Of a DNA stretch of 64,000 nucleotides, positions 1 to 64,000 are shown one piece after another. The translations under genes and the position numbers were made by a program. Source of the stretch: Eubacteriales bacterium (lineage in GTDB: Bacteria; Bacillota; Clostridia; Oscillospirales; CAG-272). Within the stretch, counting starts at the first letter, position 1, and every line of letters starts with the position of its first letter. The stretch is from contig JBGVPY010000022.1 of the NCBI GenBank assembly GCA_045127235.1, positions 102,889-166,888 on the forward strand. Reading direction: 5' to 3'. The notes under the pieces were generated by a model. That model was not told where the DNA came from, ran no database searches, and saw only the letters and a program-made list of their open reading frames with translations.

Positions 1-201
1 TATTTGCCAGGTCTTGACGGACTTCCAAAAGCTGATGTACTTAAGTTTATCTTTAAGGATTCATCATGGATTGCTATTCGTCCATCAGGCACAGAGCCAA
101 AAATCAAGGTTTACTACTCTGTAAGAGGAGAAAACAAGGATGAGGCAAAGGCAGTGCTTGATACAAGGCGTGCAATAATAAACAATTTGATAGAAGGATA
201 A
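1..201 (+). CDS. 3' end of a phosphoglucomutase/phosphomannomutase-family (alpha-D-phosphohexomutase) gene, truncated by the window edge
   Basis: Frame is open from base 1. C-terminal domain motif IRPSGTEPKIKVYY is typical of phosphohexomutases. Stop at 199-201. Confidence 0.75.
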   Translation, partial: YLPGLDGLPKADVLKFIFKDSSWIAIRPSGTEPKIKVYYSVRGENKDEAKAVLDTRRAIINNLIEG

Positions 202-212
202 AAAAGAGGTAA

Positions 213-815
213 ATGACAATGAATAATTATTCTTATGAGTTAGAAAACGATATTAACAAAAAGCCTGCTAGCGAAAATGTAATTGCAGGTATTGTGGGAG
301 CATTCCTATTTTCATTAGCTGGTGGCGCTTTATGGTTTGTACTTGGCATGATTGGAATTATAGCTTCTATAAGCGGTCTTGTGGGTGCGGTATGCGCTAT
401 TAAGGGCTACTCGGTGTTTGCTAAAAAGGAAAGCACAAAGGGTATTATTATTTCAGTAATAATTTCATTACTAGTAATGGTGCTTGCTTGGTATTTAAGC
501 TTAGGCTACGATATTTATGTAGCTTATCAGGATTGGTTTGCTGCTGGCGAGGTTGATTTCACATTAACATACTTTGAGTCTGTTCAAGCTGCTCCATTAT
601 TCCTTGAGGATGGTGAGATTGCAGTTGCTTATTTTAAGGACCTTGCATTAGGACTTCTCTTCTGCATTATCGGTGGCGGTAGCTACGTTGCTAATAAGAT
701 TAAAAATGCAAAGCTTAATGCAAACGGCGGTAATCAAAATAATGATGTTATAGAGGAAAATGATACAGATACTACAAATGAAGTAGTAGATGATATTAAT
801 GAAACAGTAGAATAA
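213..815 (+). CDS. Hypothetical multi-pass membrane protein with acidic/N-rich C-terminal tail
   Basis: 200-aa ORF with about 4 hydrophobic helices. RBS AGAGGT lies upstream; the ATG at 219 has better RBS spacing than the one at 213. No family recognised. Confidence 0.6.
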   Translation: MTMNNYSYELENDINKKPASENVIAGIVGAFLFSLAGGALWFVLGMIGIIASISGLVGAVCAIKGYSVFAKKESTKGIIISVIISLLVMVLAWYLSLGYDIYVAYQDWFAAGEVDFTLTYFESVQAAPLFLEDGEIAVAYFKDLALGLLFCIIGGGSYVANKIKNAKLNANGGNQNNDVIEENDTDTTNEVVDDINETVE

Positions 816-857
816 ATCATAAAAGCCTTGACCGTATCGGTCAAGGCTTTATGATTT
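814..857. terminator. Bidirectional rho-independent terminator between convergent genes
   Basis: Near-perfect palindrome AAATCATAAAAGCCTTGACC-gtatc-GGTCAAGGCTTTATGATTT. It overlaps both stop codons. Confidence 0.8.
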
Positions 858-3063
858 ATTGAAATTTTGATATATCAACTCCAAAGATGTGGGCGATAGC
901 ATCAAGCTTTTCCTTTTTGGATTCATCATCCTCTGTTTTTGCATATTCCTCGCCTAAAGCGTTTTCAAGCTCGGAAATATCGTTTTCGCTTAGATGCTCT
1001 CTTACATTATATGGGTCGTCAACCTCATTTCCGCTTTCATCCTTGGTTGCTATTACAATCATTGAGGAAACAAATTCGGATTCAAGTGTTGTTGAAATAA
1101 ATTCGCCTGCGGTCATTTGTGATGTGGTTTCCTTATCATCACTTGATACGAATACGTTTTTATCCTTTGCGCTATTTTCAAGTGCTGAGTCAACCGTTTG
1201 AATGATTTTACTTGCGCTTTCCGCTTCCTTGGAAAGATTTTCAGATGAAATTTCAATGCTTTCATCCTTAATCGTATCGATCATTGATGTTAAAAGTCCC
1301 GAAATTGTGTGAACATGCTCTCCCTTAACACCGATTGCTTTTAAGCTTTCCTCTGTTAAAAGATTCTTTACTGAGTCTGCATCAACTGATGTTATGTTCA
1401 TAAGAAGTGCTTCAATGGCATCGTTATAATCAAGCGCCTCGCCCTTATACATTGATAATACAAGAAGTGCGATTTTTTGTCTTGAAACAAGCATCATTTC
1501 CATGTCGCTATCATGAAGGATTGCATTTTTTATAAACTGCTCATCTAAAATACCAAGCTCACGGCAGCCCTTTGACTCTAAGACTGTTCTTAAAATAAAC
1601 TCATATGTATCACAGAAAAGGTAGCTTCGCTTAATTCCATTAAAGGCTCTACCAAGGGCGGCGAAGTCTCCAAATTTTACTATGTCTATGGTGCTTCTGC
1701 CTGAATATTCCTTTATGCTAATCATAAATGTATCAAGCTCAACTATAACATTTGATATAATTGCGCCTTCGTTTTGGACAACTGATTCTGTTAAACCGTT
1801 TATATCAACCATATGGTGCTGCTCGGTGGTTGTGCCGTTTACCTCATCATAGATGCTATAAAGATAATTTACAACTCCATTTGTGATAGCTGGAAGGATT
1901 GGGCGCGTTCTTTCGTTGCGATGAAGCTCTACTAAAATATCGCTTATTACATTTGTGTTTTCAAGAACATGCATAATATTGCCGTCCTCGCTGGTTAAAG
2001 CATAAACTACGCCATCCTCAATCGCGTATTTAGCAATTTCTGCTACTGTGCAAAGGTCTTGCTTAAAGGAAGATGGTGTTGTTTGAGCTAAAACAGTAAT
2101 AGTGCTATCAAGAGCCTCTTGCAGCTCTGTGCCGATAACAGGCTTTTCGTAGCCTAAAACTGCATTTCCGTTATTCCATTCGTTTGCAACATAAGCAAGT
2201 ACATTACTTAATAATGCAGGGACAAAATCTGCATCTAAAATAATTTCCTCTATTCTTTCAATAGAGTCTATCTGCTTATCTCCATATTCATTTATAGGCA
2301 CGCCTATAAAGTTATCTGATTCATTGTATAAATTTATAGCTGTTTCAGTTTCATGTGTTAAGGATATTCTAATATCATTAACCTTAATTGTTGTTAATGT
2401 ATCAAAAAGCTTTTTACCGCCAAAAGAATAAACCGTTTTAAAAACAGGGGTCTCTGTTGCTTCATCAACCATTTTTTCAATAGGCACAATTGCTTCCACT
2501 TGAGTGTCTTCACTCTTTAGCAAATCAAGTGTATTGCTTGCGTAATTTGCATATCCTACGATTGGCATTATTAAAACGGCAAGTGCTACTACCTTTACCA
2601 CAGCTCCAATTAAGCCTCCACCAAGCTTTAAGCCTATTCCCTTAGTGCTTGGCACAATTACGCTATTAACTATTATCTTTGGTATAAACAAAATAATGCC
2701 TAAAACAATAAAGGTAACCATAAAGATAATTGGTAACACAATAACGGTTGCTAGTGCCAAAACAAGCGCAATAGCAGTTGAATAAAGCTCTGGGGAGGAT
2801 AAATATCCGTTTACTTGATTTATAATAGTGTCATCAAGTCCTATGCTTGGTGCAACCTCAGGGAAATACTGCGCTAATGTATCAACTGTTACAACGTTTT
2901 TTGCAACTGCGGTTGCAACTAATACTGATATAAAAACATTTAATGCAAGAAAAACTAAATCGGTTAATGATTTAAATGTTCCCTTCTTAAAGCCTAAAAG
3001 AAATCCTAAGGCGGCTATAGCAATAAATGCCACCAGAATTCCTGTTGATATAGAATCTATCAT
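856..3063 (-). CDS. Large membrane protein, CvpA-like N-terminal TM region plus long soluble part with D/E-rich C-terminus; function unknown
   Basis: 735-aa ORF. The N-terminal ~170 aa holds several TM helices (MIDSISTGILVAFIAIAALGFLLGFKKG..., reminiscent of CvpA-family proteins). The remainder was not recognised. Confidence 0.5.
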   Translation of the reverse strand: MIDSISTGILVAFIAIAALGFLLGFKKGTFKSLTDLVFLALNVFISVLVATAVAKNVVTVDTLAQYFPEVAPSIGLDDTIINQVNGYLSSPELYSTAIALVLALATVIVLPIIFMVTFIVLGIILFIPKIIVNSVIVPSTKGIGLKLGGGLIGAVVKVVALAVLIMPIVGYANYASNTLDLLKSEDTQVEAIVPIEKMVDEATETPVFKTVYSFGGKKLFDTLTTIKVNDIRISLTHETETAINLYNESDNFIGVPINEYGDKQIDSIERIEEIILDADFVPALLSNVLAYVANEWNNGNAVLGYEKPVIGTELQEALDSTITVLAQTTPSSFKQDLCTVAEIAKYAIEDGVVYALTSEDGNIMHVLENTNVISDILVELHRNERTRPILPAITNGVVNYLYSIYDEVNGTTTEQHHMVDINGLTESVVQNEGAIISNVIVELDTFMISIKEYSGRSTIDIVKFGDFAALGRAFNGIKRSYLFCDTYEFILRTVLESKGCRELGILDEQFIKNAILHDSDMEMMLVSRQKIALLVLSMYKGEALDYNDAIEALLMNITSVDADSVKNLLTEESLKAIGVKGEHVHTISGLLTSMIDTIKDESIEISSENLSKEAESASKIIQTVDSALENSAKDKNVFVSSDDKETTSQMTAGEFISTTLESEFVSSMIVIATKDESGNEVDDPYNVREHLSENDISELENALGEEYAKTEDDESKKEKLDAIAHIFGVDISKFQ

Positions 3064-3268
3064 TATTTTCTCTCCTAATTGACATGATTAAATAGATATA
3101 TAAAGTACATACACATTTATAATAACACAGAAAAATATATTTTTCAATATTATAGGCAAAATTTAGTTAAGACAATTATATTTTCCTACTGATAAAATAT
3201 TTGCGTATAAATTTTAAAATGTGACAAACACTATTAAGGCACAAGAAATTGTTATAAAGGAGATTTTT

Positions 3269-3814
3269 ATGAAGGCTACGGGTATTGTTCGTAGAATTGA
3301 TGATTTAGGTAGAGTTGTTATACCGAAGGAAATAAGACGCACACTAAGAATAAGAGATGGAGCGCCGCTTGAAATTTTCACAAATAAAGAGGGAGAGGTT
3401 ATTTTTAAGAAATACTCTCCTATTGGGGAATTTGCTTCATTTGCAGGTCAATATGTTGAAACGCTTAACCGTACATGCGGAATGAGCGTTGTGGTAACTG
3501 ATAGAGATAGCGTTATCGTTACAGCGGGTGTTTCAAAAAGAGAGTATGCTGACAAAAAGGTTAGTGAGGAATATGAGTCTATAATGGATCAACGAGCATT
3601 ATATTACCTAAAAAATGATGCTGAAAAAATTTATGCATGTGATGGAGCTACGGGATATGTAAAATATGCTATGCCTATTATATCTGAGGGAGATATTATT
3701 GGCTCTGTTGCGATGATTTCCACCGATGAGCATACAATTACCGATACAGAGAGCGCAGAATGTAAGCTTATACAAGCGGCTTCATCATTTTTGGGAAAGC
3801 AATTTGAGGGTTAA
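3269..3814 (+). CDS. spoVT: Stage V sporulation protein T (AbrB-type N-terminal DNA-binding domain + GAF-like C-terminal domain)
   Basis: MKATGIVRRIDDLGRVVIPKEIRRTLRIRDGAPLEIF is the SpoVT/AbrB swapped-hairpin motif. Length is 181 aa. RBS AAAGGAG lies 7 nt upstream of the ATG at 3269, so the track start at 3221 is an upstream extension. Confidence 0.85.
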   Translation: MKATGIVRRIDDLGRVVIPKEIRRTLRIRDGAPLEIFTNKEGEVIFKKYSPIGEFASFAGQYVETLNRTCGMSVVVTDRDSVIVTAGVSKREYADKKVSEEYESIMDQRALYYLKNDAEKIYACDGATGYVKYAMPIISEGDIIGSVAMISTDEHTITDTESAECKLIQAASSFLGKQFEG

Positions 3815-3821
3815 TAAAAAC

Positions 3822-3852
3822 GCACACTATTGTGAGAATAGTGTGCATTTTT
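3822..3852 (+). terminator. Rho-independent terminator of spoVT
   Basis: GCACACTATT-gtgag-AATAGTGTGC followed by a T-run. Confidence 0.8.
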
Positions 3853-3880
3853 ATATTGAAGTTTCATAAAATTTATGGTA

Positions 3881-4444
3881 TTATAAATTGAAGTAATTAA
3901 GTATGCCGTTATAAATGCCTCTTGCAAAAAGAGATGGATTATTTGACATAATTGCGGCTTCCTGTGGATTGGAGATAAAGCCAAGCTCCACTAAGATGGC
4001 AGGCATATTTGTTTTTCTTAAAACATAAAGTCCCGGTCTTTGCTTTACGCCTCTGTTTGGGAAGCCTGAGGCATCAACAACGCCCTGTAAAACATCCTCG
4101 GCTAAATTGGTGGCTACTGAGGGAGAGCGATAAACTAGCACCTCTGTGCCTGTGGCATTTGGAGATACTGATGCATTTGTATGTATGCTTACAAAATAGT
4201 CTGCTCCCCAGCTATTTGCATCATTTACTCTTGCACTTAAGCTTGATGAATTTGATGTGCCAAGCTGTGTTCCTCGGGTGGGGCGAGATAGCTTTGCTTC
4301 AAAATTGGGATTTTGGTTTAATAGTTCATATAGGCGCATGCCTACCTCGTAGGATATATCCTGCTCTCTTACTCCGTTGCCCTCTGCTCCTGTGTTGGGT
4401 GGGCTTGGGTTGTGTCCTTGGTCTATGTAAATTTTTATAGCCAT
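3881..4444 (-). CDS. N-acetylmuramoyl-L-alanine amidase (Amidase_3 family), catalytic domain only, no signal peptide
   Basis: YIDQGHN...GAEG, FVSIHTNA and PAILVELGFISNPQEA are Amidase_3 zinc/active-site blocks. RBS AAGGAG lies 5 nt upstream. Confidence 0.8.
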   Translation of the reverse strand: MAIKIYIDQGHNPSPPNTGAEGNGVREQDISYEVGMRLYELLNQNPNFEAKLSRPTRGTQLGTSNSSSLSARVNDANSWGADYFVSIHTNASVSPNATGTEVLVYRSPSVATNLAEDVLQGVVDASGFPNRGVKQRPGLYVLRKTNMPAILVELGFISNPQEAAIMSNNPSLFARGIYNGILNYFNL

Positions 4445-4503
4445 ATATGCTCCTTAAAAATAGACTTTATAATATTTTATGTGATTTTTTATTTGAGGTT
4501 ACT

Positions 4504-5301
4504 ATGATAGAATTTAGCAGTATTGAAAAAATCCTCAGCCACACAAGAAAGGCGGTTGAGGAATATAATATGATTTGCGATGGGGACAGAATTGCCGTTG
4601 GTGTTTCGGGCGGCAAGGATTCCCTTGCGCTTCTTTGCGCTCTTGCAAAGCTAAAAAGAGTTATAGGTATTGATTATACTGTTGTTGCCCTTACCATTGA
4701 CATGGGTATTGAGGGAATGGATTTTTTGCCTATAAAAAAGCTTTGTGATGACCTTGAAATTGAATATAAGGTTGTTAAGACAGAGATTTATGAAATTATT
4801 TTTAATGTGCGTAAGGAAGCATCCCCTTGCTCCCTTTGTGCAAGAATGAGGCGTGGTGCTTTGCATGATGCGTGTATTGAGCTTGGATGCAATAAAATTG
4901 CTCTCGGTCATCATTTTGATGATGTTATTGAGACATTTATGCTAAATCTTTTCTTTGAGGGCAGAATTGGTGCATTCTCTCCTGTTACATACCTTTCAAG
5001 AAAGGATATTACGATGATAAGACCGCTTATTTACACTCACGAAAAGGAAATTAAAGCATTTGCAAAAAGTGCGAATTTACCTGTGGTGGAAAGTAAGTGT
5101 CCTGCTGATGGAAATACTGAAAGAGCAAAAATGAAGGACTACCTTGCTTTATTTGACAAGGAGCATTCGGGACTTTATTACAGAATAATGGGCGCTATTC
5201 AGCGTGGAGAGGTTGATGGATTTCATCCTGATTATCTTGACAGTGCTGAAAAGAAAAGGCGCAAGGAAGAAAGACAGAAAAAGCAAAATGATAATAATTA
5301 A
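4504..5301 (+). CDS. ttcA: PP-loop ATPase of the TtcA (tRNA 2-thiocytidine synthesis) family
   Basis: PP-loop SGGKDS, then CSLCARMRRG and GHHFDD blocks. RBS GAGG precedes the ATG at 4504 (track start 4447 is also possible). Confidence 0.7.
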   Translation: MIEFSSIEKILSHTRKAVEEYNMICDGDRIAVGVSGGKDSLALLCALAKLKRVIGIDYTVVALTIDMGIEGMDFLPIKKLCDDLEIEYKVVKTEIYEIIFNVRKEASPCSLCARMRRGALHDACIELGCNKIALGHHFDDVIETFMLNLFFEGRIGAFSPVTYLSRKDITMIRPLIYTHEKEIKAFAKSANLPVVESKCPADGNTERAKMKDYLALFDKEHSGLYYRIMGAIQRGEVDGFHPDYLDSAEKKRRKEERQKKQNDNN

Positions 5302-5344
5302 AAAAGGTGCATAAGGACATTTTAATAATTTTTACAGACTATAT

Positions 5345-5375
5345 AAAAGGCTAACGAAAATTTCGTTAGCCTTTT
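5345..5375 (+). terminator. Rho-independent terminator after the ttcA-like gene
   Basis: AAAAGGCTAACGAAA-att-TTCGTTAGCCTTTT hairpin. Confidence 0.75.
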
Positions 5376-5470
5376 CACTTTGCTTGTAAAAACATGCAGT
5401 TTAACTTTGTTAAGTATAGTATGCTATGCTTTAAAATTTACCACAATGGTTAGCAGTTTGATTTATTTAA

Positions 5471-6910
5471 TTAAAATAATTCGCTAAAATCTTTAGCACT
5501 AGTAACTATATAATATTTACTATCAAAGTAAAAATGGGTAGCATCATAAACAATAATTTCACCTATCTTACCATTAAGAGTTATAGGATATAAAACATCT
5601 GAATAATTAAAGTCTTGTTCTCTATCTCTTATAAATTCCAAACCTTTTATATCAAAAGTAACTTCTTGATTATCTTTATCAGTTATAATACTATCATTAC
5701 AATTAAAACAAGCCACAGCAAGTGCACTTGACCATGAAGGCGATTTACTACAAGAATACCATTTACCATTATAATAGAACATATCACATTCAAAATGTGC
5801 TAGGATTCCTATGTTCTTTCCTGTTTTATCTCTAATTTCAATTTCCCATCTTACATGAAAATTATCTAAATCAGTAGGTGGTTGATCACTTTCAATTAGT
5901 ATACAATCTTCTCGAAAAAGTGAATTAAACCAAAAACTTATCGTATCGGATTCATTTACATAAAGTATTTCATCGAATTTGTAATTTGAAGCTGGTGTAT
6001 GAATCTTAGATAATTTTATTGAAGTGTTTTCTGGATTAGAAATATAATATGAAAGTTCAGGAATTACATCTAAAAATGGTCCAATATTTATTTCTTCTAG
6101 TGGAGTTTGTTCATCAGGTGGTGTTTGTTCATCAGGTTCTTTTGGAATAGGTTCAAGATAAAACAAATTTAAAATATAATTCTTTTCAGAATTTACATAA
6201 AAATTTTTCTCGTAATAATAACATTCTCCTTCTTCAATGTTATCTAAAATAATAACCTCGTTATCAACATTTATTTTAACTGCGTTAACACCGATATTTT
6301 CTGCCATGAGATCAATTTCTTTAGAATCATCTACAAGTTTGATGTAACCTTCTGTAATAATCACATTAGCTTTTTTTATGCTGTTAGGCATATATCTTTC
6401 TTCCCAACTACGAACTTCTTCTCCCAAATATTTTAATTGATCATTATATTGTTCTTGATCAACAGATCCACCATCAAACTTTCCCCTACTTATAAATTCA
6501 TAACTTATGCCTTTATATTCAAATGCTAATGTATCTTCATAATAACCACCTGTACCAATAGCTTCTATTTTTTCTCCATTCTCAAGTGTTATATATATTG
6601 TCGTATTTTCTATACCATTATTTTTAGTTTTATAAGTACCTTTAAATTCGGGTTCGTCAAACGGTTTGAATATAAGAGTATTGTCTTCTTCAAAATCTAT
6701 ATAAGTCGTTTGTGAATGCATACCATTGATATTCCAATAGCCAATACCATGCCCTATCACTGTTTTTAGTGTATTTCCGTTAATATAAGTTACATCCTTA
6801 TATACGTGATTAATTGCCCAAGAAAATTCATGAGGAACAATTGTACAAGATGTAAGAATAGTAATTAAGGAAAGCAATATAAACAATAAAATAAATTTTG
6901 TTTTCTTCAT
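5471..6910 (-). CDS. Hypothetical lipoprotein
   Basis: 479-aa ORF. Signal peptide with lipobox LTSC (MKKTKFILLFILLSLITILTSC). No family recognised. Confidence 0.7.
   Translation of the reverse strand: MKKTKFILLFILLSLITILTSCTIVPHEFSWAINHVYKDVTYINGNTLKTVIGHGIGYWNINGMHSQTTYIDFEEDNTLIFKPFDEPEFKGTYKTKNNGIENTTIYITLENGEKIEAIGTGGYYEDTLAFEYKGISYEFISRGKFDGGSVDQEQYNDQLKYLGEEVRSWEERYMPNSIKKANVIITEGYIKLVDDSKEIDLMAENIGVNAVKINVDNEVIILDNIEEGECYYYEKNFYVNSEKNYILNLFYLEPIPKEPDEQTPPDEQTPLEEINIGPFLDVIPELSYYISNPENTSIKLSKIHTPASNYKFDEILYVNESDTISFWFNSLFREDCILIESDQPPTDLDNFHVRWEIEIRDKTGKNIGILAHFECDMFYYNGKWYSCSKSPSWSSALAVACFNCNDSIITDKDNQEVTFDIKGLEFIRDREQDFNYSDVLYPITLNGKIGEIIVYDATHFYFDSKYYIVTSAKDFSELF
6105..6140. repeat. 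Two tandem 18-nt units inside the lipoprotein gene (encode PDEQTP PDEQTP linker)
   Basis: gtttgttcatcaggtggt / gtttgttcatcaggttct, 16 of 18 nt identical. Confidence 0.9.
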
Positions 6911-7037
6911 TATAGATTTCTCCTTTTCAACTACACATTACCATAATTTAAGGTTTTTGTTGATAGAACATATATCTTAATATGTGTTTATTATACCATA
7001 AAACAAAATTCATTTCAATATTTTTAGGAATAAAGGA

Positions 7038-7063
7038 AAACTCGACTTGCAAAAGTCGAGTTT
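7038..7063 (-). terminator. Rho-independent terminator downstream of the GH2 gene
   Basis: AAACTCGACTT-gcaa-AAGTCGAGTTT, with a T-rich tract on the minus strand. Confidence 0.7.
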
Positions 7064-7101
7064 ATAAAATTATTTAGTTAAAATCCTTAGCTAAGTGCTT
7101 T

Positions 7102-9222
7102 TTAGTTTGCATATATTCCGTAAATTAGGATTTTGTAGTTGTCGTTAAGAGGGGAGATTGTAATTTTTTCAATTTCCTTATTTTCTACACTGATATCTAA
7201 TTTATTTATGATATATTCCTCAAAATTTTTATCGTAGGAAAAGCTTGCAAAGCGCGTAGCGTTTTCGCACACGGGATTTATTCTTGATGAGCCTACCGAG
7301 GTATATGCTAAGGTAAAATCAATTCCGTTTTTTAAAATATGCTTAGCTGTTGATTTATCCTTATAATATATGGTTAGCTCCGCCCCTATTTCTCCATATT
7401 CTCCGCTTAATGGATAGCCGCATTTTACGCTTGTCATACCTAAGATTGATATTTTATCTGTAGTTATGCTGCCGTTAAATGTAAGCTCTCTATCAACCAC
7501 ATACGGTGTTTTTGAAATATGACTTATTTCTTCATTCTGCAACACAGGTCCTACTGAAATTTGCTTTTTGCGTGTTTTGGCAAGGCGTGTGTATGGTGGA
7601 TTTTTGCACATATCAATTAGGTCAGTATAGCTTGCTTCATCTTGGCATTTAAAGTATGATTTTTTACTATATGGAATTAGTTGCTCATATTCGTACTTGC
7701 TAATATCGGATTTTTCCTCATCCATTTCTTTAAGTGCTTGGCAGAATGCATCATATATAAGAGTTGGCTTTCTGTTTATATCAACAAGCGCTTCCTTTAA
7801 TACTCCATCAACACAGGCTGCGCCTCCTCGGTTGCAATCGTATATTTCTGCAAAATACCAAAAGCTCTCGCCAGCTAAGTTGCCCACTTTATAAAGCTCA
7901 TACATTTCTAAAAGGAAATCCTTTATAAGATGTGGGTTGTCGTAAACATAGTATCCGCCCCACTCTGTAAACATAAGTGGCTTTCCTTTTAAAATCTCTG
8001 CGCTTTTTCTTGCTTTTTCAAATGTTTCGTAATATGGATGCATTGTATAAAAGTCAAGATTGCAAAGATTGTAATACTTTAAGGTATCCTCATCGGACAT
8101 ATTATTTGCGCCTGAAACGAGCCTTGATGTGTCGTTATTTCTGCATATCTCAACGGATTTATTTAGAAATTCCTCATTAAAATCGCACTCGTTAAAGCAT
8201 AGCCAAAATATTATGCTTGGGTGGTTTCTGTCTCTTATTACTGTTCTTCTTAAAACCTCAAGGCAATCACTGACAACATGGGGATTTGAGGTATCTGACT
8301 GCCATAGTCCCGGCTCTTCACAGCACATAAGTCCTATTTGGTCGCAGTATTCAAGCACTCTTTTATTGTGCGGATAATGGACTAATCTAACAAAGTTACA
8401 GCCCATTTCCTTTATCATATCCAAGTCTTTTTTGATAAATTCTTCTTTTACTGTATGACCGCAATCTCCGTACATTTCGTGCTTACATACGCCCTTTAGG
8501 AAAATTGGATTTCCGTTTAGGTAAAATCTTTCATCATCGCATTTAAACTCTCTTATGCCTACCTTTTCTTCATAAGTGTCAACTATCTCGTTATCTACAA
8601 GAAGGTTGATTTTAAGGTTATAGAGGTTTGGAGAGCTTGGCGACCATAGATGTGCATTTTTTATTGTTCTTTCTTGCTTTTTTCCAATTTTACAGCTATA
8701 TGTGTCAATAATTTCATTATTATATGACAATTCAATAAGTAATTCGCCCTTGTCGTTTTTTGTATTTGCCTCTACGGTATAAACCGCATCAATGTAATTA
8801 TTTGTAGGATTTGCAAGAAAAATTGGATTTATAATATAATTTTGTTTTTTATAAATTAAAGACACATCACGGATAATTCCACCGTAATTTTCCCATCCCT
8901 CACTTGGTCCAAATTGTGCATTTATGTCCTCAATCAAAACTAAAAGCTCGTTGTTTTTCTCTTTGGCTAGTTTAGATATATCGAAGGTATATTCGCTATA
9001 CGGAAGCATTTTGCCAAGGTAAGTGTCGTTTAAATACACATCTGCATTATATGTAATTCCATCAAATTGAAGAAGTACTGTGTCGCTTGTGCTTTCTAAA
9101 TCAAAAAATCTTCTACATTCTGAATGTCCTACGCATAGATGTGAAAAGGGAACGGATATTTCAGTTTCCTTTCCTTTGCCTATACGATATTTCCAAATAC
9201 CGTTAAGAGTCTGCTTTTTCAC
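7102..9222 (-). CDS. Glycoside hydrolase family 2 (beta-galactosidase/beta-glucuronidase-like), cytoplasmic
   Basis: GH2 TIM-barrel blocks NHPSIIFWLCFNE (acid/base region) and PLMFTEWGG (nucleophile region). GTG start with AAGGAG RBS. No signal peptide. Confidence 0.75.
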   Translation of the reverse strand: MKKQTLNGIWKYRIGKGKETEISVPFSHLCVGHSECRRFFDLESTSDTVLLQFDGITYNADVYLNDTYLGKMLPYSEYTFDISKLAKEKNNELLVLIEDINAQFGPSEGWENYGGIIRDVSLIYKKQNYIINPIFLANPTNNYIDAVYTVEANTKNDKGELLIELSYNNEIIDTYSCKIGKKQERTIKNAHLWSPSSPNLYNLKINLLVDNEIVDTYEEKVGIREFKCDDERFYLNGNPIFLKGVCKHEMYGDCGHTVKEEFIKKDLDMIKEMGCNFVRLVHYPHNKRVLEYCDQIGLMCCEEPGLWQSDTSNPHVVSDCLEVLRRTVIRDRNHPSIIFWLCFNECDFNEEFLNKSVEICRNNDTSRLVSGANNMSDEDTLKYYNLCNLDFYTMHPYYETFEKARKSAEILKGKPLMFTEWGGYYVYDNPHLIKDFLLEMYELYKVGNLAGESFWYFAEIYDCNRGGAACVDGVLKEALVDINRKPTLIYDAFCQALKEMDEEKSDISKYEYEQLIPYSKKSYFKCQDEASYTDLIDMCKNPPYTRLAKTRKKQISVGPVLQNEEISHISKTPYVVDRELTFNGSITTDKISILGMTSVKCGYPLSGEYGEIGAELTIYYKDKSTAKHILKNGIDFTLAYTSVGSSRINPVCENATRFASFSYDKNFEEYIINKLDISVENKEIEKITISPLNDNYKILIYGIYAN

Positions 9223-9769
9223 TTTCTTGCTCCTTTTTTAAGTCAAAACGAATAATGCCTATTATTATTGAAATGAGGTTTAAAATCTCGCTTAAAATAG
9301 CGCCGATTGAGAAGCAGAAGCAGTTATATATAAGCCACATAGGAGAGCTAAATACACCGAAACGTCTTATATCCTTGGCTCTTGTGAAGCGATAGCTAAT
9401 TGTTGCTAAAATCATTGCTATAACCGGTAAAAGCTCTATAATGAAGTTCTTTAATATTGGGTCTTTTCCAAACACGGTAAACACCAAGGGATATGTGATT
9501 ACAAATGCTATAATAAAGAATACGAGCCATGCTGGATGCTCTGCCTTTAGCTTTTCACGGTTAATAAAAACTATTGCTCTTATAACACCAATTATGTTTA
9601 AGAGTGCGCCCATGTATGCACCTAGCATTAAATAGTTTATTCCAAAAAGTGCAGCTGAGAAAAATTGGAATGCTACTACTCTTTTTTGTTCCTTTTGTTG
9701 GAACGATAGGAAGTTGGCTATCATACCTAAAATGCCTACTCCCTGTGCTATAATTTCTATTGTATCCAT
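9203..9769 (-). CDS. YgjV-family inner-membrane protein
   Basis: About 6 TM helices; ILGMIANFLSFQQKEQKRVVAFQFFSAALFGINYLMLGA resembles YgjV-family proteins. Internal ATG at 9769 has an AGGA RBS. The 3' end overlaps the GH2 start by 20 nt. Confidence 0.55.
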   Translation of the reverse strand: MDTIEIIAQGVGILGMIANFLSFQQKEQKRVVAFQFFSAALFGINYLMLGAYMGALLNIIGVIRAIVFINREKLKAEHPAWLVFFIIAFVITYPLVFTVFGKDPILKNFIIELLPVIAMILATISYRFTRAKDIRRFGVFSSPMWLIYNCFCFSIGAILSEILNLISIIIGIIRFDLKKEQESEKADS

Positions 9770-9823
9770 AAATATTCCTACTTTACATCTAATAAGCCTC
9801 CTGCTAAGCAAGAGGCTTACTGA

Positions 9824-12133
9824 TTATTTTTTCTTTAATGTGTGAACTGTACCCTCGGTTTTGTCAACTGTCAGGTTAACGCTTGCGCGAGCGCTTTCAT
9901 TTTCGCCTTTGCTTTCAAGCTCTTCTTTAACTACATTATACATAGTTGTTGATGAAAAATCGTTTCTTGAAACAACGACCTTTGGTTGAGATTCTGTGTT
10001 CCAATAAAGCTTTCTGCGTTTTCTTCTTTCAATATACTTATAAACAATAAAGCCTATAAGAAGCACAAGAATAACTACGCAAATAATGTAAATATCGCCA
10101 TCAAAGGACTCGGAATCAACCTTTAAGCTTTCCCATAAATTATTGAGCGTGGCTCTATTTTGGTCGCTTAAATCTCTGTATGCGAAGTTAGCAAACATAT
10201 ATTCAATATATGTCATTTCAACTGTTTCGCCATTTTCGTTTTCAACTGTAATGATATTATTGAAGTCAGGGTCGTAAATGGTTTCGTAGTCCTCGCCAAG
10301 ATATTCCTTGTAATCCTCATCGTTGATTACAGACTCATATGGGTTAGCATAGTAGATATATTCAGCATTTGCTTTTGCAGCCTCAGGACTAAGCATGAAG
10401 TTAATATATTCATATGCATGCTCAACGTTTTGTGCGCCTGTTGGAATACACATAGCATCTGCAAAAATATTAGTTACATATTCGCCATTTTCGTTCTTTG
10501 GATAGAAGAAGCCAAGGGATTCGTTATTTGCAATCATAGATAAGCAGTCGCCTGCATAGTAAGCGGCAAGGGTTGCTTCTCCGCTTTCCATCTTATTGTA
10601 AATTTCATCCATTACATAGCTTTGCACTAACGGCTTTTGCTTTTTAAGCTCCTCAAATGCCATTTGCCATTCCTCTTCAGTAGCGTTATTTACATTTATG
10701 CCAAGCTTATACATTGCAGTGCCGAATGCATCACGGGCGTTATTGAATTGTAAGATTTGTCCCTTGTATCTTTCATCCCAAAGGATTTCCCAACCAATTT
10801 CGCCGTTTTCAATTTTTTCAAGGTCTCCGTCCTTTAGCTTGTCCGCATTATAGATAATGCCGATAATACCGTAGGTGTACATAACGGTATATTTTTCCTC
10901 GTTATCATCGTAGAACAAGTCCTTAAACTGCTCTTGAACATTGGAGTAATTTGGAATTTTTGTTAGGTCAAGTGGTTGAATTAAGCCATCAGCCTTTAAT
11001 CTTTCAATCATATAGTCAGATGGAATAATAACATCATATCCGCCTGCTCCGCTCTTTAATTTAGCGTACAGGTCCTCGTTTGAGGCGTAAGTAGTGTAAT
11101 TTACTCTAACATCTACATTCTTACCCTGTGCTTTTAATTTTTCCTCGTAATATTTTTCAAACTCTAAATTAGTGTTATAGGAGTCCTCGCTACCATCGGA
11201 GATATACTCGCCCCAGTTATAAACATTAACTGTAACAGTTTCCTTGCCTGCGGATGCTATAAATACGATAAGAGTTATTGCGGCAATTACTGCAAAAACA
11301 GAGCCAACAATTATTTTTGTTACCTTTTTTGTTTGCTTACTGATTTTCTCTCTATTTTTGTCTGAAACAAGGTTAGAAACAAGAAGCAAAATTAAAATTG
11401 ATACAAAAATAAGTGTAGATAGCGCATACATGTCGGGGGTTACGCGCTTTTTAGTCATTGAATAAATTCTAATTGGAAGGGTTTCAAATCCACTACCGAT
11501 TGTAAAATAGCTGATTACAAAATCATCAAGTGATAATGTAAACGCCATAATTAAGCCTGAGATAATGCCAGGCATAATTTGTGGTAATTCTACCTTGAAG
11601 AAGGATTGCATTGGTGTGCAGCCTAAGTCAAGAGCTGCCTCGGGTAAGCTCCTATCCATTTGCTTGAATTTAGGCATAACGGATAAAATAACATATGGCA
11701 AGTTAAAGGTAATATGCGCAATTAAAACCGTACCAAAGCCAAGTGATGATTTGCCGCCAATCATAACGCCTACGAAAACGAAAAGAAGCATCATAGAAAT
11801 ACCTGTTACGATTTCAGGGTTCATCATTGGTATTTTAGTTACGGACATTATGCTACTTTTTGCAAATTTATTCTGCATTTTGTTGATACCGTATGCAGCC
11901 ATTGTGCCAATTACAGTTGAGATAAGTGCAGATAAAATTGCTAGGATAAGTGTATTTTTTAGCGCGTCAAGTGTGGCTGAATCGCTAAAAAGCTCTCTAT
12001 ACCATTTGAACGAGAAGCCTTCAAAGGTGCTTGTACTGTTTGATGAGTTAAAGGAGTACAAAATAAGCACGAAAATCGGCATATAAAGGAATATAAAGAT
12101 GAGGGCTGTGTAAATATTTCTTGTTTTTTTCAT
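9824..12133 (-). CDS. potCD: Spermidine/putrescine ABC transporter permease (PotC-like) fused to substrate-binding protein (PotD-like)
   Basis: The N-terminal ~260 aa is PotC-like (6 TM, EAA-loop region LPEAALDLGCTPMQSFFKVELPQIMPG). This is followed by a TM helix, a PotD-like domain (VNVYNWGEYISDG...GYDVIIPSDYMIERL), a second TM helix and a basic stop-transfer sequence. Confidence 0.8.
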   Translation of the reverse strand: MKKTRNIYTALIFIFLYMPIFVLILYSFNSSNSTSTFEGFSFKWYRELFSDSATLDALKNTLILAILSALISTVIGTMAAYGINKMQNKFAKSSIMSVTKIPMMNPEIVTGISMMLLFVFVGVMIGGKSSLGFGTVLIAHITFNLPYVILSVMPKFKQMDRSLPEAALDLGCTPMQSFFKVELPQIMPGIISGLIMAFTLSLDDFVISYFTIGSGFETLPIRIYSMTKKRVTPDMYALSTLIFVSILILLLVSNLVSDKNREKISKQTKKVTKIIVGSVFAVIAAITLIVFIASAGKETVTVNVYNWGEYISDGSEDSYNTNLEFEKYYEEKLKAQGKNVDVRVNYTTYASNEDLYAKLKSGAGGYDVIIPSDYMIERLKADGLIQPLDLTKIPNYSNVQEQFKDLFYDDNEEKYTVMYTYGIIGIIYNADKLKDGDLEKIENGEIGWEILWDERYKGQILQFNNARDAFGTAMYKLGINVNNATEEEWQMAFEELKKQKPLVQSYVMDEIYNKMESGEATLAAYYAGDCLSMIANNESLGFFYPKNENGEYVTNIFADAMCIPTGAQNVEHAYEYINFMLSPEAAKANAEYIYYANPYESVINDEDYKEYLGEDYETIYDPDFNNIITVENENGETVEMTYIEYMFANFAYRDLSDQNRATLNNLWESLKVDSESFDGDIYIICVVILVLLIGFIVYKYIERRKRRKLYWNTESQPKVVVSRNDFSSTTMYNVVKEELESKGENESARASVNLTVDKTEGTVHTLKKK

Positions 12134-12960
12134 ACTATTACACCTCCGTCATCCTCGCCGGAATACTTGCTCATTACCGCCATGCTTATCATGATAATTA
12201 TCATAAGCACAAAGGACATTGCAGCGCCAAGGTTATAGTTATATGCTGTTTGGAATTGTCTTTCAATAGTATCGCCGATTAAGTCAAAGTTACCTCCGCC
12301 AAGCTTTTGGGAAATGTAGAAGGTACTGATTGATGGAACGAATACCATTGTAACGCCTGAAATTACTCCTGCCATGCTAAGTGGGAATACTACTCGTGTA
12401 ATTACCTTGAAGTGGCTACATCCTAGGTCAGATGCTGCTTCAAGCAAGCGATTGTCAATCTTACTCATTACAGAGTGAAGCGGAATAATCATATATGGTA
12501 GATAGTTATATACCATACCTAAAATAACTGCTCCAGATGTGTTTATCATATGAACAGGCTCAAGACCCATAGATGTTAAAATATTATTTATAATACCTGT
12601 ATCCTCTAAAATAGCCATCCATGAATACGTACGGATAAGGAAGTTAAGCCATTGAGGAAGCATAACAAGCATTATAAGTATCTTTTGTGTTTTAGGGCTT
12701 GTCTTAGTCATAAAATACGCGATAGGATATGCAATTATTAAACAAATCACAGTTGCTAAAAATGCAAAGCAAAGGGATCTTAAAAAGATTTCAAGATAGC
12801 TTGCTTGCGCTAGCTCTGCAATGTTGTCAAATGTGAAATTGCCATCCTTGTCGGTAAATGCGTAATAAACAACAAAAAGAAGCGGAGCAATAATAAACAG
12901 TATCGCCCACATTACGTGAGGAGCTGCTACTGCCTTTTGAAGTAAGCTCTTTTTGTTCAT
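12130..12960 (-). CDS. potB: Spermidine/putrescine ABC transporter permease PotB
   Basis: 276 aa, 6 TM, EAA loop LLEAASDLGCSHFKVITRVVFPLS. 4-nt overlap with potCD. Confidence 0.85.
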   Translation of the reverse strand: MNKKSLLQKAVAAPHVMWAILFIIAPLLFVVYYAFTDKDGNFTFDNIAELAQASYLEIFLRSLCFAFLATVICLIIAYPIAYFMTKTSPKTQKILIMLVMLPQWLNFLIRTYSWMAILEDTGIINNILTSMGLEPVHMINTSGAVILGMVYNYLPYMIIPLHSVMSKIDNRLLEAASDLGCSHFKVITRVVFPLSMAGVISGVTMVFVPSISTFYISQKLGGGNFDLIGDTIERQFQTAYNYNLGAAMSFVLMIIIMISMAVMSKYSGEDDGGVIV

Positions 12961-12964
12961 TTTC

Positions 12965-14092
12965 TTACTCTTCCTCCTCTAAAGCTTCAACGTCGCCAAG
13001 GGATTCAAGCTCGTCGCTGAAGGATGAGTAATCGCCGAACATACCTGAATATTCGGACTTTTTCATAATATGTATAGCGTCAGGCTCAATATATAAGCCG
13101 ATATGTTGTTCAGGAGCAACGTAGTCGGTTGATTGAATCATCCACTTAAAATTATTGATTGTTACGATAATTTCATAGTGAACGCCCTTGAAGGTTACTG
13201 AATCAACAACACCTTGAAGCATTCCATTTTCAGGGGAGACAACGTCAACGTCCTCAGGTCTTATTACTACATCAACGGCTTCGTTTTTACCAAAGCCTTT
13301 GTCAAGACAGTCAAATACATGTCCTGAGAATTTAGCCTTATAGTCATCAAGCATTACGCCATCAATTATGTTACTTTCGCCGATAAAGTCTGCAACAAAT
13401 GCATTTTCAGGCTCGTTATAGATATCGGTAGGAGAGCCGATTTGCTGAATTTTACCATCTGCCATAACGACAACCGTGTCTGACATGCTAAGTGCTTCCT
13501 CTTGATCATGGGTAACATATATAAAGGTAATGCCTGTTTGTCTTTGTATATTTTTAAGCTCGTTCTGCATATCCTTACGAAGCTTTAGGTCAAGAGCGCC
13601 AAGCGGTTCATCAAGTAGGAGCACCTTTGGCTTATTGATGAGCGCGCGAGCGATAGCAACTCTTTGCTGCTGACCGCCTGAAAGAAGATTAACATCCTTC
13701 TTTTCAAAGCCCTTTAGGTTTACCATAGCGAGCATTTCTTCAACTCTATTGTAAATTTCTTCTTCTGATATTTTGTTCAATCGAAGAGCAAAAGCAATGT
13801 TTTCATAAACATTAAGATGCGGAAACAACGCATATTTTTGGAACACAGTATTTACATGGCGCTTATATGCGGGAACGTCATTAATTTTCGTTCCTTCAAA
13901 CACTACATCTCCTGTGTCAGGTGTAACAAATCCTGCAATAATACGGAGTGTGGTAGTTTTACCACAGCCAGACGGTCCTAAAAGCGTCATAAACTCCTTT
14001 TCATGCACGTCAAGATTAATATGGTCAAGAATTATCTCGCCATCAAAGGATTTTGCTACATTCTTTAGCTCAATGATCTTTTTTTCGTTCAT
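12965..14092 (-). CDS. potA: Spermidine/putrescine ABC transporter ATPase PotA
   Basis: Walker [10 protein letters not shown], signature [15 protein letters not shown], Walker B LLLDEPL, and a C-terminal TOBE-like region. Confidence 0.9.
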
Positions 14093-14171
14093 TTCTATCC
14101 CCGTTCTTTCATAGTATCAACTTACCTCGACAAAAATCCTCTTTTAGTGTCGAAAACGGTAAATCATTTGC

Positions 14172-14200
14172 ATTATAACAGAAATTTACGCAATGTGCAA
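14172..14200 (-). promoter_or_regulatory. Sigma-A type promoter of the pot operon
   Basis: Minus strand reads TTGCAC-17 nt-TATAAT with a TGn extended -10 (ctgtTATAAT), ~75 nt upstream of the potA ATG. Confidence 0.55.
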
Positions 14201-14228
14201 TAGTTAGGCGCAAATTTCTTTAAAATAT

Positions 14229-14813
14229 TTATATTATAGAAAAGCATAGTCTAATTAAGAGAAAAATTGAGATAAAAAGTAACGATATATTTGTTGAAAA
14301 TATGATTTGAATATACACAGAAAAAAGCCACATCAATACTGCTGAGAAAAACGATATCCATTTATGCAGCTTATCAGCCACATCCCCTGACATTTTCCAC
14401 AAAAACAGAGACTTTAATATGTTACCGCCATCAAGAATTGATACAGGGTACAAATTCATCAAGGCTAAAGAAAAATTGAATACTAAAAAGGTGGATAATG
14501 TGTCGCTATTTGATGAATTTATCATTAAAATTATTAACACTGTGAGAAGATTAAATATTATTCCTCCAAAGCATACTATGGCTTCCTTCAAATATGATAT
14601 TCCCTTAGTGTCATAGGATAATGATAAATGAAACACTCCCCCTCGTATTTTTGAAATTTTAGCTCCCATAATGTAAGCAAAAAACAAATGTCCAAGCTCA
14701 TGAATTAAATACGCGAAAACTAGTAAAAATGGGCTTTTTGATATAGATATGCTCATTAGGCTAAGAATTACTGCAAGAATACTTAGCATGCTTTTTAAGT
14801 TACTTTTTTTCAT
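14229..14813 (-). CDS. Minimal M50-family (site-2 protease / SpoIVFB-like) membrane metalloprotease
   Basis: HELGH zinc motif in a TM helix plus the second M50 signature NLYPVSILDGG. About 194 aa from the ATG at 14813. No CBS/PDZ domain. Confidence 0.7.
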   Translation of the reverse strand: MKKSNLKSMLSILAVILSLMSISISKSPFLLVFAYLIHELGHLFFAYIMGAKISKIRGGVFHLSLSYDTKGISYLKEAIVCFGGIIFNLLTVLIILMINSSNSDTLSTFLVFNFSLALMNLYPVSILDGGNILKSLFLWKMSGDVADKLHKWISFFSAVLMWLFSVYIQIIFSTNISLLFISIFLLIRLCFSII

Positions 14814-15075
14814 TAGCTTCAAATAATACATCGTGCAGCTCAGTTTCCTTAAATACAGACACATAGTCCGTTGAAATTACATTTTCACTACTAAATTTTG
14901 AGTCAAGCTTATAAATAAATGATAATGACAATAAAAACGATAGTATAGCTACCACCGAAAAGACTCTGATGGAACGATTTGATTGTTTTGCTTGATTTTC
15001 TTCTTTTTTATCATCTTTAATATAATTATATTTTTCCTTTTTACTGTTTTCTAAAAATATTGTTTTCATTTGCAT
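14800..15075 (-). CDS. Small single-pass membrane protein, overlapping the M50 protease gene start
   Basis: 91-aa ORF with a K/E-rich N-terminus and one TM helix (VFSVVAILSFLLSLSFIY). GGGGGA RBS. 14-nt overlap with the downstream M50 gene. Confidence 0.5.
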   Translation of the reverse strand: MQMKTIFLENSKKEKYNYIKDDKKEENQAKQSNRSIRVFSVVAILSFLLSLSFIYKLDSKFSSENVISTDYVSVFKETELHDVLFEANEKK

Positions 15076-15153
15076 ATCCCCCTTATATATTTATATTGAT
15101 TTTATTTCATTAGTATGTTACAATATACCTATACTTTTATATGAGAGGCTTAT

Positions 15154-16380
15154 ATGACAAATAGACCACTTGCTGACAAGCTTCGCCCTTTAACCTTTGA
15201 TGATATTGCAGGTCAAAAGCATTTAATTTCCGAAAAGGGAGTTATACGCAGAATGGTTAATTCCGGGCGAATTACTAATATGATTTTTTACGGTCCTCCC
15301 GGCACAGGTAAAACAACTGTTGCAAATATAATTGCAAAAAATTCCGATATGGAGCTATATAGATTAAATGCAACAACTGCCTCCTTATCCGATGTTAAGG
15401 AGGTTATTGCTCAATCAAGCTCTGTTTTTTCATCAAAGGGAATTTTACTTTATCTTGATGAAATTCAATATTTCAATAAAAAGCAGCAACAATCTTTACT
15501 TGAATATATTGAGGATGGTCGGGTAACCTTAATTGCATCAACCACAGAAAATCCTTATTTTTATATTTACGATGCACTACTTTCAAGATGCGCGGTTTTT
15601 GAATTCAAGCATATTAGCGCAAAGGAAATCTTGCCTGTATTAAAGCGCGCAGTTAATGAGCTAAACGCTGAGAGCGAGGTAGTAAAAAGCGCCACTGATG
15701 AAGCACTTGAATTTTTAGCTTCCTGTGCAGGTGGAGATGTACGACATGCTCTTACTCTTTTAGAGGGTGCATATATTGCAAGTGATAATGAAATAACTGT
15801 TGATATTGCAAAGGAATTTATCCCTTCTGCTTCGGCAGGACTTTTTGATAGAGATGGGGACACACACTATTGCTTGCTAGGAGCTTTACAAAAATCAATT
15901 CGCGGCTCTGACCCTGATGCTGCCGTTTTCTATCTTGCAAGACTGCTTGAAGGTGGAGATATAATTTCTGCTTGTAGAAGGCTATTAGTTATTGCAAGTG
16001 AGGATATTGGACTTGCTTATCCACAGGCATCACAAATTGCATATGCTCTTTGTGAAACCGCTAAGCAGCTTGGTATGCCTGAGGCAAGAATACCACTTTC
16101 TAACTGCGCTATTATGCTTGCAACTGCGCCTAAATCTAATTCCGCAGAAGCATCTATTGATATGGCTCTTGGTGATATTAGGAGTGGAAAGGGCACAACC
16201 TTCCCTGTGCATTTACAATCACCGCTATTTAAGGGCTACAAGTATCCTCATGATTATCCTAACCATTATGTTAAGCAGCAATATTTACCAGATGACTTAG
16301 TTGGCAGACAATATTACAAATTTGGCGAAAACAAAAACGAGCAGGCTGCAAAAGCATATTGGGAAAGCATCAAGAAGTAA
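15154..16380 (+). CDS. rarA: Replication-associated recombination protein A (AAA+ ATPase RarA/MgsA)
   Basis: Walker A GPPGTGKTT, LYLDEIQYFNKKQQ, and the MgsA C-terminal block HLQSPLFKGYKYPHDYPNHYVKQQYLP. Confidence 0.9.
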   Translation: MTNRPLADKLRPLTFDDIAGQKHLISEKGVIRRMVNSGRITNMIFYGPPGTGKTTVANIIAKNSDMELYRLNATTASLSDVKEVIAQSSSVFSSKGILLYLDEIQYFNKKQQQSLLEYIEDGRVTLIASTTENPYFYIYDALLSRCAVFEFKHISAKEILPVLKRAVNELNAESEVVKSATDEALEFLASCAGGDVRHALTLLEGAYIASDNEITVDIAKEFIPSASAGLFDRDGDTHYCLLGALQKSIRGSDPDAAVFYLARLLEGGDIISACRRLLVIASEDIGLAYPQASQIAYALCETAKQLGMPEARIPLSNCAIMLATAPKSNSAEASIDMALGDIRSGKGTTFPVHLQSPLFKGYKYPHDYPNHYVKQQYLPDDLVGRQYYKFGENKNEQAAKAYWESIKK

Positions 16381-16396
16381 TTTGATTTGAACATAT

Positions 16397-16433
16397 AAAA
16401 ATAGCGGATTTTTAACTAAAATCTGCTATTTTT
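16397..16433 (+). terminator. Rho-independent terminator of rarA
   Basis: AAAAATAGCGGATTTT-taact-AAAATCTGCTATTTTT. Confidence 0.8.
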
Positions 16434-16642
16434 ACATATAACATATGTTCAGTTGTTCATTTGTTTATATTTATTATGTTGATTTTTTGAGAAAATTTAT
16501 TTATTCTGTTGCTATTTTATTACTTTAGTGGTAAAATTATAGTGAATTGATTTAGCCTCAAGTACAATGCTCTATTTATTTTTTACTGTTATTGAGTATT
16601 CCTACTGTGTCTATATTGATGAAAATTTTAAAGAGGTAAATT

Positions 16643-17614
16643 ATGAAAATTTCAAATAATACTTTAAAGAGGTTTATTAAGGGTGCTTGCTATTTTGAGA
16701 CAAGCGGTGGATACTTAAGCTCCTATAAATTTAGCAAAGCACAAATTGATTGGTTTCATAACGAGGGATATGACCCATTTTGGTATGAAAGAACGATTTA
16801 TACCGCAGGAATTAGAATTGAGTTTAAAACTAACTCCGATTTTGTTTCCTTTGATTACAAGAATATGCAAGGTGCTGATTTAACTAGCAGAAGCAACTCT
16901 GTTGATATATATATTGATGGCGTTTTATATTCAATTTTTCGCTTAGAAAACGTTAAGGGAAATTTGTACGCTAAGCTACCATTAGGGGAAAAGACTGTTA
17001 CTATCTATCTTCCTAATGATTGCAAATTTGGAATTAAGAATTTTACCTTTGATGGTAATTACAAAGCTATTAAAGATAAGGGACTAAAGGTGCTTGTTAT
17101 TGGCGACTCAATCACACAAGGCTACGGACCGCTATTTTCATCGGGATCGTATTTTAATGTGTTACAACGCTTAACAGGATATAATATGCTAAATCAAGGT
17201 ATTGGTGGTTTGCGCTGTGAGCCTGCTTCTTTAACAGCTGTTGATGGCTTTGAGCCTGATAAGATTATAACATTTCTTGGCACTAACTGGTATGATGCTG
17301 CCGATATATATGATTATGAAAATGCTACTATTGAATTCTACAAAAAGCTAACTGAGTTATATCCCGATAAAGAAATTTTATCTATTTCTCCTATTTGGAG
17401 AGGCGATGATATGCTTGACAAAAAGAGATTTGGTTGGTGCATTGACATTGTAAAAAGAGAGTTAAATAGATACGATAATATTCGTTTCGTTGATGGCTTT
17501 ACTCTTATGCCTCATGTTGAGGAATGCTGCTGTGATAAATTACATCCTAACGAATATGGATGCTTATTACTTGCACAAAGCATTTATAAGGAAATTAAAA
17601 AATTTAAATTTTAA
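16643..17614 (+). CDS. SGNH/GDSL-family hydrolase (probable carbohydrate esterase) with N-terminal beta-sandwich-like domain
   Basis: Block I VLVIGDSITQGYG and block V DKLHPNEYG (DxxH). No signal peptide. Confidence 0.7.
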   Translation: MKISNNTLKRFIKGACYFETSGGYLSSYKFSKAQIDWFHNEGYDPFWYERTIYTAGIRIEFKTNSDFVSFDYKNMQGADLTSRSNSVDIYIDGVLYSIFRLENVKGNLYAKLPLGEKTVTIYLPNDCKFGIKNFTFDGNYKAIKDKGLKVLVIGDSITQGYGPLFSSGSYFNVLQRLTGYNMLNQGIGGLRCEPASLTAVDGFEPDKIITFLGTNWYDAADIYDYENATIEFYKKLTELYPDKEILSISPIWRGDDMLDKKRFGWCIDIVKRELNRYDNIRFVDGFTLMPHVEECCCDKLHPNEYGCLLLAQSIYKEIKKFKF

Positions 17615-17622
17615 GGTAGATT

Positions 17623-18972
17623 ATGTATAATAGACACGATGTGCTAAAAAAATTTGAAGCTTCTTCTGAATTTTATAACAATGTTGTGTATCCCAACATT
17701 GAAAAATACAGAAAAGGCGACATTAAAATATCTATAAAAGATAAAATCGGAAGGAATTTAGAGGGGGCTAAGGTTAAAATTACGCAAGCTTCCCACGAAT
17801 TTAAATTTGGCGCTAATCTCTTTATGCTAGATGAATTAGAGACTGATGAAAAAAATTCCATTTATAAAGATAGCTTTAAAAAAATATTTAATATTGCGAC
17901 ACTTCCCTTTTATTGGAATTCTATTGAGCCTGAAATGGGAAATTTAAGGTATGAAAAAAATTCTCCAAAATATTATCGTCGTCCTTCCATTGATTTATGT
18001 ATGGAATACTGTGAGGAAAACGGAATAGAGCCAAGGGAGCATGCACTTGCTTATGAGCAGTTCTTTCCCGAATGGCTATATGATGCAACGGTAGATGAAA
18101 TAAAAGCTGCATATGAAAATAGATGCAAGGAAATTGCCCAAAGGTATGCACATAGAATTCCTACTATTGAAGTTACTAATGAGACATTTTGGTGGAAGGG
18201 AAAAACTGCATTTTATGATGAGCCTGACTTTATAGAATGGTGCTTTAAAACTGCTGAAAAATACTTTCCTAACAATAAGCTTGTAATAAATGAAGCTATT
18301 TATGATACATGGTGTGATGTATGCAGGGCTAACTCAAGGTACTACTCCTGTATTGAATTAAATATGCTAAAGGGTGCAAGAATTGATGGAGTTGGTATGC
18401 AATTTCATATGTTTTTTGATAGAGATGAGGAGATTGAAAAATCTAATAGCTTATATGATCCCATTGACTTATATAAGCGACTTGATCTTTATTCAAATTT
18501 AACAAATGACATACAAATTACTGAAATTACAATTCCTGCTTATTCAAGTGAAAATGAGGATGAAGAAATACAGTCCAGAATTCTTGAATATTTATATACT
18601 CTTTGGTTTTCTCATCCAAAAATGACACAAATTATTTATTGGAATTTAATTGATGGGTACGCTTATGTTGCTAACCCTACTCCTGAAAGAATAAGAAAAT
18701 CCCAAGGGGATATGACATTAGGCGAAAATAAATATTATGGTGGCTTGTTAAGGTTTGACATGTCGCCTAAGCCTGCATATTTAATGCTTGATAATCTAAT
18801 CAATAAAAAATTTCATACCGAATTTGATACGCTTTTAGATGAAAATGGAATGTTTGAATTTAGAGGCTTTTATGGCAATTATCAATTGCAAATTGAGGTA
18901 AATGATGAAATTATTACTAAAAGCTTTGTTTTATCAAGTAAAAACAGCAATGAAATAACTATCGAAATTTAG
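17623..18972 (+). CDS. Glycoside hydrolase, GH10-like (beta/alpha)8 barrel, cytoplasmic
   Basis: FKFGANLF, FYWNSIEPEMG, IEVTNETFW (candidate acid/base Glu) and IQITEITIP (candidate nucleophile Glu) resemble GH10 blocks. No signal peptide. Confidence 0.5.
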   Translation: MYNRHDVLKKFEASSEFYNNVVYPNIEKYRKGDIKISIKDKIGRNLEGAKVKITQASHEFKFGANLFMLDELETDEKNSIYKDSFKKIFNIATLPFYWNSIEPEMGNLRYEKNSPKYYRRPSIDLCMEYCEENGIEPREHALAYEQFFPEWLYDATVDEIKAAYENRCKEIAQRYAHRIPTIEVTNETFWWKGKTAFYDEPDFIEWCFKTAEKYFPNNKLVINEAIYDTWCDVCRANSRYYSCIELNMLKGARIDGVGMQFHMFFDRDEEIEKSNSLYDPIDLYKRLDLYSNLTNDIQITEITIPAYSSENEDEEIQSRILEYLYTLWFSHPKMTQIIYWNLIDGYAYVANPTPERIRKSQGDMTLGENKYYGGLLRFDMSPKPAYLMLDNLINKKFHTEFDTLLDENGMFEFRGFYGNYQLQIEVNDEIITKSFVLSSKNSNEITIEI

Positions 18973-18987
18973 TATAAGCATAAAGAA

Positions 18988-19020
18988 AAGGCAGAAAATC
19001 GGCAAGATTTCTGTCTTTTT
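18988..19020 (+). terminator. Rho-independent terminator after the GH10-like gene
   Basis: GCAGAAAATC-ggcaa-GATTTCTGTC followed by TTTTT. Confidence 0.65.
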
Positions 19021-19040
19021 GATTTTTAAATTAATGATAT

Positions 19041-19080
19041 AAAAACATAAAACACCTCAAAAGAGGTGTTTTATGTTTTT
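19041..19080 (-). terminator. Terminator of the 12-kb minus-strand sugar-transport operon
   Basis: Perfect 18-bp palindrome AAAAACATAAAACACCTC-aaaa-GAGGTGTTTTATGTTTTT, 7 nt after the last stop codon. Confidence 0.85.
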
Positions 19081-19086
19081 ATGAAA

Positions 19087-20133
19087 TTATCCTACGATAC
19101 CGCTTCTTTCAACGCCTTCAACAATCTTATTTTGTACAAAGAGATATACAATGATAAGTGGCATTACGATAAGGATTGAGGCTGTACCTCTAATGGCTGC
19201 TTGAAGCATACCACCCTTGTTATACTCTTGTAATGATTGCGGTACCTTTGCAATATTACTGATAAGCTTGATTGATTCATCGCTGCTCCAGTAGGATGCA
19301 AGATAGAATACCGAGTCTGTTGATGCATAAAATTCATCTGTCCATTGCCATGCAAATGAGAAGATAAATACTGTAATGAGCATTGGCACGGAAATTGGAA
19401 GAATGATGTTAAAGAATGTTCTAAATGTGCTTGAACCGTCAACGTATGCAGATTCCTCAAGCTCGTCAGGAACGCCCTTAAAGAACTGTCTTAACATAAA
19501 GATGAATAGACCGTTCTTAAAGCCAAGACCTGTTACTGACATGATGTAAAGCGGTGCAAGCGAGTTAACAAAGCCGCCCTCAATTACGCCTATTGCATCA
19601 AGCAAGTAGCCAATTGGGTTGCTTGTACCGTAACGAAGGAAAAATCTTTGCATTGCCCATTTGATACTTTCTTGGGGCACCATCATGGTAAAGATTACTA
19701 TTAAGAATAATAGATTGTTGCCCTTGAACTTAAATTTCGCAAGACCGTATGCAACTAATGCACAAACAAGTGTTTGAATTAGAGCTACGGAAGCGGAAAT
19801 TAAGAACGTGTTTAAAAGTGATAGCAAATAATCATTTTCTAAAATGATAAATTTGTACTGATCCCACGTAGGATTCTTTGAAATAAGAACTACTGTTACG
19901 TCATCAAAGTCGCTTGGGGACATGAATGACGCGAAGATTTTAGTGATGTATGGGTAAAGAATTACGTATGATACACCTACTAATAATACTAATTTGAATA
20001 TTAAGAAGATTACCTTCTTAAAGAAGAAGCTGTTTAAAAACTTCGCTTTAAGTCTTTCGGAAAGAGGAGCTCTTTCAAAATCAACGCGGATTTTGTTTTT
20101 AGATTCTCTTTTAATCTTTGGTGAATTATCCAT
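19087..20133 (-). CDS. Carbohydrate ABC transporter permease (MalG/LplC-like), second pair
   Basis: 6 TM, EAA loop DELEESAYVDGSSTFRTFFNIILP. The ATG at 20133 follows RBS AAGGAGGGG. Confidence 0.8.
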   Translation of the reverse strand: MDNSPKIKRESKNKIRVDFERAPLSERLKAKFLNSFFFKKVIFLIFKLVLLVGVSYVILYPYITKIFASFMSPSDFDDVTVVLISKNPTWDQYKFIILENDYLLSLLNTFLISASVALIQTLVCALVAYGLAKFKFKGNNLLFLIVIFTMMVPQESIKWAMQRFFLRYGTSNPIGYLLDAIGVIEGGFVNSLAPLYIMSVTGLGFKNGLFIFMLRQFFKGVPDELEESAYVDGSSTFRTFFNIILPISVPMLITVFIFSFAWQWTDEFYASTDSVFYLASYWSSDESIKLISNIAKVPQSLQEYNKGGMLQAAIRGTASILIVMPLIIVYLFVQNKIVEGVERSGIVG

Positions 20134-20146
20134 TGTCGTCCCCTCC

Positions 20147-21268
20147 TTAATCTCTTCTTTGATAGAATACAAAGGACTTTAGAATTAATGCTACTATTAC
20201 AATGAACAATAATACTATACCAATGTACGTCCAAGCCATAACGCCCGCTACTGAAGGTCCACCTGCAGTACCTGTATATTCACCGCGTTTCCATAGTGCA
20301 GATTCCATGAGCTTCATAACTCTGTTATCGTAGCAAGTAAAGAGGTCGATTACTGTATATACTGCATTTACTAAAATCATAGGGCTGATCATTGGAAGAG
20401 TAATTTTCCAGAAGGTTTCCCAAGCGGAAGCACCCTCAACCTGACATGATTCATAGATAGATGGTGAAATTGACTGTAAGCCAGAGAGGAATATAAGCAT
20501 TTGTACACCTGAACGGCTCACGATATCAAAAATGTTGTTTACTAAGTTAGTTACGTATGTTACTAAGCCCGCACCTAATTTGATGCCGCCAAGTAGTTGT
20601 TGAATATCAAGAGCAGATACGATACCGCCTGCCTCTTCGCCTGTGTTTGTATCGATTGTACCTGATGAACCGTTGATAGCATCGCTGAATATATCCTGTG
20701 AGTTAAGTCTATCAATAATACCTGTTGATAGAATAACCGGTAGGAAGAATATTGCACGGAATGCTGCACGGCCAGTCATCTTTTGGTTAAGAATGATAGC
20801 CATAAAGAGTGCAAAGATTACAATAGCAGGAATTTGAAGAATCAAGTCCTCAAGACCGTCAACGATTGTGATTGGGAACCAGGGGTCAGTTGTATATACC
20901 TGTTGATAATACTTAAAGCCAACAAACGTCATTGTACCGTCTGTTGCAATATCACAGAACGTAACCTTTAATGATGTGAAAATGATAGGCGCATATACGA
21001 ATATAAGACCTAAAACAAAAGGAAGTGCAAAGAGCCAGCCGGAAAGAGATCTCTTTTGAAGAAGAGACATCTTACCTCTTCTTCGACGCGCCTCCTCCTG
21101 CTCCTTAAGTCTCGCTTTAACTCCACCTCTTGGAATTTGGCTTCTAATATCGGGAGTTTTAGCATAGTCAACTGCTTTTACGCTAAGCTCATATTCCTTA
21201 TTTTCAGAGGAATCACTTGCTAGCTTTACTTCATATGAATTTCTTCTAATTTGGTCATTTAAGCTCAT
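20147..21268 (-). CDS. Carbohydrate ABC transporter permease (MalF/LplB-like) with ~70-aa hydrophilic N-terminal extension, second pair
   Basis: EAA loop LQSISPSIYESCQVEGASAWETFWKITLPMISP. RBS AAGGAGG. Confidence 0.8.
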   Translation of the reverse strand: MSLNDQIRRNSYEVKLASDSSENKEYELSVKAVDYAKTPDIRSQIPRGGVKARLKEQEEARRRRGKMSLLQKRSLSGWLFALPFVLGLIFVYAPIIFTSLKVTFCDIATDGTMTFVGFKYYQQVYTTDPWFPITIVDGLEDLILQIPAIVIFALFMAIILNQKMTGRAAFRAIFFLPVILSTGIIDRLNSQDIFSDAINGSSGTIDTNTGEEAGGIVSALDIQQLLGGIKLGAGLVTYVTNLVNNIFDIVSRSGVQMLIFLSGLQSISPSIYESCQVEGASAWETFWKITLPMISPMILVNAVYTVIDLFTCYDNRVMKLMESALWKRGEYTGTAGGPSVAGVMAWTYIGIVLLFIVIVALILKSFVFYQRRD

Positions 21269-21282
21269 TTGTTTTTCCTCCT

Positions 21283-24003
21283 TTACTTAGAATATTTTGC
21301 ATAGCTAAACGGTGCGATTTCGTAGGTTGTACCATCAAGCTCAACTACTACATCGTAAGAGTTGTAGTTAAGTAAGAAGCCTTCGCCGCCATCATATACT
21401 ACAAGAACTACATTTGAGTTATTGAGTGAAACACCGTCTGCCTTACGAATTACGTTATAGCCGTATTTATTGTTAATAAACTCGTGTTCAACGATGTACT
21501 TATCCTGCTTATCCTTCATAAGCTCATTGAATTCCGTGTAGAGCTCAATGATGCTATCCTTAAGGATTGAGTATTTAACTGAGTAATATTTGTTATATTC
21601 CTTGTCAAACTTTAAGTACTCTGTATTTTGCATTGCAACCGTGAAATAGAGTGAAGCTCCGTTTTCAAGTGCCTTTAAGAACATATAGTCGCTGTCGCCA
21701 TCCATGTTAATAGCGTTGCCTGCAAACTCAATAGAGCCGTGGTAAACGATACCATAGAAAGGAACTGCTTCGCTTTGAATGAAGAAACGGCTTGAGTCAA
21801 GTGATGCGCCTAAGATAGCTGATGCATATGGAATTGCATATGAGTTACCGGAGTCAACAACTAAGCTGTACGCTTTGTTTGTATTGCCTTCCTTTTTGCC
21901 TGAAAGATTTGCAAGCATGTTAACTACTTTATCCTTTGAAGCTTCTCTATCGTAATAGTCTTCCTTATCAAAGTCTGAGTTAAGGTCTGAGCCTAATGTT
22001 CTTACTGCTAATGATGTGAATGAAAATTCGCTTGCTGATGCATAGAATTTTTTATAAACTGAATCAAATGAAGCACTTGAAATTACAACGCCACCTGTTC
22101 TTTCAAAGGTTTGTGTTGATGCAATATATTCACGCTTTGTTGAATATCTGTTATCAAGTGTTCTTACGCCGTCCTTTTTGTAACTGATACCGCTAAATTT
22201 CTTTATATTACGAGAATACATAAATTCGATATCAGGTGTTACTTCAAATCCTGTTGTCTTAGCATATTCTACTAAATCATTGAAGCCATCGTTACCGCCT
22301 AAAACCTTTTGCCACTTAATAGAAGTAGGATAATAAGCATTCAAGCCACCGTTGTTAAAGCCCTTAAGCAAGAATGTCATGTTGCCAAGTCCTGCATTTG
22401 AAAGCTCCTTTTGAATGGTCTTGATATCCTCAAATGTTGTAAGTGCCTTATGAACCTTTACAGGGAATGTGAGCCACTTATCATCAACTTGAATTGAGCC
22501 GAACACTTCAATAAACAGCTTTGTAAAGTCTGTTACATCCTCAGCCTTAATTTTATCAAGAGAGCCCTTGTTTACTAAGTAATCTCTATAATAGTTAGCC
22601 ATTCCCATATATGAAGCGTTTTCATCTGCAAGAAGTGTATATTTTACTGTGCATTTGCCCTCATATACTCTATCAGCCTTAACGCCGATTACATTACTTG
22701 AGGTTGTACCGCTTGAGAATGCATCAGCAAGGTCATACTTATCTGTTGCAATAAGGCTAAATGATGAAAATGCTGAATGATAATAAACTGAGTGAATTGA
22801 TGAAATGGTTGCTAAAGCATCGCCATCCTCAATGATAGCAAAGAAGCCGTTGTTTTTGGTTGAATTTACTGCACCGAATACAGGCATTGAGTATTTTTCA
22901 ACATTTCTATCAGAAATTTGATAGAGTGTATAGTCTGTGCCATAAACTACGCCTGTAATATTGTCAACAATGTTATTTGCTACAATATCCTCATATCTTA
23001 CGATAGAACCACTACCGTCAGGTAAGAAGTTATATCCGTTGTGGTTTCTTTCTGCAGATCCAAAATAAGGGAGAATTGTAACTGATGTTACATAATACTT
23101 TTCCTTATTATATTTCATTGAGCCTGCGTCAAGCTCAGCCTTGAAGCCATCGTTATCTACTGTGTACTTAACAGTAAACGTGAAGTTTGGCTGCTCTTCC
23201 ATTACGAACTTATCGCCGTCTGTTTCTTCCTTAACCTCTTCATAGTCTGCATGAAGCTGATCAAAGGTATATTCAGTATATTTGTCAATAAGCTCTGCTG
23301 CATTTGTCCATGCAGTTAAATTTTTCCCATCAATATTAATTACATAAATAGGAGTTGTTTCGCATATTGGATACTTTTTAATCATGCTTTCTCTTCTACC
23401 TTGAGATTTGATTACAAAGTTTCCGTCAGCATCCTTTTCAAGAGGATAGTATTTTGTGTAAAGACTAGTTACTGTCTTTCTTTCACTTTCAGGAATTTGC
23501 TCAATAAGCTCTTCAAACTTAGTAAGCTCAATCTTTTGAGGTAATAAAAGCTCTTTTCTTCCGTCGCCTAATGTGTATTGAATTGATACACCGTTCATTA
23601 AATTGGTTACGATTAACTGGTTATCATAGGTTACGCAATCCTTATAGCTATAATAAGTAGTTTCGCCAGACATACCGATTGTTACAAAGTTTAAATATAC
23701 CTGTGAAAGATACTGTCCTATGATATCCTTTGTCATGCCCTTTTGGCTAAGGTCATAAGGATTGGATAAATAAATTTTACCGTTTTCTGTATTCTTTACT
23801 GCAATTTCGCCTGATTTTTTGTCACAGTAAAGCTCAATTTTACCGTTTTCGCTTGTTGAAGCAAGCTCCATTGTTGCTAGCTTTTCTTCTTCATTTTCAA
23901 AAACGTCTGTGTAATAATCGACTTCCTTTGCTGACACAACGCCAAACATCATTGGAAGTATCATAAGTACGGCAAGGAAAGCCGCTAATATTCTATTTTT
24001 CAT
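21283..24003 (-). CDS. Large secreted protein of unknown family (906 aa), possibly glycosidase-like
   Basis: Signal peptide MKNRILAAFLAVLMILPMMFGVVSA; RBS GGAGGG. I recognised no catalytic signature. It may belong to a DUF-type family (DUF5696-like, from memory, unverified). Confidence 0.5.
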   Translation of the reverse strand: MKNRILAAFLAVLMILPMMFGVVSAKEVDYYTDVFENEEEKLATMELASTSENGKIELYCDKKSGEIAVKNTENGKIYLSNPYDLSQKGMTKDIIGQYLSQVYLNFVTIGMSGETTYYSYKDCVTYDNQLIVTNLMNGVSIQYTLGDGRKELLLPQKIELTKFEELIEQIPESERKTVTSLYTKYYPLEKDADGNFVIKSQGRRESMIKKYPICETTPIYVINIDGKNLTAWTNAAELIDKYTEYTFDQLHADYEEVKEETDGDKFVMEEQPNFTFTVKYTVDNDGFKAELDAGSMKYNKEKYYVTSVTILPYFGSAERNHNGYNFLPDGSGSIVRYEDIVANNIVDNITGVVYGTDYTLYQISDRNVEKYSMPVFGAVNSTKNNGFFAIIEDGDALATISSIHSVYYHSAFSSFSLIATDKYDLADAFSSGTTSSNVIGVKADRVYEGKCTVKYTLLADENASYMGMANYYRDYLVNKGSLDKIKAEDVTDFTKLFIEVFGSIQVDDKWLTFPVKVHKALTTFEDIKTIQKELSNAGLGNMTFLLKGFNNGGLNAYYPTSIKWQKVLGGNDGFNDLVEYAKTTGFEVTPDIEFMYSRNIKKFSGISYKKDGVRTLDNRYSTKREYIASTQTFERTGGVVISSASFDSVYKKFYASASEFSFTSLAVRTLGSDLNSDFDKEDYYDREASKDKVVNMLANLSGKKEGNTNKAYSLVVDSGNSYAIPYASAILGASLDSSRFFIQSEAVPFYGIVYHGSIEFAGNAINMDGDSDYMFLKALENGASLYFTVAMQNTEYLKFDKEYNKYYSVKYSILKDSIIELYTEFNELMKDKQDKYIVEHEFINNKYGYNVIRKADGVSLNNSNVVLVVYDGGEGFLLNYNSYDVVVELDGTTYEIAPFSYAKYSK

Positions 24004-24016
24004 TTTCAGCCCTCCG

Positions 24017-26179
24017 TTACCTATAACTAATTTCATTAAATATTGTTGTTACAAAGGTTGTCATCTTTGTAAGTAATGATGTGAACAATACTGCGATAAA
24101 CATAATGAACACCATACCAACAAGAGTTGCAATTACTGTAAGGATATTCTTTCCTGATGAGTAATCGTGTGTTACCTGTAAGCCGAGAATCATCAAGAGC
24201 CCCATCCAAATGTATGCTACTGTAACGATCATTGTGGTAATTTGTCCCTCAGTACCAACTAAAACGTGTGTTAGAAGTGTTGAAATAACTACTAAAACAG
24301 GTACTGGGAAGAGTGAGTATGATACTGCAATAAAGATGTCCTTTAAGCTTCCTTCGCCATCGAAAAGTGTTGTAAAGCACCAGTTTGCAATGATTACAAG
24401 AGCGAACGGAATAACTACTGAGAAAATCTGACCGAAGGCTGAGCCTGCTGTGCCTTGAGGAGCATAATAGTAGCCTTGACCTTGCGCTTGAATAATGAAT
24501 GCGACAACTGTTGCGGCAATAAATACTAATGATGCTCTTACTGAGCCACGTTTTTCGTGTTTCAAATCCCAGAAGCCGTCAAATGGGTGGAACATTAAGT
24601 GGAAGCCGAAGGTTAATTCCTCAGCGAAGCTTCTTGGCCCTGCCTTAGTTGCAGCCGCCTTGTTAATTTTACCAGCTTTCTTAAATACTAATGATATTGC
24701 CCATACTAATAAAATGATACCTGCAATAAGTGGAAGGAATAATGTTTCCATTCTTTGCTTACGAAGCTCTTTGAAGGTTAAAGCATAGTTTTCAACGTCG
24801 TATGCATTCTTGAAATACTGTTCTGCTTCCTTATAGTCGCCCTTACGGTACATTGCTTTACCCTTTTCAACGTAAGCTGTGTCGAAGTTGTTATTCTTAG
24901 CAAGAACCTCATCCCACTTTTCAGCCGCCTTATCGTATTCTCTTTCGTTTTGAAGCTGGATAGCTTCATCAAGAAGGTTAGCATATTCTGTTCTTCTATA
25001 AACTGTGAATGCACCTACTGTTACGTCTAGAACGATAATGTTTGAGCCTTGGTATGTGATTGATACGGCGCTGGTAAGGTTACCAAGCTGTGAGCCTCTG
25101 TCTCCGAAGATGTATAAGAGGTTGCCGTCTTTATCGTAAGTATAAACCTTTGAACGTTTTTGGTCGATAATTGACCATACACCGTTTGGTCCGCTTGAAA
25201 TATCTGCTATTTCAGAAGGTCCCTTTGGTGCTGTTGCGTTTGAGCCTGTTAATAATTTTGTTGAATCAATGGCAACCTCGCCTGATGGAGCAAAGAAGCC
25301 GTTACGCTTCATGATATCTGTACCGTTAGCGTTTAAAAGTCTTACAGGAGAGCCGTCTGTTTCCTTGGTTGTAAGCTGTTCCTCTTGCTTTGTTTTGTCT
25401 TCTTCAGATGAATACATAATTGTTGCATATACGAATTCGCCTGTTGACTCATCAAGGTCAAGAGTGTTATAAACTGTTGGAACAAAGATTAATGCATCGC
25501 CTGCAGATTTACTGAACATTTGGATAAGTGCATCCATAGCACTAATTGTTACCTTTGGAGCGCCGATAAAGTTGATAAAATCGCCTTGGGCAGTCATAAC
25601 GATTACACCTTGAGTTGTATCGCTTGATGCTACGTAAATTCTACCATATTTATCTACTACGCAGCTTACAGGTGAATATTTTTGATTTTCATTGAAAAGC
25701 TCAGATTCTGGCTTGCCGATTTCTCTTATAAATTCGCCGTTATCCTGATTGAACACTAAAAGTCTTGAGTTAAGTGTATCACACACATAAAGTCCTTTAA
25801 AGTCACCATCATTAACAACGAATGTGCTTCTTGGTCCGCTGAATGTATCATCTATGCCGTGTTGGTTAATGAATCCATCGATAACATACTTTACTTCATA
25901 AAACTCATTAAGAACAACTAATCTATTGTTTTCCTTATCCGTTATATAAAGGTTTCCTTCGTTGTCCGATTCAATATCAGATGGGTTTCTTAATTTTACG
26001 TCAAGACCAAGTGAAACTGAGTTTACAATTTTCTCAGGAACATATGCATCAGGAGAGTCAAGAACCTCGCCGTCTATTGAATAGGTATAGGTTGCATAAG
26101 GTACTGTTGCGCTGATTACTGAAGGAAGGAGCATCATGAGCGCTAATGCTAATACTATTATTCTTGTTAGCTTTGTCAT
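24017..26179 (-). CDS. Membrane protein: signal peptide + NHL-repeat beta-propeller + TPR + C-terminal Yip1-like 5-TM domain
   Basis: NHL-like repeats (GNLYITDKENNRLVVLN, GLYVCDTLNSRLLVFN, GRIYVASSD..., GNLLYIFGDRG), a TPR pair (EYDKAAEKWDEVLAKNNNFDTAYVEKGKAMYRKGDYKEAEQYF), then FHLMFHPFDGFWDLK followed by 5 TM helices. Confidence 0.6.
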   Translation of the reverse strand: MTKLTRIIVLALALMMLLPSVISATVPYATYTYSIDGEVLDSPDAYVPEKIVNSVSLGLDVKLRNPSDIESDNEGNLYITDKENNRLVVLNEFYEVKYVIDGFINQHGIDDTFSGPRSTFVVNDGDFKGLYVCDTLNSRLLVFNQDNGEFIREIGKPESELFNENQKYSPVSCVVDKYGRIYVASSDTTQGVIVMTAQGDFINFIGAPKVTISAMDALIQMFSKSAGDALIFVPTVYNTLDLDESTGEFVYATIMYSSEEDKTKQEEQLTTKETDGSPVRLLNANGTDIMKRNGFFAPSGEVAIDSTKLLTGSNATAPKGPSEIADISSGPNGVWSIIDQKRSKVYTYDKDGNLLYIFGDRGSQLGNLTSAVSITYQGSNIIVLDVTVGAFTVYRRTEYANLLDEAIQLQNEREYDKAAEKWDEVLAKNNNFDTAYVEKGKAMYRKGDYKEAEQYFKNAYDVENYALTFKELRKQRMETLFLPLIAGIILLVWAISLVFKKAGKINKAAATKAGPRSFAEELTFGFHLMFHPFDGFWDLKHEKRGSVRASLVFIAATVVAFIIQAQGQGYYYAPQGTAGSAFGQIFSVVIPFALVIIANWCFTTLFDGEGSLKDIFIAVSYSLFPVPVLVVISTLLTHVLVGTEGQITTMIVTVAYIWMGLLMILGLQVTHDYSSGKNILTVIATLVGMVFIMFIAVLFTSLLTKMTTFVTTIFNEISYR

Positions 26180-26190
26180 AAATATCCTCC

Positions 26191-27075
26191 TTAATCCTTC
26201 ATACCGCTGGATGCCATTGTTTCGATGATGTTACTTTGAGTAATTACGAATACTAAAATCGGAACAACCATCATTATAACGGTACCGGCTGCTGCTGCAC
26301 CTGCACGGGCAACACCGCCTGCGGTAATCTGTGTAATTGCGTAGTTAAGTGTTTTGAACTGCTCACTATAAATATATGGTGAGGAGCCTGTTTGCCAAAG
26401 TCCTTGGAATGAATAGATAATAAGTGTTAACCAAGCAGGCTTAACCATTGGCATTGCAATTTGCCAGAATGTACGAATTTCGCTACAACCATCAAGACGA
26501 GCACTTTCAAGTACATCATCAGAGATTGAGGAGTCCATAAACTGCTTCATAAGGTATAGACCCATGGTTGAACCCCATGCCGGGATAATAATTGCAAATA
26601 CATTATCCATAAGACCGAGATATGATAATGTTAAGAAGTTTGCAATAGCTGTTACAGTTGAGGTAAACATAAGGGATTTCTGCATTAACCAGAATATGCC
26701 TTTTCTTCCTGGGAAAGGAATTTTAGCAAGTGCATATGCTGCAATTGATGAGAAGAATAAGTTACCGAATGTACCTGCGGCTGTAATAAACACTGTATTG
26801 AATATGTATCTTGAGAATGGAACCCATGATGTATTAAGCAAGCTGAACAAGTCAGAAAAGTTCTTGCCTGTTGGCTTTGATACATAAAATCTTGGTGGGA
26901 ACATCCATAATTCATCAAGTGGCTTGAATGACTGTATTACTGTATAATACATAGGAAGGAACATAAATACTCCCATAATTGCAAGGAATACAAATATTCC
27001 AGTGTCGCCTCCTACCGAACGGTTGAGGACAACCTGATGATTTCTAACACGCATTTTCTGCTCTTTTATTCTCAT
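26191..27075 (-). CDS. Carbohydrate ABC transporter permease (MalG-like), first pair
   Basis: 6 TM, EAA loop DDVLESARLDGCSEIRTFWQIAMPMVKP. Confidence 0.85.
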   Translation of the reverse strand: MRIKEQKMRVRNHQVVLNRSVGGDTGIFVFLAIMGVFMFLPMYYTVIQSFKPLDELWMFPPRFYVSKPTGKNFSDLFSLLNTSWVPFSRYIFNTVFITAAGTFGNLFFSSIAAYALAKIPFPGRKGIFWLMQKSLMFTSTVTAIANFLTLSYLGLMDNVFAIIIPAWGSTMGLYLMKQFMDSSISDDVLESARLDGCSEIRTFWQIAMPMVKPAWLTLIIYSFQGLWQTGSSPYIYSEQFKTLNYAITQITAGGVARAGAAAAGTVIMMVVPILVFVITQSNIIETMASSGMKD

Positions 27076-27076
27076 T

Positions 27077-28108
27077 TTATTGTCCTACCTTCGAGAGTGC
27101 TTTATTAACTAATGTGTTTGCTCCTATCATAATAAGGAACAATACGAATGCGATTGCTGAGGCGTAACCTACCTCCCAACGAGTGCTACCGTAGTCCTCA
27201 AGACAGTGCATGATTGTATGACATGAGTAGTTAACTGATGGGAAGCCGCAAAGTGCGGTTACTACGCCACCGAAGCCGAATGAGCCTGTAATTGCCATAA
27301 CGGCACCGAACATAAGCTGTGGCTTCATCATTGGTAATGTAATAAACCAAAGCTCTTGCCATCTGTTTTTAATTCCGTCAACGGCTGCGGCTTCAAATAA
27401 GCTCTTATTGATTGTTTGTAAGCCCGCGATGAATGAAAGGAATGCTGTACCAAGAGACATCCAGAGGGCAACGACAATACAAAGAGTCATTGCATACTTT
27501 TCATCGTGGAACCAAAGAATTGGTGTATTGATAATACCAAGGTCAAGTAAAATACCGTTTACGATACCGTACGAGTCATTTGAGAACATGATACCCCAAA
27601 TAAGATATACAGAGCCTGAAATTGATGGCGCGTAGAAGATGAGTGTTACAAATGCTCTTAATCTTGGTGAAAGCTCATTGATGAACCAAGCTACAAGGAA
27701 TGAAAGAATGTATGATACAGGTCCTGTAACTGCTGCAAAAATGAGTGTGTTTTTACATGCTAAAAGGAAGATATCATCATCAAAGAATAATCTCTTATAG
27801 TTATCAAACCAGATGAACATTTCCGAATTGATTTCAAGCATGTTAAAGTTAGTAAGACTGAGTATTAAAGAAAGTGCAACTGGTAATGCTGTGAAAAGAA
27901 TGAATACGAACATAAATGGAGCAATCATAAGGTAAGCTACCTTATTTCTCTTCATTTCCTTCCATGTCCATTGTGCTTTTGTCATGTCCTTACGGCATAC
28001 TGCTTTTTTCTTTTCTTGCTTTTCTTCAATAATACTATCGTTTTGTAAATTTTCCTGAGCCACTTCTTCGGTAGCTTGGGCGTTTTGGTTGTTATTTAAT
28101 TCGTCCAT
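27077..28108 (-). CDS. Carbohydrate ABC transporter permease (MalF-like), first pair
   Basis: EAA loop LQTINKSLFEAAAVDGIKNRWQELWFITLPMMKP. RBS AAGGAGAG. Confidence 0.85.
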   Translation of the reverse strand: MDELNNNQNAQATEEVAQENLQNDSIIEEKQEKKKAVCRKDMTKAQWTWKEMKRNKVAYLMIAPFMFVFILFTALPVALSLILSLTNFNMLEINSEMFIWFDNYKRLFFDDDIFLLACKNTLIFAAVTGPVSYILSFLVAWFINELSPRLRAFVTLIFYAPSISGSVYLIWGIMFSNDSYGIVNGILLDLGIINTPILWFHDEKYAMTLCIVVALWMSLGTAFLSFIAGLQTINKSLFEAAAVDGIKNRWQELWFITLPMMKPQLMFGAVMAITGSFGFGGVVTALCGFPSVNYSCHTIMHCLEDYGSTRWEVGYASAIAFVLFLIMIGANTLVNKALSKVGQ

Positions 28109-28130
28109 TTACATTTCTCTCCTTATAGTA

Positions 28131-31100
28131 TTATTGATTACCCTTATTAAGCTTAGGGTTGGCTTTTAAATCTGCAAGTGTTTGTCCAATTTCAAGAACA
28201 TCCATACCGAACTCTGTACGCTTTCTTATGATTTCCTTGTTAATTGTATTAACATAGTCCATAAGAGCATCAGCTGGGTCCTTACCATCGTTATACGCTG
28301 CTAAGAATGCGAAGTTGACATAACGAGCAAGGTAGTAGCTACCTGGATGGTTTTCTACTGCTGCAAGATTTTCAAATTGAGCAAGAATGTTTGTTGCTTC
28401 CTCGCTAGTCCATGGAAGCTCAGCTAAAGCCTCTGTATTAGCGGTTGCAGGTCTTGCTGCAATACCCTTGATTGATACGATGTCGTTTGAATATGGGATT
28501 TGGAAGTCTGCTGATGTGTACCACTTCATAAACTCCCAAGCATTTTCTTGGTTGTCGCTACCAGCAAGCATTACTGTTCCTGTTACGCCTGCCATTGCGC
28601 AGTTATTGATATACTTCTCGCCTGTTTCCTCATCTACAAGCTCATAGCCAGGAAGTGGAACGAATGCCCAAAGTCCTGAAAGCTCTGATGCGAAGATTGA
28701 TAATTGGTTACATGCTGTATATGCTGCAATACCGATAGGCATTTCACCTGTTCTGAAACGGTTTGCAAAGTCATATGTGTATGGAAGTGAGTATTGAGTG
28801 TACATGTTACAAAGCTTTGTAAATGCATTTAATACGCCCGGGTCATCAAAGTTGATACGCATACCTTCATCAGCGTATGCCTCATTACCGCTTTGATAGA
28901 TAAAGGTGTAGATATCGTTTTGAATACCGATTTCCATATTATTATATTGAAGAACAGGAAGGATACTGAGAAGGTCATCCCATGTTTTTGGAACCTCAAG
29001 TCCTAATGATGATAATACATCCTTACGGTAGAACATCATTGAGAATGAAAGTGTATCAGGTAAAGCATAGTAAGACGCTGTCTTTGTGCCTGTTTCAATG
29101 TCATAGTTGTATAAGGTAAGAGGAACTACTGCTGCATTTGGGAATGCGGACAATACATCCTCGCCCTCTTCAAGATCTGCCTCAACAAATGTATTTAGAG
29201 GAACTACTGCGTTACGAAGCGCGTAGTCGATAATAGTTGTGCTTGCTTCCATAAGTGAAACATCTGGGCCTACGCCTGCAAGAACTGATGGTAAAAGTGT
29301 ACCACCTGATACAAGCTTAAGGTTTACGCCGATATTCTTCTTTGGTGTAAAGCTATTATCTGCAAGATTTCTTATAATTTGTGCTTCCTCACGACCTGCA
29401 GTACCGCCTGTTGTTACCCAAACCTCAACAGGGTTTACCTTAGCCTCGTCGCTTGTTGCACCGAGAGAGTTATAATCAGTTGTAAAGCTATAATAGAAGA
29501 GCTTTATTTGATACCAGAATGATGCAAAGAAGCCAGCCTCTGCCTTAGGTGCTTCTAATGCGGCATCTTGAATTTGAATATAGTCAACCTGAAGTGGTTG
29601 TGTTTGTGCGCTATTGATCCAAGTACCAAGAGAACCGATCTGTGTTTTTAATGTTGCTAGGTTACTTGGAATTTGCTTTTCATCACTTGCCATCTTATTG
29701 AGTAAGATATAAATCTGCTCAATAGTAGCGGTCTTTTCGCCCTTACCTACCTGCTCGACTAAGTAATTGTAAACGCTCTTTAAGTTTTCTGATTCGATCA
29801 TCATTGTCTTAAGAACATCAGGCATTACTCTTGAGAAGTGATATGTACGGTTTTCATCAGGATCACTACCTGTTAGCTTTAAAATTTCAAGGTAACAGCT
29901 ATTGATATTTGCAAGTGTTGAGTTAACCTGTTGGATAATTGATGACATTTCGCCAAGCACTGCCTCTAATTTGATTTCATGCTTGCCTTTAGTTAAATAG
30001 AACTTGAATTCTGTTGTGCCATCACCTAATTTTACTGTTTTCCAATCGTTTGTGAACGGGAAACGGCAATTTGTTGCCTCAGCAAAAGGAATCTCGCCAT
30101 CTACATAAATTCTTCTAGATACATACATACCACTTAAAAGGTCCTGCTTGTATCTTAATACGATAGAATAGTAGCCATCCTCTGCTACTTCAATTTCATA
30201 TGTCATCCATTCGCCAACGGTTTGCCATTGCTCTTTACCTGCGGTATTGTACTTTGTTACCTGTGCAGACTGCTCGCCTGTTAAGCCTGTTGTGATAGAT
30301 GATGTTCTATCATTTACAGGGTACATAGTAACATTTGATACCTTGCTTGGAGCTTCAGCTTCAATTTTAATTGGAGCTGATGTAACGCTTGAGCCTACAC
30401 CATGAAGCTTTAGATAATCATCATAAGAAATTATATCCTTTTGCGGACGAAGTGTAATTTTGCTAATATACACAGGCTCTCTAACGCTTTCAAATGTGAT
30501 AGTGTTTTCGCCATTTTTAAAATTGAACTCAAATGGATTTGTGTAATAGCCCTTTGAGTCAACTAATTCATACTCTGTCCAACCAAGAGAAGGAATAACC
30601 TCAGGTCTAATATCGTTTCCGTTTGTGTCGGTTTCAAAGGTCTTATTGCCGTTTTCATCAATCTTATAATTGTACTCCCAGATTTTTGAAAGCACGATTG
30701 AACGAGCCTCTGAGAACGGAACCTCGCCGTTAATGTAGAATACTCTTTCAATTGAGTTAGTTTTGTCATCATCTGCTTGACAGTACTCAATTGCGATAAC
30801 ATAGTTACCTGCTTTTTCCACATTAAACTTCCATGTTACCGAGCCTGTACTCGGAACATAAAGGACGCTTTCCTTTCCTTGCCAATCAACAACCTTATAA
30901 TCTGCGGTTGTGTCTTCCTTGACAAGACAATTAACATCATCTGATGCATCGATGATGATTTCTCCCTCGCCCTTAGGCGCGGTCAAGTAGTTCTTGCGGT
31001 ATTCTGCATAACTAAGCGCATTGAGTATTTCGCTTACATCAGCAATACTGCCAAGACCACCCTTATTACCGGCTGCGGACAATGGTATAATCATGGTTGA

Positions 31101-31157
31101 GACGAGCATGATTACACAAAGTAGCGTAGCCAATAATTTTGTCGCTTTTCTTTTCAT
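28131..31157 (-). CDS. Giant extracellular solute-binding protein (1008 aa): signal peptide, two tandem CBM-like beta-sandwich modules, helical linker, C-terminal sugar-SBP domain
   Basis: The ATG at 31157 follows RBS GGAGGA; the track start at 31247 is an extension. Signal peptide MKRKATKLLATLLCVIMLVSTMIIPLSAA. Internal duplication: VTWKFNVEKAGNYVIAIEY...RVFYINGEVPFSEA versus GEWMTYEIEVAEDGYYSIVLRY...RRIYVDGEIPFAEA. The C-terminal ~430 aa is SBP-like (VWVTTGG...PDVSLM...WDDLLSILP). Confidence 0.7.
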   Translation of the reverse strand: MKRKATKLLATLLCVIMLVSTMIIPLSAAGNKGGLGSIADVSEILNALSYAEYRKNYLTAPKGEGEIIIDASDDVNCLVKEDTTADYKVVDWQGKESVLYVPSTGSVTWKFNVEKAGNYVIAIEYCQADDDKTNSIERVFYINGEVPFSEARSIVLSKIWEYNYKIDENGNKTFETDTNGNDIRPEVIPSLGWTEYELVDSKGYYTNPFEFNFKNGENTITFESVREPVYISKITLRPQKDIISYDDYLKLHGVGSSVTSAPIKIEAEAPSKVSNVTMYPVNDRTSSITTGLTGEQSAQVTKYNTAGKEQWQTVGEWMTYEIEVAEDGYYSIVLRYKQDLLSGMYVSRRIYVDGEIPFAEATNCRFPFTNDWKTVKLGDGTTEFKFYLTKGKHEIKLEAVLGEMSSIIQQVNSTLANINSCYLEILKLTGSDPDENRTYHFSRVMPDVLKTMMIESENLKSVYNYLVEQVGKGEKTATIEQIYILLNKMASDEKQIPSNLATLKTQIGSLGTWINSAQTQPLQVDYIQIQDAALEAPKAEAGFFASFWYQIKLFYYSFTTDYNSLGATSDEAKVNPVEVWVTTGGTAGREEAQIIRNLADNSFTPKKNIGVNLKLVSGGTLLPSVLAGVGPDVSLMEASTTIIDYALRNAVVPLNTFVEADLEEGEDVLSAFPNAAVVPLTLYNYDIETGTKTASYYALPDTLSFSMMFYRKDVLSSLGLEVPKTWDDLLSILPVLQYNNMEIGIQNDIYTFIYQSGNEAYADEGMRINFDDPGVLNAFTKLCNMYTQYSLPYTYDFANRFRTGEMPIGIAAYTACNQLSIFASELSGLWAFVPLPGYELVDEETGEKYINNCAMAGVTGTVMLAGSDNQENAWEFMKWYTSADFQIPYSNDIVSIKGIAARPATANTEALAELPWTSEEATNILAQFENLAAVENHPGSYYLARYVNFAFLAAYNDGKDPADALMDYVNTINKEIIRKRTEFGMDVLEIGQTLADLKANPKLNKGNQ

Positions 31158-31247
31158 AAGAAATCCTCCGTTTTTTCTACTTATTCGCATAGGCATTTGC
31201 GAATTATATATGTACATACGCATACGCGTACATAAAATGTACACCAT

Positions 31248-31277
31248 ATTTTAGCACAAGGCGGTATAAAATGTCAA
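31248..31277 (-). promoter_or_regulatory. Sigma-A type promoter of the seven-gene sugar operon
   Basis: Minus strand reads TTGACA-18 nt-TAAAAT with a TGn extension, ~90 nt upstream of the SBP ATG. Confidence 0.55.
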
Positions 31278-31535
31278 GAACAATATCTATAATAATATAT
31301 TTATAAAAAATATGCATGTATGATTTTATACACATGTCTAAAATGATTTATTTTTAATAATAAGCGCAAGAGTACCCACAGCTACTGAATTTATTCATTG
31401 TTTTCAAGTTCATATCGGCTTTTCGTATTTGGTAAAATTGTACAATTTTGAGCTTGCGTTTTTGTGCGTTGTGCCCATACTTGAGAAATTTATAAAATTT
31501 TGCACAAATTTAGTAGAAAATGGGGTAAAACGTAC

Positions 31536-31564
31536 TTGACAATTAACATATTGACTTGTATAAT
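31536..31564 (+). promoter_or_regulatory. Consensus sigma-A promoter of the glucokinase gene
   Basis: TTGACA-17 nt-TATAAT (both hexamers perfect), 35 nt upstream of the ATG at 31599. Confidence 0.7.
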
Positions 31565-31598
31565 TAAGATAGAGAAATTTTGGAAGGATGGTATTTTC

Positions 31599-32561
31599 AT
31601 GTACTATTTAGGTATTGATTTAGGCGGTACTAATATCGCCGTTGGTGTAGTTGATGAAAGCTACAAAATAATTAAGAAAAAGAGCACGCCAACACTGGCT
31701 AACCGTGATGGCAAGCTTATTATACAGGATATGGCTCGCGTTTGTAAGGAAGTTATTGAGGAATGTGGTCTTACAATCGATGATATTGAGTATGCAGGTA
31801 TTGCAACTCCTGGTACTGCTAACTCTGATACAGGCGTTGTTGAATATGCAAACAATCTCCCATTTGTAAACTTCCCTATTGCTGATTTACTTAAAGAGTA
31901 TCTTGGTGTTAAAAGGGTTTACATAGAAAATGATGCTAACGCTGCTGCAAAGGCTGAGGCTCTTGCAGGCGCTGCTAAGGGAGCAAAGTATTCTGTTATG
32001 ATTACTCTTGGCACAGGCCTTGGCGGTGGTATTATACTTGATGGACAGGTTTATTCCGGCTTTAACCATGCAGGCGCTGAGCTTGGACATATTGTAATTG
32101 AAAAGGACGGGAAGCAATGCTCATGTGGAAGAAAGGGCTGTTGGGAAACATATAGCTCAGCAACAGGTCTTACAAATATGACTAAGGAGCATGTTTTGAA
32201 GGCACGCGCTGAGGGTCGCAAGACTATTATTGATGATATGCTTAACGGCGACTTAAATAATGCTAACGCTAGAGTTGCTTTTGCTGCTATGAAGCAGGGC
32301 GATGAGGTTGGCAAGGAAATTGTTGATGAGTTTATTTCTTATCTTGCTTGCGGTATTGCAAATGTAATTAACATTTTCCAACCAAATGTACTTTCAATCG
32401 GTGGTGGCGTATGTAATGAAAAGGATTACTTACTTGTTCCACTTAATAAAGCAGTATTTGGCGAAACATATACAAAAGATGGTACTCCACAATGTGAAAT
32501 CAAAATTGCTGAAATGGGCAATGATGCAGGTATTGTTGGTGCAGCCGTTTTAGGTTTATAA
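31599..32561 (+). CDS. glcK: ROK-family glucokinase
   Basis: N-terminal YYLGIDLGGTN ATP motif, ROK zinc motif CSCGRKGCWE, and no N-terminal HTH (so kinase, not repressor). RBS GGAAGGA precedes the internal ATG. Confidence 0.8.
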   Translation: MYYLGIDLGGTNIAVGVVDESYKIIKKKSTPTLANRDGKLIIQDMARVCKEVIEECGLTIDDIEYAGIATPGTANSDTGVVEYANNLPFVNFPIADLLKEYLGVKRVYIENDANAAAKAEALAGAAKGAKYSVMITLGTGLGGGIILDGQVYSGFNHAGAELGHIVIEKDGKQCSCGRKGCWETYSSATGLTNMTKEHVLKARAEGRKTIIDDMLNGDLNNANARVAFAAMKQGDEVGKEIVDEFISYLACGIANVINIFQPNVLSIGGGVCNEKDYLLVPLNKAVFGETYTKDGTPQCEIKIAEMGNDAGIVGAAVLGL

Positions 32562-32572
32562 TTTAATTACAA

Positions 32573-32605
32573 AAAAGTCTCTCAGTTTTTTGCTGGGGGA
32601 CTTTT
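32573..32605 (+). terminator. Rho-independent terminator of glcK
   Basis: AAAAGTCTCTCAG-ttttttg-CTGGGGGACTTTT (with G-U pairs). Confidence 0.7.
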
Positions 32606-32669
32606 ATTCTTTGTTTTGTTGTGCTATAATTACCATATAACTTAGTTCAAATTATGAAAGGAAATTAGG

Positions 32670-34811
32670 ATGAGGCTTGATACTCCTTTAATAAATTTAA
32701 ACGGTGTTGGAGATAAGCATTTTAAGCATTTTACCAAGAATAATCTACACACCGTCAAGGATTTGCTCTATTATTTACCAAGGGCTTATCAAAACAGAGG
32801 GGATGTAAAATCACTTAATCAAGAGGAATTTTACGATGAATACCACTCATATATTTTAACTGTGGGCTCTGAGCCTAAGAGCGTTGGTCTTAACCGTGGC
32901 AGAGGGTTAAACCTTTTAAAATTTAAAGCTTTTGATGAAACAGGAAGTGTTAATATAACATACTTTAATCAAAATTACTTAAAGGATGTTTTTCACATTG
33001 GCGCGACATTTAGATTTTGGGGTAAGGTTACTAAGGAAAAGCGCACGCTTAATTTAAGCTCTCCATCTTATGATGCGGTAATCCCTGACAAGCATTTAGC
33101 GCCACTTGTGTCTGTATATCCACTTTTTTCAGGTGTAAATCAGAAATATTTATCAAAGCTTATTCGAGAAATTATTGCCAATGTTCCTCTAATGATGACG
33201 GACTATTTGCCTGAGTCTATAAGAAATAGTATGGGATTATGCACACTTCCCTACGCTTTAAGAAACATACATTTTCCAGATAGCGAGGACGCTCTTGACA
33301 GAGCAATTAAAAGATTGACCTTTGATGAGCTATTTACATTTGCAGTAGCGGTATCATCAATGAAGAAAAGCGTATTAAAGACTAATGCTCCTATCATGAA
33401 GCATAATGATGTTAGTCCATTATTTGATTTACTTGAATATGAGCCAACAAATGCGCAAAAACGCGCAATAAATGAAATTTGTGCCGATATGTGTCCACAA
33501 AACGCTATTTTGGGGGCTATAAAGCCTATGTCAAGAATTGTGGTTGGAGATGTTGGTAGTGGTAAAACGCTATGCGCTGAGGCGGCTGCATACATTGCTT
33601 GCAAAAATGGTTTTCAATGCGCTCTAATGTGTCCTACTGAAATATTAGCTTTTCAGCATTATGAGGGGCTAAAAGATGATTTTGAAAAGCTTGGTATTAA
33701 GTGTGCTTTGCTTACCGGCTCAACAGGTGCAAAGGATAAAAGAGCGACACTTGGTGGCTTAAAAAGCGGCGAAATACAATTTGTTATTGGCACGCATGCA
33801 CTTATACAGTCAGGCGTTGAATTCAAAAATTTAGGTCTTGCTATTACCGATGAGCAGCACAGATTTGGCGCTATGCAGAGGGCTTTACTTAGTGATAAGA
33901 GTGAGGGTGTGCATACTCTTGTAATGAGTGCAACACCTATTCCGAGAACGCTTTCATTTATGATGTACGGCGACCTTGATATATCTCTTATTGATGAAAT
34001 GCCTCCAGGTAGGCAAAGAGTTGACACATTTGTAGTTGATGAGGGATACAGAGATAGACTTAATGCATTTATAAGGAAGCATGTATCTAACGGAAATCAA
34101 GTGTATATTGTTTGTCCATCCGTTGAAGAAAGGAAGGATGACATTGACAATGTTTATGACTATAATCCTTTTGAATTAGCTCTTGAAAATGATAATCCAC
34201 CTTTAAAGGCGGCGGTTGATTTTACTGAGGAATTAAAGAATGTTTTCCCTGATTTATGCATTGAATTTATACACGGTAAAATGAAAGCCAAGGAAAAGGA
34301 TGCTATTATGATGGCATATGCCAACAATGTAATCAATGTTCTTGTTTCAACAACTGTAATTGAGGTTGGTGTAAATGTGCCAAACGCTACGCTTATGATT
34401 GTCGAAAATGCTGAAAGATTTGGTCTTTCTCAATTACATCAGCTAAGAGGTCGTGTTGGCAGAGGCAAGGATAAATCATATTGCGTTCTTGTTTCCAACG
34501 CTTCGGGGGAAAAGGCTAAGGAACGATTGCAGATTATGCGCACTATTTACGATGGCTTCTCTATTGCAGAAAGAGACTTGCAAATGAGGGGTCCTGGCGA
34601 TTTCTTTTCACAGGGTAATTCAATTAGGCAATCAGGAGACAGCGGTTTTGATATTGCTAACAAATGCAAGGACAATGAGCTTGCAATGGGTGCATTTGAA
34701 TGTGCTAAAAAAGTTTTAGATGATGACGGAAATTTAGAAAAAGAAGGGAACGCACTTCTCCGTCAAAGAATTGATGAAATTTATAAAGAAAGAGCCAATA
34801 CAATTAACTAA
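32670..34811 (+). CDS. recG: ATP-dependent DNA helicase RecG
   Basis: 713 aa with N-terminal wedge/OB region. Helicase motifs GDVGSGKT, DEQHRFG, SATPIPRT and QLHQLRGRVGRG. Confidence 0.9.
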   Translation: MRLDTPLINLNGVGDKHFKHFTKNNLHTVKDLLYYLPRAYQNRGDVKSLNQEEFYDEYHSYILTVGSEPKSVGLNRGRGLNLLKFKAFDETGSVNITYFNQNYLKDVFHIGATFRFWGKVTKEKRTLNLSSPSYDAVIPDKHLAPLVSVYPLFSGVNQKYLSKLIREIIANVPLMMTDYLPESIRNSMGLCTLPYALRNIHFPDSEDALDRAIKRLTFDELFTFAVAVSSMKKSVLKTNAPIMKHNDVSPLFDLLEYEPTNAQKRAINEICADMCPQNAILGAIKPMSRIVVGDVGSGKTLCAEAAAYIACKNGFQCALMCPTEILAFQHYEGLKDDFEKLGIKCALLTGSTGAKDKRATLGGLKSGEIQFVIGTHALIQSGVEFKNLGLAITDEQHRFGAMQRALLSDKSEGVHTLVMSATPIPRTLSFMMYGDLDISLIDEMPPGRQRVDTFVVDEGYRDRLNAFIRKHVSNGNQVYIVCPSVEERKDDIDNVYDYNPFELALENDNPPLKAAVDFTEELKNVFPDLCIEFIHGKMKAKEKDAIMMAYANNVINVLVSTTVIEVGVNVPNATLMIVENAERFGLSQLHQLRGRVGRGKDKSYCVLVSNASGEKAKERLQIMRTIYDGFSIAERDLQMRGPGDFFSQGNSIRQSGDSGFDIANKCKDNELAMGAFECAKKVLDDDGNLEKEGNALLRQRIDEIYKERANTIN

Positions 34812-34850
34812 AAAAAGCACCTTATCGGTAAAATGATAAGGTGCTTTTTT
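34811..34850 (+). terminator. Rho-independent terminator of recG
   Basis: AAAAAAGCACCTTATC-ggtaaaat-GATAAGGTGCTTTTTT. Confidence 0.85.
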
Positions 34851-34871
34851 GTTTTATGAATATAATGTAGT

Positions 34872-35492
34872 ATGGATTTATATTGGTTATTTCAAAAGAC
34901 TTTAAATATTTGTTATACACATGTTGAAAATTCAGGTGATTATGCAACTATGCGTTATGGCAATACGCTTTTTATATTTTTAGAAAGTTCAAATGGCAAA
35001 GAGGACTGGAAAAACAATTTAGATTTTCCAATTAAGTTTAAAAAACGCAAGGGGGATATATCATTTCGGTGCCATAGAGGTTTTTTAAGAGTTTGGGAAA
35101 GCATTAAACCATACTTGCAAAGCGAAATTATGGACACAAGTGTGGATAAAATCGTAATTTCAGGTTTTTCTCACGGGGCTGGAATTGCGGTGTTTTGTTA
35201 TGAATACGCTTGGTATCATAGGGCTGATTTGCGTGATAGTTTAGAAGGGTACGGATTTGGCGGTCCAAGAGTACTTTGGGGCAAAAATGCAAAGAGAATC
35301 ACACACAGATGGCGGAATTTTATGCTAATTAGAAACATTGATGATTTGATTACTCATTTACCACCGAAATTTTTGGGATATTTTCACGCCGGCAAATTAT
35401 TTGAGATTGGTAAGAAAGGGAAATATAATAAAATTGACGCACACAGACCCGAGAATTATTTGATCGAATTAAAAAATAGCAAGTTATTTTAA
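34872..35492 (+). CDS. Lipase class 3-like alpha/beta hydrolase
   Basis: Lipase_3-like blocks: FLESSNGKEDWKNNLDF, CHRGFLRVWESI and nucleophile elbow ISGFSHGAGIA. Confidence 0.55.
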   Translation: MDLYWLFQKTLNICYTHVENSGDYATMRYGNTLFIFLESSNGKEDWKNNLDFPIKFKKRKGDISFRCHRGFLRVWESIKPYLQSEIMDTSVDKIVISGFSHGAGIAVFCYEYAWYHRADLRDSLEGYGFGGPRVLWGKNAKRITHRWRNFMLIRNIDDLITHLPPKFLGYFHAGKLFEIGKKGKYNKIDAHRPENYLIELKNSKLF

Positions 35493-35504
35493 CTTGCTAT
35501 TTTT
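35472..35504. terminator. Bidirectional terminator overlapping the stop codons of two convergent genes
   Basis: AAAAATAGCAAGTT-atttt-AACTTGCTATTTTT, a 14-bp stem. Confidence 0.75.
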
Positions 35505-36351
35505 GTGTTATTGTGATTTGTTTTCCGTCGGTGGATACATTGATTTCGCCGTAGCGTGTTTCGTAAACCTCTATATTTTTGTTGTAAAGTATTGCAAGCA
35601 TGTCAATAGATGCTGTGTTCTTCTTAGAGTCGGTAATTGCTACATATTCGGGCTTTACGGAATTTATAAATTCCTCGTAGTTTTCTATATAATTACCGTG
35701 GTAAGGGGATTTAATAAAATCATAGTCCGTTTGATTTTGGCTTATTATTTCATCAAGTCTAAGCTCAGCCGCATCTGCGCAAAACAGAAAATTTTTTTCT
35801 CCGCATTTCATGGAAACAATGAGGGATAGGTTGTTATCTCTGTTTTCCGAATATTTAGTTTGCTTTGGAATATCAATTTCAAATTCACAGCTGTCGTAGG
35901 TAAATTTGTAATTTTCAGTAAGCTTTAGCGGTGTTATCCCCTTTTCCGCCATGGTGCTATGATATTTCAAATATTCAGCGGTTGGAGTTTTGCTTTGGTT
36001 TTCAATTACAGTTGTAACATTGTATTTTGAAATCATTTCACTTGCACAGCCTATATGGTCCTTATCGTAGTGAGTGAGAATGAGAGTGTCAATTTTTTTA
36101 TAGCTATTATAGGTCATGTAGTTCTCTATATCTGTAAGATTTTCAGCCTCACCTGTGTCAATCATTACGATTTTTGAGCCTGTGTTGATTACTATGCAGT
36201 CTGCTTTTCCTATTTTTAAAATATCTATTGTGGCAGGGATAATAGGCTCACTATTTTCGGTGCTATCGGTATTGGTATCTATGGTAGTGTCGGTGCAAGA
36301 GCAAAATAATGCGATAAGCATAAGTAAGGTTAAGATTAAAAGCTTTTTCAT
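35497..36351 (-). CDS. MBL-fold metallo-hydrolase lipoprotein (ComEC C-terminal-domain-like)
   Basis: Signal peptide ending in Cys (LIALFCSC). Also VINTGSKIVMIDTG and LILTHYDKDHIGC (an HxDxDH-type MBL motif). Confidence 0.6.
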   Translation of the reverse strand: MKKLLILTLLMLIALFCSCTDTTIDTNTDSTENSEPIIPATIDILKIGKADCIVINTGSKIVMIDTGEAENLTDIENYMTYNSYKKIDTLILTHYDKDHIGCASEMISKYNVTTVIENQSKTPTAEYLKYHSTMAEKGITPLKLTENYKFTYDSCEFEIDIPKQTKYSENRDNNLSLIVSMKCGEKNFLFCADAAELRLDEIISQNQTDYDFIKSPYHGNYIENYEEFINSVKPEYVAITDSKKNTASIDMLAILYNKNIEVYETRYGEINVSTDGKQITITQK

Positions 36352-36462
36352 AAAATTTGCTCCTTTCGTTTGATATAACTATTATAACACAATTTGTTGA
36401 TTTTTTCAAATTGTTTTTCGCCAAAAGCAACCTATGGTTAACAAATGTAAACCTGCGGTTGC

Positions 36463-36491
36463 TTGACTTTATAAGTTTAATATGCTATACT
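36463..36491 (+). promoter_or_regulatory. Sigma-A type promoter of the downstream lipoprotein gene
   Basis: TTGACT-17 nt-TATACT with a TGn extension, ~50 nt upstream of the ATG at 36543. Confidence 0.55.
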
Positions 36492-36542
36492 TATAATGCA
36501 TTCAATGATAATCATTTTAATTTCACAAGGAGAAAGACAAAC

Positions 36543-37442
36543 ATGCATAAACACTTAAAACTATTTTGCATTCTTATTATAGTTTTAATCTGCATTTCTT
36601 TAATTTCTTGTACTAATGATAAGGAACAACAAGAAATCATAAATGCTTTTAATGGTTTTGAATACAACTACAATTACATTTTACAAACACCTGATGAATT
36701 TCACTTAGGAAAGCTTGTTATTCCTAATTCAGAGTTAAAATATAACGGTTATTGGTGTAAATTTTTAACTTCTACAGACACATGCGCCTACGGATATGCC
36801 ACCAATGAAGACAGGACAGTCGCTTATATAGTAAGCCTTGATTATAAAAGTTTAGACATTTCTTTGTGTGTAGAAGTAGCCCTTCCATCAGATTTGATTT
36901 ATGCATCATTTTATAATAATTCCTTTTATTTTCGCACTAATGATCCATCAACAGAAGAATTTAAACAAATGTTCACACTATATGATATGACAACTCAAAA
37001 AATTTCACAAAGTAATACCGACAATATAGATTTAATAGAACATAGAGAAATCTTTAAATGCGGAGATTACGAATTTAGTTGTCCTGATTTTCCACTCTCT
37101 GGTAGCCTTAAAATGGAAATAAAAAACACAAAAACAAATACAATAAAAAAGTTTTCTACAAAAGTCTTAAAAAATTGTGAGGAAGGCAAAATTATATGTA
37201 AACTCCCTGAGAGCAACATAAATTTAGGTGGAACACCAAGCGATGTTGATGTTATCGGAGATGATATTTATATTTTGTGCTATCAATCAGTTGGCTTTTT
37301 AGGTTATCCGTCTTATTATTTTATAGTGAAATATAATTTCCATACTGAAAACATTGAATATTATTCAACAATTTATTTTGAAAATGACCCCGATACATAC
37401 TTTTTTTACATACCAAGAGAAATCATTTTAGAGGACTCATAA
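36543..37442 (+). CDS. Hypothetical lipoprotein
   Basis: The internal ATG at 36543 follows RBS AAGGAGA. Signal peptide with lipobox LISC. No family recognised. Confidence 0.65.
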   Translation: MHKHLKLFCILIIVLICISLISCTNDKEQQEIINAFNGFEYNYNYILQTPDEFHLGKLVIPNSELKYNGYWCKFLTSTDTCAYGYATNEDRTVAYIVSLDYKSLDISLCVEVALPSDLIYASFYNNSFYFRTNDPSTEEFKQMFTLYDMTTQKISQSNTDNIDLIEHREIFKCGDYEFSCPDFPLSGSLKMEIKNTKTNTIKKFSTKVLKNCEEGKIICKLPESNINLGGTPSDVDVIGDDIYILCYQSVGFLGYPSYYFIVKYNFHTENIEYYSTIYFENDPDTYFFYIPREIILEDS

Positions 37443-37468
37443 AATCAAAGCTATATAATGTATCAAAA

Positions 37469-37512
37469 GCAAAAAAACAGACACAAGGTCAACCTTGTGT
37501 CTGTTTTTTTGC
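37469..37512. terminator. Bidirectional rho-independent terminator between convergent genes
   Basis: GCAAAAAAACAGACACAAGG-tcaa-CCTTGTGTCTGTTTTTTTGC, a perfect 20-bp stem. Confidence 0.9.
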
Positions 37513-37520
37513 TATATAAA

Positions 37521-38519
37521 TTATTTGTTTGATTCTTCAACAGCAACTGCAACTGCAACAGTCATACCAACCATTGGGTTGTTACCAGCGCCTATAAGAC
37601 CCATCATTTCTACGTGAGCTGGAACTGAGGATGAGCCAGCGAATTGAGCGTCGCCGTGCATACGTCCCATTGTGTCAGTCATACCGTAGGAAGCAGGACC
37701 TGCAGCCATGTTATCTGGGTGAAGTGTTCTACCTGTACCGCCGCCTGAAGCAACTGAGAAGTAGTTTACACCGTTTTCGTTACACCACTTCTTGTATGTG
37801 CCTGCAACTGGGTGTTGGAATCTTGTTGGGTTTGTTGAGTTACCTGTGATAGATACGCCAACGTTTTCAAGTCTCATGATAGCAACGCCTTCTGGAACGC
37901 TGTCAGAGCCGTAGCACTTAACGTCTGCTCTTGGACCCTTTGAGTATGGAGTTTCAGATACAACCTTAACCTCTTCAGTAGCGTTGTCAAATTCTGTTTC
38001 AACAAATGTAAAGCCGTTGATTCTTGAAATAATCATAGCTGCATCCTTGCCAAGACCGTTAAGAATAACTCTTAATGGCTTAACTCTTACCTTGTTTGCG
38101 TTAAGAGCGATTTTAATAGCGCCCTCAGCAGCAGCGAAGGATTCGTGACCTGCTAAGAAGCAGAAGCACTCTGTTTCCTCAGAAAGAAGCATCTTACCGA
38201 GGTTACCGTGGCCTAAACCAACCTTTCTGTTCTCTGCAACTGAGCCAGGGATACAGAATGCTTGGAGACCGATACCGATTGCAGCAGCAGCGTCAGCAGC
38301 CTTTGTGCAACCCTTCTTAATAGCGATAGCTGCGCCTACTGTGTAAGCCCAAACTGCGTTTTCAAAACAAATTGGCTGTGTTTCTCTTACGATTTTGTCA
38401 CAGTCGATGCCCTTTGCAAGAGTGATTTCCTTACACTCTTCAACGGACTTAATACCATATTCAGCGAGAACTGCATTGATTTTATCAATTCTTCTCTCAT
38501 ATCCTTCAAATAATGCCAT
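37521..38519 (-). CDS. 'GGGtGRT'-motif protein (conserved protein of unknown function)
   Basis: 332 aa. SGGGTGRT is encoded at 37725-37748 (minus strand), followed by LHPDNMAAGPASYGMTDTMGRMH. From memory, RefSeq names this family 'GGGtGRT protein'. Codon usage is visibly GC3-richer than in neighbouring genes. Confidence 0.65.
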   Translation of the reverse strand: MALFEGYERRIDKINAVLAEYGIKSVEECKEITLAKGIDCDKIVRETQPICFENAVWAYTVGAAIAIKKGCTKAADAAAAIGIGLQAFCIPGSVAENRKVGLGHGNLGKMLLSEETECFCFLAGHESFAAAEGAIKIALNANKVRVKPLRVILNGLGKDAAMIISRINGFTFVETEFDNATEEVKVVSETPYSKGPRADVKCYGSDSVPEGVAIMRLENVGVSITGNSTNPTRFQHPVAGTYKKWCNENGVNYFSVASGGGTGRTLHPDNMAAGPASYGMTDTMGRMHGDAQFAGSSSVPAHVEMMGLIGAGNNPMVGMTVAVAVAVEESNK

Positions 38520-38533
38520 CTTTTCAGTCCTCC

Positions 38534-39226
38534 TTACTCTTCTCTTGGGTCGATGTAACGAACTGCATCGTTAAATCTGCCGTATGTACCCATTGACTTC
38601 TTGTAAGCCTCGTTTGGCTCCATGCCCTTCTTGATGAAGTCTGTCATTTTGCCGAGAGATACGAATTCGTAACCGATAACTTGGTCGTTTTCGTCAAGAG
38701 CCATTCTTGTGCAGTAGCCCTCTGTCATTTCAAGGTAACGAACGCCCTTTGCATTAGTACCGTACATTGTACCTACCATTGAACGAGCACCCTTACCTAA
38801 GTCTTCCATACCTGCGCCGATAACAAGACCGCCCTCAGAGAAAGCAGATTGTGTTCTACCGTAAACGATTTGGAGGAAGAGCTCACGCATAGCTGTGTTG
38901 ATAGCGTCGCAAACTAAGTCTGTGTTGAGAGCTTCAAGTAATGTCTTGCCAGGAAGGATTTCTGCTGCCATAGCTGCAGAGTGAGTCATACCTGAGCAAC
39001 CGATAGTTTCAACGAGAGCTTCCTCGATGATACCGTCTTTTACGTTAAGTGAAAGCTTACAAGCGCCTTGTTGTGGTGCACACCAACCGATACCGTGTGT
39101 GTAGCCTGAGATGTCTGTGATTTGCTTTGCCATTACCCATTTGCCTTCTTCAGGAATTGGAGCTGGACCGTGCTTAGGTCCCTTGGCAACTGTACACATG
39201 TGTTCTACTTCTTTTGAATAAATCAT
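38534..39226 (-). CDS. IscU/NifU-N-like scaffold-fold protein with C-terminal extension, partner of the GGGtGRT protein
   Basis: 230 aa. ETIGCSGMTHSAAMAAEILPGKTLLEA resembles the IscU GCG...A..L.GKT..EA block. Additional Cys residues (GWCAPQQGAC). RBS GAGGAGA. Confidence 0.5.
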   Translation of the reverse strand: MIYSKEVEHMCTVAKGPKHGPAPIPEEGKWVMAKQITDISGYTHGIGWCAPQQGACKLSLNVKDGIIEEALVETIGCSGMTHSAAMAAEILPGKTLLEALNTDLVCDAINTAMRELFLQIVYGRTQSAFSEGGLVIGAGMEDLGKGARSMVGTMYGTNAKGVRYLEMTEGYCTRMALDENDQVIGYEFVSLGKMTDFIKKGMEPNEAYKKSMGTYGRFNDAVRYIDPREE

Positions 39227-39261
39227 ATGTATTCTCCTCGAATTAAAATTTTTTCGTATCT

Positions 39262-39290
39262 ATTATACATTATTTTTGTTGCAAAATCAA
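39262..39290 (-). promoter_or_regulatory. Sigma-A type promoter of the IscU-like/GGGtGRT operon
   Basis: Minus strand reads TTGATT-17 nt-TATAAT, ~35 nt upstream of the ATG at 39226. Confidence 0.55.
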
Positions 39291-39415
39291 CATATTTATT
39301 AAAAAAATATTAAATTGTGATAAGGGTAAAAAATAGCCTATAAAATAATAAAATATTATTTACTTTATATAAAAAGTATGGTATAATATACCGTGAATTG
39401 GTAGGTGATTTTTGT

Positions 39416-40126
39416 ATGCGTCTTGATAAATTTTTATCTAACATGGGAAAGGCCTCGCGAAGCGAAAGCGGCAGGCTTGCACGATGCGGTAAAATTACGG
39501 TAAACGGCGTTATTGTAAAAAAAGCAGATATACATATTGATGAAAGCAAGGATATTATATGTGTAAATGGCGTTACTGTAAATTATAAAAAATACGCTTA
39601 CATTATGTTAAATAAGCCTGAGGGATATGTTAGCGCAACTGATGATGACAGAGAAAAAACCGTCCTTGATTTGTTGCCTGATGAGGAAAGAAGGCTAAAT
39701 TTATTCCCTTGTGGAAGGCTTGACAAAAACACCTTGGGTTTAGTTATTTTAACTAACGATGGGGATAGCGCACATAAATGTCTTTCTCCCAAGCACCATG
39801 TGGACAAGATATATAAATTTGAGTGTAAGCTCCCTCTCACTTACGAAAATGTGCAAGCCCTTGAAAAGGGCGTTGACATTGGCGGATATTTAACTAAGCC
39901 ATGTAAAATTTCAATGTATAATGAGACAAGCGGAGAAATTACGCTTACTGAGGGAAAATATCATCAAATTAAGCGTATGCTTGAGGCGGTTGATAATAAG
40001 ATAACATATCTTGAAAGAATAACATTTGGCGGTATTAAGCTTGATAGCTCCTTAGCGCGTGGAGAATGGCGATATTTAACCGCAGATGAGGAAGCACTGT
40101 TTATAAACGGTGGCAATAAAGGATAA
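39416..40126 (+). CDS. rsuA: 16S rRNA pseudouridine synthase, RsuA/RluB family (S4 domain + catalytic domain)
   Basis: S4 domain MRLDKFLSNMGKASRSE; catalytic block FPCGRLDKNTLGLVILTNDG; also KYHQIKRM. The internal ATG at 39416 lies downstream of an extended -10 TGgTATAAT (39379-39388). Confidence 0.8.
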   Translation: MRLDKFLSNMGKASRSESGRLARCGKITVNGVIVKKADIHIDESKDIICVNGVTVNYKKYAYIMLNKPEGYVSATDDDREKTVLDLLPDEERRLNLFPCGRLDKNTLGLVILTNDGDSAHKCLSPKHHVDKIYKFECKLPLTYENVQALEKGVDIGGYLTKPCKISMYNETSGEITLTEGKYHQIKRMLEAVDNKITYLERITFGGIKLDSSLARGEWRYLTADEEALFINGGNKG

Positions 40127-40129
40127 AAG

Positions 40130-41200
40130 ATGAAAAAATATATTTTACCAAGCAATGTGAATTGGTACAGAGCAAACATGCACTGCCATTCAAACATATC
40201 TGATGGCAGCTTTACGCCTGATAAAATTAAAAAGGTGTATAAGGAAATGGGATATTCTATTGTGGCTTTTACCGACCATGATATTTTGCTTGACCATTCA
40301 TATTTAAATGATGATAGCTTTTTAGCTATTACTTCAAGTGAATATACCGTATATGCTGATGGCACTTATTATCCCAAGCTATATAACGGCGAATTTGAGG
40401 ATGAGCAAACAAAGATAGATGATGATTGGCGCAGAAGTAAGGTAATGCACCTTTGTGTTTATTCTAAGGACCAACACAATGAATTTCAAGTGGCAGCTGA
40501 TGAATATTCATTATGGCCACAAAGAGGTAAATGGAGAAACACAGGAAAATGCGATGGGTATCACAGAAGCTTTTCAGCCGAAAGCATCAATGAAGCAATT
40601 AGGCGACTTAATAAGGCGGGCTTTTTCGTTCAGTTAAATCATCCAAACTGGTCTCTTAATGAGCATGATGATTACATAAATTTAAAGGGGCTTTGGTCAG
40701 TTGAAATTTTCAACTATGCAAATGAAAGATTAACAGGTGCTGAATACTGTCCTTACATATATGACGATATGGTACGAAACGGCATGTATAATTTAAAATG
40801 CACTATGGGAGATGACAATCACAACAGCGGTGGCGAAACGGAATTATGCTTTGGCGGCTCTACATTTTTTGGCGCGACCGAGCTAACATACGATAACATT
40901 ATTGAATGTATGGAAAAGGGTAATTTTTACTGTGCAAGCGGTAAAAATCCGCCTCAGATTAAAGCTCTTTATGTTGAGGACAATATAATTAAGGTTGACT
41001 GCTCTTCTGCTACCGATGTTTTCATAACGGGGTACTCCAGAAGATTTAGACATGTAAGCGGAGAGGATATTACTCATGCTGAGTTTAGATTAAGGCCTGA
41101 GGATGTGTTCTTCCGTATTACTGTAAGAGATAAGTATGGCAACAATGCTCATACTAATTATTATAATGTGAAAGATTTTTATGAGGAGATAAATAAATAA
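40130..41200 (+). CDS. PHP-domain metal-dependent phosphoesterase paralog 1 (CehA/McbA- or TrpH-like)
   Basis: NWYRANMHCHSNISDG (HxH..SDG), AFTDHD, QLNHPNWS, MGDDNHN, and C-terminal FRITVRDKYGNNAHT. Starts 3 nt after the rsuA stop. Confidence 0.7.
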   Translation: MKKYILPSNVNWYRANMHCHSNISDGSFTPDKIKKVYKEMGYSIVAFTDHDILLDHSYLNDDSFLAITSSEYTVYADGTYYPKLYNGEFEDEQTKIDDDWRRSKVMHLCVYSKDQHNEFQVAADEYSLWPQRGKWRNTGKCDGYHRSFSAESINEAIRRLNKAGFFVQLNHPNWSLNEHDDYINLKGLWSVEIFNYANERLTGAEYCPYIYDDMVRNGMYNLKCTMGDDNHNSGGETELCFGGSTFFGATELTYDNIIECMEKGNFYCASGKNPPQIKALYVEDNIIKVDCSSATDVFITGYSRRFRHVSGEDITHAEFRLRPEDVFFRITVRDKYGNNAHTNYYNVKDFYEEINK

Positions 41201-42246
41201 TGAAAAAGTACATTATTTCACCTGAGCTTAATTGGTACAGAGCGAACATGCACTGCCACACAACTGTTTCCGATGGACACTATTCCCCTGAGGAAATTAA
41301 AAAGCATTACAAGGAAATGGGATATTCTATTGTGGCTTATACGGACCACGAGATTATTCGTACACACAACGATTTAACCGATGATGAGTTCTTAGCAATT
41401 ACATCAAGTGAATTTTCCATAAACGATAACAAGCCATGCTTTGATATTCCAGAAGGAAAATACATGGAAGGCTGGCGTTCAAAGAAGGTTCTTCATTTTG
41501 GTGTTTATTCTAAGGACCCTAATAATACTTTCCATCCCGCAACAGGCGAGGGTACATTTAACTGGTGGAAGAGCCAAGGCAAGGATATGAATGGCATAGC
41601 CGTTGATGGATATGAGCGTGTATATACCCTTGAAAGCATAAATGAAACAATAAAAAGACTTAACGATAACGGATTTTTAGTTTCATTAAACCATCCAAAC
41701 TGGTCCCTTAACGATATGGATGATTACCTTAACATTAAAGGACTTTGGTCCCTTGAAATTTTAAACTATGCAACTGAAAGATTAACAGGTGCTGAATACT
41801 GTCCTTACATTTACGATCACATGGTAAGAGGCGGTAACCTTAATTTATTCTGCAATATGGGCGATGATAACCACAACCGTGGTGGCAGTCTTGACCATTC
41901 ATTTGGTGGCTCTACAATTATCGGAGCTAAGGAGTTAAAGTACGAGCAAATTATGAGTGCGCTTGAAAATGGTGAATTCTACTGTGCAAGCGGTAAAAAC
42001 CCACCTAAGATTAATGCTCTTTATGTTGAGGATAACGTAATTAAGGTTGACTGTTCTCCTGCCGTTGATGTAATTGTAACAGGCTTAGGCAGAAATTTCC
42101 GTCCTTACAACACTGACGGAAAAGAGGTTACTCATGCTGAATTCAAGATTGATAAGCAGGATATTATGTTCCGTGTTACTGTAAGAGATAAATACGGCAA
42201 CAACGCTCACACACATTACTACAAGGTTGATGATTTTATAAGCTAA
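41200..42246 (+). CDS. PHP-domain metal-dependent phosphoesterase paralog 2
   Basis: Same motif set (NWYRANMHCHTTVSDG, AYTDHE, SLNHPNWS, MGDDNHN). 1-nt TAATG overlap with paralog 1. Confidence 0.7.
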   Translation: MKKYIISPELNWYRANMHCHTTVSDGHYSPEEIKKHYKEMGYSIVAYTDHEIIRTHNDLTDDEFLAITSSEFSINDNKPCFDIPEGKYMEGWRSKKVLHFGVYSKDPNNTFHPATGEGTFNWWKSQGKDMNGIAVDGYERVYTLESINETIKRLNDNGFLVSLNHPNWSLNDMDDYLNIKGLWSLEILNYATERLTGAEYCPYIYDHMVRGGNLNLFCNMGDDNHNRGGSLDHSFGGSTIIGAKELKYEQIMSALENGEFYCASGKNPPKINALYVEDNVIKVDCSPAVDVIVTGLGRNFRPYNTDGKEVTHAEFKIDKQDIMFRVTVRDKYGNNAHTHYYKVDDFIS

Positions 42247-43296
42247 ATGAAAAAATATATTATTTCACCTGAGCTTAATTGGTATAGAGCAAATATGCAC
42301 TGCCATACAACAATTTCCGATGGTTATTTTTCTCCAAAAGAAATTAAGGAAAAATACAAGGAAATGGGCTACTCTATTGTAGCATATTCTGATCATGAGC
42401 TTATAAGGGATCATTCTTATTTAAATGATGATGACTTTTTAGCGATTACTTCAAGCGAGTTTTCTGTTGATGATACTGCTCCATCATTTGATTTACCGAA
42501 TAGTGTCGGGGATAATGATTGGTGTGCAAGAAAGGTAGTTCACTTAGGTGTTTACTCTAAAAATCCGCATAATACATTCCACCCCGCAACAGACAACACT
42601 CTTTTTGATATGTGGTGGAGAGCGCAAGGCAGAGACATTGGCGAGATAGAATGCGATAATTATCACAGAGAATATACAATTGAAGGTATAAACGAAATGA
42701 TAAGAAGGCTTAATGAAAACGGATTTTTAGTTTCATTAAACCATCCAAACTGGTCTCTTAACGATATGGATGATTACCTTAATTTTAAAGGGCTTTGGTC
42801 CCTTGAAATTTTAAACTATGCAACTGAAAGGTCAACCGGTGCTGAATACTGTCCTTATATTTATGACCATATGGTAAGACAGGGTAACTTCAATTTATTC
42901 TGCAATATGGGCGATGATAACCACAACCGTGGTGGCAGTCTTGACCATTCATTTGGTGGCTCTACTATTATTGGCGCTAAAGAATTAAAGTACGATCAAA
43001 TTATGAATGCACTTGAAAAGGGAGAATTTTACTGTGCAAGCGGTAAAAATCCACCTAAGATTAATGCTCTTTATGTTGAGGATAATATAATTAAGGTTGA
43101 TTGCTCACCTGCTACTGATGTAATTGTAACAGGCTTAGGCAGAAACTTCCGTCCTTATATTACAGAGGATTATGAGTTTACACATGCGGAATTTAAGCTT
43201 GACAAGCAAGATATTATGTTCCGTGTTACTGTAAGAGATAAATACGGCAATAATGCTCATACACATTACTACAAGGTTGATGATTTTTTAAGCTAA
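42247..43296 (+). CDS. PHP-domain metal-dependent phosphoesterase paralog 3
   Basis: Same motif set. Starts immediately after the stop of paralog 2. The 3' half is nearly identical to paralog 2 at nucleotide level. Confidence 0.7.
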   Translation: MKKYIISPELNWYRANMHCHTTISDGYFSPKEIKEKYKEMGYSIVAYSDHELIRDHSYLNDDDFLAITSSEFSVDDTAPSFDLPNSVGDNDWCARKVVHLGVYSKNPHNTFHPATDNTLFDMWWRAQGRDIGEIECDNYHREYTIEGINEMIRRLNENGFLVSLNHPNWSLNDMDDYLNFKGLWSLEILNYATERSTGAEYCPYIYDHMVRQGNFNLFCNMGDDNHNRGGSLDHSFGGSTIIGAKELKYDQIMNALEKGEFYCASGKNPPKINALYVEDNIIKVDCSPATDVIVTGLGRNFRPYITEDYEFTHAEFKLDKQDIMFRVTVRDKYGNNAHTHYYKVDDFLS

Positions 43297-43319
43297 GCAA
43301 ATAAATCAAGGAGATTAAA

Positions 43320-44366
43320 ATGAAAAAATACTTATTACCCGATGGCGTAAATTGGTATAGAGCCAATTTTCACTGTCATACGGTTCATTCAGATGGCGCT
43401 TACACTCCCGAAAAGGTAAAGGAAGTGTATAAAAATCACGGTTACTCAATAGTTGCTTATACTGACCATGATGTGCTTTTAGATCATTCCGATTTAAATG
43501 ATGAGGGATTTTTGGCACTTACAAGCTGTGAATATGCGGTAAATGAAGCGACGCCTAAATTTCCAAAAATTTTTGACACAGAAACGGGCGAATGGCAGAG
43601 AAAAAAATGCGTGCATTTGAACATATTTGCTAAGGAGCAGCATAACACATTTATGCCTGCAACTGCTGTTGAGCAGCAATGGATATTAAAAAACCGTTAT
43701 CCTGACACAAAATGCGATGGGTACTTCCGTGAATATTCTAAGGAAGGAATAAATGAAATTATTAAGCGTTGCAATGATGCAGGATTTTTGGTGCAATTAA
43801 ACCATCCCTATTGGTCTTTAAATGAGCGTGAGGACTATATCAACATGGAAGGTCTTTGGGGACTTGAAATTCTCAACTATGCAACTGAGCTTGAAACAGG
43901 AAGCGAATACTGTCCTTACATATATGATGATATGGTAAGAAACGGTATGTTCAATCTTGTTTGCACAATGGGTGATGATAATCACAATCACGGAGACAGC
44001 GTAAGAGAATCCTTTGGTGGTTCAACATTTATCGGTGCTTCGGAATTAAAGTATGATAAAATTATTGAGGCTATGGAAAAGGGACATATTTACTGTGCAA
44101 GCGGTAGAGATAATCCGCCTCAATTTAAGTCCTTATATGTTGAGGATAACAAAATTCACATTGAATGCACGCCTGTTGAAAACATTGTAATTAACGGCTA
44201 TGGCAGAAATGACAGACATATAACCGCTCCCGAAAATGAGACTATTACAAGTGCGGTGTTTGATTTAAGAGAGGGCGATGTTTACTTTAGAGTTACAATT
44301 CGTGATAAATTTGGAAATAACGCACACACTCACACATATTTCGTAAAGGATTACTTAGAAAAGTAA
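43320..44366 (+). CDS. PHP-domain metal-dependent phosphoesterase paralog 4
   Basis: NWYRANFHCHTVHSDG, AYTDHD, QLNHPYWS, MGDDNHN, FRVTIRDKFGNNAHT. RBS AAGGAGA. Confidence 0.7.
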   Translation: MKKYLLPDGVNWYRANFHCHTVHSDGAYTPEKVKEVYKNHGYSIVAYTDHDVLLDHSDLNDEGFLALTSCEYAVNEATPKFPKIFDTETGEWQRKKCVHLNIFAKEQHNTFMPATAVEQQWILKNRYPDTKCDGYFREYSKEGINEIIKRCNDAGFLVQLNHPYWSLNEREDYINMEGLWGLEILNYATELETGSEYCPYIYDDMVRNGMFNLVCTMGDDNHNHGDSVRESFGGSTFIGASELKYDKIIEAMEKGHIYCASGRDNPPQFKSLYVEDNKIHIECTPVENIVINGYGRNDRHITAPENETITSAVFDLREGDVYFRVTIRDKFGNNAHTHTYFVKDYLEK

Positions 44367-44428
44367 TTTACGATTTTAAAACATAATTAAATTGAAACAA
44401 AATTTTTGCAAAAACGGAGAAAAAGAAA

Positions 44429-46594
44429 ATGGATATTATTAATGAACTTGCTAAAGAATTAAATTTAAAGGTAGGACAGGTTGAAGCTACTGTTGCCCTT
44501 ATTGATGAGGGTAATACAATTCCTTTCATTGCGCGTTACAGAAAAGAGGTTACAGGCTCACTTGACGATACTGTACTTCGTACACTTGATGAAAGACTTA
44601 AGTATCTTCGCAACCTTGAAGCAAGAAAGGAAGAGGTTCGCGCGCTTATTGACGGTCAAGGTAAATTAACTCCTGAAATTGAGGAAGCGCTTAAGAATGC
44701 TACTATTTTAACTGAGGTTGAGGATATATATAGACCTTACAAGCCTAAGAGAGAAACCAGAGCTTCTCTTGCAAGAAAGAAGGGTCTTGAGCCACTTGCT
44801 CAGCTTATTATGGAGCAAAGAGACGCTTACGAGAAGGAGCTTATGGTTATTGCTGAGGATTACATCAACGTAAGTGATGACCTTGACAAGAAATTGGTTG
44901 TTGCAACTGCTGAGGATGCAATTAACGGCGCTAAGGATATTATCGCTGAGGACATTTCAGATAATGCTGATTTTAGAAAGGCTATAAGAAAATTAACATT
45001 TGATCACGGTATGATTGTTTCTAAGCAAAACAAGGAAGAAGATTCAGTTTACGCGTCATACTATGATTATAATGAAAGCATCAAGAAAATTCCGGGACAC
45101 CGTGTTCTTGCTATTAACAGAGGCGAAAAGGAAGAATTCTTAAAGGTTGATGTTCAAATTGAAAGCGAAATCATTTTAAATTATCTATTTTCACATATAA
45201 TTACTAATTCATCAAGCCCCGCAAAGGAATATATTGCGGCTGCTATCGTTGACGGCTATGACAGACTTATTGCTCCTTCTATTGAAAGAGAAATTCGTAC
45301 TGAGTTATTTGACAATGCTTCTGAGGGCGCTATTAAGCTATTCTCTGATAACTTAAAGAACCTTTTAATGGGTGCGCCACTTAAGGGTAAAACTGTTCTT
45401 GGTTATGACCCAGGCTACAGAACAGGATGTAAGCTTGCAGTTGTAGATAAGACGGGTAAGGTTATTGACACAGCGGTTATTTATCCTACAAAGCCAAAGG
45501 AAGACATTGAGGGCTCAAAGAAAATCGTTACTAAGCTTATTAAGAAATACGGCGTTGACGTTGTTGCTATCGGCAACGGTACTGCTTCTAAGGAAAGTGA
45601 AATCTTTATTGCTAATACGCTTAAGGAAATTGACGGCGACAGAAAGTATATTATGGTAAGTGAAGCAGGTGCTTCAGTTTATTCTGCTTCTAAGCTTGGC
45701 GCAGAGGAATTCCCAGACTTTGATGTAACACAGCGTTCCGCTGTATCTATTGCAAGACGCTTACAGGACCCACTTGCTGAGCTTGTTAAGATTGACCCTA
45801 AGTCTATTGGTGTTGGTCAATATCAGCACGATATGAAACCTGCAAGACTTGATGAGGCTCTTGGTGGCGTTGTTGAGGATTGCGTTAACCGTATTGGCGT
45901 TGATATAAATACGGCTTCATATTCACTTCTCTCTTACATTTCAGGTATCAATACAGCTTCTGCAAAGAATATTGTAAAATACCGCGAGGAAAATGGCGAA
46001 TTTACCAAGAGAAGTCAGCTTCTTAAGGTGCCAAAGATTGGTGCTAAGGCATATCAACAATGTGCAGGCTTCTTAAGAGTTCCCGACTCAAAGGAAATTC
46101 TTGATAACACAGGCGTACACCCTGAAGCATACGATGCTACAAAAGCATTACTTGCTAAGTTTGATTACACTCTTGAAAGCGTTGGCAGCGGTCTTGGCGA
46201 TATTAGAGCTAAGTGTACAAGATACGGCACAAAGAAGCTCAGCGAGGAGCTTGAAATTGGCGAGCCAACATTGCTTGATATTATCGGAGAGCTTGAAAAG
46301 CCCGGTCGTGATGTTCGTGATTCTTTACCACTTCCTATTCTCCGTGATGATGTTCTTGGTATGGAAGATTTAAAGGAAGGCATGATTATGACAGGCACTG
46401 TTAGAAATGTTATTGACTTTGGTGCGTTTGTCGATATTGGCGTGCATCAAGACGGTCTTGTTCACGTATCTGAAATTTCCGAAAAGTACATTAAGCATCC
46501 ATCTGAGGCGCTTAGCGTTGGCGATATCGTAACTGTTAAGATTAAGAGTGTTGATGTAAATAAGAAGCGAATCGGTCTTACAATGAAACTTTAA
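44429..46594 (+). CDS. tex: Tex-like transcription accessory protein (YqgF/HhH/S1 domains)
   Basis: 721 aa. N-terminal IPFIARYRKE block, YqgF-like GxDPGxRTGCK, and a C-terminal S1 domain (GMIMTGTVRNVIDFGAFVDIGVHQDGLVHVSEIS). Confidence 0.9.
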   Translation: MDIINELAKELNLKVGQVEATVALIDEGNTIPFIARYRKEVTGSLDDTVLRTLDERLKYLRNLEARKEEVRALIDGQGKLTPEIEEALKNATILTEVEDIYRPYKPKRETRASLARKKGLEPLAQLIMEQRDAYEKELMVIAEDYINVSDDLDKKLVVATAEDAINGAKDIIAEDISDNADFRKAIRKLTFDHGMIVSKQNKEEDSVYASYYDYNESIKKIPGHRVLAINRGEKEEFLKVDVQIESEIILNYLFSHIITNSSSPAKEYIAAAIVDGYDRLIAPSIEREIRTELFDNASEGAIKLFSDNLKNLLMGAPLKGKTVLGYDPGYRTGCKLAVVDKTGKVIDTAVIYPTKPKEDIEGSKKIVTKLIKKYGVDVVAIGNGTASKESEIFIANTLKEIDGDRKYIMVSEAGASVYSASKLGAEEFPDFDVTQRSAVSIARRLQDPLAELVKIDPKSIGVGQYQHDMKPARLDEALGGVVEDCVNRIGVDINTASYSLLSYISGINTASAKNIVKYREENGEFTKRSQLLKVPKIGAKAYQQCAGFLRVPDSKEILDNTGVHPEAYDATKALLAKFDYTLESVGSGLGDIRAKCTRYGTKKLSEELEIGEPTLLDIIGELEKPGRDVRDSLPLPILRDDVLGMEDLKEGMIMTGTVRNVIDFGAFVDIGVHQDGLVHVSEISEKYIKHPSEALSVGDIVTVKIKSVDVNKKRIGLTMKL

Positions 46595-46617
46595 TCAGTT
46601 CTATGAATATAAAAAAT

Positions 46618-46674
46618 AGGCTCGCCTAACCTTTGGGGCACTAAAATAGTGTTGCCCGAGGGTATGACGAACCT
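46618..46674 (+). other. GC-rich two-tier hairpin in the tex 3' flank (structured RNA or REP-like element; no U-tract)
   Basis: Outer stem AGGcTCG/CGAaCCT, symmetric 5x5 internal loop, inner stem CCTTTGGG/CCCGAGGG around a ~17-nt loop. Confidence 0.35.
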
Positions 46675-46761
46675 GTACACTCAGTATAGCAGAGCTTTTG
46701 CGTGATGTCAAGTGTATTTAATGACACTATTTAAAATATGTTTACGAGTGTTTTGATTTAT

Positions 46762-46797
46762 AATGCAAATTGCCTCATTTTTGAGGTGATTTGCATT
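46762..46797 (+). terminator. Long hairpin, possible distal terminator of tex or of a small transcript
   Basis: AATGCAAATtgCCTC-attttt-GAGGtgATTTGCATT (about 15 bp plus 2 G-U pairs). The downstream tract is only weakly T-rich. Confidence 0.4.
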
Positions 46798-46918
46798 ATT
46801 GTCAAATTAAACAAAAAACGGGGCGAGTGTAAAAAAGCATAGCGCGTTTTTGTGCAAAATATACAAAATAGCTATATAAAGTTTGTGCAAAAAAACTATT
46901 TATTTTTTTACAGTTATC

Positions 46919-46927
46919 TGTTATAAT
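46919..46927 (+). promoter_or_regulatory. Extended -10 promoter element upstream of msmX
   Basis: TGtTATAAT ~95 nt upstream of the ATG at 47024. No good -35 hexamer. Confidence 0.4.
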
Positions 46928-47023
46928 ATTATCGTATAAAAGTATGTCTAAATTACATATAAAAACACAGTTAGGCTTGTTTTAGAGCCTTAATTTTACG
47001 CCTAAAGGCAAGGAGATTTTAAA

Positions 47024-48136
47024 ATGGCAGGTTTATCACTTAAGCACATCTACAAGAAATATCCAGGCGGCGTTACAGCCGTATCAGACTTCTGTCTTGA
47101 AATCAAGGATAAGGAATTTATCATTTTCGTTGGTCCTTCAGGATGCGGTAAGTCAACTACTCTTCGTATGATCGCAGGTCTTGAAGAAATCACAGAAGGA
47201 GAGCTTTACATAGGTGATAAGCTTATGAACGATATCGCTCCTAAGGATAGAGATATTGCGATGGTTTTCCAAAACTATGCTCTTTATCCACATATGACAG
47301 TATATGAAAACATGGCGTTCGGTCTTAAATTAAGAAAGACACCAAAGGAAGAAATTAAGCGTAGAGTTGAAGAGGCTGCTGAAATCCTCGGTATCACTCA
47401 ATTACTTGACAGAAAGCCAAAGGCTATGTCAGGTGGTCAGAAACAGCGTGTTGCTTTAGGCCGTGCTATCGTTAGAAATCCTAAGGTATTCTTACTTGAC
47501 GAACCACTTTCAAACCTTGACGCTAAGCTCCGTGCAACAATGAGAACTGAGCTTACAAAGATTCACCAAAAGGTTGGTACAACATTCGTATATGTAACCC
47601 ACGACCAGGTTGAGGCTATGACAATGGCTACACGTATCGTAGTTATGAAGGACGGTCTTATCCAACAGGTTGATACTCCACAAAATCTTTACGATAAGCC
47701 AACTAACATGTTCGTTGCCGGATTTATCGGTACACCACAAATGAACTTCATCAACGCTAAGCTTGACAAGAAGGCTGATGGTGTTTATGTTGAATTTGAG
47801 GGCCACTCACTTAAGCTTCCAGAGGATAAGGGTAATGATCCTGCTCTTAGATACTACATGGGTAAAGAGGTTATTATCGGTATTCGTCCTGAATGTATTC
47901 ATGACGAGGAAATCTTCCTTAACTCAATGAAGGACAATGTAATTGATGTTGATGTTGACGTTACTGAGCTTATGGGTGCTGAAATTTACCTTTACCTCTC
48001 TGTTGGCGAGCAAGCTGCTACTGCAAGAGTTTCTTCTCGTTCACAAGCTAGAGCCGGCGACAAGATTAAGGTTGCTGTTGAGGTTTCAAGAATCCATATC
48101 TTTGATAAGGATACTCAAAAGTGCATCGTTCACTAA
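47024..48136 (+). CDS. msmX: Multiple-sugar ABC transporter ATPase (MsmX/MalK/UgpC type), orphan
   Basis: Walker A GPSGCGKST, signature MSGGQKQRVALGRAI, FLLDEPLSNLDAKLR, and a C-terminal TOBE-like regulatory domain. RBS AAGGAGA. No adjacent permease genes. Confidence 0.85.
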   Translation: MAGLSLKHIYKKYPGGVTAVSDFCLEIKDKEFIIFVGPSGCGKSTTLRMIAGLEEITEGELYIGDKLMNDIAPKDRDIAMVFQNYALYPHMTVYENMAFGLKLRKTPKEEIKRRVEEAAEILGITQLLDRKPKAMSGGQKQRVALGRAIVRNPKVFLLDEPLSNLDAKLRATMRTELTKIHQKVGTTFVYVTHDQVEAMTMATRIVVMKDGLIQQVDTPQNLYDKPTNMFVAGFIGTPQMNFINAKLDKKADGVYVEFEGHSLKLPEDKGNDPALRYYMGKEVIIGIRPECIHDEEIFLNSMKDNVIDVDVDVTELMGAEIYLYLSVGEQAATARVSSRSQARAGDKIKVAVEVSRIHIFDKDTQKCIVH

Positions 48137-48143
48137 TAAATAT

Positions 48144-48179
48144 AAATACACACTCTTACCGAGTGTGTATTTTGTTTTT
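48144..48179 (+). terminator. Rho-independent terminator of msmX
   Basis: AAATACACACTC-ttacc-GAGTGTGTATTT followed by TGTTTTT. Confidence 0.85.
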
Positions 48180-48295
48180 GATTTCATATTGTTTTTTATG
48201 TTTTTGTATTGACTTTTTTTAAATAACTGTTATAATGTTATATGTATATATTATATATTATAATACGTTAAGCTAATGGCAAAATGAGGTTTTTT

Positions 48296-49345
48296 ATGAA
48301 AAAGAAATTTGCAGTTATCGGATACGGCGGAATGGGCTCTTGGCACGTTAATCACGCTTTAAAGAGTGATGTGCTTGACCTTTGCGGTATTTGGGATATT
48401 GATATAAAGAAAAGAGATTTAGCAAGCAGCCGCGGCATATATGCATACGGCTCACTTGATGAATTATTAAATGATAAGAGCGTTGAGCTTATTACTATTG
48501 CTATTCCTAACGACGTGCATTTAGAGGTTGTTTTAGCATGTCTTAATGCAGGCAAGAACGTAATTTGCGAAAAGCCTGTTGCTCTTTCTTCATCTGATTT
48601 AAACGAGATGATTGAATGCGCAAACAAAAACGGAAAGCTATTCACAGTTCATCAAAACAGAAGATGGGATGTTGACTATTTAGCAATTCAAAAGGTTTGT
48701 GATAGCGGAGAGATTGGAAAGCCACTTCGCATTGAATCAAGAATTCATGGCTCTCGCGGTATCCCTTCTGACTGGAGAGGTACTAAGGCTCAAGGCGGTG
48801 GTATGATTCTTGACTGGGGTATTCACTTAATTGACCAGCTCATGCTTGTTTATAAGGATGACATAATTGATACTATCAACTGTACAATTACTAATATCAC
48901 TAACAAAGAAGTTGATGACGGCTTCTATCTTACAATCACATTTAAGAGTGGCGCTGTTGCTTTCGTTGAGGTTGGTACATACAACTTCATTGCTCTGCCT
49001 AGATTCTATATGAAGAGCGAGCATGGCACTATGATAATCGAGGATTGGCAAAAGAAGGGCAAAATCGCAAAGTGCAAGCATTGGCATGAGAGCGAGGTAA
49101 TTCCCGTGCAAACTGCGGCAGGTCTTACTAAAACTATGGCTCCAAGGGATAGCATAACAATGGACACGTATGAGGTTGACATTCCAAAAAGCGATGTTCA
49201 TGACTATTACCGCAACATTGTAAAAACTATTGATGGCGAAGCTACTCAATTAGTAACTCATGAGCAAATGCGCCTTGATATGAAAATTATGGAGCATGCA
49301 TTTAAGTCAGCAGAGTTAAATCAAACAGTTAAATTCGAATATTAG
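48296..49345 (+). CDS. Gfo/Idh/MocA-family NAD(P)-dependent oxidoreductase
   Basis: Rossmann N-terminus KFAVIGYGGMGSWH and the EKP motif VICEKPVAL. Confidence 0.8.
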   Translation: MKKKFAVIGYGGMGSWHVNHALKSDVLDLCGIWDIDIKKRDLASSRGIYAYGSLDELLNDKSVELITIAIPNDVHLEVVLACLNAGKNVICEKPVALSSSDLNEMIECANKNGKLFTVHQNRRWDVDYLAIQKVCDSGEIGKPLRIESRIHGSRGIPSDWRGTKAQGGGMILDWGIHLIDQLMLVYKDDIIDTINCTITNITNKEVDDGFYLTITFKSGAVAFVEVGTYNFIALPRFYMKSEHGTMIIEDWQKKGKIAKCKHWHESEVIPVQTAAGLTKTMAPRDSITMDTYEVDIPKSDVHDYYRNIVKTIDGEATQLVTHEQMRLDMKIMEHAFKSAELNQTVKFEY

Positions 49346-49346
49346 C

Positions 49347-49378
49347 AAAAAATCTTCCGTGAAAACGGAAGATTTTTT
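49347..49378. terminator. Bidirectional terminator between convergent genes
   Basis: AAAAAATCTTCCGT-gaaa-ACGGAAGATTTTTT. Confidence 0.85.
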
Positions 49379-49381
49379 ATT

Positions 49382-50137
49382 TCATTCTATTGTGTCCGGC
49401 ACAAAAATCTTATTTGGATCATTATATCGAATAGATGTTACTATTGAAATTTCCTGTATTTCAAGGATGTAAGATTTTTTACATTCGAGCGTTACATTTG
49501 TTAACCATGATTCATCATAGATATTTTTGCATTGCTCCGTATCAAGCATATTGATGAATTCTTTATTTCTTGCTTGATTTATTTCCTTAACATTTTGTCT
49601 GTAAAGATGCATGTTTTTCATACTCTCATACATTTCATATATTTCTTCCACCGAATTATATGATTCTATCATACTTTCAAATTCCTGCTCGCTATAAATA
49701 TCATCTGTTATTTGGCTGGCTTCCATAAATTGCTTTCCTGTTAAATCCTTGAAGGTCAATGGAACATCCTCATTTTCGTTTAAAATTTTTAAATTTCTTT
49801 CAAAAATAACTGTTCTATTGGTTGCTTGTGTTTTAATATAACCTTCACTTACATCGTATGGCGAGCCGTGATTTGGCGTTTTTAAATTTACTGTAATACT
49901 TATGTAGTCCTCGTCAGATATATTTTTAAGTTGATTTTTCAACTCATCGCTTACTTTTTCATTATATTCCTTCTCGCTTTGTTGTAAAGCATCTTCTATT
50001 TCTTTCTCGTTATTCGAAAGCAGCTCCGAGGATGTATTACTGTCGTTTATTTGTGAATTGTATTCGGTTTTGTCTGTACATGAGATTAAAAGTGTGAATA
50101 AAATTGCAAGTGCTAACAATAAAAGTATCTTTTTCAT
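49382..50137 (-). CDS. Hypothetical lipoprotein
   Basis: 251 aa, signal peptide with lipobox LISC, E/N/S-rich. No family recognised. Confidence 0.65.
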   Translation of the reverse strand: MKKILLLLALAILFTLLISCTDKTEYNSQINDSNTSSELLSNNEKEIEDALQQSEKEYNEKVSDELKNQLKNISDEDYISITVNLKTPNHGSPYDVSEGYIKTQATNRTVIFERNLKILNENEDVPLTFKDLTGKQFMEASQITDDIYSEQEFESMIESYNSVEEIYEMYESMKNMHLYRQNVKEINQARNKEFINMLDTEQCKNIYDESWLTNVTLECKKSYILEIQEISIVTSIRYNDPNKIFVPDTIE

Positions 50138-50232
50138 AATAATCCTCCTTTATAATATTATCTTTCTGTTTTTATTATAGAGGAAAAATGTTAGAAATAT
50201 ATGAACGTTTCATGAATTTTTAATGAACTAAA

Positions 50233-50260
50233 AAATGCGTAGCCGATTAGCTACGCATTT
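50233..50260 (-). terminator. Hairpin terminator downstream of the discoidin-domain gene
   Basis: AAATGCGTAGC-cgatta-GCTACGCATTT. Confidence 0.65.
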
Positions 50261-50269
50261 ATTTTAGAA

Positions 50270-52180
50270 TTAGATCCAAGCTAAAACATTGATATCATAT
50301 TGCTTTGCAATTCTGAAATATTGAATTGGAGCAAGCTTATCAAGCTGAGTTGCACGAAGCATTGATGTGCTTGGAATTTCAAAGTATTGAATAGGTGAAA
50401 TCTTATCAAGGTAGTTTGAACGTGGAATTGGAGACTTCTTTGCAAAATCTTCAAGTACGTTTGGTGCTTTACCGCCGTTTGTTCTTTGACCAATTTGGTA
50501 TCCTAAGTATGCACCGTAGAAGAACTCGCTGCTGTAAACCTCAAGCTCCTTGATGTATGGGAATACCATACCGTTAGATTGGTAAACGATACGAACATCG
50601 TCTGTTAATACAGGAGCATCAAATTGAACTGATACTACGTACTCACGTTTGGTTTGGTCATAAGAAGTAACACCGGATTTAACTGTTATAAACTCGCCGT
50701 TTGCGTTCTTAACTTGAACATCAACTTCCATTACGTTTGTACCGGATACATCGCCTGTAACTGGGTCGTTAAAGTATAAAATAACTTTATCAACATTATA
50801 AGCTTCTTTTAGAATAACACCGCAATATGCGCCCTTTTCAAAGGTTTCAGCAAACCATGAGAAGTCTTCATTTCTTGCAATACCACCATCATTGATGTAG
50901 TCAACTGATGCGATATTAGCGTATGACATAACTGACGAAGCATATGCAGAACCATATATAGCAAGATTGCCGATAGCTGTTGATTGCTTTCTGTTTGCTG
51001 TCATGTAGTCTCTTAAGAATACGCACTTATTAGCATCTACGTAATCTTGTCTTTCTTCATCCCAAACCTTATATTCAGGATTGATTTCAGCACCCATTTC
51101 TGTAAGAAGCGCATTACCGCCTGTTACCTCTGTAAAGATAAACTTAACGCCAGAAATATTCTTAGGTGTATCAAATTCAGCAATTACTGTATCTTCCTGT
51201 GGGTCAAGTGTTGACGTTGCTTTAAGTCCTTGAACAAGGTTTTCCCAAACGCCATTAACTAACACTTGAACATCATATGTCATTTCAACACCGTCTGCTG
51301 AGCCGCCGAAGTTAGCTGTGATGTTGTCGATATCATATGCTCTGTCAAACTCTGTCCATATAGACTGACCAGCACCCTTCTTACCAGCTTGCCAGTAAGG
51401 TCTTGGTGTTGTGGTTGTTGGAAGCTTGTTATCGTCGTTTGCAAGTGCAGGGTAAATATTTAAGAATGTGTTTGATGACGTTGCATCAGCCATGCCGCCA
51501 AGACATGCATTTGTTGAAAGAATAGCACCTGATGGTACGTCCCATGGTGGTGGTAATGATTCAACGCCCCAAGCTTGAACCTCGTGAACGATTGGAACTC
51601 TCCACCAGTCATGCCATGCTGAACCAGGAGCTTGTTCCTTATCCTTACCTTCGTTGCCAACGCTCCATCTACCCCATTCGGTAACTAATACACGAACCTC
51701 TCTTGTAACAACATCTTCAACATCAATTGTAACAACGCCTAACCATTCCTCACGGCCATGACCCGTTACTCTTACAGCATCTTGGTTGTATGCCTTGCCG
51801 ATATTTACCCATTCGCCAAGAACAAGAGCTTGGACTGTGTAGCAGATATTGTTGTCAGGTGTATCAATATCAACATAAATTTTCATTTCCTGAAGCAAAT
51901 AATACTGACCTGATGACTTAAGACCACAGTATTGATTTTGGTCATCAATAGCAGGGTTACGACCTACCGCATCAGGACGCCAGAATTGGTAAGAGCTTGA
52001 TAATACATCGTTGTTTATGTACTTTGGATCACTATCGTTGTTCCAGATAGATGTAGCATATGAGCCCATATCCAAAGCAAAGTTTCTGTACTCTGTGTTT
52101 AATTCCTTAGCACCTGCAAAAACTGCAAGACATGGAACCAACATAAGTACGATTAGAATAAGAGATAATATTCTTTTCAT
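50270..52180 (-). CDS. Secreted protein with about three discoidin (F5/8 type C, CBM32-like) domains and a repeated C-terminal motif
   Basis: Signal peptide MKRILSLILIVLMLVPCLAVFAGA. Recurrent discoidin-like starts (NFALDMGSYATSIWNN..., AILSTNACLGGMADATSS..., NLAIYGSAYASSVMSY...). The C-terminus has LDKISPIQYF...LDKLAPIQYF. Confidence 0.55.
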   Translation of the reverse strand: MKRILSLILIVLMLVPCLAVFAGAKELNTEYRNFALDMGSYATSIWNNDSDPKYINNDVLSSSYQFWRPDAVGRNPAIDDQNQYCGLKSSGQYYLLQEMKIYVDIDTPDNNICYTVQALVLGEWVNIGKAYNQDAVRVTGHGREEWLGVVTIDVEDVVTREVRVLVTEWGRWSVGNEGKDKEQAPGSAWHDWWRVPIVHEVQAWGVESLPPPWDVPSGAILSTNACLGGMADATSSNTFLNIYPALANDDNKLPTTTTPRPYWQAGKKGAGQSIWTEFDRAYDIDNITANFGGSADGVEMTYDVQVLVNGVWENLVQGLKATSTLDPQEDTVIAEFDTPKNISGVKFIFTEVTGGNALLTEMGAEINPEYKVWDEERQDYVDANKCVFLRDYMTANRKQSTAIGNLAIYGSAYASSVMSYANIASVDYINDGGIARNEDFSWFAETFEKGAYCGVILKEAYNVDKVILYFNDPVTGDVSGTNVMEVDVQVKNANGEFITVKSGVTSYDQTKREYVVSVQFDAPVLTDDVRIVYQSNGMVFPYIKELEVYSSEFFYGAYLGYQIGQRTNGGKAPNVLEDFAKKSPIPRSNYLDKISPIQYFEIPSTSMLRATQLDKLAPIQYFRIAKQYDINVLAWI

Positions 52181-52303
52181 TTTGTTCTCCTCACGGTTAA
52201 TTATTATTCTCTACTGTGTATTTTAACATAAAATATATATAAATGCAAGTATTTTTTGTAAACTTTTATTCATAATACAGTATATTTTTTATTTAAATGT
52301 ATA

Positions 52304-52360
52304 TAATATAAACAAAGGACCGTTATTGGCTTTAGCGCTGACCCCGTGGGGCGCTTTTGC
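52304..52360 (-). terminator. Long three-tier GC-rich hairpin terminator downstream of ribF
   Basis: AAAGGACC...GGC...AGCGC..CCC-n-GGG..GCGCT...GCC...GGTCCTTT. The minus strand continues GTTTATATT. Confidence 0.6.
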
Positions 52361-52374
52361 CAGGTCCTTTTTCT

Positions 52375-53292
52375 TTATTTAAAGTAAGCTTTTGCTTCCT
52401 CAATATCTTTTTGGATTTGCAATTTAAGCTCCTCAAGAGACGCAAATTTCACTTCATCTCTAAGTCTTTTGTAGAAATTCACACGAATGAAAGAGCCATA
52501 TAGATTGCCGTTATAATCTATTATGTAGGTTTCGATGTTTTCTACGTCTGTATTTTCAACAGTTGGTCGCAGCCCTACGTTAGTAATTGACGGATAAATG
52601 TCCTCGCCAATTTCGCACTCAGTTATATATACACCTTTTTTAGGAGTTATTTTTTCGTTTGGAATTTGTTGGTTTATTGTTGGAACGCCGATTGTTCTGC
52701 CTAATTTTTTACCCTCAATTACCTTAGCGTAAATTGAATAAGGAGCGCAATATTCAAGAATATCCTCCACATTGCCATCATTAATTTTTTTGCGAATAAG
52801 AGTTGAGCTTACGTCCTCGTTATTTACGCTTACCCTTTGGCAAATATCTACACATTCCCCACTGTTTTTGAAAAACCCTTTTAAATCCTCACCAGTGTAT
52901 TTTGCATTTTTACCGAAGCGATAATTATATCCACAGGACACACATTTTGCTTTCAGCTGAGATTTCAAAACGCTTTCAACAAAGATATCTCCTTCAATAT
53001 TCTTGACAGAATCAAAGCTATCAATAGCAATATAGTCAATACCGCTTTTGCGAATGAATTTGATTTTTTCTTCAATGGTCAGAATAGCTTTTATTTGGTT
53101 ATTGCTTTTTGATTTTGGAATCTCATCAAAGGTATAGACAAGTGATTTTATTTTAAGTGTTTTCGCTTTTTGGAAGGCATATCTGATAACGGACATATGA
53201 CCTAAATGGCATCCATCAAAGGTTCCGAGAGCTACTGCTGTTTCACTGTTTATTTCACATTCCTGCATTGTTTTTAAATCATATATTTTCAT
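52375..53292 (-). CDS. ribF: Bifunctional riboflavin kinase / FAD synthetase
   Basis: LGTFDGCHLGHMSV (GxFDGxHxGH nucleotidyltransferase motif) and a C-terminal riboflavin kinase block (GRTIGVPTINQ...). Confidence 0.9.
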   Translation of the reverse strand: MKIYDLKTMQECEINSETAVALGTFDGCHLGHMSVIRYAFQKAKTLKIKSLVYTFDEIPKSKSNNQIKAILTIEEKIKFIRKSGIDYIAIDSFDSVKNIEGDIFVESVLKSQLKAKCVSCGYNYRFGKNAKYTGEDLKGFFKNSGECVDICQRVSVNNEDVSSTLIRKKINDGNVEDILEYCAPYSIYAKVIEGKKLGRTIGVPTINQQIPNEKITPKKGVYITECEIGEDIYPSITNVGLRPTVENTDVENIETYIIDYNGNLYGSFIRVNFYKRLRDEVKFASLEELKLQIQKDIEEAKAYFK

Positions 53293-53433
53293 TTTCTGCC
53301 TCCTTTCGTTAGTATATTATACAGTATAGTATTCCTTTTATCAATCTTTTTTGAAAAAATTTAAAAAAATTCAACAAAAGTTGATAATTTAGTGCTATTA
53401 TATAGTTGTGTATTCTATTTTTAGGAGAATTTT

Positions 53434-54723
53434 ATGAAATTACTTTGGCTTGGTCAGAGTGGTCTTTTATTTGATTTTAACGGATTAAAAATCATGATTG
53501 ACCCATATCTAACTGATTCGTTATCAAAGCTTGATAGCGAATTTACAAGAAAAACAAAAATTAACAGAAAGCTTTTTAGAGCTAAGCCTGATATTATAAT
53601 TTTAACTAACTGTCATTTAGACCATGCAGACAATGCTTCTATTGAAAAGCTCCTCAAACACATGAGCAGAAAGAAAAGAGCGACTGTTCTTTCTTGCGAA
53701 TCCGTTTATGATGAAATCACAACTGCTCCATCAATGGCTCATGCCAATCACATTATGTTTGAAAAGTATTCCGAGTGGACTGTTGGCAACGTTAACATAC
53801 AGGCTGTTCCTGCAAAAACCGATGATAAGACAGCTTTCGGCGTAGTTATTACTGATTTTACAAACAGCAAGAAATATTACATTGCCGGAGACACTCTTTA
53901 TAGCAAGATAGTTATTGATAATTTACCAAGCGATATATATGCTGCATTTTTACCTATCAATGGCGAATTTGGTAGCATGAATGTTACTGATGCAAAAAGG
54001 TTTGCTGAGAAAATTCAAGCTCGTTTTTGTGTCCCTGTTCATTTTGGTATGTTTGATAAGATTAAGCCATCTACCTTTGATGTTTCTAACGCTATAATTC
54101 CAAAGCCCTATAAGATTATCAATTTTGATGACCATGAGACAAATGAGGCTGAGTTTGAAAATGAACGTGAGGAAAGCGATCAAGGCACACCCCAAGGCGG
54201 TGCTGTGAATATTGATACACACTCCCTTGAATATGATGAGCCTGAGGTATTAGAAAGCGAAATGGAAAATGAGGATTACAATTCTGCTTCAATGCCTATT
54301 CAAGAGGAAAGCGTTCAAAACGACATTAACGAAAACAGCGATATCATTGAGGATGTGTGCGAAATTGAAGCGAATTTAGAATCCGAATTCATTGATGAAG
54401 GCGAAAGCTTTTCTAAAAGTGAGAATACAAGTAGCGATGACACATCAGCCGAAAATGAAGTGAATTGCGATAATGAGCCTGCTTTTGAAAATGAAGTTGA
54501 AAGCCAAGAAAAAAGCGAAGCAGAGGAAGCTATTATTGAGGAAGCCTTTATTCAAAGCGAAGACTCCTATGGCGATTTCACAGCTGACAATTTTTCAGAA
54601 GCGAAATGCGACACGACAACTAGAAAAATGGATGATAGCGATAAAATTGATGCTTACATAAGAGAAATTGAAAAATTTGAGCGCGGAGAGACCACAGATT
54701 TTGCCGCTATTGATGACAATTAA
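53434..54723 (+). CDS. MBL-fold metallo-hydrolase (~235 aa) fused to a ~195-aa highly acidic low-complexity tail
   Basis: LWLGQSGLLFDFNGLKIMIDPY, LTNCHLDHAD (MBL metal motif) and VPVHFGMF. The C-terminal half is E/D/S/N-rich. Confidence 0.65.
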   Translation: MKLLWLGQSGLLFDFNGLKIMIDPYLTDSLSKLDSEFTRKTKINRKLFRAKPDIIILTNCHLDHADNASIEKLLKHMSRKKRATVLSCESVYDEITTAPSMAHANHIMFEKYSEWTVGNVNIQAVPAKTDDKTAFGVVITDFTNSKKYYIAGDTLYSKIVIDNLPSDIYAAFLPINGEFGSMNVTDAKRFAEKIQARFCVPVHFGMFDKIKPSTFDVSNAIIPKPYKIINFDDHETNEAEFENEREESDQGTPQGGAVNIDTHSLEYDEPEVLESEMENEDYNSASMPIQEESVQNDINENSDIIEDVCEIEANLESEFIDEGESFSKSENTSSDDTSAENEVNCDNEPAFENEVESQEKSEAEEAIIEEAFIQSEDSYGDFTADNFSEAKCDTTTRKMDDSDKIDAYIREIEKFERGETTDFAAIDDN

Positions 54724-54724
54724 T

Positions 54725-54755
54725 AAAAAGTGGCAGAGACTTCTCTGCCATTTTT
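54725..54755. terminator. Bidirectional terminator between convergent genes
   Basis: AAAAAGTGGCAGAG-actt-CTCTGCCATTTTT. Confidence 0.85.
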
Positions 54756-54756
54756 A

Positions 54757-56037
54757 TTATTCTGTTTTGCTTTCTCTTTTGCTTGGAATTTTGCTGATTA
54801 CTGTGAAAAGATAAATTAAGATTACTATTGTGAATATGAGAGATACTAAAGATAAAAGCTGTTGAGCTTGCATATTTATGCCGAAAAGCTTATTGCCGTT
54901 ATTTTGGATATATGCCACAAGTGGACTTAATGCAAGGGTGGTGAAAAATCCTGCAAAGCCTGAGAATGTATTAACAAGCGCTACTGCGCCTGTTTTTTGG
55001 TTATCCTCAACATAGTCATAGGCAAGATTTATTATTGCGCTATTGATACCTGCTTGACCTATGGCGTGGATAATATTATAAGCGGTAAAGAATATTTTTC
55101 CATTTGCAGGCACGGTAAAAATATTAATAGCGAATGCAATAGCTTCAATGCCGAAGCAGATATAAAGCATTTTGCAGAAGGAATGCTTGTCGGCAAATCT
55201 GCCAATAGGCTTTGAAAAAATTACTCTTGCTATGCTTGATACAATTACTATTAAAGAAGCGAATGTGGTTGTAAAGCCGAGTGCTCCTACCTGGTATGCT
55301 CCGCTAAATGAAACTGTGGCATAATTGGCAATATTCCATAATACGAATACAATAATAACCTTGAAAAGTGTTTTATTTTTAAGAAGTGCACCGATTGATT
55401 TTTTTACATCGATTTTTTCACTTACACTTGGCTTTTCCTTAGTAAACACCAGGGTAAGTGTGTGTAAGCCTAGTAAAACGAATAAGATTATACCGCCTAC
55501 GATAAATGCAATTTTGTTTTCCAGGTGGTCCATTAGAGCGCCAAGTCCATATGTAAAAAGCATACCGCCGATAAGGGAAACTATTTCCTTATTGGCTGTA
55601 AAGCCGCCACGTTTGCTATCATCAACAAGGGACATGCACCAATTGATTTTTGGGGCATTTATGGCGTTATGGATAATTTGGGCAAGAAATAATGTTGCTA
55701 TTAAAATTGCAGTTTTAGCTACTTTGGACACATCAAGAAGCGGGATAAAGTACATAAGTGCAAAAAGAGTTTGGCTTATTATGTGGCCCGTAGTTACCCA
55801 TCCCTTAACAGGTTTTTTATGTGCTAAAAACAATGCGATTATTTGAAAGCCGCAGCCACGAGATACAAATGCTGTGATAATGCCTGTTATAGCATCGGAT
55901 ATGCCTATGCTTTTTGTGAGCTTGGCAAGATAAACGCCACCTACTGCAATACAAACAAAATATTCAAGCGCGGCTTCAATTATATATAAAATACGGCTGA
56001 ATGCGTATTGATCTTTTTTAATTGATTCATTTTTCAC
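54757..56037 (-). CDS. MFS-type transporter (about 12 TM)
   Basis: 426 aa from the GTG at 56037, which lies 6 nt after RBS AGGAGA. About 12 hydrophobic helices. Substrate unknown. Confidence 0.65.
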   Translation of the reverse strand: MKNESIKKDQYAFSRILYIIEAALEYFVCIAVGGVYLAKLTKSIGISDAITGIITAFVSRGCGFQIIALFLAHKKPVKGWVTTGHIISQTLFALMYFIPLLDVSKVAKTAILIATLFLAQIIHNAINAPKINWCMSLVDDSKRGGFTANKEIVSLIGGMLFTYGLGALMDHLENKIAFIVGGIILFVLLGLHTLTLVFTKEKPSVSEKIDVKKSIGALLKNKTLFKVIIVFVLWNIANYATVSFSGAYQVGALGFTTTFASLIVIVSSIARVIFSKPIGRFADKHSFCKMLYICFGIEAIAFAINIFTVPANGKIFFTAYNIIHAIGQAGINSAIINLAYDYVEDNQKTGAVALVNTFSGFAGFFTTLALSPLVAYIQNNGNKLFGINMQAQQLLSLVSLIFTIVILIYLFTVISKIPSKRESKTE

Positions 56038-56168
56038 AGTTTTCTCCTGAATACATAAGAAATTTCGCATATATAATAGCACAATATTTTTTATTTTTCA
56101 ATTATATATTGAAATTTTTGTGGGAAAAATATATAATAGTTGTAGTGATATGAATTTGTGAGGGAAAT

Positions 56169-57110
56169 ATGGTATTTTTATACATAGCTATTGGTGTTGT
56201 TTTATTTATACTTATAGGCTCATTTTGCGGATATTTTATAGCATATTACTCTCCCTCAAAAAGAAAGGTGCAGTCTATTCCGCATTTAGACGGCAGCAAG
56301 CAAAGCGAGGATGGTAAAAAGCACATAAAGGAGCTGATTTCTTATGTAAATGCGATTAGCTATGAGGATGTTTATATAAAATCATATGATGGCACTTCCC
56401 TTTATGGCAGATATTATCACACTAAGGATGGTGCGCCTTTGCAGATTTTGTTCCACGGCTATCGCGGTAGCGGTATAAGAGATTTTTGCGGTGGGCTGAT
56501 GCTTGCTTTAAAATCGGGATTTAACGTTATTTTAATTGATGAGCGTTCACACGGAAAAAGTGATGGAAATACCATTACCTTTGGCATTAAGGAAAGGCTT
56601 GATGTATTAGCTTGGGTAGAATATGCAAATAGTCGCTTTGGCGACACTTGTCCCATTATTTTAACAGGAATTTCAATGGGTGGCGCTACTGTTTTAATGG
56701 CATCTGGCCTTGATTTACCTGAGAATGTGGTTGGAATAATTGCCGACTGTCCGTACTCCTCGCCAAAGGAAATTATAATGCATTTTTGCAAGAGCTTTAA
56801 GCTGCCTGCTAAATTGGTTTATCCCTTTGCTTATCTTGGAGCGTTAATTTACGGCAGATTTAATATTCATAAATCAAGCGCGTACCAATCGGTACAGAAT
56901 ACAAATATACCGATACTTATTATACACGGCGAGAATGATACGCTTGTGCCATGTGATATGTCAAGAAAAATCTTTGAGGCTTGTAAAAGTGAAAATAAGT
57001 TTTTACACACCTTTAAGGATGCGGAGCATGGAATGAGCTATATTGTTGATAATGAAAAATACGAGAGTGCGTATAATGAATTCGTTGCTCTGTGTTTAAA
57101 TAAAAAATGA
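56169..57110 (+). CDS. Membrane-anchored alpha/beta hydrolase
   Basis: N-terminal TM helix, nucleophile elbow GISMGG, and HGENDTLVP / AEHGMS (Asp/His region). Confidence 0.7.
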   Translation: MVFLYIAIGVVLFILIGSFCGYFIAYYSPSKRKVQSIPHLDGSKQSEDGKKHIKELISYVNAISYEDVYIKSYDGTSLYGRYYHTKDGAPLQILFHGYRGSGIRDFCGGLMLALKSGFNVILIDERSHGKSDGNTITFGIKERLDVLAWVEYANSRFGDTCPIILTGISMGGATVLMASGLDLPENVVGIIADCPYSSPKEIIMHFCKSFKLPAKLVYPFAYLGALIYGRFNIHKSSAYQSVQNTNIPILIIHGENDTLVPCDMSRKIFEACKSENKFLHTFKDAEHGMSYIVDNEKYESAYNEFVALCLNKK

Positions 57111-57128
57111 TAAAAGGAGAATTTTACT

Positions 57129-57665
57129 ATGGAACTCAAAGGCTCAAAGACAGAGAAAAATTTAATGGCTGCTTTTTCCGGCGAAAGCGAGGCAAGAAAC
57201 AAGTACACCTATTACGCTTCAAAGGCTAAGAAGGATGGCTATGTTCAAATTGCAAAGATTTTTGAGGAAACTGCGGCTAACGAAAAGGAGCATGCCAAGA
57301 TTTGGTTTAAGCTTTTAAAGGATGGTATTGGCGCAACTGATGTTAACTTAAAGGATGCGGCAGATGGCGAAAACTACGAATGGACAGAAATGTATCCTAC
57401 ATTTGCTAAGGAAGCAAGAGAGGAAGGCTTTGACCATATTGCTTACTTATTTGAGCAGGTTGCTAAGATTGAAAAGGAGCATGAGGAAAGATATAAAAAG
57501 CTTCTTGAAAACATTGAGGGCGGTCTTGTATTCTCAAGAGATAATGATTGCATTTGGCAATGTTCAAACTGCGGTCATATTGTAGTTGGTAAGAAGGCTC
57601 CTGAGGTTTGCCCTGTATGCGCACATCCACAGGCTTATTTCGAAATTAAGGCTGAAAACTATTAA
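57129..57665 (+). CDS. rbr: Rubrerythrin
   Basis: Ferritin-like diiron domain (GESEARNKY...EKEHAKIW...EKEHEERY) plus a C-terminal rubredoxin CSNCGH...CPVCAHP. Confidence 0.9.
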
Positions 57666-57683
57666 TATTGCTTAGTAAAATAT

Positions 57684-57709
57684 AAAACACGCCGCTTGGC
57701 GTGTTTTTT
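57684..57709 (+). terminator. Rho-independent terminator of rbr
   Basis: AAAACACGCC-gctt-GGCGTGTTTTTT. Confidence 0.85.
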
Positions 57710-57769
57710 ATTGACTTTTATATGATTTTAGTGTAGAATACTATATTATAAACAATAGGGGGGATAATA

Positions 57770-59518
57770 TTGGAGAAAAAGAAGAATGGGCTTTTGAAAA
57801 GATTTTTGCCTTACTATAAAAAATACGGTTGGATAGTGGCTGTTGATTTGCTTTTTGCAGCACTTACAACGCTATGTGAAATTGTTTTGCCGCTTTTAGT
57901 TAAGGAAATCACAAACAAGGCTATGAATGATGTGGCTGCATTAACTATTGACTTTATTTTAAGAATTGGAATTTTCTATATTGTTTTAAGAATTATAGAC
58001 ACAGGGGCTAACTATTTTATGATTTCTATCGGTCATATTATGGGTGCTAAAATTGAGACTGATATGCGTAGAGATTTATTCGCACATCTTGAAAAGCAAT
58101 CACATTCATTCTATGACAACACGAAGGTAGGCTCACTTATGTCAAGAATGACTACTGACTTATTTGAGGTTACGGAGTTTGCCCATCACTGCCCTGAGGA
58201 ATTTTTCATTGCAGGAATTAAGATAATTGCTTCATTTATAATTTTAATTCGTGCCAACGTTATACTTACTCTTATTACCTTTGCTATTATTCCTTTAATG
58301 ATAATAACTATGGTAAGATTTAGGCGCACCATAAAGAAAAATTTTGCGGACAGTAAAAAGCAGATTGCAAATATTAATTCACAAATTGAGGATAGCTTAT
58401 TAGGCATTAGAGTAACAAAAGCGTTTGCAAAGGAAGACCTTGAAAACGAAAAGCACAACAGAGACAACTGTCAGTATTTGAAGTTAAAAACTGAAAGATA
58501 TTACTCAATGGGTAGATTTAATTCTACTACCAGATTGCTTGACGGTATTATGTATATTGTGGTTGTGCTCTTTGGCGGTATTTTTCTTGTGAATGGGGAC
58601 ATTACTGCTCCTGATTACGTTGCTTATTTGCTTTACGTTTCAACACTTCTTACATCGGTTAGAAGAATTATAGAGTTTACAGAGCAATTTGAAACGGGTA
58701 TGAGTGGTATTGACAGATTTATTGAAATTATGGACACGGAGCCGGAAATTGTTGACAAGGACGGGGCTGTAAATTTAGATGATGTCAAGGGACAAATTGA
58801 GTTTAAGAATGTTTCATTTAGTTATGAGGCTGAAAAGGGCGAGGTTATTACTAACTTAGATTTAAGTATAAAATCCGGAGAGAGTGTGGCACTTGTTGGT
58901 CCTTCGGGTGGGGGCAAGACTACTCTTTGCGCACTTATTCCTCGTTTTTACGAGGCTACAAGCGGTGAGATTTTAATTGACGGCTTAAATATTAAGGATG
59001 TAACCTTAAAATCATTAAGAGAAAACATTGGTGTTGTGGCACAGGATGTATATTTATTCTCGGGTACTATTAAGGAAAATATTGCTTATGGTAAGGACAA
59101 TGCAACTGATGAGGAAATAATCGCGTCTGCTAAAATGGCGGGAGCGCACGAATTTATTGAAGCGCTACCAAATGGGTATGATACTTATGTGGGAGAGCGT
59201 GGCGTTAAGCTATCCGGCGGACAAAAGCAAAGAGTTTCCATTGCAAGAGTATTCCTTAAAAATCCGCCTATACTTATTCTTGATGAGGCCACAAGCGCAC
59301 TTGACAATGAAAGCGAAAGACTTGTGCAAAAATCTCTTGAGGAGTTATCCAAGGGTCGAACAACTATTACTATTGCACACAGACTTACTACTATTAAAAA
59401 TGCGGATAGAATTTTGGTGCTTACGGAAAATGGTATAGAGGAAAGCGGCACGCATAAGGAGCTTATTGAGAAAGACGGTATATATGCTGAGTTATATAAG
59501 CTATATGCTACAATTTAA
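57770..59518 (+). CDS. ABC exporter, fused permease + ATPase (MsbA/multidrug type half-transporter)
   Basis: 582 aa with a 6-TM N-terminal domain. Walker A GPSGGGKTT, signature LSGGQKQRVSIARVF, Walker B ILILDEATSALD. TTG start after RBS AGGGGGGA. Confidence 0.85.
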   Translation: MEKKKNGLLKRFLPYYKKYGWIVAVDLLFAALTTLCEIVLPLLVKEITNKAMNDVAALTIDFILRIGIFYIVLRIIDTGANYFMISIGHIMGAKIETDMRRDLFAHLEKQSHSFYDNTKVGSLMSRMTTDLFEVTEFAHHCPEEFFIAGIKIIASFIILIRANVILTLITFAIIPLMIITMVRFRRTIKKNFADSKKQIANINSQIEDSLLGIRVTKAFAKEDLENEKHNRDNCQYLKLKTERYYSMGRFNSTTRLLDGIMYIVVVLFGGIFLVNGDITAPDYVAYLLYVSTLLTSVRRIIEFTEQFETGMSGIDRFIEIMDTEPEIVDKDGAVNLDDVKGQIEFKNVSFSYEAEKGEVITNLDLSIKSGESVALVGPSGGGKTTLCALIPRFYEATSGEILIDGLNIKDVTLKSLRENIGVVAQDVYLFSGTIKENIAYGKDNATDEEIIASAKMAGAHEFIEALPNGYDTYVGERGVKLSGGQKQRVSIARVFLKNPPILILDEATSALDNESERLVQKSLEELSKGRTTITIAHRLTTIKNADRILVLTENGIEESGTHKELIEKDGIYAELYKLYATI

Positions 59519-59537
59519 CGATTTCTGCACCTCATCC

Positions 59538-59573
59538 GTCAGCTACGCTGACACCTTCCCCTCAAGGGAAAGG
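59538..59573. other. GC-rich dual-hairpin element in the exporter 3' flank
   Basis: GTCAGC-tac-GCTGAC (59538-59552) followed directly by CCTTcCCC-tcaa-GGGaAAGG (59554-59573). Much more GC-rich than its surroundings. Confidence 0.5.
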
Positions 59574-59579
59574 CTACTA

Positions 59580-59621
59580 GGTGTTTACGCTGAGCTTTAC
59601 AAATTGTATGCGAATATATAA
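59580..59621 (+). pseudogene. 13-codon + stop relic duplicating the exporter C-terminus (GVYAELYKLYANI*)
   Basis: Translates to GVYAELYKLYANI*, against the real C-terminus GIYAELYKLYATI* at 59477-59518. It is in a different frame, and most codons differ only synonymously. Confidence 0.6.
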
Positions 59622-59655
59622 AAAATATCAAGGCTTTTCTGCCTTGATATTTTTT
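59620..59655 (+). terminator. Rho-independent terminator (copy A of a duplicated hairpin)
   Basis: AAAAAATATCAAGGC-ttttct-GCCTTGATATTTTTT. Confidence 0.85.
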
Positions 59656-59656
59656 G

Positions 59657-59685
59657 TTGACATAAAAGTTTTCCTATGCTATACT
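59657..59685 (+). promoter_or_regulatory. Consensus-like sigma-A promoter of the small membrane-protein gene
   Basis: TTGACA-17 nt-TATACT with a TGn extension, immediately after terminator copy A. Confidence 0.6.
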
Positions 59686-59706
59686 GAAATAAAGAGGTGA
59701 TGAATT

Positions 59707-60162
59707 TTGCAAAAGGCTTTTAAAATTTTAAACTCTGTTTATGTATTTGCTTCTCTAATCGGCACCATGCTTTTTCTTTTCGGTGAAGGTTTTTTGATTT
59801 TGAACAAAGCTAATTTATTTGTTTTTTTCATTCCTTTATCATTGGTGTTCATTTCTTTGTTGTTATTATTTGTATTTGACAACACCGATTCTGGTTTTTT
59901 CGCCAATTTAATTCCTTGGTCAATAGTTTTATTGTTTGATGTTTTGATTCTATGGAGCTTGTTTATATATTTAAAGAAAAACAAATTTCTTATGATTTTT
60001 ATAATGTACATTACCGACATAGCTGCTCTTTTTTTGTTTTGCGATTTTGATGTATTCTCTTATAGCGTTGCTTTGAGATTAATAATAAAATTAATATTCT
60101 TAGGAGTTTTAATTGCTCATTTTGTTATACATAGAAAAAATATCAAGGCTAATTTGCCTTGA
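59707..60162 (+). CDS. Hypothetical small multi-pass membrane protein
   Basis: 151 aa, 4-5 hydrophobic helices. TTG start 7 nt after RBS AAAGAGGTGA. The stop lies inside terminator copy B. Confidence 0.55.
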   Translation: MQKAFKILNSVYVFASLIGTMLFLFGEGFLILNKANLFVFFIPLSLVFISLLLLFVFDNTDSGFFANLIPWSIVLLFDVLILWSLFIYLKKNKFLMIFIMYITDIAALFLFCDFDVFSYSVALRLIIKLIFLGVLIAHFVIHRKNIKANLP

Positions 60163-60170
60163 TATTTTTT
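60135..60170. terminator. Bidirectional terminator (copy B of the duplicated hairpin)
   Basis: AAAAAATATCAAGGC-taattt-GCCTTGATATTTTTT. Both arms are identical to copy A. It contains the stop codons of both convergent genes. Confidence 0.85.
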
Positions 60171-60487
60171 ATTATAAAGTCTTTTAGTGGGGTTTGCTCC
60201 GTGGTGGTTAAAACATAGCTATCCAAGCATTTATAGCCGTTTTCTGCTTTGGTGATCAGGTCAATTTTTTGTGCGCGTGTTAGGTGCTTTTTTATGTAAA
60301 ACTCGCGTTTTTGCGCTTCGATTGGTGTATCAAGGATTTCAAAATAGATTAGCTCAACGGGTGTGCGTGAGTGTGTATATTTTGCGCCCTTGCCACTATT
60401 ATGGGAGGTTAGTCTTTTGATTATGTCATTGGTCCAGCCTGTGTAAAGCGTATTATCGCTACATTTTAGTATATATACGAAGTTCAT
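60149..60487 (-). CDS. GIY-YIG nuclease-domain protein (UPF0213/YhbQ-like)
   Basis: MNFVYILKCSDNTLYTGWTNDIIKRLTSHNSGKGAKYT is the GIY-YIG core. The ATG at 60487 forms an ATGA overlap with the upstream gene's stop. Confidence 0.75.
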   Translation of the reverse strand: MNFVYILKCSDNTLYTGWTNDIIKRLTSHNSGKGAKYTHSRTPVELIYFEILDTPIEAQKREFYIKKHLTRAQKIDLITKAENGYKCLDSYVLTTTEQTPLKDFIIKNIKAN

Positions 60488-61371
60488 TTGTCTTCTTTTC
60501 TTTCTTTTATAAGCTGATATATGCCATATGCAGTTAAACATACTGCGCCCACATCCAATACTATACCAAGCCACATAAACGCTTTTGCTTCAAACAACAT
60601 TAATCGTTGCGAGTCGTCGAAATTTAATAGCTCCTTGCTTTCTGTTTTTAGCTCTACTATATAGTCTGTGGTTGGATTTATTAATACATATAGCTTTTCT
60701 CCCTTATGTAAGGCTTTTAAACCGTCGAGAATTTCGACATACGCACAGCATTGGTGGATAGTATGCTCTGTTTCGTCCTCGAAAATTATATCTACATAGC
60801 CCTGACCGTCCTGATTATAGCTACTGTATATGCCTTCATATCGCTGAGTTTCTTCCTTTGCAATTGGTTTATACCTATTTGGCATAGTAATAAATATTAT
60901 TGAAATAAGCACGCACAAAACTGATATTCCTATCATAAAAAGCGGTGAGTCATCCTTATCAAAGCTAATTCTTTTTTTGCCTGTTCTATGATTTTCCATA
61001 GGTAGGCATAATCTTTGCTTTACAATAAAGTGAAGTGCAGAATAATTAGAGTGAAAATACTTTCCTATTTCTAAAAGCTCGCTATTTTCTCTTGCGTTAT
61101 TGGTTACATTTAAAAAAATATAATTTTTGTCTTTAAATATTACCGCATAGCCGTTTGAAAATACAAGACAGCGCTTTAATTCCTTATATCCGTAATTTAG
61201 GTCTATTCTATTGTTGTTAGCTGAATACCAAATATGCATACCGTCCTCTTCAAGCTCAAATTTGGCTTCATCGGTTATGCTTAAATCAAAAATACATTTA
61301 TACTTTTTTAATTCCTTTGCATCTAAGGCTGATACGATTTTCTTATATTTTGTATCTATTAAAAGCTTCAA
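60484..61371 (-). CDS. Hypothetical two-TM membrane protein, translationally coupled to the GIY-YIG gene
   Basis: 295 aa from the TTG at 61371 (RBS GAGGTGA). TM helices LFMIGISVLCVLISIIFITM and AFMWLGIVLDVGAVCLTAYGIY. No family recognised. Confidence 0.5.
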   Translation of the reverse strand: MKLLIDTKYKKIVSALDAKELKKYKCIFDLSITDEAKFELEEDGMHIWYSANNNRIDLNYGYKELKRCLVFSNGYAVIFKDKNYIFLNVTNNARENSELLEIGKYFHSNYSALHFIVKQRLCLPMENHRTGKKRISFDKDDSPLFMIGISVLCVLISIIFITMPNRYKPIAKEETQRYEGIYSSYNQDGQGYVDIIFEDETEHTIHQCCAYVEILDGLKALHKGEKLYVLINPTTDYIVELKTESKELLNFDDSQRLMLFEAKAFMWLGIVLDVGAVCLTAYGIYQLIKERKEDK

Positions 61372-61393
61372 TTTGATCACCTCGGTATGAAAT

Positions 61394-61422
61394 AGTATAA
61401 CACAGTTGCATTTATTTTGCAA
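61394..61422 (-). promoter_or_regulatory. Sigma-A type promoter embedded in a perfect 10-bp inverted repeat
   Basis: Minus strand reads TTGCAA-17 nt-TATACT with a TGn extension. The inverted repeat CACAGTTGCA-n7-TGCAACTGTG (61401-61427) covers the -35 hexamer and the spacer. Confidence 0.5.
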
Positions 61423-61530
61423 CTGTGATATATTAAAATTAGAAAATTTTGCAATTTCTTGTAACCTTTGCATTTTATTTCCTGTCTATTAGGGTGAAGT
61501 GCTTCAATGCTTTCGAAAGGGGGAATCTTT

Positions 61531-62091
61531 ATGGAAGATAGTAAGATAGTTGAATTGTATTTACAAAGAGATGAAAATGCTATAAAAGAAACCAAAGAAA
61601 AATATGAAAAATACTGTTCTTATATTGCTAACAATATTTTAAATTCTACTCTTGATACAGAAGAATGTGTCAATGATACTTATTTAGCTACATGGAATTC
61701 TATACCGCCAAATAAACCAAAAAGCTTGCGCGCTTATGTTGGCAAGATTGTAAGGAATATTGCTTTGAACAGATATAATGCAAATAAGGCGAAAAAGCGT
61801 AATGACGGTATAGAGGTCGTGCTTGATGAGTTAAATGAGGTTATTGGCGACAGTGAGAGTGATGGGCGTAATTTAACTGATGAGATTACGCTAAAATATG
61901 CTTTGAATGCTTTTGTTGGCTCGCTTAAGCAAGAGACAAGAGAGATTTTTGTAAGAAGATATTGGTATTTAAGCCCCATAAAGGAAATTGCCTCTGATTA
62001 CGGACTTAAAGAAAGCAAGGTAAAGGTTACACTTTTAAGAACTCGTGAGCTTTTACGAGAGTTTTTAAGAAAGGAAGGAATTGTAATATGA
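61531..62091 (+). CDS. ECF-type sigma-70 family RNA polymerase sigma factor
   Basis: 186 aa. Region 2-like block NDTYLATWNSIPP...YVGKIVRNIALNRY and a region 4 HTH (PIKEIASDYGLKESKVKVTLLRTRELLREFL). RBS AAAGGGGGA. Confidence 0.8.
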   Translation: MEDSKIVELYLQRDENAIKETKEKYEKYCSYIANNILNSTLDTEECVNDTYLATWNSIPPNKPKSLRAYVGKIVRNIALNRYNANKAKKRNDGIEVVLDELNEVIGDSESDGRNLTDEITLKYALNAFVGSLKQETREIFVRRYWYLSPIKEIASDYGLKESKVKVTLLRTRELLREFLRKEGIVI

Positions 62092-64000
62092 AAAATGAAC
62101 GATTACTTGATAGTATGAATTTGCTTGATGACAAATATATTGATGAAGCAAGTCCTAAGGGAAAAAGAAAAAAGAAAATAAATTGGATGCGATTTGGTGC
62201 ACTTGCGGCTTGTATTTGCTTAATGGTAACCTCTTTAAGCTTATTCTTATTTATTCCATTTAAGACAACTGTGCCTGATATATCGGAGTATGAGGATAGT
62301 GAATACTTCCCTATTATTGAAAAGATAAATATGTTAAGCGCGGTTAAGCCGAAATATAAGAATAATTTTGATAAAATTATCAGTTCATTTGCGGCGGTTG
62401 GTGGTGTGTTTGATAATAACGTTGACATGGATATTAACGGTAGCTTTGATAAGGTCGAGGATATGTACGCACCTGGTTCTCCATCGCCTGACGGTGGCAG
62501 TAACGGTGATACCGACAGTAATGGAAAATATGAGGAAACAACCGATAATCAAGTTCAGGGTGTTATTGAGGGCGACATTATCAAAAGAAGTGATAAGTAT
62601 ATTTACTATTTAGCAAGTGATTTTTTGAGAATTTACTCTATTGAAGGCGAGGACTCAAAATTAATTAGCGAAACAGAGCTGTCTCCTATCAAATTTATTA
62701 ACTCATACGGCAAGGAAGAAGAAACAAATATAAACATATACAACTGTGAAATGTATTTATCACAAGATTGCAAAACAATTAATGTTATCGGTATGCATTG
62801 GGATAAACATACTAATGTAAACAAAACAGTAATTGTTTCCTATGATGTTAGCGACATTAACAATAAAGCTACACTTAAAAATTACGTTTCTGTTGAGGGT
62901 AATTACAAAACTTCAAGGGTGATTGACGGTAAATTGCTTGTTGTTACTACAAAAGCATATGGAAATATTGATTATTCAAAGCCTGAAACATTTGTGCCAA
63001 GCATTAGTTATGATAACGGAACAAGAAATGAACTTATTCCTATGGAATATATTGCTTGTCCTGATAAAATTATAAATAAGAATTATACAGTTGTTAGTTT
63101 GCTTGATGAAAGCACACTTAATTTTGATGGTTGCGCGGGTTTCCTTTCTTTTTCAAACGATATATACGTAACTAACAATGCAATTTATGCTTCAAATACG
63201 ATGACGGAAGAAAATGACAAGAATGGTAAGAGTGTTACTGAAATCGCTTGTATTTCTTATGGCAAGGAATTTGATGTTAAAGGTACTATAAAGGTTGATG
63301 GATATATTAAGGACAGATATAGCTTTGATGAATACAAGGATATTTTAAGAGTTGTTACTACTACATCAAGCTTTACTAAAAAGCAGTATAATTTTGCAGG
63401 TAATGAGTCATTTGTGTTGAATACATCCGATGGCACAAGTGCAAGCTTATATTGTATTGATTTGGAAACTTGGGAAGTGGTTGCTTCTGTTGAAAATTTT
63501 GCACCTAAGGGCGAAACTGTTCGTTCAGTAAGGTTTGACAAGGATTATGCTTATGTATGTACTGCGATACAATTAACGGACCCCGTGTTCTTCTTTGATT
63601 TAAGTGATTTAAATAACATTACTTATAAGGAAACGGGAAATATTGAGGGCTTCTCTACCTCGCTTATAAATCTTGGCGATGGTTATTTACTCGGTATAGG
63701 CAGAGGGGATAGTTGGTCAAGTATTAAGGTTGAGGTTTACCGTGAGAATGAGAGCAAGGTTGAGTCTGTATGCTCATATGAAATTAAAAACGGAAGTTAC
63801 TCTCAAAACTACAAGTCATATTATATAAACAGAGATACAGGAATGTTTGGATTTGGATACCATGATTATGACGCGTATTACGGTCCCGGAAGAAACAATT
63901 ATTACGTATTATTGTTATTTGCAAACGGCGAGCTTTTAGAGCTTGCATATACACCGATTAACGGTCAGCCTGAAAATATGCGTTCAGTTTATATTGACGG
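62088..64000 (+). CDS. Sigma-associated single-pass membrane protein with extracellular beta-propeller domain (putative anti-sigma factor), 3' end beyond the window
   Basis: Not in the ORF track because it has no in-window stop; I translated the frame by hand from the ATG at 62088 (ATGA overlap with the sigma gene stop) to base 64000 without encountering a stop codon. MKNERLLDSMNLLDDKYIDEA..., TM helix FGALAACICLMVTSLSLFLFI, then blocks typical of the 'beta-propeller domain' family: TDNQVQGVIEGDIIKRSDKYIYYL, KDRYSFDEYKDILRVVTT, GETVRSVRFDKDYAYVCTAIQLTDPVFFFDLSD. Confidence 0.75.
   Translation, partial: MKNERLLDSMNLLDDKYIDEASPKGKRKKKINWMRFGALAACICLMVTSLSLFLFIPFKTTVPDISEYEDSEYFPIIEKINMLSAVKPKYKNNFDKIISSFAAVGGVFDNNVDMDINGSFDKVEDMYAPGSPSPDGGSNGDTDSNGKYEETTDNQVQGVIEGDIIKRSDKYIYYLASDFLRIYSIEGEDSKLISETELSPIKFINSYGKEEETNINIYNCEMYLSQDCKTINVIGMHWDKHTNVNKTVIVSYDVSDINNKATLKNYVSVEGNYKTSRVIDGKLLVVTTKAYGNIDYSKPETFVPSISYDNGTRNELIPMEYIACPDKIINKNYTVVSLLDESTLNFDGCAGFLSFSNDIYVTNNAIYASNTMTEENDKNGKSVTEIACISYGKEFDVKGTIKVDGYIKDRYSFDEYKDILRVVTTTSSFTKKQYNFAGNESFVLNTSDGTSASLYCIDLETWEVVASVENFAPKGETVRSVRFDKDYAYVCTAIQLTDPVFFFDLSDLNNITYKETGNIEGFSTSLINLGDGYLLGIGRGDSWSSIKVEVYRENESKVESVCSYEIKNGSYSQNYKSYYINRDTGMFGFGYHDYDAYYGPGRNNYYVLLLFANGELLELAYTPINGQPENMRSVYID

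What the first reader, a model, noticed from the sequence alone, without database searches (positions are those of the whole stretch)
37521..39290. Two-gene operon of unknown function, possibly highly expressed: IscU-like protein + 'GGGtGRT'-motif protein
The promoter is TTGATT-17-TATAAT. The first gene encodes a 230-aa protein with an IscU-like Cys block (ETIGCSGMTHSAAMAAEILPGKTLLEA) plus further Cys residues. After a 14-nt gap comes a 332-aa protein with SGGGTGRTLHPDNMAAGPASYGMTDTMGRMH and a Gly/Ala-rich C-terminus. The operon ends at a perfect 20-bp terminator. Both genes are visibly GC3-richer than their neighbours (ggt/cgt/aac/ttc-type codons), which could reflect highly expressed core genes. 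As far as I know the GGGtGRT family has no assigned function. Pairing with a scaffold-like Cys protein suggests a metal or Fe-S dependent activity.
Basis: partly seen in the sequence, partly recalled or inferred. Interest (0 to 1): 0.55.

Follow-up and report, generated by a model that had tools for sequence, protein, structure and literature searches.

The report
Conserved Fe-S-like protein pair, function unknown
This is a real, strongly expressed two-gene operon encoding a remodelled IscU-type iron-sulfur protein and its obligatory 'GGGtGRT' partner. The pair is already catalogued, abundant and extremely conserved in anaerobes, but its function is still unknown; it is most likely an iron-dependent enzyme of central metabolism.

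Summary
Two minus-strand genes (39226-38534, 230 aa; 38519-37521, 332 aa) sit 14 nt apart, with a TTGATT-17-TATAAT promoter, strong ribosome-binding sites and a 21-bp terminator (-32 kcal/mol). Gene 2 is a full-length member of Pfam PF14057 'GGGtGRT' (E 5e-193). Gene 1 has an IscU fold but fails the IscU family cut-offs and lacks canonical Cys37, Asp39 and LPPVK. Instead Cys49, Cys77, Cys106 and His44 are invariant.

The two genes are adjacent in all 106 loci examined, across five bacterial phyla and one archaeal family. Both proteins stay 65-95% identical while silent sites are saturated.

No solved structure, Pfam family or NCBIfam family resembles GGGtGRT. Literature up to 2026 still calls it uncharacterised, although it is abundant in gut and rumen proteomes and 7-13-fold lower under iron limitation.

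Recurrent neighbours are PduL phosphotransacylase and, in a divergent clade, ApgM phosphoglycerate mutase plus a histidine phosphatase.

Best reading (about 0.4): an obligate two-subunit Fe-S enzyme acting on a small anionic or phosphorylated metabolite. Main rival (about 0.27): a desulfurase-independent Fe-S assembly or delivery module. It is a new member of a known, unexplained family.

The parts
39262..39290 (-). Sigma-70-type promoter: -35 TTGATT (39290-39285), 17-nt spacer, -10 TATAAT (39267-39262), preceded by an A/T-rich tract
   Evidence: 10 of 12 positions match. The same arrangement is present in the closest relatives L038 and L002. Not statistically distinctive by itself in this AT-rich region.
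39234..39239 (-). Ribosome-binding site GAGGAG, 7 nt before the ATG of gene 1
   Evidence: Read directly from the sequence. GGAG-type sites occupy the same position in 73 relatives.
38534..39226 (-). Gene 1: 230-aa partner protein. Residues about 40-122 form a remodelled IscU-fold domain (invariant H44, C49, C77, C106; C56 in 86 of 87 sequences). Residues about 123-230 form a family-specific, Gly-rich C-terminal half.
38529..38535 (-). Ribosome-binding site AAGGAGG for gene 2, overlapping the TAA stop of gene 1 within and next to the 14-nt gap. This suggests translational coupling.
   Evidence: Read directly from the sequence. The gap is 12-23 nt in 80 relatives, and the genes overlap in the divergent clade.
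37521..38519 (-). Gene 2: 332-aa GGGtGRT protein (PF14057). It has an N-terminal helical domain, a Rossmann-like alpha/beta core, the signature segment 258-318 (SGGGTGRT...GNNPMVG) and a C-terminal helix.
37459..37512 (-). Intrinsic terminator: 21-bp perfect stem with a 4-nt loop (37512-37469), followed by a T-tract. It is shared with the convergent ORF 36357-37442.
   Evidence: (-32.2 kcal/mol, z = -9.57).

Best explanation
The operon encodes an obligate two-subunit iron-sulfur protein that works as a highly expressed enzyme of central anaerobic metabolism.

Inferred mechanism:
- The 230-aa subunit is an IscU-derived domain that no longer acts as a transient scaffold. It holds a permanent Fe-S cluster on Cys49, Cys77 and Cys106, with His44 or Cys56 as possible fourth ligands. 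This may leave one open or exchangeable coordination site.
- The 332-aa GGGtGRT subunit supplies a Rossmann-like core. Its strand-end glycine-rich loops (AGHESF, GLGK, TGNST, SGGGTGRT, GNNP) and invariant His, Arg, Lys, Asp and Glu residues (H104, H125, E126, R98, R145, K158, R166, R264, H267, R286, H288, H302) bind a small anionic substrate, probably a phosphorylated or acyl one.
- The conserved Gly-rich segments of both subunits, which are poorly modelled in isolation, fold together around the cluster and substrate.

The most specific guess is a reaction at the lower-glycolysis / acyl-phosphate node (phosphoglycerate, PEP, acetyl-CoA or acetyl-phosphate). An Fe-S-dependent hydro-lyase or redox step is the kind of reaction envisaged.

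Shown here: operon anatomy, family membership, IscU fold, invariant residues, strict co-conservation, strong purifying selection, codon bias. From the literature: high abundance and iron-responsive expression. Inferred: cluster binding, heteromer formation, substrate class, catalytic role.
For: Obligate pairing:
- The partner gene lies directly upstream in 106 of 106 loci.
- These include Methanobacteriaceae, Collinsella, Parabacteroides, Bacteroides, Persicobacter and Vibrio loci, plus a clade only about 50% identical. Akkermansia carries a 76%-identical GGGtGRT protein, but its gene context was not examined.
- The two proteins diverge in parallel: amino-acid identity 0.89/0.80, 0.75/0.76, 0.67/0.65, 0.52/0.50.

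Cluster site:
- IscU fold, Foldseek probability 1.0.
- C49, C77, C106 and H44 are invariant in 87 unique sequences.
- Asp39, which by general knowledge makes the IscU cluster labile, is deleted. Canonical Cys37 is replaced by Gln, and LPPVK/His105 are absent. This argues for a fixed rather than a transferable cluster.

GGGtGRT subunit:
- It has no invariant Cys but about 90 invariant residues rich in His, Arg, Lys, Gly, Ser and Thr.
- The AF2 model (pTM 0.84) shows beta-strands followed by Gly-rich loops.

Selection:
- Four-fold degenerate sites are near saturation (identity 0.20-0.57) while amino-acid identity is 0.80-0.93.

Expression:
- NNC codon bias, z 3.3-4.0.

Iron response:
- BT0173-74 is 11-12.8-fold lower in iron-starved B. 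thetaiotaomicron.
- In C. pasteurianum, GGGtGRT is 7.1-fold and the adjacent NifU-related protein 2.4-3.7-fold higher at Fe+. They change together with PFOR, hydrogenase and aconitase and opposite to flavodoxin.

Metabolic context:
- PduL phosphotransacylase is next to the pair in 21 of about 80 Oscillospirales loci, in three different arrangements.
- The five-gene operon apgM / partner / GGGtGRT / membrane protein / His_Phos_1 is kept in two lineages whose GGGtGRT proteins are only 53% identical.
- His_Phos_1 also lies downstream in a strain whose GGGtGRT protein is 99.7-100% identical to the window's.
- BT0173-4::Tn mutants were isolated together with pfkA mutants in a screen for loss of glucose repression of Cur.

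No cysteine desulfurase is adjacent in any locus. The only one seen within the flanks searched (5-8 kb in most loci, 1-2.5 kb in five) is in Collinsella.
Against: - No homology to any characterised enzyme. Foldseek against PDB: best E 0.3, TM < 0.25. Profile against PDB sequences: nothing. No consistent weak Pfam hit in 49 members.
- Fe-S binding is not demonstrated. An IscU fold can instead bind Zn, as in SufU (general knowledge).
- In most lineages the pair stands alone among unrelated neighbours, so the pathway assignment rests on a minority of loci.
- B. thetaiotaomicron transposon mutants grow normally on glucose, and the Roc effect is only 2-fold. The enzyme therefore cannot be an essential glycolytic step there.
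- Repression by iron limitation and very high conservation are also properties of the canonical ISC scaffold (general knowledge: E. coli iscSUA is down-regulated via RyhB, and IscU is among the most conserved proteins).
- The signature segment 259-306 is modelled with pLDDT < 50, so no active-site geometry is available.
Confidence: 0.4

Rival explanations
1. A desulfurase-independent Fe-S cluster assembly, storage or delivery module. The IscU-like subunit would build or carry clusters, using free sulfide and Fe2+ that are available to anaerobes. GGGtGRT would be its dedicated partner, acting as a nucleotide-dependent release or chaperone factor, or as an iron or sulfur donor.
For: - IscU fold and weak NifU_N, IscU and SufU matches.
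- Three invariant Cys, as in scaffolds.
- The N-terminal 'YS.EV' motif is kept, as in IscU.
- The SUF operon lies 1.9 kb upstream in Collinsella.
- The pair is an autonomous module with no pathway neighbours in most genomes.
- Its expression tracks the cell's demand for Fe-S proteins.
- Extreme conservation resembles that of IscU (general knowledge).
- Dispensability in B. thetaiotaomicron would fit an auxiliary system beside a main Fe-S assembly system such as SUF (the existence of such a system in B. thetaiotaomicron is assumed from general knowledge, not checked here).
- The glycine-rich GGGTG-type loop could bind a nucleotide.
Against: - Scores lie below every curated IscU, NifU or SufU cut-off (20.8 vs 22; 22.4 vs 192.4).
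- Canonical Cys37 is replaced, and Asp39, His105 and LPPVK are absent. The features needed for cluster lability and HscA/HscB-assisted release are therefore missing.
- No desulfurase, A-type carrier, ferredoxin or chaperone gene is adjacent in any of 106 loci; the only ones seen within the flanks searched are in the Collinsella SUF operon.
- The recurring neighbours are metabolic genes (PduL, ApgM, His_Phos_1), not Fe-S biogenesis genes.
- Vibrio carries the pair although, by general knowledge, it already has standard Fe-S systems.
Confidence: 0.27
2. A redox or stress protein: an abundant iron-containing electron-transfer or detoxifying system (oxygen, peroxide, NO, or Fe-S repair) that is switched off to spare iron.
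For: - Occasional neighbours are redox or defence genes: TlpA, OsmC and nitroreductase in Parabacteroides; rubredoxin in Methanobacteriaceae; desulfoferrodoxin about 1.9 kb downstream in L107; Mn-catalase CotJC directly upstream in L103.
- It is reported alongside rubrerythrins among commonly expressed proteins.
- It co-varies with rubrerythrin and desulfoferrodoxin in C. pasteurianum.
- It is dispensable for growth in vitro.
Against: - These neighbours differ from locus to locus, and none recurs.
- No flavin, haem or rubredoxin-type motif is present, and there is no similarity to known detoxifying enzymes.
- The many invariant Arg, Lys and His residues and the phosphate-type loops fit metabolite binding better than simple electron transfer.
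- The glucose/Cur phenotype is not explained.
Confidence: 0.13
3. A non-catalytic sensor or regulator that reports iron/Fe-S status or glycolytic state. The cluster would be the sensing element and GGGtGRT the metabolite-binding module.
For: - Transposon insertions change the output of the Cur regulon in glucose.
- The pair is iron-responsive.
- A FUR gene lies about 1.2 kb downstream in L105.
Against: - Abundance at the level of major metabolic enzymes and ribosomal proteins, together with strong translational codon bias, is atypical for regulators.
- There is no DNA-binding, kinase or signalling domain.
- The Roc effect is only 2-fold and could be indirect.
Confidence: 0.07

Closest known systems
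Pfam PF14057 'GGGtGRT protein' family (for example B. thetaiotaomicron BT0173, C. pasteurianum F502_05012)
   Same: Full-length match (640.6 bits, profile positions 1-326 of 327). Same signature motif and same NifU-like gene directly upstream.
   Different: Nothing of substance. This is another member, 92-100% identical to proteins already in public MAGs of Clostridia/Oscillospiraceae. The family itself has no known function or structure.
IscU / ISCU / NifU N-terminal Fe-S scaffold (PF01592, TIGR01999)
   Same: Same fold over about 100 residues, 22-28% identity, Foldseek probability 1.0. The 'GC' cysteine (IscU Cys63 = Cys77 here) and the 'GKT..EAL' helix are conserved.
   Different: Scores lie below the curated cut-offs. 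Cys37 is replaced by Gln53, with new Cys49/Cys56 nearby. Asp39 is deleted, and His105 and LPPVK are absent. There is an extra, conserved 110-residue C-terminal half with no Pfam family. No desulfurase partner is adjacent; GGGtGRT is the obligatory partner instead.
Archaeoglobus fulgidus IscS-IscU complex (PDB 4EB5/4EB7)
   Same: Best sequence hit of the partner in the PDB (E 1.5e-4). By general knowledge, it is an example of an IscU-fold protein that holds a cluster at the interface with a larger partner protein.
   Different: The partner there is a PLP-dependent cysteine desulfurase. GGGtGRT is unrelated to it and has no invariant Cys to donate.
Two-subunit Fe-S hydro-lyases (L-serine dehydratase alpha/beta; class I fumarate/tartrate hydratases)
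   Same: Analogy only. These are two adjacent genes of roughly 220 and 300 codons, often free-standing, and are oxygen- and iron-sensitive, abundant enzymes of anaerobes acting on small anionic substrates through a 3-Cys cluster (general knowledge).
   Different: No sequence or fold similarity was detected. Here the cluster-binding subunit is IscU-derived, which is not known for any hydro-lyase.
SufU (Zn-dependent sulfur-transfer protein)
   Same: IscU fold with a conserved Cys set, and weak HMM matches. SufU shows that this fold can be re-purposed away from cluster scaffolding (general knowledge).
   Different: Score 18.1 against a cut-off of 92.5 bits. The Cys pattern differs, there is no SufS neighbour, and there is an extra C-terminal domain.

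Membership tests
Pfam PF14057 GGGtGRT | Whole-protein score above the Pfam gathering threshold, with full-length coverage of the model | tested here: met
   E 5.4e-193, 640.6 bits against a cut-off of 27; residues 4-329 match model positions 1-326 of 327.
Pfam PF14057 GGGtGRT | Signature motif GGGTGRT and the conserved C-terminal block (HPDN...GRMH...QFAGSSSVPAHVEM...GNNP) | tested here: met
   Residues 258-318. These columns are invariant in 96 unique sequences.
Pfam PF14057 GGGtGRT | Gene directly downstream of a NifU-like gene (an empirical hallmark, not a formal definition) | tested here: met
   14-nt gap in the window. Partner upstream in 106 of 106 loci.
IscU / NifU_N scaffold (PF01592, TIGR01999, TIGR03419) | Score above the curated family cut-offs | tested here: not met
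   PF01592: 20.8 against 22 bits. TIGR01999: 22.4 against 192.4. TIGR03419: 25.7 against 187.9.
IscU / NifU_N scaffold | IscU three-dimensional fold | tested here: met
   Foldseek against PDB: 15 hits with E < 1e-3, and 46 of the top 50 hits are IscU, ISCU2 or SufU. Probability 1.0, about 100 aligned residues. The query model is only of moderate confidence in this region (pLDDT 60-77).
IscU / NifU_N scaffold | Three cluster-ligand cysteines at the canonical positions (E. coli Cys37, Cys63, Cys106) | tested here: inconclusive
   Cys63 aligns with Cys77. Cys37 aligns with Gln53, with non-canonical Cys49 four residues earlier and Cys56 three residues later. Cys106 could not be aligned by HMMER or MAFFT, although the partner's own Cys106 sits at the start of the last helix.
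IscU / NifU_N scaffold | Asp39 (cluster lability), His105 and the LPPVK chaperone-binding motif | tested here: not met
   Asp39 falls in a gap. The LPPVK-His segment has no counterpart: 'NTDLVCDAIN' follows directly.
IscU / NifU_N scaffold | Genomic association with a cysteine desulfurase (IscS, NifS or SufS) | tested here: not met
   No desulfurase is adjacent in any locus. The only one seen within the flanks searched (5-8 kb in most loci, 1-2.5 kb in five) is in the Collinsella SUF operon, 1.9 kb upstream beyond a transposase gene.
IscU / NifU_N scaffold | Transient assembly and transfer of an Fe-S cluster | not testable with these tools
   Needs anaerobic biochemistry.
Tubulin/FtsZ GTPases (considered because of GGGTG[ST]G-like and GAGxNPxVG-like loops) | Profile-level homology of the GTPase domain, with the motifs in the same order | tested here: not met
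   hhalign of A2 against E. coli FtsZ: probability 1%. Only 12 residues align (GAGNNPMVG ~ GAGANPEVG), and the motif order is reversed.
HypD hydrogenase maturation scaffold (considered because of a PxHV-type motif) | Profile-level homology | tested here: not met
   hhalign of A2 against E. coli HypD: probability 0.1%.

The most novel reading that the evidence does not exclude
The pair is a new class of Fe-S enzyme in which an IscU-derived domain has become the permanent catalytic cluster carrier. It would catalyse an unrecognised, iron-dependent step of central carbon metabolism in anaerobes, for example an Fe-S route at the phosphoglycerate/PEP or acetyl-CoA/acyl-phosphate node. That would explain why it is as conserved and abundant as core housekeeping proteins across five bacterial phyla and gut methanogens.
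Probability: 0.12. Interest if true: 0.85.

Novelty: new member of a known kind. Interest (0 to 1): 0.55.

Why it matters
GGGtGRT and its partner are among the most conserved and most abundant proteins of gut and rumen anaerobes that still have no function.
- Conservation: 65-80% identity between Bacillota, Bacteroidota, Actinomycetota, Verrucomicrobiota, Vibrio and Methanobacteriaceae, with silent sites saturated.
- Abundance and regulation: they appear in many metaproteomes and respond strongly to iron.

Assigning a function would fill a gap in models of anaerobic metabolism or Fe-S homeostasis of the microbiome. It would also show a new use of the IscU fold.

This analysis turns the puzzle into testable statements:
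- the two proteins form an obligate heteromer;
- Cys49, Cys77, Cys106 and His44 are the cluster ligands;
- the scaffold-specific features (Asp39, LPPVK) are lost;
- GGGtGRT has no conserved Cys but has a His/Arg-rich, phosphate-loop-type site;
- the recurring partners are PduL, ApgM and a histidine phosphatase.

Tried and rejected

2. Foldseek against PDB for GGGtGRT: no hit (best E 0.3).

3. Sequence and profile searches of GGGtGRT against PDB sequences: only noise (guanylyl cyclase, ferritin; E >= 0.02).

4. Weak-hit Pfam scans found nothing consistent. These covered 49 family members, the isolated N-terminal and C-terminal segments of GGGtGRT, and the C-terminal half of the partner.

5. Leads from motif resemblance were rejected by hhalign: HypD (PxHV motif) and FtsZ/tubulin (GGGTG and GAGxNPxVG loops).

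6. The 317-aa neighbour in the divergent operon is not a GGGtGRT paralogue. It is a membrane protein with two TM helices and no family match.

7. An inter-subunit cluster using GGGtGRT Cys202 as the fourth ligand was weakened. Cys202 is Val in Akkermansia and Ser in one other sequence.

8. Rosetta-stone fusions: every longer 'GGGtGRT' protein examined is a metagenome assembly chimera or an internal duplication.

9. Self-processing at the conserved Ser-Ser (pyruvoyl idea) is disfavoured. The name of the antibody SC-L10B5-35K1 suggests a band of about 35 kDa, which would be full length. This is weak evidence.

10. Riboswitch or leader RNA: no Rfam match upstream of the pair in the window or in 9 relatives.

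11. Recent horizontal transfer as the cause of the high identity was rejected, because four-fold degenerate sites are near saturation.

12. Mobility: the 'plasmid' hits are chromids or mislabelled chromosomal contigs, all typed non-mobilizable. The phage-collection hits are unannotated faecal contigs.

13. Upstream regions of 73 relatives were compared by eye for a shared regulatory motif. Only the promoter and ribosome-binding-site elements stood out; no formal Fur, PerR, Rex or cre scan was run.
Full report
**Observation**

- They are separated by 14 nt. AAGGAGG overlaps the stop codon of gene 1, and gene 1 is preceded by GAGGAG 7 nt before its ATG.
- TTGATT-17-TATAAT is present at 39290..39262. 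Promoter-like hexamer pairs are common in this AT-rich stretch (19 found, 14.0 +/- 4.2 expected). The same layout does recur in the two closest relatives, L038 and L002.
- The terminator at 37512..37469 folds into a 21-bp perfect stem (-32.2 kcal/mol, z = -9.6). It lies between convergent genes.
- Raw GC3 is only mildly raised: 0.37 and 0.43 against 0.32 +/- 0.05.
- C-ending codons at two-fold pyrimidine positions are strongly enriched: 0.75 and 0.83 against 0.36 +/- 0.12, z 3.3 and 4.0. This is the expected mark of translational selection.

**What the proteins are**

Gene 2 is a complete member of Pfam PF14057 'GGGtGRT' (E 5.4e-193).
- It has no NCBIfam model.
- It has no relative among PDB sequences, either as a single sequence or as a profile.
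- An AlphaFold2 model built from 49 sequences (pLDDT 78.7, pTM 0.84) shows an N-terminal helical domain and an alpha/beta core whose strands end in glycine-rich loops. The family signature, residues 259-306, is modelled below pLDDT 50.

Gene 1 gives only sub-threshold matches to NifU_N, IscU and SufU.
- Its model is poor overall (pLDDT 56.8) because the alignment is shallow.
- Residues about 40-122 match IscU, ISCU2 and SufU structures with probability 1.0.
- Alignment to IscU shows that Cys63 is kept as Cys77, canonical Cys37 is Gln53, and Asp39 falls in a gap. The LPPVK-His105 segment is missing.
- Cys49, Cys77, Cys106 and His44 are invariant in 87 unique sequences, and Cys56 is present in 86 of them.
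- The C-terminal 110 residues match no Pfam family.

GGGtGRT has no invariant cysteine. Its roughly 90 invariant positions are rich in Gly, His, Arg, Lys, Ser and Thr.

**Conservation and co-conservation**

- Each protein has at least 8000 database relatives, and the best 120 are 86-100% identical.
- Among 1.84 billion representatives clustered at 50% identity, the only intact full-length sequences among the 150 best hits are P0244 (76% identical) and P0276 (50% identical). P0244's cluster includes an Akkermansia protein. The rest of that list are fragments, frameshifted reads or chimeras.
- Homologues 67-79% identical occur in Parabacteroides, Bacteroides, Phocaeicola, Persicobacter, Collinsella, a Vibrio second replicon and a Methanobacteriaceae MAG.
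- The partner gene lies directly upstream in every one of 106 loci. The gap is 12-23 nt, or there is a short overlap. In one locus the partner is cut to its last 33 codons at what looks like an assembly junction.
- The two proteins diverge in parallel. Four-fold degenerate sites are near saturation (identity 0.20-0.57) while protein identity stays at 0.80-0.93. The similarity therefore reflects very strong purifying selection, not recent transfer.

**Genomic context**

In most lineages the pair is a free-standing unit among unrelated genes. Three associations recur.

1. A PduL-type phosphotransacylase (PF06130) is next to the pair in 21 of about 80 Oscillospirales loci. It is directly upstream in 17, directly downstream in one, and one gene away in three. 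The PduL proteins are 58-90% identical to one another.
2. The divergent clade has a five-gene operon: ApgM-type phosphoglycerate mutase (above the equivalog cut-off, 517 against 489 bits), partner, GGGtGRT, a two-TM membrane protein, and a His_Phos_1 phosphatase/mutase. The operon is kept in two lineages whose GGGtGRT proteins are only 53% identical.
3. A His_Phos_1 gene also follows the pair in a strain whose GGGtGRT protein is 99.7-100% identical to the window's.

Cysteine desulfurase genes are absent from the neighbourhoods examined, apart from a SUF operon 1.9 kb away in Collinsella. No known riboswitch or leader RNA precedes the pair.

**Literature**

Thirteen papers in the library mention GGGtGRT, and none assigns a function.
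- It is present in rumen metaproteomes (PMC7035244).
- It is an immunodominant antigen of Segatella copri whose role 'remains unclear' (PMC12078515).
- B. thetaiotaomicron BT0173-74 falls 11-12.8-fold under iron deprivation (PMC10434189).
- In C. pasteurianum, GGGtGRT is 7.1-fold and the adjacent NifU-related protein 2.4-3.7-fold higher with excess iron. They change together with PFOR, hydrogenase and aconitase and opposite to flavodoxin (PMC5395762).
- Transposon insertions in BT0173-4 came out of the same screen as pfkA insertions for loss of glucose repression of the regulator Cur. They gave a 2-fold effect and no growth defect (bioRxiv 10.64898/2026.04.10.717545).

**Interpretation**

The strict pairing, parallel divergence and translational coupling point to an obligate heteromer (inference). 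So does the fact that the most conserved, Gly-rich segments of both proteins are the parts that cannot be modelled in isolation.

The IscU-derived domain keeps three invariant Cys and one invariant His. It has lost the residues that make the IscU cluster labile and chaperone-releasable. This fits a permanent cluster better than a scaffold.

GGGtGRT, with strand-end phosphate-type loops and many invariant His, Arg and Lys residues but no conserved Cys, looks like the substrate- or nucleotide-binding subunit.

High abundance, iron-sparing regulation alongside PFOR and hydrogenase, links to PduL, ApgM and a histidine phosphatase, and the pfkA-like phenotype together favour an Fe-S enzyme of central carbon or energy metabolism acting on a small phosphorylated or acyl substrate (confidence about 0.4). 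The specific node is much less certain.

The main rival is a desulfurase-independent Fe-S assembly or delivery module (about 0.27). Iron-limited repression and extreme conservation are also properties of canonical ISC components, and the pair is autonomous and dispensable. A redox or stress role (about 0.13) and a sensor role (about 0.07) are less well supported.

**Comparison with what is known, and novelty**

The GGGtGRT gene is an ordinary member of PF14057.

The partner works from an IscU fold but should not be filed as IscU, NifU or SufU. The curated score cut-offs, Asp39/His105/LPPVK and desulfurase linkage were all tested and not met.

The family is already catalogued and has been noticed as an abundant unknown, so the window adds a new member of a known kind. 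What is unusual is the family itself: conservation comparable to core housekeeping proteins, no structural or sequence relatives, and no function.

**Limitations**

- No structure of the complex could be predicted.
- The alignments have low diversity because the family barely varies.
- Only Foldseek against PDB was available for fold comparison.
- The related loci come mostly from gut MAGs of one order, plus single examples from other phyla.

Noticed in passing
window 40130-44366 (+): Four tandem paralogous genes (356, 348, 349 and 348 aa), 54-80% identical to one another. The only domain hit is a weak, sub-threshold PHP match. Function unknown.
   Followed up: partly
L081 5997-10606; L105 3006-7548: A divergent GGGtGRT clade (47-52% identical to the window protein) sits in a conserved five-gene operon: ApgM phosphoglycerate mutase, NifU-like partner, GGGtGRT, a 315-317-aa two-TM protein with no family match, and a His_Phos_1 protein. 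It is found in two lineages with different surroundings.
   Followed up: partly
L019 6675-7250; L063 6687-7256; L039 9166-9729 and 18 other loci: A PduL-type phosphotransacylase gene is adjacent to the pair in 21 of about 80 Oscillospirales loci. In several it forms a three-gene same-strand cluster flanked by opposite-strand genes. The window has no such gene within its 64 kb.
   Followed up: yes
L096 6800-6991 (Parabacteroides distasonis): A 63-aa ORF predicted to have two TM helices lies between the partner gene and GGGtGRT. It is absent in Bacteroides finegoldii, where the gap is 19 nt.
   Followed up: partly
L046 7932-9047 (-); L019 8004-8906 (-); L063 7983-8906 (-): Long antisense ORFs (300-371 aa) run across the GGGtGRT gene in at least 12 relatives. 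They can out-compete the true gene in naive ORF calling. They are probably a by-product of the gene's codon bias, not genes.
   Followed up: no
P0001, P0003, P0010, P0121, P0241, P0253, P0275, P0328 and others: Public protein collections contain many chimeric 'GGGtGRT' or partner proteins. Some have internal duplications. Others are joined at arbitrary points to Tex, SusD, GuaA, ParC, IMPDH or ABC-ATPase sequences. They look like metagenome mis-assemblies across a very conserved, high-coverage gene.
   Followed up: yes
window 36357-37442 (+); L100 2125-2748; L102 2153-2995: Strains encoding a GGGtGRT protein 99.7-100% identical to the window's differ in the gene just downstream. The window has a low-GC (0.29) ORF of unknown function with no Pfam match, L100 has a His_Phos_1 gene, and L101/L102 have a radical-SAM/SPASM gene. 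This is a variable spot next to a very stable operon.
   Followed up: no
L101 885-1000: In one contig the partner gene is reduced to its last 33 codons and joined to unrelated sequence. This is either an assembly junction or a rearrangement. It is the only locus without a full partner gene where sequence was available.
   Followed up: partly
window 39398-40126 (+): An S4-domain pseudouridine synthase gene (RsuA/RluB type) is transcribed divergently from the operon. It has its own TTTACT-17-TATAAT promoter with a TG extension. The same neighbour is present in L100 and L102.
   Followed up: no

Follow-up and report, generated by a model that had tools for sequence, protein, structure and literature searches.

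A displaced 3' gene end downstream of an ABC exporter gene in a Clostridia bacterium, a probable scar of recombination between diverged alleles beside a variable cargo region

In the window, by which we mean the whole 64-kb stretch of Clostridia DNA analysed, an ABC exporter gene is followed by a second, out-of-frame version of its own last 13 codons. This short copy, called the ghost below, is most probably a non-functional scar of out-of-register recombination between two diverged alleles at the border of a cargo region. The same end is live in other genomes, relatives differ in whether they have the arrangement and include an empty site, and the locus is mosaic. The scar is ordinary in kind and reveals no new mechanism or function. 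It provides a clean, base-resolved example of how short fossil gene ends remain when related gut Clostridia exchange accessory genes, including an empty site, both parental end types live in relatives and an older scar adjoining. A scar of this kind may be mistaken for a frameshifted gene, a small ORF or a regulatory element, and it can be used as a marker to date and orient recombination events. The case also draws attention to a REP-like repeat that is widespread in Clostridia and their phages, has not been described before and lies here exactly at the joint.

The exporter gene (57770-59518, + strand) encodes an MsbA-like protein of 582 aa in which the membrane and ATPase domains (Pfam ABC_membrane and ABC_tran) are fused; NCBIfam profiles also gave MsbA-like matches, every one of them under the equivalog cut-offs. 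Its live end, of a type designated E1, consists of the last 13 codons plus TAA (59477-59518, + strand; GGT ATA TAT GCT GAG TTA TAT AAG CTA TAT GCT ACA ATT TAA) and encodes GIYAELYKLYATI followed by the stop. The ghost, which we regard as a displaced former gene end of type E2, starts 61 nt past the live stop and again comprises 13 codons plus TAA (59580-59621, + strand; GGT GTT TAC GCT GAG CTT TAC AAA TTG TAT GCG AAT ATA TAA). It encodes GVYAELYKLYANI and a stop in the +1 frame, out of frame with the live gene, and this frame is open from 59466. The two ends share 11 of 13 residues and 29 of 42 nucleotides, and the 13 nucleotide differences are distributed 3/1/9 over codon positions 1, 2 and 3. 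An earlier, sequence-only reading of this DNA had reported a second exporter C-terminus at this place, and its coordinates, sequences and identities all proved exact; its description of the differences as mostly synonymous agrees with the nine at third codon positions. The resemblance is also far beyond that of a shuffled control: against the 11/13 of the ghost, the best match reached 7/13 when the 200 nt that follow the live stop were shuffled 20,000 times, and when the window was scanned in six frames (about 128,000 positions), the second-best match to the 13-mer was 6/13.

Comparison with orthologous loci (numbered with the prefix L) revealed both ends as functional gene ends. In L191 and L192, whose exporters are 97% identical to that of the window at the amino acid level, the live end (GGA ATT TAC GCT GAA CTT TAC AAA TTG TAT GCG ACT ATA TAA) is identical to the ghost at 38 of 42 nt, the terminator abuts it with nothing between, and a GIY-YIG gene follows right after, which constitutes an empty site. 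Over its last 27 nt, the ghost agrees with the live ends of L088 and L089 at 26 positions, and in L085, L090, L091 and L193 the homologous terminator likewise stands directly 3' of the live stop. The E1 type, for its part, is an ordinary live allele in L196 (exporter 98% identical in amino acids; repeat unit, ghost and cargo all lacking) and in many other relatives. The live end of the window is identical to that of L196 at 37/42 nt and to that of L002 at 36/42, but to that of L191 at only 29/42, and the live ends of the window and L196 both encode GIYAELYKLYATI. Loci with one exporter C-terminus, which the sequence-only reading had proposed to look for, thus occur in L191/L192, L085, L090, L091, L193 and L196, and its view of the ghost as the 3' end of a different allele kept under protein-level constraint is supported by the live E2 end and common terminator of L191/L192. 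The two ends differ almost only at synonymous sites because both were live ends under purifying selection; since both types encode GIYAELYKLYATI when live, the protein was left unchanged and the event was selectively silent.

Among 177 orthologous loci, the full-length ghost is present in the window only. The repeat unit described below and cut-down ghosts (18 nt in L002, about 18 nt in L086) lie ahead of the homologous terminator in two further loci, empty sites are found in relatives nearer to L002, and most close relatives lack the arrangement, which is therefore polymorphic; a duplicated arrangement carried by all relatives, the outcome named beforehand as counting against an allelic origin, is not what the loci display. 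A protein-based metagenome scan yielded relatives of at most 65% identity only, and these served as ghost negatives.

Firmicutes commonly have ABC exporters that are heterodimers encoded in tandem, and the sequence-only reading had offered as an alternative that the ghost remains from a deleted tandem partner half-transporter of which the last 13 codons survived. On this view, the left border of the ghost would be no more than the point where the deletion ended. However, a same-strand ABC or partner gene downstream of the exporter was found in none of the 177 orthologous loci, and the ghost resembles the own live end of the orthologue in L191 (38/42 nt), with a terminator common to both, so that we give this alternative practically no credence. 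An in-situ duplication, or a long target-site duplication, whose copies then diverged would account for direct repeats flanking an inserted repeat unit. Yet these flanking repeats are 42 nt long and 69% identical, other copies of the unit have none, both versions are live in separate genomes, and in a neutral drift simulation 13 nucleotide differences left two or fewer amino acid changes and an intact ORF in at most 5e-5 of the runs. Such an origin is exceedingly improbable, and the earlier statement that this is not a recent target-site duplication stands. Nor is it credible that the ghost is used as an alternative C-terminus by frameshifting, ribosome hopping or DNA rearrangement. The ORF is indeed intact in the +1 frame, but the nearly unchanged peptide means that nothing would be gained, +1 read-through would add about 37 unrelated residues, and the ghost is cut short in L002 and L086 and missing from most relatives. 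Its intactness is explained by youth, as it differs by at most 4 nt from the live version in a relative.

The distribution of mismatches along the exporter gene bears on which end is foreign. Against L191, the live end of the window shows 31% mismatches compared with 6.7% in the gene body (p = 3.5e-6), and the ghost has a mismatch density of 10%, which is not significant versus the body; against L196 the picture is mirrored. The raised divergence is limited to the last 42 nt of the exporter. Accordingly, the proposal of an allelic or cassette replacement of the exporter is correct in so far as the ghost is the end of another allele, but there is no sign of a replacement of the whole exporter. 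The assignment of the ghost to the resident gene and of the live end to incoming DNA depends on the reference: L191 makes the live end look foreign and the ghost native, and L196 does the opposite. Lineages have also exchanged the cargo that lies 3' of the ghost, and the ghost could therefore have belonged either to the resident gene or to a donor gene whose end was carried along with cargo.

The 61-nt spacer between the two ends (59519-59579, + strand) is GC-rich, 54% against 36% in the surrounding region, and consists of a 9-nt linker (CGATTTCTG), a 47-nt REP-like unit (59528-59574) and TACTA at the junction. The dual hairpin noticed from the sequence is present in it, as GTCAGC-TAC-GCTGAC (59538-59552) and CCTTCCCC-TCAA-GGGAAAGG (59554-59573). 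The block recurs at the equivalent position in L002, 89% identical over 99 nt, and, in degenerate form, in L086. The unit blocks of the window and L002 are 89-91% identical, whereas their exporter genes are only 78% identical, and a later transfer or constraint is needed to explain why the block is more alike than the genes.

The 47-nt unit is a REP/BIME-like extragenic palindromic repeat, being short, palindromic, conserved and dispersed. Its pattern was found in 96 viral-contig stretches and, together with copies from the other loci examined, amounts to 114 distinct copies. The variable hairpins fold with at least 4 bp in 93% of 85 distinct cases compared with 38% of shuffles, and covariation is seen at the pair that closes hairpin 2, which is C:G in 82 copies and G:C in 24. 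Dispersed copies are mostly intergenic, usually directly after stop codons, and often arrayed with other such units. The sequence-only reading had also asked whether the dual hairpin recurs in the genome and marks recombination junctions. The window contains a single copy, and no ghost accompanies the others examined, which come from viral contigs and other loci: at these roughly 110 copies, we saw neither a synonymously diverged flanking gene end nor, tandem arrays aside, flanking direct repeats. An Rfam search of 59300-59800 produced no meaningful family match, and a literature search with the unit core sequence found no paper. REP and BIME repeats occur in Enterobacteria and Pseudomonas, and REP sequences are reportedly located at tandem-duplication join points in Salmonella. 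Our unit is like them in being a short, structured, GC-rich palindromic repeat with many dispersed copies and, as at the Salmonella join points, in lying exactly at a recombination joint. Unlike them, it has a sequence unrelated to known REPs, its hosts are Clostridia and their phages, and the 64-kb window contains one copy only.

As previously claimed, the ghost runs into a terminator: its TAA (59619-59621) overlaps the left arm of hairpin T1 (59620-59655, no strand assigned), a perfect 15-bp stem (59620-59634 and 59641-59655) with the loop TTTTCT. T1 is predicted to form a 17-bp hairpin followed by TTTTTT and qualifies as an intrinsic (rho-independent) terminator. It is potentially bidirectional, being flanked by an A-run before and a T-run after, and a simple terminator scanner missed it, the T-run being part of the stem. 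The hairpin, with its arms and 6-nt centre, was also considered as a dif/Xer site at the replication terminus, which the GC skew, positive on both sides, does not support. Further downstream, a promoter-like site (TTGACA-17-TATACT, an 11/12 match with TG; 59657-59685, + strand) serves a 151-aa hydrophobic ORF with no family match (59707-60162, + strand), which forms a cargo cassette between duplicated terminators; a DNA match to it was found in none of 12 related loci. Its last codons (RKNIKANLP and the stop) run into T2 (60131-60173, no strand assigned), a second copy composed of a gene-end vestige, ATAGAA (60131-60140), and a terminator with the loop TAATTT. T2 is a direct repeat of 59616-59658 with 88% identity, its loop and right flank are identical to the terminator after the L191 live stop, and it represents an older displaced end. 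L002, a more distant relative, also has a second terminator copy, where the terminator and a stop-region vestige are duplicated around a Flg_new gene.

A small GIY-YIG nuclease-family gene of 112 aa (60149-60487, - strand; Pfam PF01541, E = 4e-18) ends inside T2, and a homologous gene lies 5-12 nt from the exporter stop in L191/L192 and L193-L195. The idea that it drove the event as a homing endonuclease received no support: its 112 aa comprise the catalytic domain only, it accompanies either end type (L191, L193), and the scar-bearing L002 and L086 lack it. The next cargo gene is a 329-aa ORF, probably 295 aa (60484-61473, - strand), which is 87% identical in amino acids and 91% in nucleotides to its counterpart in L193; the cargo of the window is 90-91% identical to that of L193, against 79% nucleotide identity for the exporter bodies. 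An ECF-type sigma-70 factor gene (61507-62091, + strand) bounds the variable region on the right and is conserved beside it in all relatives. Between the exporter and the sigma-factor gene, the relatives have no cargo or one of at least five distinct sets; the contents recorded are no cargo, a 395-aa gene, GIY-YIG alone, GIY-YIG with the 295-aa gene, the 295-aa gene alone, Flg_new, and Flg_new with a 297-aa gene. The locus is a mosaic hotspot bordering a hypervariable cargo region.

From this arrangement we infer a recombination pathway, in which two diverged alleles would have been joined out of register, so that the terminal part of one allele (13 codons, stop and terminator) came to lie 103 nt farther downstream. 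The first parent would have supplied the gene body, end E1, the 9-nt linker and the REP-like unit, and the second, of a type represented by L191, end E2 from its Gly codon on, the terminator and the cargo genes; either of them may have been the recipient. The most likely process would be recombination during the swapping of variable cargo between the exporter and ECF sigma-factor genes, with one homologous crossover in a conserved flank and one illegitimate joint at or beside the GC-rich hairpin unit, that is, homology-facilitated illegitimate recombination (HFIR), or 3'-end displacement. At least one earlier event of like kind would have duplicated the terminator and stop-region vestige around the 151-aa ORF. 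The ghost has the features expected of a displacement scar: it is a 3' fragment without the 5' part, in the same orientation and downstream of an intact gene, it is a functional end in other strains, and it borders a variable region. Where GGCTACTA meets GGTGTT, the junction shows no clear microhomology. The exact succession of stop, linker and unit had no match in a metagenome scan, and a ghost-free parent allele (live end, linker, unit) was encountered in none of about 190 related loci. All three unit-bearing alleles (window, L002 and L086) already carry a ghost remnant, so that the unit may have come together with the duplication and not beforehand. The scars of these three could descend from one event spread by homologous recombination, or from two to three independent ones.

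Comparable remnants have been described for rhs/CDI orphan tips and for the sequential displacement of T6SS effector-immunity modules, for which an HFIR origin with retained 3' remnants was proposed (PMC5361080; for HFIR, see de Vries and Wackernagel 2002 and Prudhomme et al. 2002, as that article presents them). In those systems, as here, the 5' part is conserved, the incoming allele gives a new 3' end, and the old 3' end is shifted downstream with the genes behind it and kept. Remnants are also nested, here as the 42-nt ghost and then the ATAGAA vestige, each with terminator and cargo. However, the piece displaced in the window amounts to 13 codons for nearly the same peptide and not to another toxin domain, and it comes from an ordinary ABC exporter gene. 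The cargo has no recognisable toxin or immunity function, and the remnant has no apparent selective role.

A second parallel is the E. coli icd - e14 (or phage 21) - icdC arrangement, where a prophage brings a replacement 3' end and the original is left as a pseudogene fragment (as outlined in PMC13626634, citing Hill et al. 1989). It too has two 3'-end versions in direct orientation with mainly synonymous differences, a preserved protein and a dead downstream copy, and recombination between the copies could restore a single chimeric end. This resemblance raises the question of whether the ghost is the scar of a prophage or island that targeted the exporter 3' end with its own version of the last 13 codons and later lost its interior, leaving 61 nt. 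In that case the live end beside foreign DNA and the displaced original would have the outlined icd architecture, the deviating composition of the 61 nt and their membership in a repeat family abundant in phage-like contigs would fit, and so would our failure to find a unit-bearing allele without a ghost. However, E. coli has a 15 kb prophage with an integrase between the copies, whereas here there are 61 nt, no recombinase and no evident identical core. Neither between the copies nor in the adjacent cargo is there an integrase, recombinase or other element gene; the longest identical run of the two copies is 6 nt (GCTGAG), too short to judge a crossover core. No viral contig (IMG/VR) has the linker with the unit or a gene-end mimic by back-translated end, four linker plus unit-start matches being due to chance. 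Moreover, no relative has a large insert within the 3-4 kb flanks, and E1 is an ordinary live allele in L196 and many other relatives. An integrative element is thus an unlikely source.

We also considered the 103-nt block of gene-end copy and REP-like unit as a small mobile module that repeatedly patches the exporter end, or the terminator hairpin as a cassette attachment site. The block sits at one site in the window and L002 while the nearer relatives of L002 have empty sites, it is better conserved than the flanking gene, and duplicated-terminator cassettes occur in two lineages. Nevertheless, homologous recombination in a mosaic population accounts for the patchy distribution, the roughly 110 other unit copies have no duplicated gene end, the adjacent genes contain no recombinase, and there is no GC-skew switch and hence no dif/terminus site. 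Each duplicated terminator carries an exporter stop-region vestige, which is expected of displaced ends and not of an autonomous attachment site. Both forms of this explanation are highly improbable. A broader version would have a dedicated, hairpin-dependent process, without a recognisable recombinase, target and self-patch the exporter end or terminator independently in the window, L002 and L086 lineages, and so generate the gene-end copy, the unit and the neighbouring terminator-flanked cassettes; we consider it improbable too.

The nearest named records are MAGs of uncultured Clostridia, obtained from the guts of ruminants and other animals, and the curated phage records hold one copy of the unit only, which is unannotated.

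The ABC exporter ORF (57770-59518, 582 aa) ends with GGT ATA TAT GCT GAG TTA TAT AAG CTA TAT GCT ACA ATT TAA, encoding GIYAELYKLYATI*. A displaced copy of this gene end, here called the ghost (59580-59621), lies 61 nt 3' of the exporter stop in the +1 frame; it reads GGT GTT TAC GCT GAG CTT TAC AAA TTG TAT GCG AAT ATA TAA and encodes GVYAELYKLYANI*. Live end and ghost are identical at 29/42 nt and 11/13 residues, and their 13 nucleotide differences are distributed 3/1/9 by codon position. When the whole window was translated in six frames, the runner-up match of the 13-mer was 6/13, and shuffling the 200 nt 3' of the stop 20,000 times gave 7/13 at best. The left arm of a terminator hairpin with a perfect 15-bp stem (59620-59634/59641-59655), with A- and T-runs on its flanks, overlaps the ghost's stop codon. 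The out-of-frame, synonymously diverged copy on a terminator described in the sequence-only reading is confirmed in full as a real and statistically solid feature, and its peptide similarity withstood the shuffled control. In the predicted RNA fold, the live end (59507-59516, GCUACAAUUU) pairs with the ghost (59600-59611, AAAUUGUAUGC) in a long-range stem around the intervening repeat unit; this modelled pairing is probably a coincidence of two codon choices.

Local duplication followed by drift would leave a mean of 6.7 amino acid differences, and two or fewer with an intact ORF were obtained in ≤5e-5 of 20,000 simulations; this origin was rejected. Comparison with a graded series of exporter orthologues and their contigs showed where the second end is found. 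At the orthologous loci L191 and L192 (97% aa identity), the exporter gene itself ends with GGA ATT TAC GCT GAA CTT TAC AAA TTG TAT GCG ACT ATA TAA, which encodes GIYAELYKLYATI and is identical to the ghost at 38/42 positions. Their live stop leads directly into the same hairpin, followed by a convergent GIY-YIG gene with its last codons inside the hairpin, and they constitute the empty site. The final 27 nt of the ghost are shared at 26/27 positions with the live gene end of L088/L089 (95%), and the hairpin lies directly 3' of the live stop in all four of L085, L090, L091 and L193 (81-84%). L196 (98%) lacks the unit, the ghost and the cargo (the variable genes between the exporter and an ECF sigma-factor gene), and its live end is identical to that of the window at 37/42 positions. 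The live ends of L191/L192 and L196 therefore show that both end types, E1 (the window's live end) and E2 (the ghost), are ordinary live alleles in close relatives; the window holds both in tandem. Loci with a single C-terminus, looked for in relatives, include L191/L192 and L196.

Mismatch against L191 amounts to 6.7% in the exporter body, 31% in the live end (p = 3.5e-6) and 10% in the ghost, whereas against L196 the pattern is reversed (5.4, 12 and 29%, respectively). Two diverged alleles have been joined out of register. Of the allelic replacement proposed earlier, the displaced end of a different allele is borne out, but we found no evidence for replacement of the whole gene. The alternative of a deleted tandem partner half-transporter is refuted: a same-strand downstream ABC gene occurs in 0/177 orthologous loci, and the ghost matches an orthologue's own end plus terminator. 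It is implausible that the ghost serves as a second C-terminus, as it encodes the same peptide, is truncated in two relatives (L002 and L086) and is absent from most. Two homologous exporters, P0002 and P0004, share 98-99% overall identity but are mismatched at 2 of their 13 C-terminal residues, indicating that the tip of this gene is often swapped.

The ghost adjoins a variable region whose far border is the conserved ECF sigma-factor gene (61507-62091). Between exporter and sigma factor, relatives carry nothing, a 395-aa gene, GIY-YIG alone, GIY-YIG with a 295-aa gene, the 295-aa gene alone, one Flg_new gene, or Flg_new with a 297-aa gene; in the window, this interval contains a promoter with a 151-aa membrane ORF, GIY-YIG and a 295/329-aa gene. 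In the 329-aa ORF (60484-61473; stretch concerned 60484-60588), the true start probably lies 34 codons further in, for a product of 295 aa, since alignment with the L193 homologue begins at residue 35. The small GIY-YIG gene showed no link to the scar; it adjoins either end type, and neither L002 nor L086 has it. The backbone (hydrolase, rubrerythrin, exporter body and sigma factor) is nearest to L196 and L087 (92-98%), and the ghost with its terminator to L191 (91%). GIY-YIG and the 295/329-aa gene are 90-91% identical in nucleotides to L193 (window 60149-61473, L193 4755-5983), whereas the exporter body is only 79% and the hydrolase genes 72% identical, indicating recent cargo exchange between diverged lineages. 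Exporter nt 1276-1650 (window 59045-59420) are 90-98% identical to the orthologous locus L084, against ∼75% elsewhere in the gene; this stretch is an internal recombination tract, and the exporter itself is mosaic. The locus is a recombination hotspot.

The ghost is a young scar of recombination: an allelic gene end was displaced at the variable-region border, and a REP-like repeat sits at the joint. Its explanation is ordinary, and such displaced ends are already a known kind. The most likely pathway would be recombination that was homologous on one side and illegitimate at the joint (homology-facilitated illegitimate recombination, HFIR), as the cargo region was exchanged. HFIR has been proposed to explain how T6SS effector-immunity modules are displaced one after another and how rhs C-termini are displaced, with old 3' ends and downstream genes pushed back (PMC5361080). 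A resident [E2 - terminator - cargo] may have been pushed back by an incoming [body - E1 - linker - unit], the direction favoured in the sequence-only reading, or a resident [E1 - linker - unit] may have gained an incoming [E2 - terminator - cargo] at its 3' side. The HFIR reading is weakened by the absence of a ghost-free 'E1 - linker - unit' allele from the relatives examined, which keeps two rivals alive. One is an integrative element resembling icd - e14 - icdC (PMC13626634) and since deleted, against which stand the lack of an integrase at the locus and of an attP-like sequence in the viral contigs; the other, a dedicated self-patching module, is much less likely.

The 61-nt spacer between the copies (59519-59579; 54% G+C in a region of 36% G+C) consists of a 9-nt linker (CGATTTCTG), a 47-nt double-hairpin unit (59528-59574) and TACTA. 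The unit, CACCTCATCCG-[GTCAGC TAC GCTGAC]-A-[CCTTCCCC TCAA GGGAAAGG]-C, occurs once in the whole window and matched no Rfam family. Searching viral contigs by pattern picked out 96 DNA stretches, which together with copies in other loci gave 114 distinct copies of the family, with the consensus CACCTCATC[CA]G, a structurally kept hairpin of variable sequence, then [CG]CTTCCCCTCAAGGGGAAG[GC]C. The outer motifs are conserved and hairpin 1 is free in sequence with its structure kept: it folds with at least 4 pairs in 93% of 85 distinct versions versus 38% of shuffles. The closing pair of hairpin 2 covaries (C:G in 82 copies, G:C in 24). Copies usually lie right after stop codons (..TGA|CACCTC), often in arrays with other palindromic units, and their hosts are mostly GC-rich, the window's genome having 36% GC. 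The unit is a repeat of REP-like type, carried by Clostridia and by their phages; a literature search for its core sequence found no paper containing it, and the family is apparently undescribed. The terminator hairpin was also considered as a terminus/dif site and rejected, as there is no GC-skew switch. None of the other unit copies examined, many of them in viral contigs, has beside it a synonymously diverged version of the end of the gene upstream, so the ghost belongs to the locus and not to the repeat family. At L078 (5746-6460), an orthologous locus with 61% identity, an ORF of the DUF559 nuclease family (Pfam E = 3e-32) begins on the exporter's stop codon (ATGA overlap) and is followed by two tandem ∼190-nt composite elements, each bounded by inverted unit copies.

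A second direct repeat (43 nt, 88% identity) is nested beside the ghost. Its first copy (59616-59658) comprises the ghost's end and the hairpin with loop TTTTCT, its second (60131-60173) ATAGAA and a hairpin with loop TAATTT; a strong promoter-like site (59657-59685) and a hydrophobic ORF of 151 aa without family match (ORF151, 59707-60162) lie between the terminator copies. The second copy retains a vestige of the exporter's last codons and is identical to the L191 terminator in loop and right flank. The duplication around ORF151 appears to have arisen earlier, by the type of event that produced the ghost. In L002 (83% aa identity), the order is live end, linker and unit (a 99-nt stretch, 89% identical to the window), a ghost remnant of 18 nt (TTG ATT GCG ACA TTA TAA), terminator (5835-5856), a minus-strand Flg_new gene (5861-6631), a TATATAA vestige and, 3' of it, a second terminator (6693-6714). 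L086 has a degenerate unit and a remnant of ∼18 nt ahead of the same terminator. Together, the remnants in the window, L002 and L086 indicate that displaced ends with their own terminator and cargo have been stacked here more than once. The second terminator of L002 resembles the window's first in its loop (TACTCT vs TTTTCT) and right flank. Both strands of the palindromic terminator (window 60135-60170; L191 4755-4790) encode the same peptide: inside the hairpin, the minus-strand GIY-YIG gene ends ..KNIKAN* and the plus-strand ORF151 ends ..KNIKANLP*.
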